Origin: Trypethelium eluteriae
Lineage: Eukaryota
NCBI GenBank assembly: GCA_051942245.1
Contig: JAVECL010000005.1
Location: 62,001-126,000, forward strand
Length of the DNA: 64,000 nucleotides
Direction: 5' to 3'
Both the position numbers and the translations under genes were made by a program. Under the pieces are notes generated by a model. It was not told the origin of the DNA. It was given only the letters and a program-made list of their open reading frames with translations, and searched no databases. This document shows, one piece after another, positions 1-64,000 of the stretch (the first letter of the stretch is position 1; the number at the start of each line of letters is the position of its first letter).

Positions 1-340
1 TATTCTTGGCTCTACTTCAGTGGACATCTGCTGCATCTTTCTATTGATTCCAAGTTCCTATCTTGTCGAATTATGACAGGGGTATCTATTATTGCAGATC
101 ATCCTCTCCAATTGAACAACGGAGACAGGGGTTTTTTTGTTTTGCGTTTTTGTTTTTTTACCTACTAGCCCTGGCATCTATCTATGATAGGCTTGCTTGA
201 CTAGATTGACAGCACACGATTACCAACCCTTGTTGTTGTAAAAGGATTGGGCACAGAGATATATTTTACCCAAGTCCTACCGCGTGTCTCTTCTGTAGCC
301 TGAGAAGCCCAGCGCCCCATTTTCGGAAGTAAAGTAGGCA

Positions 341-3300
341 ATGGGATTATTCGATTACTTTACGACTAGGGGGGTGAAGGAGATTGCGAATGCGGGTACT
401 TCTGGATCACAGTCACCAAGCGCCGAGCAGATGAAGAACTCGATGATTCAACCCCCTCACGCAACAGAGCCAGGGAGCCATGACGGCACTCCAAGGTCCG
501 GCACTTCAGGCCCATGGGACAAGAGGGTATCGCGGGCTTCTATGACTCCATCCTTGCGCTCGCATAGCTTCATGGATGACATCAAGCATGAAGTCATGGT
601 CAATTATCTTCATCAGCAGCAATGTGCTAGAATGTGGATGGTCGACGGTAGCAGGGCGAATCAAGGTGTCTTGGTGCGTAAAACAAGAGGCATCTATATG
701 GCTTGCCCGCCGCAGCTGAGGGAGTCTGACCTTGCAAGCGCGGCAGCCGCTCTCAATCTACAGGTATGTTTCCTGTTGGATCTCTTCCATGACTTGGGGT
801 AACTTCAATTCCAGGCTGTGATGACTGTGGATTCTCGCGTCGTTCGAACTTTGCTCGAGTCGGCGACTGGTATGCTCGAATTACCACTCAGCAATGGCCT
901 CCATGTCCAGGTGCTCCCCTCCCTTGAGCAACTTCCTCGCGCAAGAAAACACCAGATGGCTGCTGTCATTGCCTCAGAACCATATCTCGTCGTCTGGGAC
1001 GACGAAGCAACCCACCTTGTGGAACGTGCTGCAGCTATAGAAGCTGATCTGATGAACCTTATCTGGAAGAACGGCAGTATCCGCGATCAAGATCATGCGG
1101 GCGAGAAGTCAGAAATTGGACCCGATATCACTATTTTGGAGGTTGACGAAGAGAGTGGAGAGTTGATTCCGCAAGCTCGTCCAGTCCATATCATGAACGC
1201 CGCGCTGGTTGGCTTTACAATCTTTCTTGTGGTTGCAATGCTCGGAGCCGGTTTTCGCGAAGTTGCGGGCGAGACCGCCGTAGACAAAAACTACATGAGG
1301 ATTGCCTTTATCGCATTAGTGCCGGTTCAAGTCTTCTTTACCTTGGCAAGTTCCTCCGCATTTTCCCTGCTCATGGATGCACTAACAGTGTCCACTCAGT
1401 TTTTCGCTCAAGTTGTAGTGGGCTGCATTGCGCAATGCATCGGACCTATCCGCCAGATGAAAACCAATTCTCGATACTATTCCGCTCAGGCCCCAGCTCG
1501 GCTACGAAATGGCTCTCTGCCTCACGTGACAATCCAATGTCCTGTGTACAAAGAAGGGCTAGCATCTGTCATAGCGCCAACAATCAAGTCGATCAAGCAG
1601 GCTATATCCACTTATGAGCTGCAAGGTGGCTCTGCGAACATGTTTGTAAATGATGATGGGCTCCAACTTCTCGATGAAGAGGAGAGGAATCAGAGGATCG
1701 ACTTCTATGCGGATCACAGCATTGGATGGGTTGCGAGGCCAAAACATGGCGAAAATGGATTCCTACGAAGGGGAAAGTTCAAGAAGGTACGTCTTCTCCC
1801 ATTGTGCGCATCTTTCCACGCCATGTGCTGTGTTGAAGGAGCCTGAGGCCGTCTTCAGGCACTTGCAGGAGCTGACACGTGCGTCAAGGCATCCAATATG
1901 AACTTCGCGTTGATGATCTCGTGTAAAGTCGAGGATAAGCTGCGCCAAATTGACAGATCGCAGCACTGGGATCAGAACGATGAAGCAGAGGCCTATGAGC
2001 ATTCCTTGAAGCAGGTGCTGGCAGAAGACGGGCGTGCCTGGGCTGATGGAAATATACGCGTTGGCGATTACATTCTTCTCAGTAAGTAGGCATGAAGACG
2101 CTTGACCCTCTCTCCATGTGTTGATAGCATTTGATAGTCGATTCTGACACGCGGGTTCCCGCCGATTGTCTCTTTGACGCCGCTTCTGAAATGGAACAAT
2201 CGCCGGAAGTTGGTATCATGCAATTCTCCTCCGGCGTGATGCAAGTTGTGCACACCTACTTCGAAAACGGTATCACCTTTTTCACAAACCTCATCTACAC
2301 GGCGATCCGATACACTGTCTCCAATGGTGATGTTGCACCTTTCGTTGGCCATAATGCCATACTTCGATGGAGTGCTTTGCAAATGATATCGTACTTTGAC
2401 GAAGATGGCTACGAGAAATTCTGGAGCGAAAGCCATGTCTCCGAAGATTTTGACATGGCCTTGCGCCTGCAAGTCAATGGTTACATCATCCGTCTTGCGG
2501 CCTGGGCAGGTGATGGCTTCAAAGAAGGCGTCTCTCTGACCGTCTATGATGAACTTGCACGATGGGAAAAATATGCATATGGCTGCAACGAATTACTCTT
2601 TCATCCAGTCCGCTTTTGGCTGACTCGAGGTCCTTTCACGCCGCTATTTCGAAAGTTCTTGTTCAGCAACATCCGCGTGACAAGTAAGATCACTATCTTA
2701 AGTTACATCGGAACCTATTACGCAATTGGAGCTGCATGGATAATGACAACTGCGAATTATTTCGCAATCGGATGGTTCAATGGATACCTGGATAAGTATT
2801 ATATCGACTCCTGGAAGGTCTGGTTTAGCATTGTCATTGTCTTCAATGGACTTGGGAACGTGGCTCTGGCAATTATGCGGTATGCTTATTCCCCAGTCCT
2901 CCTAACAGCGATCAGACAGACTCACTGAAGTACGCCTCGCAGCTACCGAACTGGGGACAAGCCTTTCCTTTCAGCACTTCTTGAGAACATCAAATGGATA
3001 CCCCTTCTTGCTATCTTCCTGGGCGGCCTCTCCCTCCACATATCCAGCGCCCTCCTTGCGCATATGTTCTCCGTCAATATGACCTGGGGTGCCACCGCCA
3101 AAGAAGCAGAATTCAGCAACTTCTTCATCGAGGTGCCTAAAGTGCTACGGCGGTTCAAGTTCAGCATGGGGTTCGCGGTGATCATGATGGCTGCAATGGT
3201 GGTACTGGCCAAAGCGAGCTGGGTGCCCTGGGACTGGCATATCAAGGACATGGTGGCGATTTTGCCAATGGCAACCGTAGCAGGGAGCCACCTCTTACTG

Positions 3301-3342
3301 CCAGTGGCGCTCAATCCAGCTTTGATGACGTTTTCGTGGTAA
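341..3342 (+). CDS. Glycosyltransferase family 2 membrane protein (Glyco_trans_2_3-like, putative glucan synthase), 6 exons
   Basis: ORFs join across introns 764-814, 1346-1399 (GC-AG), 1787-1888, 2082-2137 and 2880-2942. GT2 motifs QCPVYKE, NDDG, KKASNMN, IDSDTR, VSEDFD and RWEKYAYG are present, followed by C-terminal TM helices. Confidence 0.9.
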
Positions 3343-3905
3343 ACAAGTATCCGGGCTGGGAGTAATAAGGCGTTGCTCGAAGTTATGACGATAATGATGA
3401 GATCTAAAGGCAGGCGTCTCTTGGCAACAAGGTTTTAAAAATTTTGGGCGTGAGTATCGGGGTACATTCGAGGACCGAGGCAACGGCTAGAAATCATGCA
3501 ATAAAATGTCTCTCTTCAATACACATTGCTTTTACTCTTTCATGTACTCCCCGACCACACTTAGCACCTTCTCCACCACCTTACTACAATCAGCTATCGG
3601 CTGATAAGATTTCGCAAACCTGGCTCCCGACTCTTCACTACTATTCTGTCATTACTGTCAAACACCAACTTTAAACCTCTTTCAATTTCTCCAGTTTGCC
3701 CTTTCGGTTGGCCTGCTTGTGAAAGTCATCGTCCCTATCTCATGGCCGAGCCGGCGTCCTGGGCCTTAAAGTGACCAGTGAGCTCTGAAGACAGCGCAGT
3801 GGAAAGTCCAAAGTACGCAAAAGCGATTCTAGAACTTTTCCGTTGTGTCTAAGGTCATCTTTTCCACGTTTAGGCAACTGCAGGAGTAACGATGCTGGGA
3901 CCATT

Positions 3906-6234
3906 TCACGGTACCGGGTCACCAGGTATGGAGGCCTCGTCTTTAAGCCCTTCCAGTCCGCCAGAGTCCTTCAATGACAAATCACTATGGTGCGAATGAC
4001 ACGAGTGAAACTCCGATGAGCATAAGCTCGATGCATGTGGGCTCTCCGCTGCACCAACCGATTGTGAAGGCTCCAACTCGATCCCGAGAGCGGCTTCATC
4101 CTAAATTAGCTTGTCAGAGTTGTCTACCAAATGACTGGACACCTCGAGAAGTAGAGTATTACCATGAACCAGTACTTCAGTACCAACCGGCCCCAACTCG
4201 CTGCCGGCATCTCCGGATTATGAAGCATTGAACGATGAACCTTGGCCTGTTCTTCAGATGATCCTAGCGAATGCAACAGCCATCGATTAACCCTATCTCT
4301 CGTTCCGTTCCAGTTCCCGAGTAGGGATGCATCGTAGGATTGGACGATGATTCCGTCTGTGGCGAGACCGGGTTGCGAGTTTTCGTCGTCCGATTGTCGA
4401 TCTTGCAGGAACCCACTCCACGCATTGCAAATTTTGGTCTCGGTATCACCTAGGGCAGTGATGGATTTTCGGTGGTACTCAGCACTATACATGACGTCGT
4501 CTCTAATGACTTTCAATTCTTCACGCTGATGTACCATTTCCGCATGGATCGGTGAGTCAATCATGGTCCCGTCATTTGCGAGTGTCGTCATTAGGATATG
4601 ATCTATGAAGTCTATTTCTTGTTTTAGAAGTCCCACGAGCCGCATTCTGGATACGTAATGGGAAACTTCTGGGTGACTGTATGGGTCAGAACTCAGAGCG
4701 TTCAGAGTCGAGTTGTCGAGGCGTCTCGGAAACCGATACTCGGCTGTCGTTCGTCTTAGATTATGCCATGAAGCTCCTAGTTGATTGGCCGCTGACTCTA
4801 TGTGCGGGCGCAGCGCATCGACTCGGTCCTTCTGCGACTCTGGAATTGCCTCCATACAGGCGTCTTCAAGAACCTCGGTCCATTTACCAATGAACGCTCC
4901 GTGAGAATGTTTCAGATGCTGACGGAAGTGATCAATTCTCCAAAACCTTTTCTCGAGATTACACTGCTGGAAGCGATGCGCTATACGGAGGTGTTTGCGA
5001 CAGAGCAAAGCTGCTTCCGGGTGCTTCGAGAAGGTAACCTGGGTCTCGCAGTAGCCGCAGATTAAACTTTCTTGTCTCTGAAAAAATGCGTCTTGGATAC
5101 TCCGAAGGGCCGAGCAAGACCACGAATGCTTACGTTCATGCAACGACTCTATATGGCGTTCCGCCTCCTTCCTGTTGGCGAATGTGTTGGTGCAGAAGCC
5201 ACAAGTATACCGATTTGGAAACCGAGAAGACCGCAGTATAGTTCTGGTTGTAAGGATTAGTCGGGAAATGCAAACAATCTCACCGAAGAGATCGCCGAAG
5301 ACATACTTAGAGAGTTTCTCTGATTTATCGTGTTCTAGCCGAACGTTTTCAACCACGGAAGAAAGACCGAAAATACTGAGCGATGTCTGAGAGCCACTGC
5401 TCTGTGCGCGCCGGGCAGACTGGGCTGTGGATGATCTCGAAGATTCTCTAAGAAAGTCTGAGGAACTGCGCCTCGAAATCGTTCTATACGGCGGAGGGGG
5501 ATCCTCTGAGATCCCCGACATTCGGGAGATGGAGCTCGAGACGCTCTGCAGGCTTCTCATACTACCTTCGGAATGGCTCAAAATTGACATTGTTGTGCTG
5601 TTCAAGGTCTCCAGTCTCTGAAGTATCTCTCCGATATGAGCATTGGAATCTGAATGTTGCTCCGATGACGCGACTTTGCTTTGTTCGACTTTGGTTTCCA
5701 ATACGTCTGCCTTGCGGGCAGTGGAGATGCCTCGAGTCCTGCTTATACGTCAATAGCTTACAGTCCAATCGCGAAAGACCACACACACGTCGATAGCAAA
5801 AGTAGACTAGTATTAATCTCCGTTCTGCGGCAACTGATCTCCTGCCTGATGCCTCTCACTGATTCTTGGTTCACGGCAACCCAGAACTTGCGTGCCCATG
5901 ACTTGGTGCCTCTGCCAGGTGAAGGTCGTAGATCTCTGGCCGTTTTCAACCAGCTTGAGATCTCCCGGCTGCAATCCTCAAGCTGTATCTGGAGTGATGC
6001 CACATCGGCGTCGGCTTCATCTGCAGAGGCTTTCTTCGAAATCGTATCGAGTAACAGCTCGACGTCATGCAGCGTCCTCAACAAGCCATTGATATCTCGG
6101 AGAAAGCCATCTACAGTTTTTGATGCGGCAGCAATGCTCTCAAAGAGGTTCTTGAGAGTTTCTAATCCGCCGACACACTGTCCTGCTAATCCGATGATCC
6201 CAGCAAAGCTTGACACTGCAGCAATGGCTTCCAT
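3906..6234 (-). CDS. HeLo-like (fungal STAND N-terminal-type) domain fused to C2H2 zinc-finger region, 3 exons
   Basis: Exon 1 is MEAIAAVSSFAGIIGLAGQCVGGLETLK..., and intron 5739-5788 joins it in frame to the 525-aa ORF. Zinc-finger motifs YTCGFC..HIESLH, CGYC..HLRIAH and FWRIDHFRQHLKHSH are present. A last intron (~4101-4162) gives YWFM|DEAA... with a stop at 3906-3908. Confidence 0.75.
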
Positions 6235-6855
6235 CGCTGCCTAGAGGCGCTTGAGGGGCTCCAATTGCAAAGATATGGGACGTAGCTACCGTGGTGCAAG
6301 AGGTACTTAGAGGAAGAACCTACGATTCATTCAGAGGCTGTACATACTCAGCGGTGGATCAGCCTTGCATTAGGCTGACTCTGGGTGGCGAAGCAAAAAC
6401 CCGCAGTAGGATTCCGCATGGATGCATTCGAAAGTGCCCCGATTCGTATCTTCCTTTTTCCTGGCGATGAAGAAATCCATTGAAGCCCTTCGAGAAGCTG
6501 CGACAAATCATATCTCAAAGTCGTGAACGGTCGAGGTTCTTGTAGCGTAGATTAAAAGTAGAGGTAACGCCAAGGGTTTTCAGAAAACTCCCGCACGGCC
6601 ATGCTTTATCCTACTCTAACTTCGCTTTGGCTTTCCTTCGAGTGTCAATCGGATTCGTAACCGGCAGCTTCCTATCTACATAACTCAAAATGTGGAAATA
6701 AAACTACACAAGCACAGGACCCAAATGTCACAGTCGCCGGCGACATTGATCCTTTACATATTCCAGCATATCTGCCAAGCCGACCCAATTCCGGTACCGC
6801 GGAATCAGCCATGCCAGCTCACATTATTGACCTGTTCACTAGACAGTCTGCTTTG

Positions 6856-7761
6856 TCAATCCATTGCTCGAGCCGTCTTCTTCCCTTTCAAGCTCCAGAG
6901 CCGAGTGCACCACTTATCGTTCGTCCTGCGATGCTCTCCTCCAAAATCTGACCTCGCCAGTCTCTTGTCGTACCACTTCCTCACCTTCTCAGCTTCACGC
7001 CTGACCAAATCCGCTTGTTGAATCACCTTCTCGGCTCTCTTCCTAATCCCTTCGACCCCTTTCCTCTTCCTCTCGCTCTCGCTCTCCAAGAACACCTGCT
7101 CATTCACTCTACGCCCATCACTCGTGTCCTCTGTACCAGCATTCTCCCTCCTGTCCTTCGCCTCTCCACCCCACTCCGACCTTGTCCTCTTCGTCCTTGC
7201 TTCACACCGTGGACACGTCCACTCAATTATTGTCCAACCGGAATCCGCCTCCTGCCTCTGCTCGTCATGCGTACGCGATAGCTTTGGGCCGAGCTTTGGC
7301 AAGAGAAACTGATGTCCACATTCAAACATGATCTTGGAGTACGATAGGATACAAGCCCCGCAGGTAAGGCCAGCTGGATTTCGCACCGCCTCTTCGTGGG
7401 GTCCGCGCGGCCACTTTGTGGCATGTGGGTTCGCGACCAGCGTCGTGGTTTGGTGGCCACAGATGTAGTGGTGAACCTTCACTGCATCGTGATCCGACTC
7501 CAGCGAAGAGTGTGATGGCAAGCGGCAGAGAGCGCAACGGTCATTGGATGTCTGAAAGTAATTGTAGCGTTCGCGAATGCCGGGGACGAATGGGAGTTCA
7601 GGATAGGCGAGGCGTGAAATGTTGCGGGCGAAGATGGGGATAACGTCGCGGGTGGAGTGTTCGCAGGCAAAGTGGGTCGTAACGGCAACTTCAGGCAAGG
7701 TGAAGGTACTGCAGGGGGAGCATATTGGATCGTTGGTATGGTTCCTTGAGCTCGCTGACAT
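6856..7761 (-). CDS. Hypothetical Cys/His-rich protein with repeated (F/Y)xC(G/E)H...CxxC motifs
   Basis: Uninterrupted ~300-aa ORF, first ATG at 7761, with a charged helical C-terminus. Confidence 0.6.
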   Translation of the reverse strand: MSASSRNHTNDPICSPCSTFTLPEVAVTTHFACEHSTRDVIPIFARNISRLAYPELPFVPGIRERYNYFQTSNDRCALCRLPSHSSLESDHDAVKVHHYICGHQTTTLVANPHATKWPRGPHEEAVRNPAGLTCGACILSYSKIMFECGHQFLLPKLGPKLSRTHDEQRQEADSGWTIIEWTCPRCEARTKRTRSEWGGEAKDRRENAGTEDTSDGRRVNEQVFLESESERKRKGVEGIRKRAEKVIQQADLVRREAEKVRKWYDKRLARSDFGGEHRRTNDKWCTRLWSLKGKKTARAMD

Positions 7762-7942
7762 TGCAGCAGAGCGCAACGCGATGGGAAGATCTGTCAGAAG
7801 AGCCTAAGGACACTGGAGCTACTACAAACATTGTATGCAGAGAAGAAGTGGCTTAGCAGTGCAGATTGGTCAAAGAGAGCATAGATGGAGAGTTTTTTGA
7901 GGCAGGAGTACCTTCGTACGAACACGAAACAACATATACACC

Positions 7943-8064
7943 TTAGGAATAAAATCAGTATACCCGAGTGCTATCAATGAAATAACTCCCCTCCCAAAAC
8001 AGAACAAGCATTTTAGGAACGAAGTCAGTAAACCCAAGCACCATCAGCGAAACACCAGACCTCC
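7943..8064. repeat. Degenerate direct tandem duplication, period 70 bp
   Basis: ttaggaataaaatcagtatacccgagtgctatcaatgaaata (7943) aligns without gaps to ttaggaacgaagtcagtaaacccaagcaccatcagcgaaaca (8013). Confidence 0.7.
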
Positions 8065-8122
8065 TCCATCGGAACACCGAATCGATCCATCCGTCCGGCA
8101 GTGAAAGTCAGCTCCTCTCCCT

Positions 8123-9729
8123 TCACATCACAAACAGGCTGATCGCAACAGCTGCCAAACAAGTACAGGCGGCAACCCTGGCAAACGGGATCACCAACAC
8201 GGCTCCGGCGCCTTCTGCACCTTGCGGTGAATCGGAATCGTCCGGGGTAGGAGTGCTGGAGATTGCGAATTCACTGAGCGTGCTCAGAACGGTGGACGTG
8301 CTGAATGGACTGTCTGTGGGTTCAGGTGCGGTCACCGTCTCCGCTTGAAGGTCATCCGAAGCGGTACGTTTAGTGTGATCAAGCTCCTCAAGAGTCATAA
8401 TGCGGTGATCGCCGACGTAGACATCAAGCTGGCCGTCATCAGATTCTCCCACGAGACCTTTCTCAGCATTAGACGCATCTTCGTCAATCTCTTCGCCACT
8501 CTCTATCCGAACGGGAAGGGTGTCACCATTGCTTTTCAGAATCGCCTCGAGAGTAGCCGATGCTCCATATTCACTCACGCGCAAAGTGAATTCGTCATCC
8601 TTACCTTCGATCGTGAATCCTGAAGTGACATCTGGGGACGTTCCATCATACATGATAGTGAACGGTCCGTCAAACCCAGTGAGGTTGTCCCGTTCGCCTT
8701 CGATGATAGCCACTTCGGTAGTCTCCGGTCCATATCCCACGAGGACCTGGGTGTTCGGCTCGTCGTTGGCATCGCTGGCCTCCAGCATCTCGAAGAGTGT
8801 CTCCTGCGGTGCCACCTTGATGTCAATGTGGGTGTACGATCCATTTGCCTTGTCGGTCTCTATTGTCGGGGCAGTAGTGATTGCCGGTGTTGGTTGAGAT
8901 GTACCATTGAGCCAAACTGTGTTCCGTGCCATCAAACTCCTGAATGGCATTGATGGCGAAAGGCTGGCGGATGTGCTCTCTGTAGCTTGATCCGCGTCCG
9001 AGATCTCCAGAGCTGACCTTTTGACGGACTCCCAAGGCTTGGAAATATAGGGAGAGATGAAGTGTGGGCCATGTTTCTTGGGTGATCTTTGCTTCTCAAG
9101 TGGGTATGAGTCTCGAAAGAAGCTGGTGCATGACGGCTCTGCCGTCGTCTCAGGTTCGATAGATCGACGAGCATATTGATCAGTTGTAGTATCTGACGTT
9201 TCGGATTGATCGATGGACTGTGGGAAGTCTTGACGTTTCTCAAGAGAGGAGGTGGATGCTTCATCCACAGCTAGACCCGAGAAAATACCAGTGAAGGTAG
9301 TCTGTGAGCAAAATCAGATCAGCCGGAATGTCATTGCCGAGGCTGGCGTTGCAATACCTTGTGAACATTCGTTGGCACAGGGCTCTCGCAAGACACCAAG
9401 GTGACAGGTTCAACATCGGACCAGGTAAAGGGACGAAGTTCAACCCGATCTGAATACGTCCTCGTGTAGACGTCGGCTGAGCTTGTGAACTTCCACTGAA
9501 TGGAAGATTTGCAGTCCCCTAGCAAGAGTCGAGGTCAATCAAGGGACGAATGAATACTTTCCTGTCAGCTGCTCGACCTACCAAAGCTTGGAGGCGGAGT
9601 TGCAGTTGAGGTAGAGACCAGGTCGGAGGAAAGAGGGATTGCTACTGTAGGAGGAGGTGTTGGTCCTTGTTCGGCAGTAATGCGGCTAGCCAGTAGGGCC
9701 ATGATAGCCACCCCGATGTAAGGCTGCAT
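8123..9729 (-). CDS. Secreted, probably GPI-anchored Ser/Thr/acidic cell-surface protein, 3 exons
   Basis: Signal peptide MQPYIGVAIMALLASRITA at ATG 9729. Two GT-AG introns link it to the 381-aa ORF. It has a LEKR Kex2-like site and a C-terminal GAGA plus hydrophobic tail. Confidence 0.7.
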
Positions 9730-10609
9730 GGTGAACGAGGACTTGAAAGTAATAAGATGAATCAGAAAATGTGGATGATACAGAATGCAGTGCTGAGAGT
9801 GTCTGAGTTCCAAAAGCTGTTGGGAGAGAAGATGGAAGTGAAAAGTAAGTTGAGAAAGACGAGTACTTAAAGGAGAATCTCTGTTTACAATGCATGGGAA
9901 AGGACCCACGGGCAGCTACTCGAAACAGAAATTGATCCGGCTGAACTGGCAAGCTCGAGACAAGAAGCAGGTTCACGGTAGTCACAACACTTGCTCGAGA
10001 AGCAGGAACTGCGCAGAGAAAACATGAGCAAATCCGTCAAAACAACGGCAATCCGAGGCGATGGAAAGTGCGAGTCTAATATAGTAGTGTGGAAATACTA
10101 TTACCCCAGATAAGCATAGATACCTAACCTTTGGGAACTAATAATTGACGCATCACAATGTCTGTGAGGCCTACTTGTGTGATCGTACATCCGCTCGTTA
10201 GCTTGCCAGGTTTGCGTCTATCCTCCTATTCAAGTAACTGCCTTAATTCCAAGGGATCAGCGGTAGTCCTCATGGGTACCTCGACGCCGATCAAGTTACC
10301 TCGTTCAGCCAGGCGTGATCACGTACTGTCGAGTCTAGCCAAGAACAGCGACGTTCCTACCGTGACTAAACGCAAGTGAACTTGGTAGTGTTGATGGTGT
10401 ATTGAGTAGTGGCGCGAACAAAGGCAAGAGGCGGCGATCGCTGCCACCTCTACTATCTCTGCGGGGCAAGCCATGAGCACGCCATCTGGGCAGGCAGGAG
10501 CATATCATGAGCATATCATGAGCTTGGGTCCGGTGTTGGAGGAGTCGCGTCGCTCACATCAGATACATCCAAAAGCGTATCAGAAGAATCGCTGCTCCTC
10601 TGCAAGACC

Positions 10610-11178
10610 ATGCCAACTGCCGTGCAAAAGAACCTCGTTATCTCAAATGAGAAGTACGCGAGTTCCTTTACGGAGGCACTGGAGGGCAAGCTGCCACTGC
10701 CACCCGCAAAGAAATACCTTGTTGGTAAGTCAAACAGCTTGAACGTGGTCATGGCAGCTCTGAAAGAATGGCAGTAACATGCATGGATGCTCGCATCGAT
10801 CCTGCCTCAGCATTTGGCATCAACCTCGGCGATGCCCATGTTATCCGCAATGCGGGTGGCTCTGCCAAGGACGCTCTTCGTTCTATCGTCATCTCCGAGC
10901 AGCTCCTCGGAACTACTGAGATTTTGCTCGTCAAGCATACTGATTGTGGTATGCTGACCTTCAGCAACAACGATGCTCACCAGCTCGTCGAGAAGAACCT
11001 CGGTGCTGGAGTTCAAGAAGAATTGAAAGGTTTGGATTTTCTGCCATTTCCAGAGTTGGACCAGGCAGTGAAGGATGATCTTGCATTTTTGGAGGCCTCA
11101 AGACTGATCCCTGGTGAAGTGGCCGTGAGTGGATGGGTCTATGATGTTGGCAGCGGGAAGGTGAGGCCGGTCGCGTGA
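10610..11178 (+). CDS. Beta-class carbonic anhydrase (short clade-D-like type)
   Basis: Exon 1 MPTAVQKNLV..., intron 10725-10774, then TCMDARIDP, RNAGG, HTDCG (Zn ligands) and GWVYDV. Confidence 0.93.
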
Positions 11179-11463
11179 GAGCTGATAGCGGTTATGGGTT
11201 GGTCTGGGAAATGCGCAGAGGCTGCGAACTTCGCATTCCTCCCCGGCCCTGGACACGTTACATCATCGTAGCTTCCGGTATATTCACCGCGTATGGAGTA
11301 TGAGTTATGGCACTGCTGTCTCTTGCTGTTCTGGGTATCATGCTTGTTATCTGTCGATGGCAACGACCCAAGAGCCTTTCAACCATGTCATATTACACCT
11401 AATGTCCTCAGTACCTAATCATCTCCCTTCGATTTTCCAGAACCACCCATAGTATCTACTAGG

Positions 11464-12216
11464 ATGCCGAGCATTCCTCCTATCGTCAATGCGACACTTC
11501 AAGCCGTTGTCTTCAGCGCTACATCCAACATCATTGCTCAGGCATTGACAGCGTATCAGAAAGACGTACATAATTCCATCTTCTATGTTCAGGGATAGCG
11601 CTGATTGCTCGTCTAGAAACCTTTTACTCTCGACACCGTAGCCTTAACTCAATTCGTTCTGTTCTCCATCCTGTCCACGCCACCTAATTTTCTCTGGCAA
11701 GAATGGCTTGAAGATACCTTCCCCGGCCACACCCCTGATACCACCTCAGCACCGTCCACAAAAGCCAAGCAAGAACCCAAGGAAATCACACGTGTTTTCA
11801 CCACGTCCTCGGGCGAAGTCATCGAAAAGAAGATCCTCTCCAGACCACCTAGTCCATCCGCTGCGGAAGAGACGAAGAGACTATCTACTATCGAGAGTCG
11901 GACGAACAGCCCTTCGAGCAAGCTCAATATTCGCAACACAGCCTGCAAATTCTTGCTTGATCAAACCGTTGGGGCTTTGTTGAATACGATAGGGTTTATC
12001 GCTGGCCTGGGCGCATTGAAGGGCAAGAATGGTGAACAGATTTCTGCGGCAATCAAGAATGAGTCTGTGTCAATGATTGTGGCGGGATACAAGCTTTGGC
12101 CCTTGGTCAGCATCATTAGCTTTACCCTCATCCCCTTTCAATGGCGCCTTGCTTTTGCAAGTCTTGTTGGAGTAGGCTGGGGTGTGTTCTTGAGTCTGGC
12201 TGCCGGTGGCCAATGA
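11464..12216 (+). CDS. Mpv17/PMP22 family membrane protein
   Basis: ATG at 11464 (NATLQAVVFSATSNIIAQ), intron ~11566-11617, then PPNFLWQEWLE, KFLLDQTVGA, LWPLVSIISF and WGVFLSL. Confidence 0.88.
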
Positions 12217-12494
12217 GCCTTTGGTCAATCAAAGGGATATTGGTGAAGGGCATATGTCACATGCATCCAGCCGGAAACTACGATGAGGTGTGTATTTCAA
12301 ACCTCGGTCTGACGTCTTTACACAAGTGTTGCGAATAGCGCAGCGATAGTTACTTGATACCCTAGGGCATAGAATTAATCTTCTGACCTGACACATCACT
12401 GCAGTGCTGCCGATAGTTGCAACAGGCAAAAACAAGCTATCAGAAATCCCTTACCCTGACCATGATATAATGACCGACTTTCCAAACAACCGTC

Positions 12495-13445
12495 TCACTG
12501 AGTCGTCCGTCCATGCTCTCCGAGTGTGACCTCCGGCCAGATCAGAGATTTCATGGTCATGGCGTCATCAAAACATTGTTTCAGTTGCCCGTAGGAATGG
12601 CTTGAGAACTTCCCACACACTCCATCGCTTTGCCAAATTGACATGCCACGCGACCCAACTTCTCCCATCGGTTCGCGGTAGGCTTCGTCCGCCCTACAAG
12701 CACCGAGAAGCTCGAAGAACTTGAAGAATTTGAACAGCTGCTCGAATGTATGTGGCATTATGACCCGTTCGACAACTGTGTCTCTGTGATCCCCAATCCG
12801 GCCCTGGGCTGTGTGCATGAGAAGAGACCACGTTGATTCCGGGGTGTGTATCTTGGTCAGGACGCTGTAAAACATGACATCGAAATCTCGCCGGCTCATG
12901 AACCGCCAATTCACAGGGACAGCATCTGGGACCGCGTGCAGCAAGGTTTGGAACTTGTGAAATAAAACGTTAAGGTCGAGCGAGGTTGCAATGAGGCGTT
13001 GGTACATGAAGAGCCACCATTCGTGCTGCTGGTTGAATCTCCGGTGCCATGTCTGGTATCTCATCTCCCATTTAACTTCCTTTGCCATGAGCTTGTAGCC
13101 AAGCTGAGGGTCCGGAAGTGTCTTGGCCAGAAAATAATCCATCAGGCGACGAATATGCCTGCAGAAGACGTTGAAATACTGGGGAGTAGACTTTGCGAGT
13201 TCTAGACACTCCTCAAATGTCGGCACAGCCGTGAGTACGTCGCACAGTAGCTCCTCGTTCATGCAATGAAGTAATTGCTCGTTGCGTTGCCTGCATCCAG
13301 GTCGCCTTAAAAATTCAGGGAGGGTACTCATATTATCTGGTGATAATAGATTCAAGGACCGTGACATTGTTGAAGTACAGTGACGAAAGTATATGATGAC
13401 TGTGTTCCTACAAGATCTTGACAAACAGTGCAACTTCCTCATCAC
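12495..13445 (-). CDS. Hypothetical protein with possible degenerate F-box-like N-terminal motif
   Basis: 316-aa ORF, with the true start probably at an internal ATG. LHCMNEELLCDVLTAVPTFEECLELAKSTPQYFNVF resembles fungal F-box-like motifs. Confidence 0.55.
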   Translation of the reverse strand: MMRKLHCLSRSCRNTVIIYFRHCTSTMSRSLNLLSPDNMSTLPEFLRRPGCRQRNEQLLHCMNEELLCDVLTAVPTFEECLELAKSTPQYFNVFCRHIRRLMDYFLAKTLPDPQLGYKLMAKEVKWEMRYQTWHRRFNQQHEWWLFMYQRLIATSLDLNVLFHKFQTLLHAVPDAVPVNWRFMSRRDFDVMFYSVLTKIHTPESTWSLLMHTAQGRIGDHRDTVVERVIMPHTFEQLFKFFKFFELLGACRADEAYREPMGEVGSRGMSIWQSDGVCGKFSSHSYGQLKQCFDDAMTMKSLIWPEVTLGEHGRTTQ

Positions 13446-13628
13446 CCAGGCTGATTAGAAACTCATGGAGGAAAGGACTCCCTGTTTAATGCAACCTTGG
13501 CACGGCATCTGCATCTGCAAAAGGTTGGTGGCTCTCATCCCTTCCGAAGTCTTACATCTTCACCGTGCTGCATGTGCAGATATCGGTCGGTGTATAAGGT
13601 AACCTCCATCATCAAATGGTCTCGCCTT

Positions 13629-14747
13629 CTAGAGTTTCCTTCTCTTTCGCTGGGCATTCTCATCTCCTTCTTCTTTTGATCGTTTCTGGAGGGAAAGGGC
13701 TCTTCCTGCTTTCGCCCTTGTTACCATCATGTGCCTTCCCTGCTCAACCTTGAGTCCTTCCCTTTCTACGATCATCTCTTTATCCTCGTCTCTATCCTCT
13801 TCCTTCAGCCACTCTCTTGAATCCTTATGTTCCCTATCCTCCACGAGAACCCCGTTGGCCTGGCACATCTCTACCACCGGCTTCTTGTTCCGCTTCCTTC
13901 TCGCCCTCTCCTCGTCGGTCACAGGCTTTCCATAAGGCTGCATCTCTTTTCCGTTCGCTGGCGCCATCAAATACGCATGCAGACCCCGCCGGAACTGCAC
14001 TTCAAACTTTCCCGGCGCATCGATGAGGGCTTTGATACATGGAACACAGCATCTCCTCTTCTGCTGCCACGAGTGCATCTTCCGTCCGAACAAATCCACC
14101 TCCGGGTGGCGCCACCGCACCACCAGAATCCGTCCTTTGCCCTTACCCTTCGCCCATGGGCTCTCGTACGCACTCGGACACTTTCCGCCCCTCACTCCCT
14201 GGCAGTCATGGAGTTTCTTCACGAGGTCCCCCTCGGGGTAGAATGCCAACCCCGCTTTCACGTAGTCTGCTTCATCGAAGGGATTCTGCTCGAGATTCTT
14301 GGGGATCAGTATGCTGAGGCGTGCCTCGCACCAGTCCTCCGAGCATGAGGTGACGGGGTCGAAAGCGACGTAGTAGTCACTGTTGAATGCGACGGGCTCC
14401 GAGGACGCGGTTGGAAAAGATTGAGGGAAAGATTCGGGGAGACCCCCAATCAATTCCCGCTCTGCCGAGAGAAGGGGCAGGTTCCGACCGACACGTGGGA
14501 TTTGAGGTCTTGTGGCGGATGAGGCTGGGTTGTTCTGGTTTTGCCGTAGCTTGACGGGGTCGGCTCGGGATGCAGATGATGTCGACGAGGTGGAGGGTGT
14601 GTTTCGGTCTGAGACCGTGGATGAAAGGATTGAGGATTTGCAACTTCGTGACTGGAGTATTCGTCGTGGAGGCAATGTTGCATCCGGAAAAGCCTCGTTC
14701 GCATTTGTAAACTTTTCATTGGGATGAGATGCGTAGTGGTCCCCCAT
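13629..14747 (-). CDS. Hypothetical protein (Ser-rich N-terminus, Cys cluster, basic NLS-like C-terminus)
   Basis: 372-aa intronless ORF starting at ATG and ending RKRRKL. Confidence 0.65.
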   Translation of the reverse strand: MGDHYASHPNEKFTNANEAFPDATLPPRRILQSRSCKSSILSSTVSDRNTPSTSSTSSASRADPVKLRQNQNNPASSATRPQIPRVGRNLPLLSAERELIGGLPESFPQSFPTASSEPVAFNSDYYVAFDPVTSCSEDWCEARLSILIPKNLEQNPFDEADYVKAGLAFYPEGDLVKKLHDCQGVRGGKCPSAYESPWAKGKGKGRILVVRWRHPEVDLFGRKMHSWQQKRRCCVPCIKALIDAPGKFEVQFRRGLHAYLMAPANGKEMQPYGKPVTDEERARRKRNKKPVVEMCQANGVLVEDREHKDSREWLKEEDRDEDKEMIVEREGLKVEQGRHMMVTRAKAGRALSLQKRSKEEGDENAQRKRRKL

Positions 14748-15553
14748 GATGAGTGCAGTTCAAAATTCCGTGGCTTCTAAGCAATCAGTAGTGAAATTGA
14801 GGGACTGGATTATCCAGGAAAGCCTCCTATGAATGAGAAAAGATATTGTGTGCTGCTGGTATATTTCGGTGGGATAAGCACGAGAGGAGGGCGATTTTAT
14901 ATAGGGCATAGTTCAAAGTTCAGTTGAGGTTCCAAACAAAATCCCAAGATTGAGTACCCGAGTGGATTCTTGAATGGACGCAGGCAAAATTCAAAGATTA
15001 AGCAGTTCGAAAGCCACAGCTGTTTAATGGTCTGACAAAAGCCATCCATACTAAGTAATGACAGAATAAAGATAGCTCCATCATGAGCCAGGCATGAAGA
15101 AGCGTCCAACTAACACCGCAGATGAAGACAAGTAGCCGCCATTTCGAATCGAGAAGAACGCCAAGCCCGCTGTCTGTTCAAACGCTATCATGACTTTGAA
15201 AATATCAATCGATCGTGCATGCTCCGTTGCGCCAAAGCAGCAACTGCAAATCAAACAATGTCGAAGTTGAAGAGCAAAAAAAGCGTGCGCTTAGATGGGG
15301 TGTGGCCCAAGCTCAAGGATGTTTTGGAAGGTGCAGGTGGTGGTGAGTCGCCGCGGCCGACGCGTCTGGTCGCGAAACTCACACCACTGCTAACTGGCAA
15401 AGTTATCCTGTGTCATCAGACCGCGACCTCTTGCTTGAACGGCCACTCTGAAACGAAAGAGAATTGCTATCGTCTACCTTGCGCTTCGTGTGTCCAGATG
15501 TGCCGGCACTGGAGCCCGGTGAGTTGCCTAGTTAGAGGATCAGCAAAATTAAT

Positions 15554-16546
15554 TCAATGCAGACTTTGAGCGAGTGATTTACCTCGCAAGATAGCCTCTT
15601 CACCAAATGAAGGCTCATCAAGCAGGTTCCCCGATGCATCAGTGTCCATAGGCTCAGTGGTTGATTCTGCTATTTGATTAAGTCCGAAGTTCGTGCGAGG
15701 GTCGTTGCGATTCAGAAGCTTACCCCCGATCTTCCGATCATCGACGGGCAATGACCTTACACCTTCTCTCCACTGAAGCATGTTGACATCCCAAGCTGCC
15801 CGCTCCATTGCGGCCTGCCGCGTTTCTTCATTACTTCGGCTAATGTGGTAAGCGTAAAGATATCCGACATCTCGGTCGCCGGATCTGTCAGGTACTGCAC
15901 GCCTGACATCGGGCGGAGGTCTGAAGATTGGTACAGATCGAATATAACCGGTAGATTCCAGATACTGGTGGCCAGAGGGACAGATTATCCTTCTTGGAGC
16001 TGAGGTCGAGACACGTATTCGTGGAGCAGAAGGGTTCCGCGGTTGTAAGCGTGGTAGAACGGACATTGGGGAGTTTGCCAGGTCAAGAACACTGGTGAGC
16101 CGTTGGGCAGCAGACACCCATTTGTATGCTTCCCTTTGCTGCTCGATTACAAAGGCCGCATGAACGTCCCGTTGCAGTTGCTGCTGTATGTCTGGTCCAG
16201 CATTAGGGTTCTCCTGCCTCCAACTTGATTGCGATTGGAGAAACCGGTCCTGGGACATTCTTTTTTTCTGATATGTCTGTGAAACGGCGGGATTGATTTG
16301 GTATCGCTGATAAGAGTTGAGAGGATGCTTGGGTTTTTGCAGGTCATATCGATCTGAAAAGGCATCGACAACATTATACGAGGGATGGGATGGAGGCGAA
16401 GCCGGAGGAGACGGTGGAATGGATGGACCTGAAGCCGGTCGCCGCCTTTGGTGCGGTGGGTTGGTATTGGCGAGCATATTGGAGGGAAGTGGCAAGCTCA
16501 TTGATGTGAAACTGGGGGAAACAGTTGATCTAAGGCGATTGAACAA
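15554..16546 (-). CDS. Hypothetical Pro/Gln-rich protein
   Basis: 330-aa ORF, with the likely ATG at MSLPLPSN. Confidence 0.6.
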   Translation of the reverse strand: MFNRLRSTVSPSFTSMSLPLPSNMLANTNPPHQRRRPASGPSIPPSPPASPPSHPSYNVVDAFSDRYDLQKPKHPLNSYQRYQINPAVSQTYQKKRMSQDRFLQSQSSWRQENPNAGPDIQQQLQRDVHAAFVIEQQREAYKWVSAAQRLTSVLDLANSPMSVLPRLQPRNPSAPRIRVSTSAPRRIICPSGHQYLESTGYIRSVPIFRPPPDVRRAVPDRSGDRDVGYLYAYHISRSNEETRQAAMERAAWDVNMLQWREGVRSLPVDDRKIGGKLLNRNDPRTNFGLNQIAESTTEPMDTDASGNLLDEPSFGEEAILRGKSLAQSLH

Positions 16547-19500
16547 GGGAAGAGTCCCAATGATGCAGAACGTAGCCGCGCGGGAATGTATGTAGACGGA
16601 CTGGACGAGATCATGGCCTAGGGGTGGGAAAGCAATGTAGACTTATACCTACCGATTGACGCATACGAATCGCCTCGTCCATGGGTTAGGGTAATTTACT
16701 GGACGACGATAGCCACTAATGCTGGAGGAGCAGGTCTTTTGGTGACTTTTGTCAGTGCACGGCAGCAGATCTGCCTGGCTACCGAACAGAACCAAATGCT
16801 TGGGAATGGAACACGGTCCAAGCTAAGAGACGTGGGGAAGGTCACTTGGGCGGTAGTCGATGTTGTGTCAATTGGGATTGAGCAAAGACGCGCTCTCCAA
16901 ATGCATGAACAGATTCGGTAATCGGCTTCGCGGAAAGGCCAGCGCTTGGGCCGCTGATCCCGGAGCCTGGCTTATCCCATGTTCGATCGAGTGCGCGGGC
17001 ATATTATACATGGGTGACTAGCAGGCAATCATCGACCAGGAATGGACGAAGGGGCCTTGACTGCAAGCACCGCAAGCATGCTGTATGAAGCGATTGCAGG
17101 CATACCGCACCCCACTGACCTCTACGAATGACGAAAAAGGCCATCGACGTTGGACCCACAGCGGTTAGGTCGCAGGGAACGGTCCTTGACTCCTTACAGT
17201 AGGGTGATAGGGTGATAGGGCCAAGGAAACTTTCTTCGAGGCCTCGTCCGGATCGGCGCGATGGCAACCATGATACCACCGATACACTCATGTTCGCGGT
17301 CGAGGTCAGGATGCTTGCATTGCTCACGGGCAAGGGGATGGAAGACGCTCGGCCCGACTGTGGCGTCCAACTCGCTGTAGAGGCCTTGATCACGACGAGA
17401 GGCACGAGAGGCGTACTCGTGCCAGGTAAGCCTCACTGCAGCTCCTTCATCTGACTCGAGGCTGCTCAATTGTTGCGAAAAGTGGAGGGGAGCAGGTTGG
17501 CGGCGAGAGGTGAAGTCAGCATAGATCGACTGTAGATCGTGTTGGTTCTCGCTGATTGGTGGGACGGGGGGCCTGATCTTGCGCCCAAAGCCGCTGCAAC
17601 AAACTCGGGCAAAAGGTACGTACCCGAGCGCCCATGATCTTCACCTCTATCCAGACTTGCCTCCTTTCACCCTTGTCCTTGCGGCTCACAAGAGGGGTTT
17701 TCTTCTGTGGCTCTGATCAAAGCAAAACTGGAAGCGGATGATAGCGTTGCCCTGCTGACCATGCGTCTCGTATTCATCGATCCAATGCAAGGGGCTGCTT
17801 GCCAGACCCCGTTGTTTGCAGGCATGATTTTGACTCTACAACAACAGGTGAACAATCCTACCCGCATTCACCTCTTTTTTTTTTTTGCAAGACCCTGGTG
17901 GATCCACAGCTTCAAGCCACATCCGTGCCGCTTTCTAGAAAACCCTCAACTCCCCAGAGCCGCGGGTAAAGGTCGCTCAGAAGCCCCCGCTGTGCTCTCT
18001 CGGCCAACGCTAATCTTGAGCCAAGCGGGTCTGCGTCTGCCTGCCTCACTATACCAACACCGGATAGCAATCACGGTGGTCATCGTCGAACCCAACATCT
18101 TGTCTCCCAATATTGTCCGGTTGGTCGATCGCCTAATTAGCGGTATATCCAGCCTGCTACCTGCCTTGTCAGAGCGCACTAGATTGACCAATTCGCGCTA
18201 CCTGTTGTGAACCTTTAATTCTCATCCAGCATGTTTACACACCATGGATCCCCCCACTCTAGTCTCGAGTAACGTCGATGTACTACCTGCCTACTGACAG
18301 CTGACTTCTCGGGCCCTTCCGAACTCACTGCACAGTGCCACCGTGCTCTGCATAACCGAAGGATTATATTCAGCTCCTACCATGCCTCTCTGAGCATAGG
18401 GACCCACTACGAAAAAGTTGCAATGTTCTGACGAGCATCTATCTAACCGTGGATCGTATACGAGCTTGGGTAATGGAGCGGCCTCATAGAGGTAGGGTTC
18501 GACGAATGAGCTGCTTCTTCGAACCGATTTTTCCACAATATGCTCCTCCTCATGATCATCGAGCACTCGTTGCGAGTCTTGCATGAGCAAACTGTCATCA
18601 CTGTCACTTGTGGACCGGAACAGTCTTGTCTCCAGCGAGCTTCTCCCCACCTATGAATATCGTCCGTGCCTCGCTCGCTTCCGGCCTCGCTATCTCATGT
18701 CCGATATCGAATGTGGGGTTGTGCAAATCATGTAGAATTTAGCATATTGCAAGCATCTTGAGCCTGGAGCCGAGCCGTCCTGACCACCCTGACCTTCGAT
18801 CTCCGAAGCCACAGACAAGGGAGACCTTGATAAAAGTCATTAACCTTTGTATTGAAGGAGAGCGGGGAAACAATGCTTCCTCATGAACGTAAAACCATTT
18901 CATACTAAGTATTGACAATGGCCCCCATGTCCAATGCTCCAGATTACTCGTAAGTGGTCCAAGCGATTTTGATCTACCGCCTTCACAGACCAACATCGCC
19001 CGGCCAGCGACCCGAACTTCAATGCAAGACTCAGTTCATCTTGCCAATGTGACGGGAGCGGTACCGTCGCTTACCAACTTAATTTCTTTCGATGCAGTCC
19101 TTATGTTGATTCGTCTGCTGTGCCGCTGCTCTTCTCCGCCAACCCTATAGAAGCCAATAAATCCCTTCCCGCCGCAAATGGTTGTAGCGGTGAAGGTCAC
19201 TGAGCATAGGGCTGCGGTAACATGATGCCCACCAACTTCGACAACCTGCAGTCATGATCCAACATTGCCGTGCACGCATCAGCTAGCCGCTCAATGAGTA
19301 TGACCGGGAAATGCTTGTTCGCTAGTGCCATAGGATCTCAATACCTGGTCACTGAGCTCCAACATTTTGCCAATCGTAGGAAACCACTTCGACTGGTACT
19401 ATTGACACATGCAGCAACTAATTCCTAGTACTCAGTCACTTGGATTTTCTGGTGAGATCTTTCGGAAATAGCTATTGAGCGTTTACCACTCCAGGAAAAT

Positions 19501-22386
19501 GCTGGACTTAATGAACGCAAGTGACGAATGACTTAGACACTCCGGCAGATCCCGAGTCTTGCCGAATGCCTCCGCTCAAGCTTAACTTCATTCTATTCCC
19601 ATCCGACCCATTCAAACATGCTTCTTGCTCGGCCGAAGCTTCCATGCTGACCCCACAATTACTTTCGTTCAAACCGTCTCGTAAAGTCTGAGCTATTAGT
19701 CTACCTGGCGTACTTTCAAAGTAAGTGAGGTCACTACCAAAAAGTGATGGACGAAAAAGGACGGACGAACAAAGTCTTCGCCATACGGAACCCAGAAAGG
19801 CCTGCTCTTGTGCAACGACTATTGACACTAGGGGCCAATCTGAAAAAGAATATTGGAGCTTGCTGTCTGGTCTAAGTCTAAGTATCTGCAAGATCTTTCT
19901 CAACCCATGTCCAGCCATCCTCACGTGACGCAATCATCGTTTCGTAGCTTGCATTCATCTTCCTGACCAAACAATTAATTTTTGTACTAAGTCCGCTAAG
20001 TGTTACCACTTTTCATGCAACCTCTAGACTGACGTTGACGAATCGAAACTGCCATTCATTAGACCATCTCGCAGATTATTCCTTTTACCTTCTTCGTGCA
20101 CAGACAAGGCAAAATGCCTTCTTCGTCCTGGTGAGTAATTATTATTTCATTAGGGGCTTCAGCGTTCGCTTAAGCATATTCATGGGACCAAATTTCGCGT
20201 TTTGACACCGATGAGGGCGATATATTCAATATATCCAGAACAGCCGTTTTTCAACGCGTATTTGGCCGATGATTTTGGAGGCCATATCAGGAGCACACGC
20301 AAGCTCTCAAACATCAGAACGTCTCGTAAAGACTCACACAAGCATTGCAATTGCCGTGAAGGCTGCAGGCGAAAGCATACGGAATTGCTCTAGTCGCCAA
20401 TCAATAGCTATGCATTCTCCCGCACCATTCGGTTCGATCGTAAATAGCTCTACCCTATCAGTACTTTGTGGAGGGCTAAGGCACCCGTGCTCGCTATCAT
20501 GATGGTCAGCCAATGTGACTTAGCCATTTCATGCGCGTTGATCTGATGCGATCGCAAAGGGCCCCGACCTTCGCGCTGTCTATTTGCTAATCAGTAGATG
20601 ATAGGTATCAATCTAACACTTTTCCCGTGTCAGGCGCGTTTTTACAGTGACAGCTCTGTAGCCTGACGATGTCGGCGATCCTACTCAATAATCGGATTGC
20701 GGATCATGGCAACAGCTGGTATTGGGTGATTGGTTGTCTAGACGATCATGCAGGTGCCGCGTTTAGTGGGGCTGTAGATTTTCTACCTGAGATCGGGTTT
20801 CTAGCTGCAGCAAGTAGTTTGGTAGGAGTCCTGATTGGTCGGAGCGATCGCCAATATCTGGAGGTGCCGATGGGTAGATGGGTGCACTGCGGTAAATGCG
20901 TAAGGCTGAAAGCTGGGCCCAGATGAGGCTTGCAGTGATCAACATTGCATATATGCCCGGCAGGATTTGAGCGTTGAACAGTTTGATAGATAGAGGACAG
21001 ATTCTTAGACTAATGCGGCAGGCATGTTCATCGTACATTGCAGCTAGTGGAGAGGAGAAGAAAAAAAGTAAAGAAAAGAAGAAAGGAAAAGAGGCAGCAA
21101 AGCCGCCAAAGCATTGAGAACGGGAATATAGTGCTTATTGTTACAATGCCTACCATTTACCTAAGGCTCAAGTGTTTCCGGTAAAGCTGGGTCGGGCCTC
21201 GGCCCGCTGCAAACCCCAGTGGCTGGCTTGTTGGCTGACATCGATGCCTGTTCCGTAGGATGCAGCTCGTTGACTTCAGCTACCAGCTCGGTGCTCATGG
21301 ACTCCCATGCTAAATTTCATCTAGAAGAGCGGGGTTTGATAGGCCTCCCGAGGTCCGGGCCGATTCTCAAGGTTCTCGACAACCGCGTTTGAATATATGA
21401 TCTTCTCGATATGCAAATGATGCTCGACGTAATCACTATTTGTCCCGCTGTCGCATTGGTTGCTTAGTTCGGAACTCTACCAAAGGGGGCCTTACGGTAC
21501 AGTATCCACAAATTATTGTAGTTGTCAAGAGTCCTAACCTTTGCTGGCTTCGTAGCCTCAAAAGGGAATCGATAGAGACTCAGCTGCCTGGTGCCATGAG
21601 CCGCGAGAAAGAAGGCCATCGAACCGGTGGTCGAGTTGGAATCAGAAGGGTAAAGACTTTGAGCGAATTTATGCGGTTCGTATAGGCTGGAGGACTGTAC
21701 AGTAAGACCATGTTGTTTTTGCCCCTCGCACCGGACGAATATTCAGCATAACCAGATTATGGCCTTGGTTGCGTAAAGCTCAAACTTTTCGTGCACTTGA
21801 GATTTGCTCGGGAGCTGATCCGTAAAATATGAGTATCAATGTGCAACTCCTTGGTGTAATCGGAAAAGCAGGTGAAATGAGTGTTTGTTAACTCGAAACT
21901 AATATTGTCTATGGCGACCTCGCTTGATACGCATGAGTGCTCCAACCTTCATTGAACGTGCATATGTGCGTAATGGACCTTTCTTTGCAGCTGCACCGCT
22001 GTGTCGATTGGATCGGGAGGAGGCTGGAGGCTGAGGCTTGTACAATTACGGAAAACTAGCTAGGTGGGTAGTTACGGTGCGCCGTACCGAGTAGTCACAA
22101 CATCACAATGTAATTGGTGCGAGACGAGCCCTCGACTTTAACCCTCACGACCCTTCACAGGACTTCCACCTACAAAGCTACGGATCTCGCTAGCCTGCTT
22201 ACCGCACTTGTGCAGTATACGGATAATGGAAATCCAAAGATGAATCATTTCCAATGCCATCCGGTGCCATCCAACGCCAACAAGCCTGACACGAATGGTT
22301 ATTACAGACGCGACTGACGTCATTGCTAGTCCCGTAAAACACGAGAACTCGTGGCGAGAAAGAACTTCTCGACTGTCTCAAATTTT

Positions 22387-23739
22387 CTATATCTTCACTC
22401 TTCTAAAGTCGAATTCAAACATCCGGTTGCTGTCCACGCTTCGCTCATCAACCAATTTCCCTGCGGTCTCGGCACCTCCTGCAGGGACGCGAAACTCATA
22501 TCTCTCTCCTTTAGCTGCGGCTATCCCATCAATCGGGTACGGGAACGGCAGATACTCCGGAAGAAGGCCAAGTTGACGAAGCACACTTGCTTGATCCCAT
22601 GCAATGTGCTCATGGTATAGACGGTCGCCTCTGATGTTGACGACTGAGGTCATTGGTATCCTGATCGCCTTAAACGTTGGTGGCAACCCAGGAAGACTGC
22701 AACTCGGTCAGTGAACAAGTATCAACGAGATCGACTTCCTTGATATCCATACATCCAGTCGACCTTCTTATCATGCGTGAAGCTGAATATGAACTCATCA
22801 ATGACCCGATCAATTCCCACAGTCCGACTAACCAGCTCCAGCGCGGTATCATCTGGATTGTTGAAGATGAAATGAAACCGGTAGAAATTCGTTAGGCGTT
22901 CTCTACCTATCCCTCCAGTCATCGTAGGTACATGGTTCACGTACGGTTCCTGCACCATCGTGCTCATAGTTCTCTCGGGCGATCGCGTAGCAAACTCTAG
23001 CATAGTATGCTCTTCCCATATCGCTTCAAGATCAAAATGTGGACCCTTCATCAATGGCTTCAAAAATGCCAGAGTCCGCGTATGAGAGATTGCTGCTGTC
23101 GAGCTCGAGAAGTCTGGATGAGCTGGGATGGTGAAGAAAGGACCAGCTGAAGGATAGTGCACGCTCTTCCCATTCTTTGGCTGAGAGATGTCGGCTTTGG
23201 GAGCCTGCCCTGCAATATGACACAAGAAAGGCTTTCCGATGTTCCCATCATTGCATGCCCCATAGAACACTGCACCAGCTATATTGTTTGCGGCCTGGAT
23301 GGTGGCTTGAACATTTGAACTGGTGTGATAAGCTAGTCTGGCGTTAGTCGGAACAAGTTTAGCCACTTCATTCGCAGAGCCACTTACAGATAATACCAAA
23401 GTCTGTCTTAGGTTGGCACTGTGGGCTGTTGAGTAGGTTGTTGTATGCCAGCTCAAAATCATCTTTGACAGCGGATTCTTCGGAGTCCACTAAAACCTGA
23501 GCAACAGCATATCCTTCCTCCGCCCACTTTTGGAGCGGAGGAGGGTCCAAAGTTTTTTCATGACCATTCAGGTCAAGGCTTCGTGGAGCTAGAATGATAA
23601 GTCCAGGTCCATCTCCTCGGCGAGACAAGGGCGGCTGTAACACCACATTTTCGGAAACATGAGCAGGTCGCGCGGATGGAAGACGAATCTCAGCGACTTC
23701 ACTGTCATGGCCATTTATTCCATCCATCATCTGATCCAT
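22387..23739 (-). CDS. Dienelactone-hydrolase-like + SnoaL/NTF2-like fusion (fungal 'carboxymethylenebutenolidase'-type protein), 3 exons
   Basis: Motifs LQPPLSRRGDGPGLI, DPPPLQKWAEEGYAV, DLEAIWEEH..EF, PYVNHVPTMTGG, DRVIDEF and LYHEHIAWDQASVLRQLG. Introns at 23333-23387 and ~22700-22755. Confidence 0.88.
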
Positions 23740-24564
23740 AGTAACAGTGGTCCATGCAGAGCAAAATGAACCTTTAGTCCACTACGATATCTCCATGACG
23801 TCGCTAGATAGATGGACACCCCCGCATCGATTGTTGACCGGAATCTTTCCATTTACCGTAGGGCGGCGTAGGCGGCACTATCACCCTATGGTGCTTCTAT
23901 GTGGCCGTCTGACACCAGATACAAGAATTTCGTCAGGCAGGGGGGACATTTGCCAACTTGGAATAAAACGCGGTGAAGGTAGGTACGCACCAGACGCGTC
24001 GTGACCGTGATTGTGACTGCCGTTCCGAGCTTTTCTCTGGCCACGTCTCATCAATAAAAACCCCCCTATTTTACGAACTCAGTTTCCGGTCTGAGCAGCA
24101 CACTCTCTGCAAACACCCAACTCAATTCTGTGAAATCTTGGAACTGTATTAAATGCTGCTCTCGATTGTTGTTTGGCATCCGTGGAAACTACTCTTGGCG
24201 CCGATCTCTTGCCGAAAAGCGAAGTCTGTTACGTTGGCCGACAACAAAAACCAATGTTGATCCCTCTGTAGTCCTGAGAGATCCAACCTTGTTGTCTCGT
24301 TTTCTAGGCAATACGAGACTATACACACCGGCAAAAATGAACTTGCGCCCTTGACGTAGGCCAGGGGCTAGTAGAGCAGACTGGCTAATGTTATTCAGTT
24401 GTCCTGTATTTACTCTTGCAGTACAGTGTCAGTCCTGAAGTCGCTCAAGAATTTTGAGGATGGTAAGCTTCACCAAGGTCTGAAACCCTTCTATCATTTC
24501 ATCTTCATGTCCTTCGCTTGCCGGCCAAGCCTATACTTTCGCAGCTAATATTTCAATATTCATA

Positions 24565-25698
24565 ATGTTCTTTAATTACCTGGTCCTTATTGCTGCTTTC
24601 AATACAGTCGTCCTAGCAAAGTCATTTGCAACCCTCACAACTCATGCAAGGCCAGCGTCCCACATATCTCGTCGTACCGTACACGCAAGCAAGCCCACTT
24701 CACACCTTACCAATTCAACGGCAAATCATCCTAAAAGTACCCCAAAGCCTACTCCATCATGCGTGCTACAGAACGAAGACCCAGATCAGAACATCAATAC
24801 AAGATACTGCATTTGTGACGAGACCAAGACTCTCCCTTTGCTCACCTTGGCAGATTCCTCGGACGAATCATCGAGCTGTCACTATAAAGCTATCCCCACT
24901 CAGAAAAATGCCACGATCCATCCGACTACCACTGCCCTAGGCTCGATTCAGACCAATTCTAAGCTCTGCCAGATATGCTCACCAATCGGTCCATATGCAG
25001 ATTCTTGCACCAGCATGTCTAATTGCTTCCCTCAAACCCCCGAAGCCACCGTTCAAGTCGGCTCGTCACCAGTGCACGTCGGCACTCTCACCGGCGACAA
25101 GCTCTACAGCTCTATCTCCAACGCGATCGAAACCATCTGCCCGACCGTGTCACAGACCGAGTCCAAAACCAGCTGCGCCACCGATTCCGTCTCCATCGAC
25201 AATATCGACTACGTCTCCGGCGGCTTTCTCTCGAAAGGCAGCCTCGTGGTGAAGGTGGATAGCTCCGCCTACAACGAGACCTCCCTCCGTGACGCCATGA
25301 TCAGGTCGGCGGCGCTCACGGCGCAGCACTCGACCACTGGCAACAACTGCTACAGCCAGTCGTACACGGTCGAGGAGCTGATGCGCCTCGATCGCCGGGA
25401 CCACCCCTATCCAGTGCAGGAGAAGATGACCATGTGCAATGCGGCCTCGTTTGCGGGCGTGCAGTACTATTCCGAGTTCTGGCGAACGGCGCCGGAGCCC
25501 GGGAGTACGGATTACATTGATGCGTCGTGGGAGTTTGAGACAGGGCCGATGGACAATTTCGCGTGTGACTTTCTAGAGGAATTGATTAGCGCGCTGGGGA
25601 TTATCCAGCCGGAGTTTGCGGTCGGGGCCACAAGGCTGGCGAAGGCGGTAGATGCTGTTTGTGAGAAGGCAATGGAGCACGTAGATGGGAGCTCGTAG
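24565..25698 (+). CDS. Secreted Cys-rich protein of unknown function
   Basis: 377-aa intronless ORF with signal peptide MFFNYLVLIAAFNTVVLA, 14 Cys and dibasic RR sites. Confidence 0.8.
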   Translation: MFFNYLVLIAAFNTVVLAKSFATLTTHARPASHISRRTVHASKPTSHLTNSTANHPKSTPKPTPSCVLQNEDPDQNINTRYCICDETKTLPLLTLADSSDESSSCHYKAIPTQKNATIHPTTTALGSIQTNSKLCQICSPIGPYADSCTSMSNCFPQTPEATVQVGSSPVHVGTLTGDKLYSSISNAIETICPTVSQTESKTSCATDSVSIDNIDYVSGGFLSKGSLVVKVDSSAYNETSLRDAMIRSAALTAQHSTTGNNCYSQSYTVEELMRLDRRDHPYPVQEKMTMCNAASFAGVQYYSEFWRTAPEPGSTDYIDASWEFETGPMDNFACDFLEELISALGIIQPEFAVGATRLAKAVDAVCEKAMEHVDGSS

Positions 25699-25855
25699 TG
25701 ATCCATGTGGTGGAACCTTAGTATCTGTCTGTACTCCATGGACGAATCTCCGGTGCGGCGGATGTTTGGATTGGATCTTCCCTGTAGCACGGAGTCTATT
25801 TACAAATCAATTATATAACTCTACGGAGGCGAGAAAACTTTTGTCCTTCCACATC

Positions 25856-27007
25856 TTACGGAGGATTCGTGTTACTGAAGCTTGTTCCTACAAACACAGC
25901 CTGGACACTGGCCAATGCCAGACTTGCCGCAAAAATCTCTGCATGCCGTGCAGAGGTGAAAATGGACAGACAGAGACTGAAAACCGCCGAGAACAATACA
26001 ATGAAGATTATTCGCCAGGTAGGGGAGGTGATGAAATAAAGTGCGACTATCGAACAAGTGGGAAGAAGTGAAGACAGCAGTACTACGATCGCCTTGACGA
26101 TACGGCTAAGAACTGTATCACTGTAGCTATAGTTACCCATGTCATCATCGGGTTCCTATTAGACGGAAGGTCAGTGTGCCTGGCAAAACTGAAATCGTAG
26201 ACCGGATAGCATGAGGCTGGGAGAGAATCGTAGTATAGAAAGTACCGACCCGGAATCGTTTGTATATACTGTGAAATGCCTCAAGCAGCGGCCCAGCCAA
26301 GAACCGTGTAAAGGCATCTCGATTGTGGAAGCCTCCTGACAGAAGGACCAAGTCTTTCTGCAGTTGCCTACCTTGGTCATCAACCTCCCAAATAGTGTCC
26401 TCCGGATGATCGAGCCATCGACCACCCGATTCTTCGCGATGGACAAAATTGTAGAGTTCCTTAACCGACAAATCGTCGGCCTTCGGTAACTCGTACAGTC
26501 GCTTTTGCTGGAGTAGAGTATAATCTGAGAGCTTTTCCTTAGTAGCAGGTAGAGACGCACAAGCAAACTCAACGGGCGATACTTACTGTACTTAGACAGC
26601 GCGTCATCCAATTCTTTCACTTTGGCCCACAGCAAAGCGCCATTGGAGCCTGCTGGCGCAGCTTTGAGTTCTCCAACGCGGTGCCGTAGATGCTTTTCGT
26701 CCTGATACAGCTCCTCCAAATGGTTCAGCTCATGCTCGAGCCAAGTAATTTCCGCCTGGCGATAAAGCAGTATTCGCGCATTGGCTGAGACAAATCGCCG
26801 ATAGATGGCGGCGCCGACTGTGTTACCCATGTGGGTTGCAAGGCGTGGGTAGCCATGTTGGGCGAAAGGATCGACAGAAAGTACTCGGCGAAACTTGAAT
26901 CTCTGGGTTCCGGGGTTGGGACTGTTCTCATCTGATGTTTGTTGTTGCGACGCGGCTGGCCTATTGGAACTTGCGAAGTCAGGGCCTGATGTTGCGGCTT
27001 CGCTCAT
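25856..27007 (-). CDS. DUF6594-type protein with three C-terminal TM helices, 3 exons (331 aa)
   Basis: GYPRLATHMG..AIYRRFVSANARILLYRQAEITWLEHEL is the family N-terminal signature. Introns 26525-26586 and 26156-26249 give a clean frame. The C-terminus is LLPTCSIVALY..WRIIFIVLFSAVFSLCL..AEIFAASLALASVQAVFV. Confidence 0.85.
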
Positions 27008-27778
27008 GGCAGCCAATTCCAACGACTCATATCATACCTCTGCCGTGTGATGAACAATTGGGAGCCGGGCTGAAGGCGATAATGAATCAAGACACACCGC
27101 CAAGAGAGGGAGAGCCGCAAGGCGTCTGGCACTAAGTACTCCGTACGCCTACAATTTCTTTGTAGACGACATTTGCGTGTTGAGTGGTTGGCTGAGAGGT
27201 TGGCGAGGCGAGGGGAGGCGATTGGCTGAATCCCAGCTAGATCCCAACTAGATCGCAATTAGCCCCGGGAGGTGCATCATGGAGCATGCATACACCCCCG
27301 GCGCAATACATCATCGCTCCATAGCTGGCTGCAGGCCTGTGGCACAGTTCAGCTCGTGCCACAATAACCATCATAGCCACCCCTTCGATTAATAGACCAT
27401 ATCGCGTACTCCATAAGGAATACTGTTGGTGCATGCGGAGTACCTCCACAGTACCTGACCCGCGAGGGCCAATATTACGCCATTTTACCAATTTCATGCT
27501 TAGCTAGTAATCCTCATTTTTTAAAAACGCCGTATCAGACCTGGCTGTCTCACTGGAGGCCCCCGAGAGCTGTCCGAGACTGGAGGTATATACCAGCGAG
27601 AATTTCAGCTGCACCAGCTTGTACCGTGCGAGATAGCATTGTCTTACGAAAGACATCAAGTATTATGACCAAGATGCTGCACTCCGAGTCTTAGCTTCGC
27701 GTTCGACAATATCTGCGCTGAGGATTCCAGTGGTCTTTCTAACTCTCCATCGCGAATTGGCATTATTAATCAACGGTG

Positions 27779-28765
27779 ATGGCTTTCGAACATACGAACC
27801 AAGATACCCTTCCTGCAAAGCGAGGTCTTGATGATCTGGATCCAAACGCTCCATCTCCCCAGCCAAAGCGCATGGAGCAGCTAGAGAGTACACCGCCAGA
27901 CGAGGAAGTTGGACCGCTGGATCTGCCAGCCGAGGATGACACACCTGAGGTCTTCGATGTTCCCGAAGGAGGTCTAGCTGAGGACGAGCAGTATGGAATT
28001 CTCGACGACCCCGAAGAAGACCTGGTCATCGAAGATGAGGAGTACGAGGTCTTCAGTGTTCCTAGAGGAGATCCAAAATCACGCGATACCACCGAAATTC
28101 CGATTATTGCAACAAGACTACCAGATGAAAACCCTGTGACGTTATGGGCAACCATGGATACCGGCGCCAACTTCAACATTATCGCCAGGAAGACGGTCGA
28201 GCGCCTTGGTCGTCTCTCCGAGCTAAAAGACTATCAGGACGAGGCTCAAGAAATGGGTAGCAACACGTATCCAATCACCCATACGATAATCCTGGATCTC
28301 TTAGCTGGACGAACCAATCGCTCGCTCGCTGCAGTTCAGTTCTTCGTCCTGATGGAGGGTGAGATTGATTCAGACGTAGATGGGAATCCTGACGTATTAC
28401 TAGGATGGCCCTTGCTGAGGAAGGAACACATGGTGATGGTCGATGTGGAGTTTGCGATCGAGGCCAACCCAGAATACGAGGTCATTGCCAAGAAGGTAAA
28501 GGACGAAGGGCCTCTGCTAGAAAGAAAAAGGGTATACATGACCTTCAGCGGGGGCCATGCGGGTCCCTCTCCTTATGCCGCACGCGGGAGAGCTGTACTC
28601 CAGCACGGTGGTCGCGTGCCGGGCCGGGCCCAGCAGGGCATTCTGAAGCAGGGTGGACATAATCCAAGCGGATACAACCCGAGTAGATATAACCAAGCCA
28701 GACAAAACCAAGCCAGACACAACCAAGGTAGATCCAGGCAAGGCTTCGGGTTGGGATTTCTGTAG
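27779..28765 (+). CDS. Stand-alone retropepsin-like (clan AA) aspartic protease with acidic N-terminus and N/Q/G/R-rich C-terminal pseudo-repeats
   Basis: Intronless ORF with catalytic ATMDTGANFNII (GAT at 28157) and downstream DVLLGWPLL motif. No gag/RT/integrase is nearby. Confidence 0.8.
   Translation: MAFEHTNQDTLPAKRGLDDLDPNAPSPQPKRMEQLESTPPDEEVGPLDLPAEDDTPEVFDVPEGGLAEDEQYGILDDPEEDLVIEDEEYEVFSVPRGDPKSRDTTEIPIIATRLPDENPVTLWATMDTGANFNIIARKTVERLGRLSELKDYQDEAQEMGSNTYPITHTIILDLLAGRTNRSLAAVQFFVLMEGEIDSDVDGNPDVLLGWPLLRKEHMVMVDVEFAIEANPEYEVIAKKVKDEGPLLERKRVYMTFSGGHAGPSPYAARGRAVLQHGGRVPGRAQQGILKQGGHNPSGYNPSRYNQARQNQARHNQGRSRQGFGLGFL
28652..28741 (+). repeat. Six degenerate 15-bp coding tandem repeats (GGHNP SGYNP SRYNQ ARQNQ ARHNQ GRSRQ)
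   Basis: ggtggacataatcca agcggatacaacccg agtagatataaccaa gccagacaaaaccaa gccagacacaaccaa ggtagatccaggcaa. Confidence 0.8.
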
Positions 28766-30005
28766 TTGATATGAAAGACGAGTCCTGCAGTTTCACCAGT
28801 ACTGGAGCGAGGGAATCATTCCATCACATCAGCTTTTTTTACTTGCCTTTCACATAATTTACCATCGTTGTCCTTCCGTCTCTACCAAACAAGACTCATC
28901 GGGCATCCCCGTACCGCGGCGATCGTGCTTCGCATCTTCATAGGTCTTCTTCCAAATGAAGCACTCAGCGAGTAAAATACTTCAAGGCAGCTTTGACCGA
29001 CGCATCTTGGTTGGCGAGGCACCTATATCGGATTCGCACAACAAAGACGGCTGGCTGGTGCGTGTCGCAGTCTTCAGTGAAGCCAGCATGATGTCGTCGT
29101 TATGCGTCTTCGCGAATGATACGAACATCCAGCAGCGTGCTTGGAGCAAAACGTTCGTCACTAAAGTTCCGAAAGCGCTGTTGAGGCTGCTCGTCCTTAC
29201 TACCATCAATCGTGCGACTTTGGGGCTGGCATTAGCAACTGCGGATTCACATTGAGAAGATATACCGACATGCAGATGGAGTTAGTTCCGCAAGGGCAGA
29301 TTAACAGGTCTGAATATGTGAGAGAAATAGTGAAATCTATCTCTGACTAGTTGAAAGATGATGATGAGAGAGAGTCTGGGAACGATAAAGAGAGGACAGA
29401 ATTTAATGCCCAATTAAAAATTGAAGGCTCAAATGGTGGATGCGATAAACATGAAAATATTGGCTCTTCTGAGTAGGAGATGTCATGGGCAAACTTCGGC
29501 TCAAGGATGTCCAATGATCAATGTGTGTGACAAGCCTTGTATTGCTTTTATCCTTACTGATAACATTTTGCAGGGAAGTCATGAGTGCGTCGGTGTCGGT
29601 GCAGCGCTCGTCCCTCAGGCATGCCCTAGAGGAATCAATCGAGTCCCACGAAGGTGTACCACAAGAATTCTTCCGGACCAGTGAACTGATGTTGTGCGCA
29701 CGTCGACTTGAGTTTATCTCTGCAAGTCGCGCAATTCGCTAAATAGATGGGTTGTGGACCGTATCGGGGCTGCTCCTCTGCGTCTCTCAGCCACACTGTT
29801 GTTGTAATTAAGGGGTGGTGCTGGGGCTGAGCAACTTCTCTTGAGCCATGAAAGTCACCTCCTTGTTTCACAATCTTCAGCTATTGCTGCATATTCGGAA
29901 GGACCATTTAAACAGCGAGCATGATGCCTCTTCTAAGATTTCCTCGAGCCTTTATGACAAAACCTTCATTCTGTAGGCCGGATTGATCAGAACCAATCCA
30001 AGAAA

Positions 30006-31714
30006 ATGCGTCGCTTTACCATGCGCTCAAGAACAGGATGCAAAACTTGCAAGTACGCGCTTTTTGATCAATAAATCGACATAAGAATTTTCTGACTGTT
30101 TTAAGAATTCGAAGAGTGAAATGCGATGAAGCAAAGCCTGCCTGCAAAAGGTGCACCAATACGGGTAGGCGTTGCGATGGTTATGATCAAGTTCAGTCAG
30201 CCAGATACTCGCTAAATGCTGGAGCTGCGAAATCAAGCCGAGCGAGTTCAATATCGCCAACACAAGCCTCTACAGATGCGCCTTTGCTGTTGAGGAGCCC
30301 TAGATTTGGGGGTGATCTGGATCGAGATGAGAAACGTGCCTTGGCTTTCTATCAGGAATGCACCTCAAGCAAAACCACAGAAGTCGTCAATGATGATTTT
30401 TGGGGCACCATTGTCTTACAATTCAGTCTACTGGAACCCGCAATCAGACATGGTCTCCTCGCCTTGAGCGCCTTGCACGAGCAATCTGTATCAGGAGGTT
30501 CAGGAGCTAAGGGGCTGAGAAAGAGCGACCGGTTTGCTTTCAGACAGTACAGTCTCGCCATTGTGGGGGCCAAGAATCTCGTCGGGCGCGTCAACTCTGC
30601 AGCGAATTCGACGGAATTTTTGAAAGTGCTGGTCATGAGCGCGATTCTAACGTGCTACGACAATATTGTTGGGAATTACGAGAGAGCGCAGACACATCTC
30701 CGGTCTGCCATGAAGCTCATCCGATATAAGAACCCAGCAGGATTCTGCAGCAGCTCAACTTCGACTCAAGGAGATGCTTCTGTGCATCGTATAAATGAGA
30801 TGATGGCGGTGAAGAACACACTCTTGCAATTGGATTTCCAAGCAATGACCTTCTCCGACGCCTCCGCGCCTTACCCTCACCTTATCCAAGGACAAGACGA
30901 CATCGAGGACCTGCCCGAAGAATTTCAAGACCAGAACAGCGCACCTGAAGCTCTCTCGTCAATCATCTCCCTCTTTCGCTTCATGTTCCACATTTCCGTC
31001 CAAGCCAAGGCAACTCCAATCTCTCCATCCAACCTCGAACATCGGAAAATTACTCTTACAGCCCGTTTCACCCGCTGGGCAACCTTCTACGCTCCCCTCC
31101 TCACGCCTATACCTCGGACTCCTCCGTCGGACATAGAGAATGCAAACGCCATCCTCTTAGTTCAAATCTACTATCACACCTCCATAACTCTCCTCAACCC
31201 AATCTTCTCCCCGTCCGAATATTCCTGGGATACCCATATCAAGACGTTCATGACAGTACTTGCCCTGTCCGAGCGGCTCGTTGCTTCCACATTCCCGTCC
31301 TCCAGCCCGATCGTTCAGACGGAGAGCTCAAAGTCCGCTTGGAATCCTTTCACCTTTAATATCGGCCTCACCATCCCACTTTTCCTCCTCGCATTCCGCT
31401 GCCGGCATCCATTGCTGCGTCGTCGTGCCGTGGAGCTGCTGAGTGTGCGTGACCGTCGTGAGGGCATGTGGAGGAGTCGGGCTGCAGCGGAGGTCGCAAA
31501 GCGGATCATTGCTCTGGAGGAGGAGGGGATAGAGAATATGGTGAAAAGCGAGAGGGATATCGGAGAGGAGAAGAGGGTGCGAGCAGTATTTACGAAGGTT
31601 GTGTTGGACGAAGAGGAGACGGGAGGGGAAGGGAAGGTGTGGGTGAGGGCCTTGAAGATGCCTTGGGGAGAGGAAGGGGAGTGCGTTGGGCAAGAGTTTT
31701 TAGTCTGGATCTAG
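30006..31714 (+). CDS. Zn(II)2Cys6 transcription factor
   Basis: RSRTGCKTCK|intron ~30053-30106|IRRVKCDEAKPACKRCTNTGRRCDGY, with the fungal TF C-terminal motif CRHPLLRRRAVELL..RREGMW. The start is uncertain and an upstream exon is possible. Confidence 0.9.
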
Positions 31715-31957
31715 AGATGGAAGTAAAACGAAATGTACTCTAGATGATGTGCGTAAGAATCAGTTGTAAGATTGAAGTGGACATTACATGGTCCGGATCC
31801 TCTCAGGTAAGCGATCGGGAATAGATAAGGTAGGTAATGGTATGATTGGAACGAAACCATCACACGATTGGAAAGGATAGCTGAAGATTAGGTAGAGTAA
31901 TAGAAGTAAAACCACTATGAACGAGTAAGAGAATTCGCTCGGAAGACAACTAGCAGT

Positions 31958-34183
31958 CTAGTTCGGTGGGTCGATTACAAATAAATCCTGAATAACCGCC
32001 GTCCCGTTCATTAGCGCCGTGACTTGGTTCTCGGTACAGGTGGTGTTGTAGGACCAAAAGTAACACCGGAAAGGTATTGGGTCTGGCAGCGTATTCTTGA
32101 TCCAGAAGCTAGACTGGGGCCCCTCCGATCTATAGATCGAACCATTTCGTTGTGGAAGGGTCGAAACTTTGCCAGTTGCAATGTCCTTGTTGAAGAGAGC
32201 GCGGTCGAAGATGCGAGAGACCGTCTCTGGTTGGTATGCTTGTACTATGGAAAAAGGCACATCAGTACCTCGGATATAGACCTCGCGCGAAGGTTCATGA
32301 ACAGGACGGACTTACCAGTATGGCCGGATTCAAAGACACGAGAGAATGAGAAGTTCCCGTATTGCCTCACGACGCCACCAGTATATGTCTCATTTGTGGT
32401 GATATTCTCGTACCCACTGGCACGGAAATTTGTGGCATCAGGATAGCTAGCATTCAAGCTAATAGCCTCACCTCCAAGCCCTGGTCTCTATTAGCGGAAT
32501 TTCAGGACTTGTTGCAGCAAGGAGGAAAGCCTCACAATTGCACCTGTAATCCCTATCGCCATATATCATGGAAACTTTGATGCCTTGGCTTAGTAGAAAG
32601 TTTAGATCAGAAATGCTTCTGCGCTGGGTGTCACCAGTGCCGAACTCAAAATTGTCCGCACTGGCAATGGAGTCTTGCGTGTAGTTGACTTTGACTCCCA
32701 GTGCTTCCTGTACCCAAGGCTGATTAAGGTATCCGACAAAATATTCGAAGGGATATTGCTCAGGACTCGGCAGAGAAATGTCGAATGCGCTTAGCTATTG
32801 AACATGAGCTGATATACCGACGTTGTATAGAAACAATACTAACGCCCGAAAGTTCCAGGAACGCCCCTTGGACAAACGCAAAGCAATACTCAAAAGCGTC
32901 GACGCAAAGTTGGTTCACGGTAGAATTGAGTCCCAGTTCATCGGGATCACTAATAGCACCGAGTTCACGGCATTGGTTGGTCAAGTCAACGCATCCTCCC
33001 GGCTTCGTGAAATTGTTGACAGCATCCTCGAAGACTGTCTGATTGATACCCTGTAAACCATATGTATTGTTGTACGCGTAAATCGGGTAGGACTCCCCAA
33101 TGACGACAACGTCAAGGCAAGCGTTCGTAAGTCCAATAGCATCTAAAGGTAGAATGGTGGCGTTGGCGACTTCTAGAGAGTTGTTGGCGATCTTCAGATT
33201 CTGCTGTTCAATAAAGGCGCCATAGGCGGGCACATAGTAACCACCGTACTAAAAAGGTATCAGCCGCTGAACAAGAGGATGAAAGTGGAGTAGCATACCG
33301 AGTTTCCCCAAATGTTAATCTTTTCATTTTTTGTTTTGTATTCGGGAAATCTTCACTGCATTTAGCATCAAGTATATTATATGATCGATATTATTAAGGC
33401 ACTTACTCCTGAAACCACAGCTGAGCAAAGTGCCAAATAGCACGAGCACCCTGGCCGCAGGAGAGTGCAGTATTATTCGGATTCTGACTGCCAAAGTTGC
33501 CGAATATTGTGGTCTGGTTTTGGTTCACTGACATATTCGACTGTTCGAGCGATTCGATGGGTGTGATGTTTCCCGAGAGGAGATCAAGGCTGCCATTTGT
33601 GACTGTATCGTAGGAGAATCCCACCATGTTTGGCTGATCAATGTACAGAACATTGGAGTGTGCATTCCAAGACCATGGATTCAGGACAGTGGTGTTGGAG
33701 TCATCTTGTACGACACAAGGACCAGCCTCGCCATCTAGTGCAGCAGACACGGACGAGTCGCCTGGACCGCCGGCAAAGTATATAGTGGTAGGAGCGTCGA
33801 GAGGGCTGTTACGAGCTTCAAAGTACCAGAAGAATGTGTTTAGATCATACGGTTGTCCCGGGATTTGTGAATCAGCGATGATATCACTTGGCAAGTGGAC
33901 GTATCCGCTGAAGGATCTGACTCCGGGTGTGGTTTCACAGACATGAGTCTAGCAGAAGTATAGGTGTTAGCGTAGTAATAGGAAGGACGCTCGCAATCCT
34001 GCTTACTTGTTTGTAGGATATTGAAGCACCTGGAAATAATTGAGACGGAAAGGTCATTGTGTCATTCTGCGGTATTGCTGGAGTGGGAGAGAACGGTGCA
34101 GTATGAGGGCTTGGTGAATGAAAGTATGGAGAAACTGAAGCAGCAATAGTGGTAAGCTCTGTGATGCTATGATGGAAACCCAT
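31958..34183 (-). CDS. Serine carboxypeptidase, family S10 (carboxypeptidase S1-like), multi-exon
   Basis: CETTPGVRSFSGYVHLP, TFFWYFEARN, GGPG, NPWSWN..LYIDQP..GFSY, nucleophile WGNS|YGGYY, YGDRDYRCN (Asp) and VFESGH (His). Confidence 0.92.
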
Positions 34184-35413
34184 ATTGACAAACGACAGAC
34201 AAAAGATCAATAATGTGTACGAGCTAAAGAATGGGGACCACGGGCAATGAATTACGAAAATGACTGGGAGATTGGAAAATCGAGACAATCAAACCCGTGT
34301 GCCAAAGGAGGTCATTTTATATGAAGACGGTTACGACAATTCTTAAGGCTCTTCTGCTCAGCCAGCTCAATGCTGCGCCCTTTACACCCAGGAACAGCAT
34401 CTTCGCTAAGCGTCTCAAATTATCATGCTTGAGTGGATTTCTAATGAGCAGAGGCTGTTAGCCTTTCATTTAGTACTATTTGGGACAGGCAAGTTTATGT
34501 AATAAGCGAACAAACCAATCAGAGCAAGGCCAAGAAGTTGGCCCTCCCAAACGGGAAAAAACATTTAGTGTGCTTGCATCCATGCCCGAAGACCAGAGAC
34601 AGCGACGGCGTCGCGTCAAGGTATATTGATTAGACATGAAATGATTGAGAACGCTCAGCTTTCCGTATTTTTCACGCCGTCCCTGACCAGCCTGAAACAC
34701 GCGAGCTGAACCAGGCCAATCTGGCTAGTACGGTCATAGACGAGGTCTCGAGTTTGTTTCCTAGGACCTGAGCAGGGCGACGAGCGAAGGGCGAAGATGT
34801 GAGCAAGAAATCGATTTCCGAGACGACTCAGGAGCACTCTAGGTCAGGTTCTAGGGAGAAGATTGGTGGATTGGTACTCCGTAGGTCACCCTGAGGCTGC
34901 ATTTTAGGAGATGGTTGTCGGATCGGATAATCCTGACATGCGATGGCTTCAATAATGCTTCTCGGCAAATCTCGGGGAGAGACGGAAGAGTTCGCGTTCC
35001 AATGAGGCTTCCCATCCTATCACCCTATCGTCTTCATTATCTCCTTGTTCTTCATGATCAGAACGCGCTGCTCGGTCTATTCCGGCTCTGGCATTGTTTC
35101 ACCTAGACCATTCAGATCCCTGGAAGACGCAGGGTTTTTTGCTGGGCATTACTTCTCCGCGCGCTCGTTGAAGCCAAATTTGGTCGTTATGGCGAGCGGT
35201 GATAGATGGCGTCACAACATAGATGCTGGATCACTCCGAAAATGACAATCGAACCCCCAGAAACTAGCACTAATAGAGCAGGCAAATCCCTATTCGATTA
35301 CCTAAACCCATTCCCCACGACCGAGTGGAACGGTTTGTACCGGGTTCTGGTTATGATTTTACGGCGGGGCTAGATCCCTCGGCAACTGCGAGGAGCTTCA
35401 GTGCTGTGACGTT

Positions 35414-35419
35414 TATAAA
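35414..35419 (+). promoter_or_regulatory. Putative TATA box of malate synthase gene
   Basis: TATAAA lies ~90 nt upstream of ATG 35510 and is followed by a CT-rich tract. A SYGGRG (CreA-like) GCGGGG lies at ~35364. Confidence 0.4.
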
Positions 35420-35509
35420 CTCCGAGCATCTCCATCTCTTTTGGTATGCCTTTTCTGTCACACTCAGCCGATCCCGTTGCCTGTTGACTATATCACTCAT
35501 TAGATCAAG

Positions 35510-37280
35510 ATGTCTGCTGCAGCGCAAGCAGAAACAATCCTCAAGGACGTCAATGTCCTAGGATCGCTCAACGATCAGACCAGAAAGATTTTGAACAAAG
35601 ATGCTCTTGTCTTCCTCGCTCTCCTCCACCGTACCTTCAATGGCACTCGAAAAGCTCTCCTACAGCGTCGCATGATCCGACAGGCTGAGCTCGATAAGGG
35701 CAATACTCCCGACTTCCTGCCAGAAACGAGACACATTCGCGAAAATGATGCATGGAGGGGTGCCCCACCAGCACCAGGTCTAGTAGACAGGCGCGTGGAA
35801 ATTACAGGGCCCACAGATAAGAAGATGGTTGTCAATGCTCTGAACTCGGATGTTTGGACCTATATGGCAGATTTCGAAGGTACGGACGGCAGTTGGACGG
35901 AGACAGAGGGAGACAATTGGAGACTGACTTGAGATCCAGACTCCAATGCACCAACATGGGACAACATGATCAATGGCCAGCTCAACCTTTATGATGCCAT
36001 TCGTAAGCAGGTAGACTTTAAGCAGGGCGAAAAAGAATACAAGCTACGAACTGATCGCGTCCTCCCCACACTCATCTGCCGCGCCCGCGGCTGGCATTTG
36101 GAAGAAAAACACCTGACCATTGATGGCGAGCCTATCTCCGGCAGCTTATTCGACTTCGGTCTATACTTCTTCCACAATGCAAGGAAACTGGTCGAGACTG
36201 GGACTGGCCCTTATTTCTATCTGCCGAAGATGGAGTCGCACCTAGAAGCGCGTCTCTGGAACGACGTTTTCAACCTTGCCCAGGACTACGTTGGCATGCC
36301 ACGAGGTACAATCCGCGGTACTGTCCTCATCGAAACCATCCTTGCGGCCTTTGAAATGGACGAGATCATCTATGAGTTGCGCGACCATAGTTCAGGCCTG
36401 AACTGCGGCCGCTGGGACTACATCTTCAGCGTCATCAAGCGGTTCCGCCAGAACCCGGCCTTCTGCTTACCAGACCGCAGCGCCGTTACCATGACAGTGC
36501 CCTTCATGGACGCCTACGTCCGACTCCTCATCCAGACGTGCCACCGACGCGGCGTGCACGCCATGGGTGGTATGGCGGCGCAGATCCCGATCAAGACCGA
36601 CCCAGCGGCCAACGACGCCGCCATGTCCTCGGTACGCTCCGACAAGCTGCGTGAGGTGCGCGCGGGTCACGACGGCACCTGGGTTGCACATCCTGCGCTC
36701 GCAGCGATTGCGACGTCCGTCTTCAATGAGCACATGCCAACGCCGAACCAGCTGTTTGTCCGACGCGAGGATGTGCACGTCACCGCGAATGACTTGTTGA
36801 ATATGAACAACCCGGGAAAGATCACGGAAGATGGTATCCGGAAGAACCTGAACATTGGATTGGGCTATATGGAGGGCTGGCTCCGGGGCGTCGGCTGCGT
36901 GCCGATCAACTTCCTTATGGAAGATGCGGCTACGGCGGAAGTGAGTCGCAGTCAGCTCTGGCAGTGGTGTCGACATGGGGTGAGCACAAGTGAGGAGCAA
37001 AAGGTCGATAAGGCGTACGCGCTGAAGTTATTGAGAGAGCAAACGCAAGAGTTGGAGAGCAAGGCACCAAAGGGCAACAAGTACGCGCTTGCAGCACGGT
37101 ACTTCGAGGGACAAGTGACTGGAGAGGACTATGCCGAATTCCTGACATCGTGAGTGCAGCCTTGATTCGGCTACTTTTCCCATCCATTAGCTCGTAAGGA
37201 TCACAGCTGACCATATCGCCAGATTACTGTACAACGAGGTGACGACTGTCGGTCCCGCGGCACCGGCCTCGAAGCTGTAA
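35510..37280 (+). CDS. acuE: Malate synthase (glyoxysomal), 3 exons, PTS1 -SKL
   Basis: [54 protein letters not shown] and [18 protein letters not shown]. Introns at 35880-35939 and 37150-37222. The last exon ends PASKL*. Confidence 0.97.
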
Positions 37281-38047
37281 ACTTGATCACGCTACCCTCG
37301 ATATATTGCTGGTGGTCTGTAAAAGTTCTGCGACCTCATATATCGAATCGGATCAATCCCCATCACAACATCATGTGGTGTCCAGCAATGCTATACAATA
37401 GCTGTATTATCTAAACGCCTTGTTCGTTTTGAATTGTAATAGGCGCTTTGAAACCAGGCAGAACTACCTGTTGTGCGTTAATTTCGTGCCTGTGCAAGTA
37501 GCAATATGCGTTCGTATCCTTGCTCAATCTTCAAGTGTTGATGTACGCTTCTATTAACGTTCTACCTACGTTGAGTCGCTTCGCTTTCCGTCAGCTCCAT
37601 CAATCGCAACAATCAGAGCCGCGTATTTCACCAAGGCGCACCTCCGTATGGACGCCTCATTTCTGCTTACCTCATAGTCTTCCCGATTACAAGAACCGAC
37701 ACGCACAATATTCGATGGCTCCATAGGGTAGTACTGGATTTGCAGACAAGGGAAAAGGTAGAACCAATCAGAGCTGAAAGACGCTCGAAAGAACATGTGA
37801 CGGAGCAAGCTTTGATGCAAAGATTTGTAATTAGGCGTCAAGTGCTGGCACAAATGCTTTGATGTATTCTTCAGCTCAGCCTGACTGGGGTCCATTGACG
37901 AATAAGTTCTTGCCGGACATCTTTAGTACCCTGTAAGATTGTATCTTCTTCCTCTAAATCTCCTCTCGACCAACGAGACGCTATTCATCATAGATGGGCC
38001 TGCCAACTCAATCTCCTGTGCCCCAAGTGCTATCTCGTAGAAAGAGC

Positions 38048-38750
38048 TTAGGCCGTGGGCTGTACGTCCCAATTGCGGAGCATCTGTCCAAGAGCCCAAG
38101 ACCATTCCATGATAAACGCGTTGGACAGCTGAGAGATTGTTTCGGAGTTGGGATTGCGATCACCCCACATTGAGGGGAGAGAAGCTTGTGCTTGGGCGTG
38201 GACTTTGATAAGCTGACTGAGAAAAGTGTTGGCTTGTGTCAGTAAGGTTATCATGGCCTGAGTCTAGAAATCTGGGAAGGAATATAAAGAGACAAAGAGG
38301 GTGACGAACGTACTCGTTGTGGATTTTGATCAGAACGAGCCAGCAGTAATTCCAGCTCCGATTGCTTGCTGGATCTTGATAGACACGTTGCTTCGCATCA
38401 TCAAGGCATGCAGAGCTAGAAGGTATCAGCTCTGTTCTGATGCTGTGCGTATGAACCCACCTGAAAGGATAGTTCCTTGTCAGACTTCGTAGCTCGTTGA
38501 GTAGTTGATTCGAATTAACGTAATACTGCCCTGATCTCCACGTCAACATTATTCGTGAAGCGGTCTGGGCTTATTTAATATAGATTTCCTTACAGGCCGT
38601 GGTCATAGGTTCAGTTAGATCCGGAGTTCCGAGCTGTGCAAACATGCGCTCTACGCGACGAAGTTCAAGCAAGGTGTTAATACGTTTTGTGCGGAGCGCC
38701 GCGATCAGCTGGTCTTTTTCTGCCTGTGATATCCTCCCCGATTCTCCCAT
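38048..38750 (-). CDS. Small conserved-looking hypothetical protein, ~4 exons
   Basis: Short ORFs join via GT-AG introns: MGESGRISQAEKDQLIAALRTKRINTLLELRRVE..|QYYVNSNQLLNELRSLTRNYPF|SACLDDAK..NRSWNYCWLVLIKIH|..FIMEWSWALGQMLRNWDVQPTA*. Confidence 0.7.
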
Positions 38751-41133
38751 CGCTTCGAAGATAATTCGAGAGTACAGGCGCGCTGTAGGGAAATTGAATT
38801 CAGAAGGAGGATCAACTCGAATGAAGAACGGATTGTCCGTGGTTTCGTCCACGATATTGGCTTGCGGTTGAAAATCCGAGCCAAAGGTTCTTTCTGGTCA
38901 GAGAAATGACTCTTCGGTTCAAGTTTGTAGAGAACACTGTATCCAAGTCGAAAATAGGGCTGAGAGACCTGAGTTGGCGGAGCGAATCGATCCAGAGGTT
39001 TTCTCCGCAAGGTTGGGGATTCCCCTTGTAATGACAGGAGATATCTGGACCTGCAAGGCAGTCCGTAGAAGAGATATGGCCTGAGGTCGTTGGAATAGCT
39101 GTCTGTGATCCAGGAAGGTGAATTATTGAGCTTGCTCTATCTTCTCCTCTAAAATGTGGAGGCAATCGAGATCATATGGTAGTAGTCCCTACGTAACACT
39201 GGTATTGCGTCTTTCTCGATGTCTAGATGGAAGTTGGGATACGAGGCAAATTTCAAGTCTTGGTTGATATTGAACAAAATCCTTCGTGCATGAGTGGAAA
39301 GCCATGTCTAGTAGCACGAACTAAGTGATATATACTTGATGAGGGGAGCACACAACGAAAATTGCAGTCCATGTTGAGAAAATAAGAAAATAAATTGGAA
39401 TTATGTCTAGTATGGCGGAGTTAAGGAGAAAAGCTAAGGATCCGAAGCTGTGGGGATTGTCTCTGTCCGTGGAATACTCCAGTACTGTGGCATCTGTGCC
39501 ATGCAAGTTGTGAGTCGACACTTGTTGTACAAGCTCGACACCTTACTACACTGAAGATCCATGCTCGCAGCGAGAAAGGACTGGAAGCACCGATCTGTTG
39601 CTATTGTGGCAGGGTCGAGCTGAATGACATTATATCAGAAAACCGGTCTATTGAGAGTCCGATTGGAGCGAGTTCGTCGCTGGGCCGCGTAAGTCCAAGA
39701 CAACAGAGATCGAGAAGTTTAATGGCAAGCAACTGTAGCCGTTATACTTAATGAATTTGGAGATCCGAGTAGGCAGAAGCACAGCCTATTTGGTAACTAC
39801 CTAGACAGCCATAAGCAAGAAACATGAAGGATCGAGGTAGTTTCGCGCGAATCAAGTAGTCTTTCGCCAAAGAAGAACGCGTCGTACTTCGTAGCCTGTA
39901 GGCCGTAGCAATCAGACAGAGATGACATTAGGATAGGTACTCCGTAGTAGGTAGGTAAGTTGCCATTGCGGCATGAGTTACTCTGATGGTCGCTCAGCCC
40001 TCACGGCTAGGGCTGACAAAACCTTGGCCAGCTCTCAATCTTTTTTGTCATCCTTATTATTACTCAGCCACCGAAATATCCTATTTGCAACAAAGCGAAC
40101 CTGCTTCGTACATAAGGTTATGAATAGTTGCACCTCTTTACATTTGTCATTTCCTAGCATCTCATCTTTCAACTATAAGTTACCCGTCGCAAGGGCAGGT
40201 CAGTCTGCATTATACAATGCCAAATACCAACGGCAATGACGCGGCTCTTCAGCTGAACAGCCACCAAACCATCTCGCTCACATTCCTGACGTCAATGTGG
40301 CTACCTTAAGGTATCTACAGCTTGGTTGTGGCCTGTGCCTCTGAGTCCTACCCCCTTTGTTCTGGAGCTTTAATCACTTGGTAGCCTTGCGTTCGGACTA
40401 CTTTCATCTGAGGCCGCCGCAAAATGTCGAAGTGTCGGCTCCTTGCTGAAGCGCGACCGTCAGATATTCCTAATAGTTATCTCTCGACCTCGTTATCTCT
40501 ATGCGGTTAAAACAAAGATCGATCTGGTATTCGTGACTCATTCGATCCGCCTAGACCGTGAAACAACTTATTGATTTGCATTTGCGAGGCATGACCTGAG
40601 CCGCAATCCTTGCTATCAACGTGTTCCCGTCATCGACGCCTGGACCGCGACAATCTCAAAATCTTATTCCACGAGGATGCATTACCTATATCTTGACAGC
40701 TTGTTATTCCCAGTACGGGCTTAGTGCTCGTGTACGGTTTGATTTGCATGCGTCCGTACTCCGTACATCCTGGATGGTGCAGATTCCACAAGACCTCAAT
40801 GAAGGTGCTTGGACACTGTTAGCAGAGCTTTCAGGGGAATTCTGATGCTTCACTGTTTATGGAAACCAAGCAGAGCTTCCTCTTGAGCACTAATGAGTCA
40901 CGGCTTGCCACGACCCATGCACAATCTGCATGTTGTAAATGTCGGACGTGGTAAGGTGCGGGCTTGGTTCTGGTCCACCCCTAACCTTCTCTCGTATTTA
41001 CACCGCTCTGCCGGAGCTTCCAGCCTCTGCTTCCGACCCTACTGGGCACATAACATAATGGCACATGCAATCTATATAAGGGCTCCCTAAATCCACGCCA
41101 AATTCTGACAAACAATTTCCGAAGCTTTTCACC

Positions 41134-41878
41134 ATGGCCGATTCTCAGCAGCCACAAGCACCCCGCAAGACCTATACCGGTTCGTGCCACTGTGGCGCGG
41201 TCGAGTTCGAAGTCACTCATCCGGATATTGAAACTACTGGCGTGTCCCAGTGCAACTGTATTTCTCGACCCCGTTGCAGTAAAAAATGCAAAGTTCATTC
41301 TGATGTGAGAAGGCTCAATCTGTCGTCGGAACGGTTATCGTATGATCTATATCCCAGCCGGGGATCTGAAGTACACCAAGGGCAAAGATCACCTGACTGT
41401 ATGAGACATGAAGCCGCCTTATCCTGAGAAGACTTCATTGACGCCTGCATAGAGCTACCAGTTCGGTTCGAAGCAGGGCAATCACCGTAGGTTATCTCTA
41501 GTACCCAGAAATCGACACTTGGCTCGTCGTCGATCATTTGCCTCACCGTTTTCCGGCCCTTTTCGGGCTTTTCAGCAGTCTAACGAAGAGACTAATTATG
41601 TCGGCCTAGTCTTCTGTCCCACATGCGGCACGTCGACAGTGGGCGATCTTGAGGGGATAATTCCTGGTATCAGCCACGCGGTCAATGTGAGTGCGATTAC
41701 CCACGTGCATTGTACGAGCAAATTGCTTCTAAGCAGTTGCACCTCCAAATGCCGCCATCTTCCGCCAGACATCCACCTGACGTGTGCGTGATAGATCCGA
41801 ACGCTGCACGGAATCGAGCCCGACAAAATTCAAGTCTCCCAGTACATAGACAACAAAGGTGGTCATCGGAGCGACTAG
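41134..41878 (+). CDS. GFA/Mss4-like (CENP-V) zinc-binding protein, ~5 exons
   Basis: YTGSCHCGAVEF, CNC|SIC, YQFGSK, FCPTCG, AVN|IRTL, with stop at 41876-41878. Confidence 0.85.
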
Positions 41879-42413
41879 TCGCGACATGAATGCTAGGTAG
41901 CAGACTACTGATGTGACTGCGGCCCAATGGCTGTTTCATCTGGGTAGATCAATCTCAAAAATACCTCGATAAACGATTTTCCAAACAGGTGCAATGTGTG
42001 CTGCGTGTATGTCTCCAAGTTGATAGCTGCTGTAGCCAATTGCACGCGAGTGTTTTGAAACCAGAAAGATGAGGATAAGGCTGAGTGGGCGTGGTGGTGG
42101 CGGCTGCAGCCAGAAAATCCGGCAGAATTAAAAATGTCCCAAGATCAACCCACGCTGCCACGCTGCCACCTTTTTAACACCACTCTCCCCTCCTTTTCCT
42201 TTCCTTTCTGTTCGCAACGCCTCGGCGTTCGAGGCTGCTTTTTCTAATATCCTAGTTCCACTCCGTATAGACTTCTCTCTCTATTTGCTCCAGGGGTTCC
42301 CCAGTGCGGCGCCGTCTTGACGGCTGACACTTAGCTGGACGAAAACCAGTAAACTTCATACCCCAGGGAGAGCAAAACTTTCGTGCTGAGCAGACTTGAC
42401 GCGGTCCTCCAAA

Positions 42414-45400
42414 ATGCCGCATCACGAATCACCTCCTATGCAACCTACGATGGTCGCCAAATCCAACGGCGACTCGCCTGCGCCTAGTCAAGCTGACGTC
42501 GCTTCAATACTAGACACAATTTTCAACAGCAAGACGTCGCAGGCATCGCTCGATGCTGCTTATGCCCTCACTACAACTTTGTCGCAATCGGTCGGCTTCC
42601 GTGGACTGAAGGGATACGGCTTACTAGAAGACATTAAAAAAGCTGCGGCAGATAAGAAGAACCTAGGGCGCAGGGAAGGATCCATGTTCGCCCTCGGCGC
42701 TCTGTTCGAACGAATGCCTCTACATCAACCTACTAGCGAAGTCGTCTTCCTAGCTCAGGAAGAAAGTCTGGTACCTCTCGCTCTCGACGCACTTGCGGAT
42801 AAAGGGTCTTCGGTCAAAGAGTCCGCACAGTATGCACTCGATGCGCTCTTCAACAATCTCAAGCCTGAAGCCACGATATTCGCCTTACTGCCAGTCTTGA
42901 TGCAATACCTTGGCAAAAGGACTGGTAAATGGCAAGGTACCGTCGGAGCCATGGAACTTATTGGGAGAATGGCCGAAAAAGCCAAAATGGGTATGGGAAG
43001 CAAAGAAGAGGAGCAGCTGAAGGACATACTCAGAGATGCCATGGGTAAGCGGCTGGAAGGTCTGATACCAATAGTCGAAGCCGGTATGCATGATCTGAAA
43101 TCTGAGGTGAGTTTCACAATAACCAGGAAGAACGTTAGAAAACGTATCCCAACTTTAATCGTGTTAGGTTGCGAAGCAATCTTTGAAGACAATGAACGGA
43201 CTGACTACCTTGCTCGACAACGATGACGTTGCCCCAAGGATACCACTCCTCGTCAAATCCATGGAAAATCCTTCCACCGAGGCCCTCCAAAAGGCCATTC
43301 ACGCATTGTCTCAGACAACATTCGTTGCGGTCGTCACGTCTCCTGTTCTTGCCCTACTTACTCCTTTGCTCGAGAGATCCCTCAACAGTCCATCAACTGC
43401 TCAAGAGGTACTACGACAGACGACAGTGGTGGTTGAGAACTTAACAAAGCTGGTGCATGATCCAATCGAAGCCAGAGCTTTCCTGCCAAAGCTCAAGCCC
43501 GGGGTCAAAAAGGTCAAAGATGGAGCTTCACTCCCTGAAGTTCGCGAGATTGGTAGGCGGGCTCTCGATGTTATCAATAAGGCCATGGGCGATCGTGATG
43601 GAGAGGTCGCTCGCGGTGTGATTGCGCGCACTACTCCTGAAGACGTGCTCGCTATTCTAGATCCGGAGATCAAGAAGAACGGGGGTCTCCTTGACTATCT
43701 TGGGGACGCTAAAGTGGGCCAATTGACAAAGAAGCTCTGCGCCGAGATGGTTGCAGAGGATGTCAATCAAAGGCAGCTTGACCGCATCGTTCCATGTATA
43801 GGTCCCTATTTGCAACCTCTCATGACTGATGGTGCCGCCTCAGTCATCGCTGAATCCATCAAAGCCTTTTACGTCGAAGAAGACAATCGCAAATTTGGCG
43901 CGCCTATTAAAGAAGACGACGGCGAGACTGAGATTGTTAATGCGAATTTCTCATTGGGATACGGAGGCATGCTCCTTCTTTCTCACACGAATCTGCGCCT
44001 ACTGAAGGGTCATCGTTATGGTCTTTGCGGAAGAAATGGAGCCGGCAAATCCACGTTGATGCGCAGCATAGCCAACAACAAGCTGGAAGGCTTTCCGCCA
44101 CCGGAGGAAGTAAAGTCATGTTTTGTTGAGCACAATCAGGGTGAAGATGCAGACCTCAGTATCCTGGAATTTACGGTCAAGGATCCTGCTCTACAAGCAG
44201 AAGGTAAAGATCGGATATCCAAAGTCTTGGCAGAGTTTGGCTTCACGTCTGGCCCAGAAGGAAGACAATCTCAGAAAGTTGGATCACTCTCAGGTGGATG
44301 GAAAATGAAACTGGCTCTAGCCAGAGCAATGCTGATGCGCGCTGATGTCTTGCTGCTTGATGAACCGACGAACCACCTGGACGTTGCGAACGTCAAATGG
44401 CTGGAAGAGTACCTGAAGAAACACACCGAAATCACCAGTCTCATTGTCTCTCACGACTCCGGATTTTTGGATGACGTCTGCACCGACATCTACCACTACG
44501 AAAGCAAAAAGCTAGTCTGCTACAAAGGCAATCTTGCAGCCTTTGTCAAGATTAAGCCGGAAGCCAAATCCTATTATACGCTCTCTGACGCAAATGCTCA
44601 GTTCAAATTCCCACCCCCAGGTATCCTCTCTGGCGTGAAGTCAAATACGCGTTCCATCCTTCGCATGACCAACTGCACTTTCACGTACCCCGGCTCATCC
44701 AAGCCGTCACTGTACGACGTCTCCTGTCAGCTTACGCTCTCCTCCCGGGTCGCCATCATCGGGGGCAATGGCGCTGGCAAATCGACCCTTATCAAAATCC
44801 TTACGGGCGAAATGGTCCCGCAACAAGGCAAAGTCGAAAAGCACCCTAATCTCCGTATAGGCTACATTAAGCAACATGCCTTAGAGCACGTCGAAATGCA
44901 CATGGAGAAGACGCCGAATCAATACCTCCAATGGCGATACGCACACGGCGACGACCGAGAAGTCTTCCTCAAGCAGACGCGCATGCTCACAGACGAAGAC
45001 CGTGCACAGATGGACAAGTTCGTCGACCTCGGTGACGGAAAGGGCGAGCGACAGATCGAGGCGCTCGTTGGCCGGCAAAAATACCAGAAGACGTTCCAGT
45101 ACGAGGTCAAATGGCGGCACCAGCTTCCGAAGCACAACACGCAAATCTCACGCGAGACGCTGCTCAAGCTCGGCTTCTACAAGCTGGTGCAGGAGTTCGA
45201 CGACCACGAGGCGTCGCGCGAGGGCCTGGGCTTCCGCATCTTGGAGCCTCGTGTCATCGCACAGCATTTCGCGGATGTCGGGCTCGACCCGGAGATTGCG
45301 AATCACAACCAGATCTCCGGCTTATCCGGCGGGCAAAAGGTCAAGGTGGTACTTGCCGGCGCCATGTGGAACAACCCGCATCTTCTTGTGTTGGATGAGC

Positions 45401-45911
45401 CGACGAATTTCTTGGATCGTGATTCCCTGGGTGGTCTTGCGGTTGCGATCCGAGACTATAAGGGAGGTGTGGTGATGATTTCACATAATGAGGAGTTTGT
45501 TGGGGCGCTGTGTCCTGAGCAGTGGCACGTAGCAGATGGGCGACTCACGCACAAGGGCCATTTGGCGGTGTCACTGGATCGGTTCGAAGATTCTTCTAGA
45601 CCCGGATCAAGTGTCGCAAGCAGCAACGTAAGCAGTGCAGCGGGCAGTGCGAATGCAAGTGCAGCGAATAGCGATGCTGAAGGCGGAGAGCTCAAGTTTA
45701 GGGCGAAGAAAAAGAAGAAAATGACGAGAGCACAGCAGAAGGAAAGGGAGGTAAGGAGAAGACTGAGGCATATCGAATGGTTGAACAGTCCCAAAGGTGC
45801 GTTTGGCCTACATCTTCGCCTATGTGCCCTTGAGACGTCAATGGATTTTAACGATGCTAATGTGGGTTGACAGGTACGCCGCATCCACCAGACACTGATG
45901 ACGAGGCATGA
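42414..45911 (+). CDS. NEW1: eEF3-like ABC-F ATPase NEW1/Elf1 (HEAT + 2 ABC + chromodomain), 3 exons
   Basis: Walker A motifs GRNGAGKST and GGNGAGKST, signatures LSGGWK and LSGGQK, LDEPTN twice, chromo insert, and NEW1-type C-terminus RRLRHIEWLNSPKG|TPHPPDTDDEA. Introns at ~43107-43168 and 45797-45873. Confidence 0.92.
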
Positions 45912-47018
45912 GGTTATCACTTGGCCATAGAGGCTTTACTGCGCGAGCACGACACGATGGATTGTATCTCTACGGCGTTTTGGACATGCATATAGAGGAC
46001 TCGAAAGCCGGGAAGTCGGGCTTGATCATTTCTTGGATTTTCATCCTTCTATTGTGGTAAAGCTTAGACGATCTTTTCGTATTAGAATGATTCTTTTTTT
46101 TTTTTTTCTTTTTCCGGCGCGTTTGATTCGGATGCGCGAGGCGATAGATGACGAGGGCTCAACCATGTAGCACTGTCAGTACCAAAATTAGATGTTCTTG
46201 ACATGAAGTTCCATGGTTATCGCAATACACTAAATTCTTCCAGACAGACTCGTCTGCTAGCGATCCATTCTTGTGTATCAGTAATAGTCATGCTTACTGC
46301 AGTGACTCAACAAGACCGGGAAAAGATATTTCAAATGTCAAAGGGTCGCAATGTTTGGGGCAAGACTGGCCGGAGCAGCCAAGGAGTCACTCCGGGCCAT
46401 CGAGCCAGGATGTAACATTGGCCAGGAGGCTCAGGATTCGTCTCGAGATCCTCATGCTGGTTCCGATACCTCGCTCCAGGCATCAGGACTGTGATAGAAT
46501 GGCGTAATGATGAATATTCGCAAACTACGTATTTCCGAGTCTTGATCGGATAATGTACTTTTTAAGGCTACCACAGCCCCTGCAATGCGGACACGATGCA
46601 CGGTGGAAGAAGAGACGGTTCCATTGGTGGCCAGCTTTCCAACGGTTCGCCCCTGCAGATCATCCGCTAATTCTGTCGTACCGGAAGATGGGAAGTCGAC
46701 CCCGCCGCTCGCGATGCCCCTCGATCGATGCTAGATTCCGAGACGTACAAGATCTGCTTTTGTGGCGCGCCGAATCAGAGCGCTGCGCAGACGGAGGCAT
46801 CACTTCGTTGAGAAGGTTCACATTTAGCGCACCACCTCTTCAACAGGGGGGCACATGATGTATAGACTACGAATCTAGAATAAGAAGGCAAGTTCATCGT
46901 TTCATTTGCACTCTCTCTGTCCTTTATTACTCTACTTCGCTATCGATTTCACTTCAATCTTGCGTCTCTCATCAAAAGAGGATCCCACCGTTCGTTTACT
47001 CATCATCTTGAAATCACA

Positions 47019-47490
47019 ATGTTTTCTACCACGAAGGCCTTCCTTGTCGCCCTCGCTGCGTCCGCCGTGAGCGCGACGAACTTCTCCGCCTGGCCGGACA
47101 AATACTGTGGCGAAGTGGAATAGTAACTCTCCCCATATCCCTTCTCACCTGCCCCTTCTACCTACTAAACTTCCTCTCTTTAGCAACGTCTTCAACCCCC
47201 CAACCTACATCCTTCCTTCGCTAGAACCCTACCTTAACGGCTCCTGCTTCCAACTCCCAACGGGAATCGGCAGCCTCAAGACCCACTTTTCCGACTTCAC
47301 CGAGGCCTATTTGGTCGGCTATTTCTACCTCGACGCTGCGTGCTCCAACCTGGGCCTTGCGGTTGAGAATGGCGGCAGTGGGAGCCCAGAGTACCCCGTC
47401 GCTGATGGGCAGTGTGTGCAGGCGCCACCTTTCCGAAGCCCTTTGACGAATGGCAGCTGGCAGAGCTTTACGTTGAGCACGTTCCGATGA
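47019..47490 (+). CDS. Small secreted 4-Cys protein (effector candidate A), 2 exons
   Basis: MFSTTKAFLVALAASAVSA signal at ATG 47019. Intron ~47123-47183 (gtaact..ctaaa..ttag) joins it to the ORF ending at 47490. Confidence 0.75.
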
Positions 47491-47946
47491 ATACGATCAG
47501 AGTCGTAGGGGAGATAGGGAAAGTGGAAAAGGGAAAGTGCGAAAGGGAGGTTTTCTGGTAAGCTGGCGAAAAGGGATGAAAAGTCAGTTGTATGAAGAGA
47601 AATGGTTCGTGTAAGAAATCTTGCAGGCTCTTTCACCATTGTGATTGCATTTTGGGGTTGTCTCTGTGCATATTGTTTTCGTGTATATATTCTTTTTTCG
47701 AAATCGAAATTGCACATATGGCGTGGCACATTCCTCCCCAACTATTACAGTGGCTCGAGAAAGACAAGCGGCGAAGGTAACAGTGTGATGAGTCTGGATT
47801 GTCCCTTTCACTATTATCATTATACCATGCTCACGCCTTCAAGCAAGCTCACTCGCAAGCACCATGTCGTATCGCTGCATTAGACGGGTCCCTAAATCAA
47901 CAAATTGGCATTCTAGCGCCGTCTCCTATCCTGCAAGCCATGTGGA

Positions 47947-48534
47947 TTAGATGGTATCTTTCTCCCTGTGCTTCCTTCCAATTGTCTCTGACTCTCGTAT
48001 TTCCAAAGCCTGTTTCTCGTCAAAATACCTGGCGGTTACTGTAGCTTTGCCTGATGCGTCTTCCACTGTCTCATCGACTACCTCCACAACAAACCCAGCT
48101 CCGATCCTCATGTCTGGATAACAGATACGGTTCACCTCTGTCGTAGGCAGAAATGCCGGGGCCAAGACATGAGCTGCAGTCTGTATCCGGCGCTGGACGT
48201 CAAGCGGATTGAGGATGGAGGATGGGGCAGCAGTGTTGAAAGAGACAGAACCGACAGGCGTGGGAGATACATCTGCAATGTTCGTAAGGATCAGCACAGT
48301 GTCCTTAGAGCATGTGCAGTTCTGTGGATGGTAGAGGTAGCTAGAGGCAGAGGAACATTTGTAGCGGATGGCGGAGACGAAGAAAGAGTGGCCTGTGTTA
48401 CGGAGATTCATTAGAGTGTGGTAATGCAGAGTTGCCAGGGCTGACAGCGGACGATAGGGTAGTGATATTTGAGGTGTTGGTGTGGAGGAATGAAAGGCTG
48501 CTGTAGCGAGATGTGGGGAGTTGGAGGCGTTCAT
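47947..48534 (-). CDS. Hypothetical protein
   Basis: 195-aa ORF with ATG start and a protein-like C-terminal half. No family was recognised. Confidence 0.45.
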   Translation of the reverse strand: MNASNSPHLATAAFHSSTPTPQISLPYRPLSALATLHYHTLMNLRNTGHSFFVSAIRYKCSSASSYLYHPQNCTCSKDTVLILTNIADVSPTPVGSVSFNTAAPSSILNPLDVQRRIQTAAHVLAPAFLPTTEVNRICYPDMRIGAGFVVEVVDETVEDASGKATVTARYFDEKQALEIRESETIGRKHREKDTI

Positions 48535-49715
48535 AGGTATGGGAGGAAGAGTCCAGTGCAGCGGACTCGCGTGGGACGTTTTGAGAAGGTGAAAACGGAA
48601 AGGCGTGCGGAAGAGGATGTTGAGGTGGTGTCGAGATGGTATCGAAGGCGCCGCTGTCAGCGGGAAGGGCCGAGATGAGGGTGGTGTTGATGAAGATCGT
48701 TAGAATAATGGTGGGAAAATATGCATAGTGATTGAACGGTTGAGGGTTTAACGGATGAAAGAAACTGGGGGTTTGAACATAGTAGATCCGAGAAGATTGA
48801 CCGTTTCATGGAGTGTAACTGGTATCCTGAATCAATAGTTGTATTGAGAGGAAAGACGGAAGTGCAGTTGGATAAGACAATTCCATAGCCCGATCTGAGA
48901 TAGGTCAAGTAGCGAGATCTAGAAAGCTTCTCATACTATAGGCCATTCCCTCATTCACCACGGGTTGCGAAACTTATCTCTAAGACTTCTTTCGTTGCTC
49001 TCCCTAGGTATCAGGTTGACGTTGGAATATTGACAGATAGATGGGAGCAACGTCAACCAGGACAGAAAAGCGTTGAATGATGGCTGACAGACTTTGTTTC
49101 ACACATCGCACAAAGCCAAAGCTCTACCCAGCTCTACCTAGCTCATCCACCATGACGTTCGCTCCCAGAGGATGATAGATTAAGCGGGCCAGTTGCAGGT
49201 GCCAGCTGGTGTTATCCGATGAGGATAGAATGGAGGGTTGCTGATCACTGAAAGTCGCATGAATCTCTGAAGCGATCCGCATTGTTCACGTCCAATCAGC
49301 CAGTCTTACGAGAAGACATATGCGTATCTTCAGTTGGAGCCAGGGTGATGTGCTTTACAATCTCGGCCATGCTTCTTGTCAGCTGCTGTAATCTGAATGT
49401 CTGGTTTCTACTTGTCGCCACGAGCGCGAGCGAACTCCACCTCGGCCGTCGCATCTTCGCGTAAACAGAGGATTCGCAAGACGTGTCAATTCTTCACTCT
49501 GGCTTTGATGCGCCTTGATTTTAGATCTTCAGTAGAAATCTACGCAATGACAAAGGAAGTACTTCTACAATATAAAGTCTGTATCGTTCCTGGCTCTCAT
49601 CCATCAATTCTCAACAGTCCAAGCACATTTCTTTCTTAACTACACTTCGAGTCCAGATTTCGATTCACAAACATATCATATCCTAATTCAAAACATCCTT
49701 CCACCAAATTTCAAT

Positions 49716-50159
49716 ATGTATTTCACCCCCGCCGTCTTGGCCCTCCTCACCGCGCTCAGCTCCGTTTCCGCGGCACCTAGCACTCACCCCCAAGGCCAGA
49801 ACAACTCCACCATCTCCATTTCTATTTTCACGAACTCCACCGGCGGATGCACTGGGACTCCTCAAAAAATCCCTGTAGACCTTAGCGGCACGCACTGCAC
49901 GCCCCTCCCCGCTGGTATCTTCGCTGTGCAGCCCGAATTCGGCACCTCTGATCAGGACGACTTGGTCTTCTTCCGGGACGTCAAATGCGCTACCAACGGG
50001 ACGCACGCCCATCCGCCGAGGCCTACGGCTTCCGACTCAGCTCAGCATGAGAAGGCAGAATGTCTGAAGGCCGAGAAGAGAGCCGATCGCACGACGGCCG
50101 AGCATGAAGGAAATGTCCACTGGGCGGCCTACAAAGCGGAGCCGAAGAGGAGGAACTAA
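49716..50159 (+). CDS. Small secreted 4-Cys protein (effector candidate B)
   Basis: MYFTPAVLALLTALSSVSAAP signal peptide, and a TATAAA at ~49571 upstream. Confidence 0.8.
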   Translation: MYFTPAVLALLTALSSVSAAPSTHPQGQNNSTISISIFTNSTGGCTGTPQKIPVDLSGTHCTPLPAGIFAVQPEFGTSDQDDLVFFRDVKCATNGTHAHPPRPTASDSAQHEKAECLKAEKRADRTTAEHEGNVHWAAYKAEPKRRN

Positions 50160-50897
50160 GTTGGCAACGCAGCTGGGCTGCTCGCTGGTGGAAGAACGAC
50201 CAGTTGTTCCGAGAGCTGGTTCGGTTTGACGACAGCCGGTCTGTTCGCCGAACATGGAATCGAAGCAGCTGGTCTGCTTTGCTGGCTGTTCCGAGGTTAG
50301 AGAGTCTAATGGATTGGATGACTGTTCCTTCACGCTCATTCAGGGAGTCTTGGCCATGATTCACGACCTTGATTTCACCACCGATAGAGAGTATGATTGA
50401 TTCTAGATATTGTTAAAGCTTAGTCCGAATAGTTATCCAAGGATCTTACCATAGTCACTTATTCGAGCTTAATTAACGTGCAGCCGGTCTAAATGGGACG
50501 CTATTGAGCCTCCATGAGTAAAGTAATCGCCCATTAATATTGGTCGACGTTCTACTAATTAGATCTTTCATGAACTAGTCTCTCATGGGACTGCTGTTAT
50601 GAAAGTAAGTATCCGCCTACCAAAACGCGTGGAGCCGTTCGGGATATCTTCAGCTTACCTCCACGATATTTAGAACAGCCTTTTTGTACCGTGGAGTTGC
50701 CGAAAAACGAGTGATAAGAAGGTCAAGGAGCTCCAATCCCAAGATATATACATTCAGTCTCGGAGACCGAATCATTATGATATTTGCCTAACATTTTGTC
50801 ACATTTTGCCCAATTGTCGACGGCTTGATGCTTAGGTGATTTCTAGTAGTCACGACGGCACAAAGCAGTGTCCGAGTCGGCATGTTACTATCCACTT

Positions 50898-53630
50898 CTA
50901 GAGCCAGCGGAGATGCTTGAAACCAAATCCCGGCATACAGTTTTGCACTTCTTCATCGAAAACAGGCACATCAACGGGTATGTCACTTCTGGGCATCCAA
51001 GTGCTGCTCTTTGAATCACCATCTTGACCACCAGCGATGATAACGATGTGTACGGCCGCCGTCTCAGGCATGGCCTCATTCGCCCACTGTTCGGAACGTA
51101 ACTCATCAGCCATGCTTTCAAGTCCAGTATCGATCCGCATAAGAACACAGTCTACACAGCAGTCTTTCTGTAGGACCATAATGGTACGATGAGATCTTCC
51201 GACGTGGCATGCAGCCCATTGTGCTAGGCTGTTGTTGTCCGTGAGTTGATAGTATATATTGGCAAGAGGCTCTTCATGTGAGCGCGTCCAGTACGCGTCC
51301 GTGAAGGGCTCGTGATTCGCGCTGAACCACTCAACAAACAAACCTTGGTGAGCTTGACGACGAATCTTCCAAGAACATAGAGGTGGGAGGCCTCCATCAG
51401 ATGTATTAGCGACCGCATCTTGTGAGTCGGTACTCATGGCATGGAGTATTTTAGAGGGCGCACGGTATCCATGAATACAGGGCGTGCTTACTTTCAGATG
51501 AGGTATGCCCTTGCAAATTCGAACGAGGTCAATTTTCCTCACGCTCTCGGAAAGGCAAACTTCTGAGCGTACCCAGATGATACTCCCCTCTCGATGACAA
51601 AGAGACTGCATAAGGATTTTGTCCGCAATATTGCAGGGTCCAGTAATGATTTTGGAAGACTGAGCGACCGCCCCACCATGTCTTACATCGCCCAAGTCCA
51701 AACCTCTGAAGGCGTCCACGGCTTGGATACTAGTACAAGAAGACCCCTCGAATCGGATCAAACCAGGCCGCAGTCTCAGGAAATGGCCATCGAGCTTTGC
51801 GAGCGACGCCTCGATGGCGTGCTTTCGCATCACCGCAGTTCCATCAAGCTCAGATGCGATCCAACTTTGAGGTAGATCTTGAAGATTGTTTCTTTGGCGA
51901 TTGGAGTTGTCGATGCAGACGTCCAAAATTTTTCGGATGTGCTCGTCGAAGAACCATGTATGTGAATCGCGGCGACTAATCCAGCCGCCCCAGTCGGCCT
52001 TCCTACATGCAATAGTGGCTCGAACACTAAGTTGTTGCAGGGACTCGTCCCAGTCTGTGAATGCTAAGGTAGCAGCACAATGTACTAAAGCAGATATCAA
52101 ATTTGCTAAATCCATTTGCATTGTGGATTGCCAATCCTTGAAGAGGTCACGAAAAGATGTTGACGATCCGCGATGGCTTTTTGAACGGCTGGGCCCTTCG
52201 GACGGGGAAATGCCTCCCACAAAGTCCTTCAGGGATTTCAGCACGGAATTTGAGTCAATTGACGAATGCGCAGTTGCAACGTGGCAGTACTTCTCGTACA
52301 CCGGATTCGACTTATGAAGAGACTGGAGCACAGGTGGTGCGAGTTCCTTGCAGAGTCTTACACTACGACCCTCTTCCGTAGGTCGACCATCGTTCCGAAG
52401 TCCAGTACAGAGATAGGCTGGACAATGCAGATGTGCCATGAACTCATAACGATCTCGCGGACCTGGACAAAAGCCAAATATTTCAAGGATGCGAAGACTT
52501 CGGTCCTGTAAATTGGGGAGAACGTGCAGGTTTAGCGGTCGAAGTCCTAGCCAGTGCCCGCGGTTTGTCTCTATAGGACAGCAACGAACAAAAAGTTCGG
52601 CCATACGGGAGACTCGGTTCATTGTCTCTATCGCCGCACAGGCAGAAATCAATCGCAAATCCTCACAATCCATAATACCTGGTAATCTTGTCTCGAGGAG
52701 ATTCAGCATTGAGCAGTCGATCGTCCAACCAGATGGTATCGGATCGGGCTTGACGCAGAAGAAGTCCTGGGGATTGCCATTGATGTAAAGACCGCAGTTG
52801 GCCGTCTCCGGAGATATCTGCTTGGAAAGGTCAATGATAATGCGGGCATCCTCATATGGTCCGTAGTATATCTGGTGAGTCCGGCCTTCGGCATCAATGG
52901 CAGTGACATTGAGGCCAAGGATGTAACTTGAATAAGTTGCTATCCAAGCAGCTCCGGCAAAGCCGTGGCAAGCCAAAACATGGCCTTCTTTCGAGGTCGC
53001 AACCCGATAGATCATCGGTATAAGCTTAGACAAGGACTTCACTGAAGGAATTGCTTCCATAACATTGGCAGCGGAATTCACTTCACCTTTGAGCCCTTGA
53101 AAGTAATAATGATGGTAGAATAACTTTTCCTTGAAGCCGAGTTTCAGGACCAGAGGCATAAGAGCCTTCCGAAACTGGGCAATTTGAGCCGTTCCAGGTG
53201 TATCATTTAGTGGGACCTTGGCCAATTCAAACAGCGCTGAGATTATGGACGTCGTTGTAGAGTCTGACGTAAAGCTGGCCGTGGCAGAGAGGAGGGCTAT
53301 AACATTCTCGCCTGCTCGAGTTTTGAGTAACTGGTCGGCAATAAAATTAGTTGATGCTCCGATTTCGATGACTTTATAGAGCCACAAGCTTTTCCCAGAG
53401 CGTTGTCGCTGTCTTGTCTCAGTGAGGGCACGCCTAAACTCCTCACTTGCCGGGGTATATTCTGCAATCATAAGCATACAACCAAGGGTATGGGGATCTA
53501 CGCCGTCGTTCGCGAGCTGTTTGAGCCCCTGCGACCCTGCTGAAAGAAGGAGTCTTGACAGCGATGGTATATCAACCTGCCAATCGGGCCTAGCTGTCGA
53601 TGCTGCCAGCCCAGCACCACTGCCAGACAT
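50898..53630 (-). CDS. Large uncharacterised fungal protein (910 aa, intronless)
   Basis: Single long ORF with a helical N-terminal region (WQVDIPSLSRL..GVDPHTLGCML) and C-terminal QWAAC..QKDCCVDC. Confidence 0.8.
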   Translation of the reverse strand: MSGSGAGLAASTARPDWQVDIPSLSRLLLSAGSQGLKQLANDGVDPHTLGCMLMIAEYTPASEEFRRALTETRQRQRSGKSLWLYKVIEIGASTNFIADQLLKTRAGENVIALLSATASFTSDSTTTSIISALFELAKVPLNDTPGTAQIAQFRKALMPLVLKLGFKEKLFYHHYYFQGLKGEVNSAANVMEAIPSVKSLSKLIPMIYRVATSKEGHVLACHGFAGAAWIATYSSYILGLNVTAIDAEGRTHQIYYGPYEDARIIIDLSKQISPETANCGLYINGNPQDFFCVKPDPIPSGWTIDCSMLNLLETRLPGIMDCEDLRLISACAAIETMNRVSRMAELFVRCCPIETNRGHWLGLRPLNLHVLPNLQDRSLRILEIFGFCPGPRDRYEFMAHLHCPAYLCTGLRNDGRPTEEGRSVRLCKELAPPVLQSLHKSNPVYEKYCHVATAHSSIDSNSVLKSLKDFVGGISPSEGPSRSKSHRGSSTSFRDLFKDWQSTMQMDLANLISALVHCAATLAFTDWDESLQQLSVRATIACRKADWGGWISRRDSHTWFFDEHIRKILDVCIDNSNRQRNNLQDLPQSWIASELDGTAVMRKHAIEASLAKLDGHFLRLRPGLIRFEGSSCTSIQAVDAFRGLDLGDVRHGGAVAQSSKIITGPCNIADKILMQSLCHREGSIIWVRSEVCLSESVRKIDLVRICKGIPHLKVSTPCIHGYRAPSKILHAMSTDSQDAVANTSDGGLPPLCSWKIRRQAHQGLFVEWFSANHEPFTDAYWTRSHEEPLANIYYQLTDNNSLAQWAACHVGRSHRTIMVLQKDCCVDCVLMRIDTGLESMADELRSEQWANEAMPETAAVHIVIIAGGQDGDSKSSTWMPRSDIPVDVPVFDEEVQNCMPGFGFKHLRWL

Positions 53631-54091
53631 GTCTAATAAGGTTTGTGTTTGAAGAGCCTATCGAAGCGCAGGACCTGTAGAAGACTCAAGGCAAGAGGTT
53701 GTGAAGACTCATACCAGATCTAGTAAAGTGATAAAATTTCATTGGTGGTATCTCGAAGCCAAAGCTCAGCCTTGCTGCAAGTTGGACCAATGGCTCGAAC
53801 TCCAGAGTGTTGACCTACCTAGGATGATGCAAAGTCCTGCTACAATCGTTTCCGGCGGGACAGAGCGCCGGCAGGACCTACAGAGTATGAGTGAGCGTGC
53901 TCAGAAGCGGAACAAGACTAGAGGTTGCACGAAACTTTGTGCCTGGACCTGGACGAAGAGGTGATTCGGCTCGGCAGAGCTTCCCTATCAGCCAGAGCCA
54001 GACTTCGCATCCTCCACGAATTCCGTCACTAGATAAACTACACACAAGACATCCGTCCTGTATCTTCCCGGCCAATTGAACACGGTGCACA

Positions 54092-55554
54092 ATGCTGGTT
54101 TCATTAACTGTCGGCAAGGTGGATGCTGGCGTCGCCGTGCTTTTGACAGAGGATAAGCGCCTTGTAAGCCTCCCATCTGCCGTCCTTGAACATCAAACCT
54201 GTCGCCTCTTGCATCCTATACAGCTTGTTGTACAAAAAGATCTTCATACTTTCCATGTTGCTTGTTAGACGGGAAAATTTCTCGAGGAGCAGCGTACAAA
54301 AATTCATTGTTCTCGCTACTTGAGCTTCCATTACCGACTGCTGAAGCTTGAGACCCAATTAACCCACTCCAGATAGAATTCCCTTCCATCCTTCTCCCTC
54401 CCGACATCACCTCCGGCTCTATCGTCGATATCACTGTCGCTCGTAACTTCTCCTCAGAATCCAGCGCCTCTCTTGCCTTCTCCCGCCTGCAATCCGACAT
54501 CTACTCCACCTTCGGCGTCACTTCCCCAAAGCCCCCTACCCTCCGCTGTCGCAATGCAACCCAAACCAGCATCGTGCTCGAATGGGACCCAATCGAGCTT
54601 GCCACCTCCGAACTCCGTAGTCTCAGTCTGTACCGCAATGGCAGCAAGGCCGGCAGCATTCCACGGCCACTAGAGCAACACAGCACGAAGATTAGTGGGC
54701 TGCCGCTGGACACCGAGTATACGTTTCATTTGGTATTAAGAACATCGGCGGGGACGTACGCGTCGGAAAAGCTAGTAGTACATACGCATAAGATGACAGA
54801 TTTATCTGGTATTACGGTAACGCCAGGAGTAATGCCTTCGCAGCTGAAAGAAAGTCTACAAGCGACGGTGGATAGAATTGGTGCAAAGATGATTGATACC
54901 GTACGGATAGATACGACGCACTTTGTGTGCACAGACGGCCGCGGCCGAGAGTGGGAGCGCGCGGTGGAGATGAATGTGCCTGTTGTTGTGCCAGACTGGA
55001 TCAAGGGCTGCGAACGGGAAGGTCGGCTTGTGGGTGTAAGAGGATACTACCTAAATGCAGATCCGAGATTGCGGCAGGTTGGGGCAGGCGTGGGCGTGCA
55101 GCAGACTCAGCAGCAGCAACCTCAGGAGCAGCAAGTGGCGACAAGACAGGCGGAAGGGCGACCAGAGCCACAGAGTCCGCTGGCGACGCCCAGTACACAG
55201 GTAATACCACCAACACCAGAGCAAGGAAGAGACAGAGAGGAAGAGAAGACAAATGGAGAGGAGAAGCCTCCACCTCCACCGCCGAAGTTCGAAGAGGATG
55301 AGGAGGATGCGGAGCCTCAGGCGAAAACTGGACATGACAAGGCAAATGGCTCGGCTGAGAAGGGCAGAGCTGAGGGTACAGAGGAGAGCACGGAGGATAG
55401 TGATGATGATGACAGGATAGGTGAGAAGGGTGTTGAGGCTGGAGAAGCGTCGAAACTAGATAGTGAGTTACCCGTGCGAGGGAAGCCACTCGAAGACGCA
55501 GATCCTTCGTCGGAGGATGAGGGAGCAGGGAATTACGAGGATGTTGCGCTCTAA
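54092..55554 (+). CDS. CHS5: Chitin biosynthesis/exomer protein Chs5 (FN3 + BRCT, acidic tail)
   Basis: MLVSLTVGKVDAGVAVLLTEDKRL|intron 54164-54372|IEFPSILLP. The FN3 region has LEWDPI..LYRNG and the BRCT region has TTHFVCT..VVVPDWIKGCE. Confidence 0.95.
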
Positions 55555-55915
55555 CGAGGACCTTTTAATCTTGGAGTTTCGATGTATTTGACTACGCTGC
55601 AAGGCGAATTAGGGAACCACGAATCAGCGTCTCTTAGATACCATATTCATTGCCAAATTATGCATAGGTGGCAAGTTTGTAATAATTGTCCTACTTATCT
55701 TCACCAATGTACAACATATAGGCTACATTGAGACAATACTTAAGTGTTGCCCAGAGTGTTTCCCCAAGACTCGCCTGTAGTAGACTGATGCCTTGGACAC
55801 GATAACATCAAAGCCCCCTGGTCCAGCCAAAGTGTACCAAAATCGCCGTCGAGCACCTTACCGTCCCAAAAATGGATATCACAAAGCCACCGTAAGGTTA
55901 TCGAACACTCAAGAC

Positions 55916-58900
55916 CTACATAATCACACATTCCGCATCATTGCGGTCTTTGTTGCTACGCGACAAGCGCTCCCGATTCTTCTGCACCTTTGGGCCACCC
56001 TTCTTCAGTTCTTCGAGACGTTCCTGAGCCTTGGGGAATTTGTATGCTATTCATCAAGGTCAGCCAGCCACCCTGCCCCCCCCGCCATGCAAAGGAATGA
56101 ATAACGAGCCAGAAAGCAAAGAAAAGGGCAATCAACTCACCAGCAGCCCGTCCATACCACCTCTTCGCCTCCTCCAAACTCCTCGGACACCCAATGCCCA
56201 CCTCCGTGAAATATCCCATCGCAAACATCGCCTTTGGCAATGGCACCGGATCCGCCGTGGCCGCCTTCCTCGCCCACAAATACGCCTCGGTATCGCTCTG
56301 CTCCAAGATCCCCGGGCTCCCCGTCAAGTACCAACCACTCAGCGCCAGCTCACTCTGGTGCTCGCCCTGCGCCGCCGCCTTCGTATACCACTGGATACTC
56401 TGGCGCGCATCGATCGGACACGTCAACAGCCCATACTCATACGCCTGACCGAGGCGAAACTGCGAGAACTTGTAGCGGAACGCGGCAGCACGCGTGAATA
56501 GCTCAAACGCATACGCGTCGTCGCGGATGATCTTGTCCTGCCCGGGCATCTGCGACTCGTACAGCAGCCCCAGCTCGTGCAGCGCATGCGGGTTCTCCTC
56601 GTCGGCGCGGTCCGCCGCGCGCTTCAGCCAGATGAGCGCGTCGCCGAGATTGCGCGCCTGCCCGAGGAGCCCCTTCAGCAGGATCATGCCCACCTTGTAC
56701 ATGGCGGGGACGTCGCCAAGAGCTGCGGCCCGCTTGTACCACTGCACCGCTTTCACCGGGTCCTTGCGCGTGCCCCCGCCGTCTTCCGGCCCCATCTCGC
56801 AGCACACGGCGGTGCGGTAGGCGGACGGGGCGTGTCCGGATTTGGCGGCGGCTTGGTAGAGGGTGAAGGCTTCTTTGGTGTCAACCGCGAGCCCTAGTGC
56901 GCCCTGGCCGTAGCAGTCGGCGAGGTAGAACTGGGCGTCGGGGTAACCTTGCGATGCGAGCTTCTTGATTTCCTTGTGGGCCTCGAGGATGTAGCGTTCG
57001 CGGTTCTTGTCGCGAGTCTTGATGTCTGCGCGACCACCTTCGTCTGAGAGGACGGCAGCGGCTTCGACGAGCTTCTTGGCATAGTGTAAACGGAGTTTCT
57101 GATCAGAGGAATTGGCTTTGGCGACATTGCGGAGCCGATCAAGTTCTTGGGGTGTGATTGGAGCAGAGCGTCGGCGTTCTTTTGAGGAGCGTGAAGAGGT
57201 TGAGGGGGATATTTGGGTCGTGGCAGTCGGAACAGCAGTGTTCACGCGATTGTACTGTCGGACAGGAGCTGGTCGGTTTTGAGGGAGACCGGTGATGTTG
57301 TGTGATAAAGCTGGTCGGACTGGTGGGGCCTGCTGAGCTGGGGTAGGATGTTCAGGGAGCGCGTCTGGGTTGGGAGGGCGCTCGTCGAGTGAAGGCCGCC
57401 CTGTCTGAGATGTGGCGGGTCTTTGGTAAGGATCTTGCTCGACTGGAGAGAAACCATGTCCAGGGCCAGGATCTGATCGCTGACTCTGCCAAGTCTGATT
57501 GCGACTCAGACCTGGTTGAGGTGGAGAGATAGGACTTTGTATATTCCGACTCTGAGGTGTATACACTTGGCGTGGCGGTAAAGCAGATGGTGCAGTGGCA
57601 ATCTGAGGAGGAACAGGTCCTCGGTTCTGAGCTAGCGCAGCATACGCTGGTCGGGCATAGACGTTGCTGTTCTGCTGAGATGGAGGTGAACCCGCGCCTC
57701 CGAAATCGCGATTTGGCATGCCCTCGGGCGATCCAACAGCATGGTTCTGCCGCGGGTCTGCGCGCGACTGACTCCGTAAATCTGGTTGAGATCTTTGAGA
57801 GCGCGCCTGTTGATAAAAGTCTGGTCCAGGTCTTCCATGATTGGGGGGTAAGGCCGAAACACTGGGATCAGAAGGAGCCTTTGCTCTACGACTCTCACCG
57901 ACTGGATCGTCAAAGTTTGGCATCTCGGCCTCTATTTCAGCCTCTCTGTCGCGGAATGGTGGGCTCTTTGCATTACTAAGACGGTTCTCGTAGTAGCCGT
58001 CGTACACGTCCTCGATAGTATCTTGTCGGGCATGCCCGCCGTAGGTTTGTTCTGGTGCAAATTGCTGAGGGCGCTTATTAGGTCCACGAGCTTGTTGCGC
58101 ACTAAACCCACCTTGTGGGGGAGAAAAGTTCTGATAGCTACGTGGAGCATATCCCGGACTATCTGGCCCATGATAAGTCGCAGCTTGGCTTTTGTCCGGC
58201 ACGTGGGCCTGTCGTGAGCGTGGTATTTCGCTAGCACCTTCAAGAGGCGACGTTAGCGATCGGCCTATCGGACCACTTATAAGGGGCTCGATGGCTGAAT
58301 TTGGCTCTTGAGGGTTTGGATAATGCCCATTGGGGTTCTGACGGGGTCTGTAACCAGCTTGCGTCTGAATTGGGGGTGGCTGATTAAGGCCTCCACGTTT
58401 TCCATTATTTACACCATGGCCATTCACTCCTCTGGGATCATTCGGATAATTCTGAGGCCGTTCAGCGCTATCTAAACTAGGTCGAGGCCTATTCGAAGAT
58501 GCAAAAGAGGGACGTGGTAGATCCTCACTGTGACGAGCTGGTTGTAAGGATGTGTTAGCCATACTATCTTCGATGGCATCTGTTTCATTTTTCATAGGCT
58601 TTTTCTTCATCGGAAACGTAGGAAAGGGGTTATCCCAAGCTAATGTTTCTGGCGAGGGTTCAATCATTGGCTTGCCTTTATCTCCTAATTAGTAGCATGC
58701 CAATTAGCTTCGTGCATAACGTAACTCACGAGATCTGGATTTATCGCGAGGATCCCGCCGGTCTTTAGGTCGTGATGGATCAGCTTGGCGGCCCCTTTCA
58801 CCTGGCCCATCGCTTTGTGACCTTCCATATCCTGGTCTTTGAAGAGCGCCGCTGGTAGAATCAGACTGGTTGCTAAACCCTTGATTTTCCTGATGAAGTG

Positions 58901-59453
58901 GAGATCTTTGTTGGCGTTTCTGCTGGTACGGAGCTTGCTGCGGCGCTGGACCTCGAGGTTGAGGCTGGCCATACGAGCCATCATTCCGCATTTGCTGCGG
59001 AGGTGGTCTCTGCTGGTACTGCTCATTCATGTTGCCATACCCAGCATTCCTTTGCAGTCCGTCGTAGACATTGGAATAATTTTCATTATTCCTTGCCTCA
59101 TGTCCATAACCATCGTTGTGAACATCTCTATAGTCGTTATAGTCATTGCCATCGTATCCCCTGTAGCCGCCATTCTCATAGTTCTCATAGCCTCCGTTGC
59201 TATGGCCATCATAACCGTTAGTCGCATGACTATCGTACCCGTTATTGCCGTAATCTTGTTGGTAGTTGCCCTCGTAAGTTTGCTGCCTCTGCCCGTACCC
59301 TCCAGAACTGCCATTATATTGCTGCTGCGGAGGTGGCGCTCTGCGAGCTTGGGATTGAGGGCCAGGTCGGGGGCCAGGCTGTGGTTCAGAACTTTTGCTG
59401 CTGTAGTAGCGGCGATTTGGCGGCTGATATGCCATTTGCTCGTTGTATGCCAT
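55916..59453 (-). CDS. CHS4: Chitin synthase activator Chs4/Skt5 (Sel1-like repeats, C-terminal CaaX)
   Basis: Sel1 repeats AQFYLADCY, SAYRTAVCCE, AMYKVG, ALHELG, SQFRLG, SELALSGWY and AMFAMGYF. Introns at ~58685-58729 and ~56046-56139. The last exon ends NDAECVIM*. Confidence 0.92.
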
Positions 59454-60320
59454 AGCTAAGGTCTTGGAGGTCTCCAGCAGGCGACCTGGATCTGCAATAC
59501 TTCGCCCTCTGGGAATCGTTCAGCGAGACAGGAACCAAATTCGAGGCTCTTGGGCCATAAGGAGCGTATGAAAAGAACGAGTGTTATAAACGAGCGGCAC
59601 CGACGAGGCTTGTAAAGAGAAGGAAACGAGGGTAACCCCGCAGGGCAGGCAAGCTCCTTAGGCACTGCAGAACGGGCGGTGATCAAAGCTGGCCAAGGAT
59701 GATGAAGTCAAGGACAAACAGGTTGGAGCTGTCGAAACCGAGTCGCAGCAAACCCCCCAAGCAGTAACACAGTCAGCGAAGTCACTAGTTTATTGCGGGA
59801 CGGTTCTTCATGCGCACGCCACGGGACCGGGGCCATTCGCAACCGGTGTTCATGAGGTCAGGGGATGCATCAAAGGGCCCATGAGCAAGGCGACTGGCTA
59901 GATTGGTGGGCGAATTGGTGGTCCCGACGAGATGAAGCGAGGTTGGGTTTCACGTCTGCGCAATGTTCGCATACGAGCAGACAGAGCAACAAGGACCGGC
60001 GGAACCTTGGGACCCGGCTTGAAGCTTTGCTTTGCCGCCGTTGTCCAATCAACCTCGAGCAGTCACTGCAGCCGTCGGCACCGCCACAGTCTGGATCGCG
60101 ATCTCTCTCACCAGCCACATCCACATTCTCCTAGTGTCCCTGAGCAGATGTGGCGCAGCCTTCCGCAAATCTTGATGACGACGACCCTCACGGCTATCTG
60201 GGCACGCTGGGATATCCAGCAAGAAACAACCTTTCCACCCACGATCTGATCCACCTCACGACTCTTTAATCTCGATCTCCATCAACTCTATTGGTCCTTT
60301 TAGTGCTCCAATCCGCCACG

Positions 60321-60929
60321 ATGCCGGCCACCGGCACTTGGGTTAAGATGGCTGTAGTGTAAGTTCCCAGTATGAGGAAACGCTGAAATCCATTCTGCGT
60401 GCCTGCTCTGTGGTGTAAACCATGTAATAACACCCTCGCTACAAAGTACTGTGGCCATGTGCGTTGGCGGACCAGCCCTCGTATACTACGTAACTCCTAC
60501 TGAAGAGGAGCTTTTCAAAGTAAGCATGCGATCGTGACAACCCGTGATCCCATCTGTTTCTCATCTCTTTGCGTATAGAAATATAATCCTGAGCTACAAA
60601 AGCGATCGTTAGAAAACCGTCAGGCGCGACAGCAAGAGTTTGATGACTACGTGAACAAACTAAAGGAATGGTCCAGGTCGGATAAACAAAGTAAGACCTT
60701 GTTACGTCACCCATGTTACGATCCTATAGCTAAATATTGTTGTCTAGTCTGGTTTGCCGCTGAGGAAATGGCAGAAAAGTAAACGCCTGTCTTTGCTTAA
60801 CCTAGCGCATCTACTAATTGTTGTAGGGCGAGAATGGAGCAAAAAGACAAGATCCTTGATGAGCAAAATAGACTTGCTGCCGAGGTTGAGCGGCGGAGAA
60901 AGGAGATGAGGGACTCGACTGTCAAATGA
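60321..60929 (+). CDS. CBP4: Cytochrome b assembly factor Cbp4, 5 exons (not in ORF track)
   Basis: Spliced product [90 protein letters not shown]...DSTVK*. Confidence 0.9.
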
Positions 60930-61189
60930 TGCGGCGAGTGCCGTCATTCATATTCGGTCGCTCTGAAATGTTGTACTATCAGGAAATGTTACCATGTATC
61001 AAAATTCGGAAGGAAATCATGTTAGCTAACTAAAGACCAAGGCAAATTGGGAGCCTAGGAGTCTTGTATACCCCAAATAAATTGAAGTCGAAGGTGGCCA
61101 GAAGTTGTTTGCCAAATGTTTTGAAGAGACTCTGGAGTCTCGGAGAAGACAGCCCCGAGAAAGAAAAGCATCGATCAATCCTCTCACGT

Positions 61190-62359
61190 TTAATTTTCAA
61201 GGTCGCTTTCCATCTTGACTTTAGCCTCTCTTTTACGCAACTCCTTTTCAGCGCTTTCTCTCTTAATTTCTCCTCGAATTCCTGTCTCACTCTCCTCCTT
61301 CATGATCTCCCTCTTTTCCGCTTCTCCACCTTGCAACCCATCCTCATGTCTTCCCTTCTCCTCGCTCTCTTCGGCCTTAGTCTCTTGCTCCATTAACAAA
61401 CTGTTCAACACGGCTTCACTCTTCACCAACGCATCTGTCATTGGCCCCTCTCTATGGTTCTCCTCATCTTCCGCGATTCCTTGATATCGTTCATGCGCCT
61501 CCCGATAGAGCACATCAAAGCTAAATTCAAGGCTTTCCCACTCTCCTGGCCACGCGCTCTTCACGATCTTCTTTGGCCTCTCATCCATCGTTTCCGGTTC
61601 CACTTTAGAACGTACTACGTCAGTTTGTGTCTTTCTTGCCGGACCGACGAAGAGTTTAATAGAGTCCGACGCACCAGCACTTTGTATTGGAACCCCACTT
61701 CTATCTTTTTCAGGCCACGAATTTGCTGCGGCAGGCTTCTGCCTGAGACGACCACCCGCAACGCGATTCGAGTCGTAACTCGCTGACGAATGCATCAAGA
61801 ATTCCTCGTCGTCATCCGCAGACGCTAGTGTCGGCGTACGCTGGTTCCCTTCCACTTTCTTCAACACAAGCCCTAATCTCTTCGCAACAAGCGTGAAGTG
61901 CCGACCATCCCTCATATCTTGCTCCTGAACTTCAGCCCTTACCCGGTCTTGGAGCGCCTTCAGTTCCTGTTTCGGTGCGTTCTCATACTCGCTCTGACCG
62001 CGCATTTCTTTCATGCGCTTGTAGAAAATATTCATCCTGTTGTTGCGAGCTTTTCTGACTTTTTGGAGCCGAGCCATGTAGTCATCATTCGAGCAGCCAG
62101 GGGGGGCATCAAACATGTTTAGTAGCACCCTTGGGATAGGAAAACTTTCTGTCTTAGGCTTTTTGTGAATCGTGGGTTCGGGCTTTGTTTCTGGTTCATA
62201 TTCGGTTGGCGTGGGAGTAGTGGACTCATCGGGAGGGAGCGGAGAGGATTGAGGTCGCGATGGCGGGGGAGAAAGTGGTTCCTCTTTAATGCCGTCGAAG
62301 AATTCTTCGTCATCGTCTACGGCATTGAGATCGAGTCCAGTAGTACTGTGCGTTTCCAT
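61190..62359 (-). CDS. Hypothetical charged/low-complexity protein
   Basis: 389-aa intronless ORF with a basic helical core (KVRKARNNRMNIFYKRMKE). Confidence 0.7.
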   Translation of the reverse strand: METHSTTGLDLNAVDDDEEFFDGIKEEPLSPPPSRPQSSPLPPDESTTPTPTEYEPETKPEPTIHKKPKTESFPIPRVLLNMFDAPPGCSNDDYMARLQKVRKARNNRMNIFYKRMKEMRGQSEYENAPKQELKALQDRVRAEVQEQDMRDGRHFTLVAKRLGLVLKKVEGNQRTPTLASADDDEEFLMHSSASYDSNRVAGGRLRQKPAAANSWPEKDRSGVPIQSAGASDSIKLFVGPARKTQTDVVRSKVEPETMDERPKKIVKSAWPGEWESLEFSFDVLYREAHERYQGIAEDEENHREGPMTDALVKSEAVLNSLLMEQETKAEESEEKGRHEDGLQGGEAEKREIMKEESETGIRGEIKRESAEKELRKREAKVKMESDLEN

Positions 62360-63653
62360 ACTGAAGAATTCTTTTATTACGAGGACCTACTTTTAGGATT
62401 TCGGTGCGAGGCGCTTTGATGCTGCCGTCGAATGCTATATCTAAAATATGTCAACTTGCTTGAACCGTGCGAAGGAGGTTGTTATCTATTCGTCAGATAG
62501 TCACTCACTTCATGGACGGCTCTAAGTACTGTAGACTCGCTTCAGATAATTCAGGTGAGCTGGTATCCAGTGAGGAATGGCAGGTGAAAGAGGAAGGTTC
62601 GAATTGAGATATCCAAAAAGCTCCGAACTGGTGGAAGAGAAGATTGTTGATGGGGACTAACTCTCTCCCGAGATGAAGAAGTGAAGTCACACGAAATAGA
62701 TAGTAAAAAGAATCAACCTGCTTTGTTAGGGATCATAGTGACTTGAATCGCTCCAAGTGAGCAAAGGGTAAAATGGTGAAGATTGTATGACAGGTAGGGA
62801 GAGGTTAATTCCATGAGAGCCTGAATCGGGTAAGTAGGAGAGTGAAGCGAAGTCCGAAGAGGGAAAGAGGCGGATGCGAGTGAGATGAGCAAGAAATACT
62901 TGAGAGACAAGTAATTGAAGCCTGATCATTGATTTCAGAAACAGTTAAAGACTTCGGTGGACTTCGCCACTCAATCCCATGGTCAAGATCATGAGAGATG
63001 AGTATGGATCTTGGCAACTCTCGAAGAACGGGAGACCCAGGAGATACCGTAGAAAGTGGACTAAGATCCTCTGCCGTCGTAAGGTGCGCTTCAGGCTCCT
63101 GAGAGAACATTGGCTTGGAGCGCGAGTATCGACTCAAATAATTGTCTACGTCTGTACAGACTCATCTAAACTTCCGTACTTTTATGAGAACAAACGAGCT
63201 ATGTTCCTAACGTGGACGAGCAGATTTCCACGTGTTGCCGCGTATTCTGTGCAGACTTTTCCATAGTTTGAAAGAAAATTCTTCAAGGGAACCATGCGGT
63301 ATTGGGCGGCTCTGCCTATAGCGGAGTTGAGGGAAGACGCATTCAGTAGCAAAATCAGCCAACAGTGCCATGGTGTGAGGGTCTGGTTCTAGCCTGCTTA
63401 GGATGCGCCGTATGTGTAGCATTCATAATCGATCAAAGTATCTAGCATTGATGTCAAGAAAATATAGACGCGAAGCGGCAGCACTGATGCCAGGAATGTA
63501 AAGAAAGGAGGTACGAGTGAAATGAAAAGGGGGTATCTGGGCCAAACTATGACCACACAGAAAGTAATACGATCTCTAAGAGACATGACCAGTCAGACAC
63601 TAATTATTCCAGAAAGTAGTATTAAGAAGCACTTGAGGCTAGTAAAGCCGCTA

Positions 63654-64000
63654 CTAATCCTCATACACGCTTCTATTAAAGAACCGGTAAATCTGCCTTG
63701 CTGCCTCTTTACCCACCAGCTCCCCTAAGTCTTCCTCCCCCATGTTCGCAAGCTGTTCTATACTGCCTACCTCTAATATCAGTTTGTTGAACACTGCCGA
63801 GCTCACACCCGGCACCGATCTCAACATATCCTGGGGAACCTGGCTGAATGCACTCCGATTCATGTCCTCCGGATCTTCACCTGCTTGCAACCCGATCTGC
63901 ACGGCGCGGATCGGATCTGGCTCATCCTGCGCCCGCTTCAGCTCCTCAAAGATCTCCGCGGTCTGAAACGGCGAGCTCGACCAGATGATGCGCAGTCGCG
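63654..64000 (-). CDS. RAD1: DNA repair endonuclease XPF/Rad1/Mei-9, 3' end (partial)
   Basis: RLRIIWSSSPFQTAEIFEELK..EPDP followed by the HhH region DMLRSVPGV..QIYRFFN. It runs off the window end. Confidence 0.9.
   Translation of the reverse strand, partial: RLRIIWSSSPFQTAEIFEELKRAQDEPDPIRAVQIGLQAGEDPEDMNRSAFSQVPQDMLRSVPGVSSAVFNKLILEVGSIEQLANMGEEDLGELVGKEAARQIYRFFNRSVYED

Follow-up and report, generated by a model that had tools for sequence, protein, structure and literature searches.

A conserved head-to-head gene pair encoding a retropepsin-like protease and a DUF6594 membrane protein in Dothideomycete-type fungi

In the lichen-forming fungus Trypethelium eluteriae a gene for a putative aspartic protease and a gene for a DUF6594 membrane protein are transcribed away from each other, which raises the question of what, if anything, the two genes have to do with one another. 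They lie in a window of 64,000 nucleotides (positions 62,001 to 126,000 of contig JAVECL010000005.1). A sequence-only reading of this window had suggested that the two genes may form a two-component system acting in allorecognition, cell death or stress; the two-gene module is borne out by conserved adjacency, whereas the cell-death and allorecognition interpretation found no specific support.

Both start codons (27007 on the reverse and 27779 on the forward strand) are real, and the genes are arranged head-to-head and separated by 771 bp, in agreement with the gap of about 770 bp proposed earlier (Table 1). The gap at related loci is 342-814 bp. No 7- to 10-mer was common to the intergenic regions of seven loci at the thresholds used, and the same was true of shuffled sequences. 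Divergent neighbours can in general stay together for cis-regulatory reasons alone, a consideration that speaks against functional linkage.

Table 1 Features of the gene pair (positions in the window)
Feature	Position	Strand	Basis
DUF6594 gene, 331 aa, three exons (27007-26587, 26524-26250 and 26155-25856, the last including the stop codon)	25856..27007	-	Splice model; identity to V. virens P0078; Pfam
Codons of the three C-terminal TM helices (residues ~245-326)	25874..26119	-	Hydropathy; AF2
Intron 2, 94 nt, GTCGGT...TAG	26156..26249	-	Splice model; alignment with Saccharata P0005
Intron 1, 62 nt, GTAAGT...CAG	26525..26586	-	Splice model; locus L002
Shared divergent intergenic region, 771 bp, presumed bidirectional promoter	27008..27778	.	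Sequence; comparable gaps at related loci
Protease ORF, intronless, 328 aa: acidic disordered N-terminal ~100 aa, retropepsin-like core, G/R/Q/N-rich tail	27779..28765	+	Sequence
Retropepsin-like core, residues 100-250	28076..28528	+	AF2; Foldseek; Atlas
Catalytic-type motif D127-T-G-A130	28157..28168	+	Sequence; family conservation
L207-L-G209, retropepsin 'ILG' region	28397..28405	+	Sequence

On sequence grounds the reverse-strand gene is a clear member of the DUF6594 family. Pfam DUF6594 (PF20237) matched both exon 1 (E 3.8e-14, 53.6 bits, HMM positions 1-85) and exon 3 (E 9.6e-18, 65.4 bits, HMM positions 163-237), each above the gathering score of 30 bits, so that the family name given in the sequence-only reading is upheld. 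The spliced product is identical, letter for letter, to the public Viridothelium virens protein P0078. The position of intron 1 (after ...RY/KY) is implied also at locus L002, where the open reading frame breaks after ALERYSQ, and a Saccharata homologue of 324 aa (P0005) aligns across the intron 2 splice. Both GT-AG introns had gone unmentioned before. The annotated model P0004 (266 aa) misses intron 2 and for that reason lacks the TM helices. In the AF2 model a helical hairpin (residues 75-151) precedes C-terminal TM helices at residues 245-273, 277-299 and 303-326; hydropathy agrees (KD19 maximum 2.64), and the proposed layout of a soluble helical domain followed by three TM helices is thus consistent with both. 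Residues 1-53 have pLDDT values below 50, as anticipated for a disordered N-terminus. The model as a whole is mediocre (pLDDT 63.8, pTM 0.31), and with it Foldseek found nothing in the PDB at E <= 1e-3. The wide VIA-align search gave generic antiparallel helical hairpins with Z <= 9.1, below the level that is meaningful for helical proteins, and the Atlas search returned DUF6594 clusters only. DUF6594 is a large Pfam family, and neither this name nor PF20237 was mentioned in any of the 8.4 million full texts searched; it is a fungal membrane-protein family without an assigned function.

The 328-aa protease is identical to P0076 and has a single residue difference from V. virens P0001. A hydrophobic N-terminus is absent (KD19 maximum 0.98), and the net charge over residues 1-100 is -25; together with the DTGA motif at residues 127-130 and LLG at 207-209, of which G209 is nearly invariant in the family, this fits the non-secreted protease that had been described. 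Pfam matches stayed below the cut-offs, both for Asp_protease_2 (E 0.0041, 18.2 bits, cut-off 24.3) and for gag-asp_proteas (E 0.034, 15.2 bits, cut-off 28.2), and a PDB sequence search with a profile of three protease sequences gave 0 matches at E <= 10. The retropepsin assignment nevertheless stands, because the predicted structure supports this fold: AF2 block pLDDT was 78-98 over residues 101-240 and 68 over residues 241-250, and Foldseek gave 36 PDB matches to the core at E <= 1e-3, all of the retropepsin type among the matches listed. The best was the RVP domain of Ddi1/DDI2 (4rgh_A, E 1e-5); proteases of bacteria and retroviruses came next, and the Atlas neighbours of the core belong to the RVP_2 and gag-asp_proteas families, including retrotransposon protease clusters. 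We are thus confident of a retropepsin fold in the predicted core; of the two supports expected for the protease domain, the profile match failed the threshold and the structure prediction held. Long disordered extensions surround the core on both sides in the AF2 model.

Relatives of the protease form a small, fungal and unannotated family below the Pfam thresholds, with 53 clusters among 1.84 billion representatives (E <= 1e-3). Asp_protease_2 matches 21 of 44 members at E <= 0.01 (best 2.8e-5), and of the 55 sequences examined, 40 have a motif context that can be recognised, 36 of them with D-[TS]-G-[ASG]. All named members are labelled 'hypothetical protein', and a literature search for the locus tags of five members found no mention of them. 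A second subfamily has an N-terminal motif of the YEWIRLPK type and includes proteins of Fulvia fulva (CLAFUR5_06723), Meristemomyces frigidus (LTR85_011446), Salinomyces thailandicus (B0A50_00258) and Phaeomoniella chlamydospora (UCRPC4_g05679); a profile search of genome contigs for this subfamily (alignment A5) found no relative. The family extends to plant-associated Dothideomycetes and one Eurotiomycete, so that the module is no peculiarity of lichen-forming species.

Evidence on the question of joint function comes from the neighbourhood of the protease gene in other fungi. When the 7 closest family members were used to scan metagenomes, 14 loci were obtained, with one copy at each. At 10 of the 14, which are all the loci with sufficient upstream DNA, the protease homologue has a DUF6594 homologue immediately upstream and in the reverse orientation, and the partners at L008 and L012 also match Pfam DUF6594. 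The other four loci (L004, L005, L011 and L014) have at most 842 nt ahead of the match, too short to judge. The count covers the subfamily closest to the window, the only locus of the second subfamily being L005, with 522 nt upstream of the start codon. The loci are partly redundant: L002, L003 and L008 are one sequence (99-99.9 % identical), L009-L014 form one group (95-97 % identical), and L001, L004, L006 and L007, from related species, belong to one synteny block with L002, since a downstream DUF4336-like gene is common to them. After dereplication four deep lineages remain, counting Trypetheliaceae and Saccharata. Named genomes agree: the two genes have consecutive accessions in V. virens (KAF2237833 and KAF2237834) and consecutive locus tags in Trypethelium subeluteriae (Q9165_004255 and Q9165_004256), and in Saccharata proteae they are on the same 2.63-Mb scaffold (KAF2090985 and KAF2090986), their adjacency being deduced from the consecutive accession numbers.

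Around the pair the gene content differs. In tblastx comparisons of the window with L008, L012, L009, L002 and L013 the two pair genes were the sole matches. The pair is flanked by a gene for a secreted protein and one for a Zn2Cys6 transcription factor in the window, by RRF, RAI16-like and Lipase_3 genes on one side and DUF4336, SRP40 and Sec3 genes on the other at L008, and by a Chalcone_2 gene and unknown ORFs at L012 (Pfam assignments); no flanking gene was common to these three deep lineages. Adjacency and orientation are thus kept where other neighbours differ, and the recurrent adjacency that had been named as a check was found in every testable relative. The pair is a conserved, real and previously undescribed two-gene module of Dothideomycete-type fungi. 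Because the pairing persists in distant fungi with different surrounding genes, the two genes very likely work together, and we consider a functional link between them highly probable, as the core of the sequence-only reading had it.

The two proteins also diverge in parallel, their pairwise identities correlating with r = 0.98 (6 lineages, 15 pairs). Among pairs with defined dS (dS was saturated in the others), dN/dS was 0.21 for the protease and 0.06-0.12 for exon 1 of the DUF6594 gene. By these sequence comparisons both genes are under purifying selection and appear to have been inherited vertically together. No marked hyper-polymorphism was seen. Neither purifying selection nor joint vertical inheritance points to a fast-evolving allorecognition locus. 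In the L009-L014 lineage either of the two genes may be interrupted by frameshifts or a stop, and the DUF6594 homologues there lack a detected N-terminal half, reflecting either decay of the pair or assembly errors.

How the two proteins may work together can be stated only tentatively. The gene of the protease, which is soluble and non-secreted, is transcribed divergently from the DUF6594 gene, with a presumed promoter region of ~0.35-0.8 kb common to both. In the DUF6594 protein a helical hairpin, presumably in the cytosol, is followed by three TM helices at the C-terminal end. The protease would presumably act as a homodimer, as other proteins of this fold do. It may cut the cytosolic N-terminal part of its neighbour, either within the disordered first ~50 residues or in the linker ahead of the TM bundle, and the cut could alter the activity of the membrane protein or free its soluble domain, so that a partner anchored in the membrane would undergo regulated proteolysis. 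All of these steps, from dimerisation and physical contact to the cut and its outcome, are inferred. The small size of the protease family compared with the large DUF6594 family fits an accessory enzyme dedicated to one DUF6594 subfamily. A complex prediction with two copies of the protease core and DUF6594 residues 1-240, run without controls and without supplied alignments, gave a score of 0.01 that carries no weight for or against binding. Cleavage of the DUF6594 neighbour is the mechanism we prefer, as a serious possibility that stops short of being probable.

It is also conceivable, if somewhat unlikely, that the two proteins act in the same pathway but not as enzyme and substrate, the DUF6594 protein being a receptor, anchor or regulator through which the protease is brought to a membrane or controlled there, and the protease cutting other proteins or only itself. 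Adjacency, co-divergence and purifying selection are equally compatible with this and with cleavage of the neighbour. Long disordered extensions around a protease core are also seen in retroviral-like proteases that process themselves, such as ASPRV1 (PMC11402058). The basic motif K[KR]x[KR] occurs in the N-terminal extension of 12 family members out of 23 of full length, where shuffled sequences would give 1.8, a hint that the protease may have targeting signals of its own. The motif is degenerate in the protease of the window, and nothing points to another substrate.

A shared bidirectional promoter or chromatin domain, with no joint biochemical function, could by itself hold the genes together, and the constant head-to-head orientation across a short gap of similar length would be expected in that case. 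Gene-order studies describe conserved neighbours as often transcriptionally linked (PMC2871058). But between deep lineages all other neighbours have been reshuffled while the pair was kept, the partner is present for every family member with testable DNA, and the seven intergenic regions compared yielded no conserved promoter element. Regulation in cis also leaves unexplained why a family of 53 clusters should be found beside one DUF6594 subfamily in every tested case, and we regard it as an unlikely sole cause of the pairing.

Allorecognition or regulated cell death, in which an induced protease would turn the DUF6594 protein into a membrane-damaging executioner, as with the gasdermin HET-Q1 and the protease HET-Q2, has the attraction that a protease gene is clustered with the gene of a membrane-active-looking protein and that the clustering is conserved; about 80 % of fungal gasdermin genes adjoin a protease gene according to the cited passages of PMC8851545. 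The frameshifts and stops by which the L009-L014 haplotypes differ could be a polymorphism of the presence/absence type, and L009 and L012 diverge by 4.3 % substitutions in the protease window compared with 0.6-2.4 % in DUF6594. This protease divergence is, however, within the range of other windows at the same loci (0-5.3 %), and dN/dS is low, co-divergence looks vertical and there is a single copy per locus. Neither the gene pair nor the 23 of the 44 window ORFs of at least 150 aa that were covered by the Pfam scan gave a match to a gasdermin, HeLo, HET or NLR domain. The precedent proteases (PMC8851545) are of the S8 or CHAT type and often fused to sensor repeats, while the protease here has no sensor domain. 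Moreover, cleavage would not be needed for the DUF6594 protein to enter the membrane, because ordinary TM helices are already there. We therefore consider a role in allorecognition or cell death quite improbable.

The idea that the protease ORF is what remains of an LTR retrotransposon, lying beside the DUF6594 gene by chance, is effectively refuted, the weak gag-asp_proteas match and the retrotransposon clusters among the Atlas neighbours notwithstanding. The ORF is intact and single-copy, evolves under purifying selection, and has conserved non-retroelement extensions and a neighbour conserved across deep lineages. As had been noted from the sequence, it lacks a retroelement context: there are no LTR-like repeats at 24000-30500, and the scan of 23 of the 44 large window ORFs gave no gag, RT or integrase domain.

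The conserved head-to-head pairing provides a first testable functional hypothesis for both families, as an enzyme and its partner. A literature search on gene pairs of retropepsin-like proteases and membrane proteins in fungi gave nothing relevant among the matches listed. If the protease processes its neighbour, this would make it a cellular retropepsin devoted to a membrane protein, and the logic of gasdermin clusters, a protease next to its membrane substrate, would extend to unrelated families. There is a slim chance that the pair is a protease-gated membrane-effector system of ascomycetes, in which a domesticated retropepsin activates the DUF6594 protein and cleavage yields a membrane-permeabilising or signalling executioner. 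Beside the S8- and CHAT-gasdermin pairs, fungi would then have a protease/executioner pair of a third type, and the uncharacterised DUF6594 family would gain its first function.

Compared with the DUF6594 family at large, the conserved protease partner concerns one subfamily only. The proteases of LTR retrotransposons (gag-asp_proteas, RVP_2) resemble the enzyme in fold, in DTGA/ILG-type motifs and in the weak HMM matches, but the gene described here stands apart from gag, RT, integrase and LTRs within the regions given above and is single-copy, vertically inherited and under selection. We know of no conserved membrane-protein neighbour of ASPRV1 (SASPase). Like the protease here, ASPRV1 is host-encoded and has a single retropepsin domain in a longer precursor with flanking extensions, but it is a mammalian, skin-specific protease, and the likeness considered here is one of layout (PMC11402058).

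In the gasdermin and HET-Q2-like clusters, as the cited passages of PMC8851545 (Clave et al. 2022) describe them, a protease gene likewise lies beside the gene of a membrane-acting protein, the clustering is long conserved, and the working model is the same, the neighbour being the substrate. The fungal gasdermin-linked proteases of those passages are S8 and CHAT enzymes, not retropepsins, and their partner is a gasdermin, whereas the present pair combines a retropepsin-like protease with a DUF6594 protein that has constitutive TM helices. With a DUF6594 and a retropepsin-like domain as its Pfam content, the pair falls outside the definition of such a cluster. An NLR or repeat sensor architecture is absent from the protease, the pair showed no idiomorphic or polymorphic structure, and cell death is not indicated.

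The closest structural relatives are the RVP domains of Ddi1/DDI2, which besides 4rgh_A include 5yq8, 7d66, 4z2z, 3s8i and 2i1a, with target-normalised TM-scores of 0.52-0.67 at 18-22 % sequence identity. A Ddi1 orthologue was rejected, as UBL and UBA domains are absent from the 328-aa protein, in which Pfam at E <= 1 gave the two weak protease families alone. The N- and C-terminal extensions are also different, and the protease is confined to a narrow range of taxa, unlike the pan-eukaryotic Ddi1. What the two have in common is that they are cellular retropepsins outside retroelements, and DDI2, which cleaves the ER-membrane-anchored factor NRF1, is a precedent for a retropepsin that processes a membrane-tethered protein.

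The two divergent genes picked out by the sequence-only reading are both real, with 771 bp between their ATGs, and they lie in a fungal region: both products are identical or near-identical to hypothetical proteins of Viridothelium virens and Trypethelium eluteriae, which are lichen-forming Dothideomycetes. The minus-strand gene has two introns of 62 and 94 nt, and its spliced product (331 aa) agrees with the V. virens model P0078 at every residue. Its DUF6594 identity was confirmed by Pfam scores of 53.6 bits for exon 1 and 65.4 bits for exon 3, where the cut-off is 30 bits. In the AF2 model residues 1-53 are disordered (pLDDT < 50). Then come, in order, a long hairpin of antiparallel helices (75-100 and 122-151), small beta elements and three tightly packed TM helices (245-326), with which the hydropathy is concordant; the disordered N-terminus and three C-terminal TM helices had been proposed from sequence alone. 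Structure searches with this mediocre model gave generic helical-hairpin likenesses only.

Public models of the DUF6594 gene are truncated in two metagenome-assembled Trypethelium genomes. P0004 (266 aa) lacks all three TM helices because intron 2 is read through into a stop, P0077 (179 aa) is a partial model, and P0078 is the right one. In the alignment of partner DUF6594 proteins (A4), a basic patch followed by Ser/Thr was seen directly before the conserved HGYPRLA helix (e.g. FRRVLS, LKRILS, PRRESTL, PRRDSTL); by its sequence it is possibly an RRxS-like kinase site or a candidate processing site.

The plus-strand product is without a hydrophobic segment by hydropathy, and its N-terminal ~100 aa are acidic (net charge -25). 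It had been described as a DTGA/LLG aspartic protease. The motifs are present (residues 127-130 and 207-209) and AF2 and Foldseek give a retropepsin fold, whereas HMM support is marginal, with Pfam scores below the cut-offs for both Asp_protease_2 (18.2 vs 24.3 bits) and gag-asp_proteas (15.2 vs 28.2 bits). When 1.84 billion representative proteins were searched by profile, a small family emerged, with 53 clusters at E ≤ 1e-3 (13 at E ≤ 1e-30), and 21 of the 44 aligned members matched Asp_protease_2 at E ≤ 0.01. When the family alignment was used as AF2 input, the core (residues 101-240) had a block pLDDT of 78-98, and Foldseek returned 36 PDB matches to it at E ≤ 1e-3, all retropepsin-type among those listed, headed by Ddi1/DDI2 RVP domains (4rgh_A, E 1e-5) and followed by a Rickettsia retropepsin and the EIAV, FIV, RSV and HIV-2 proteases. 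ESM Atlas neighbours were concordant, and D-[TS]-G-[ASG] is kept in 36 of 40 family sequences with recognisable motif context (55 examined). Together, the Foldseek placement, the Atlas neighbours and the kept motif identify a divergent cellular retropepsin-fold protein in which catalysis is probably retained. A Ddi1 orthologue was also considered and rejected, since Pfam finds no UBL or UBA domain in the protein.

The classical NLS-like motif K[KR]x[KR] occurs in the disordered N-terminal extension of 12 of the 23 full-length family members (1.8 expected from shuffles), and in the window protease only as the degenerate versions PAKRGL and PKRMEQ. Trypetheliaceae proteases have an additional RGG-like C-terminal tail of ~70 aa.

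The metagenome scan, with the seven closest protease family members as query, returned 14 loci. In tblastn with the DUF6594 protein, ten of them (L001, L002, L003, L006, L007, L008, L009, L010, L012 and L013) had a homologue immediately upstream of the protease homologue and encoded by the other strand; L004, L005, L011 and L014, with at most 842 nt before the protease match, stand outside this adjacency count. Dereplicated, the loci form two deep lineages. At species level the first comprises four or five sequences (L001, L002/3/8, L004, L006, L007), counted as one synteny block because they have a DUF4336-like gene downstream in common, and the second (L009-L014, from five assemblies) has members 95-97% identical. 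Among named genomes, adjacency in Saccharata proteae is inferred from consecutive accessions; in V. virens, genes numbered in this way do lie side by side on the DNA. The counts leave out a second protease subfamily with an N-terminal YEWIRLPK-type motif (including members from Fulvia fulva, Meristemomyces frigidus, Salinomyces thailandicus, Phaeomoniella chlamydospora).

In tblastx comparisons of the window with the 13-20 kb loci L008, L012, L009, L002 and L013, and likewise of L008 with L012, the two pair genes alone matched. As the neighbours are unrelated, the pair has therefore stayed together amid reshuffled surroundings, and the recurrent adjacency that the sequence-only reading proposed to look for was found, in metagenome loci and named genomes, with unshared flanks. 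The intergenic gap is 342-814 bp across loci. Pairwise identities of the two proteins correlate with r = 0.98 (six lineages, 15 pairs), which is the prediction of joint vertical inheritance, although shared species history alone also gives a correlation. In pairs with defined dS, the protease had a dN/dS of 0.21 and the exon-1 block of DUF6594 one of 0.06-0.12; between sub-lineages of the metagenome clade dS was saturated.

Beyond the DUF6594 gene lies a gene for a Ser/Thr/Cys-rich protein of 377 aa, whose N-terminus is signal-peptide-like; the protein has no Pfam family, and its gene is not beside the pair in the other lineages compared. A gene for a Zn2Cys6/Fungal_trans_2 transcription factor, which follows the protease ORF at a distance of 1.3 kb, is not kept beside the pair in the other loci compared. 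The other window genes are ordinary housekeeping genes.

Coordinates and accessions of the pair genes and surrounding features
Feature	Position or accession	Strand	Remark
DUF6594 gene	ATG 27007; exons 27007-26587, 26524-26250, 26155-25856	minus	two GT-AG introns
Intron 2 of DUF6594 gene	26156-26249	minus	
Basic patch + Ser/Thr	~26870-26900	minus	DUF6594 residues ~37-46; by eye
Protease ORF	ATG 27779	plus	intronless, 328 aa
Protease N-terminal extension	27779-28075	plus	homologous to extensions bearing NLS-like motif
G/R/Q/N-rich protease tail	28555-28765	plus	missing in all other aligned family members
Ser/Thr/Cys-rich protein	24565-25698	plus	
Transcription factor	30068-31714	plus	
Housekeeping genes	33403-33948, 35933-37153, 42390-45870, 54352-55554		S10 carboxypeptidase fragment, malate synthase, elongation factor 3, Chs5-like protein (Pfam)
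Window flanks			secreted Ser/Thr-rich protein; other side Zn2Cys6 transcription factor (Pfam)
L008 flanks			RRF, RAI16-like, Lipase_3; other side DUF4336, SRP40, Sec3 (Pfam)
L012 flanks			Chalcone_2; other side unknown ORFs (Pfam)
L012 pair	protease L012:9983-10536; DUF6594 L012:8574-9251		
L012 upstream ORF	L012:6252-6743		
L009 Ty3-type fragments	L009:663-2450		
Trypethelium subeluteriae pair	Q9165_004255 (DUF6594), Q9165_004256 (protease)		
V. virens pair	KAF2237833, KAF2237834		
Saccharata proteae (Botryosphaeriales) pair	KAF2090985, KAF2090986		same 2.63-Mb scaffold

Among the results that speak against the module, no motif common to the intergenic regions of the pair loci was found, and the pair looks damaged in the L009-L014 lineage. 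The protease has a frameshift in L012, L013 and L014 and an in-frame stop in L010, the C-terminal half of DUF6594 is divided between two frames in L009, and the N-terminal half was not detected by Pfam in this lineage. Substitution divergence between L009 and L012 was 4.3% in the protease window, 0.6-2.4% in DUF6594 and 0-5.3% in the rest of the loci. The damage may reflect decay, real allelic variation (presence/absence) or assembly error. Ty3-type integrase, chromodomain and RNase H fragments lie ~7.5 kb from the pair in L009, and an ORF two genes upstream in L012 has a weak, below-threshold PigL_N (HeLo-like N-terminal) match (E 4e-4).

It is quite likely that the two genes are functionally linked. 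As the tentatively favoured reading, the protease would cut the neighbouring DUF6594 membrane protein in a regulated proteolysis. This is favoured because the protease keeps its catalytic motif and is soluble, the partner's cytosolic domain is large and disordered at its N-terminus, this small protease family is tied to one DUF6594 subfamily wherever testable, and clustering of protease and membrane-substrate genes has fungal precedent. Somewhat less probable is that the DUF6594 protein is an anchor or regulator, the protease having other substrates or processing itself. Coupling of the pair purely by cis-regulation appears unlikely. The protease-triggered cell-death or allorecognition system proposed from sequence alone is decidedly improbable and its usual hallmarks are absent: there are no NLR, HET, HeLo or gasdermin domains in the pair or among the large window ORFs scanned (23 of 44), the protease is without a sensor domain, dN/dS is low and there is one copy per locus. 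That the protease is a retroelement relic is barely credible, and its membership of a retroelement was rejected, as the absence of retroelement context stated earlier held good for LTR-like repeats around the gene and for gag, RT and integrase in these 23 scanned ORFs.

A full-text literature search gave no mention of DUF6594, PF20237 or five family locus tags, and every named protease family member is annotated as a hypothetical protein. The pair is a conserved protease and membrane-protein gene cluster made of two uncharacterised families, and it provides a useful entry point to both. For cleavage of the DUF6594 protein by its neighbour, the reading preferred here, DDI2, which cleaves the membrane-anchored NRF1, sets a precedent: a cellular retropepsin whose target is tethered to a membrane. 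For the gene arrangement, a study of fungal gasdermins reports that ~80% of their genes adjoin S8 or CHAT protease genes (PMC8851545).
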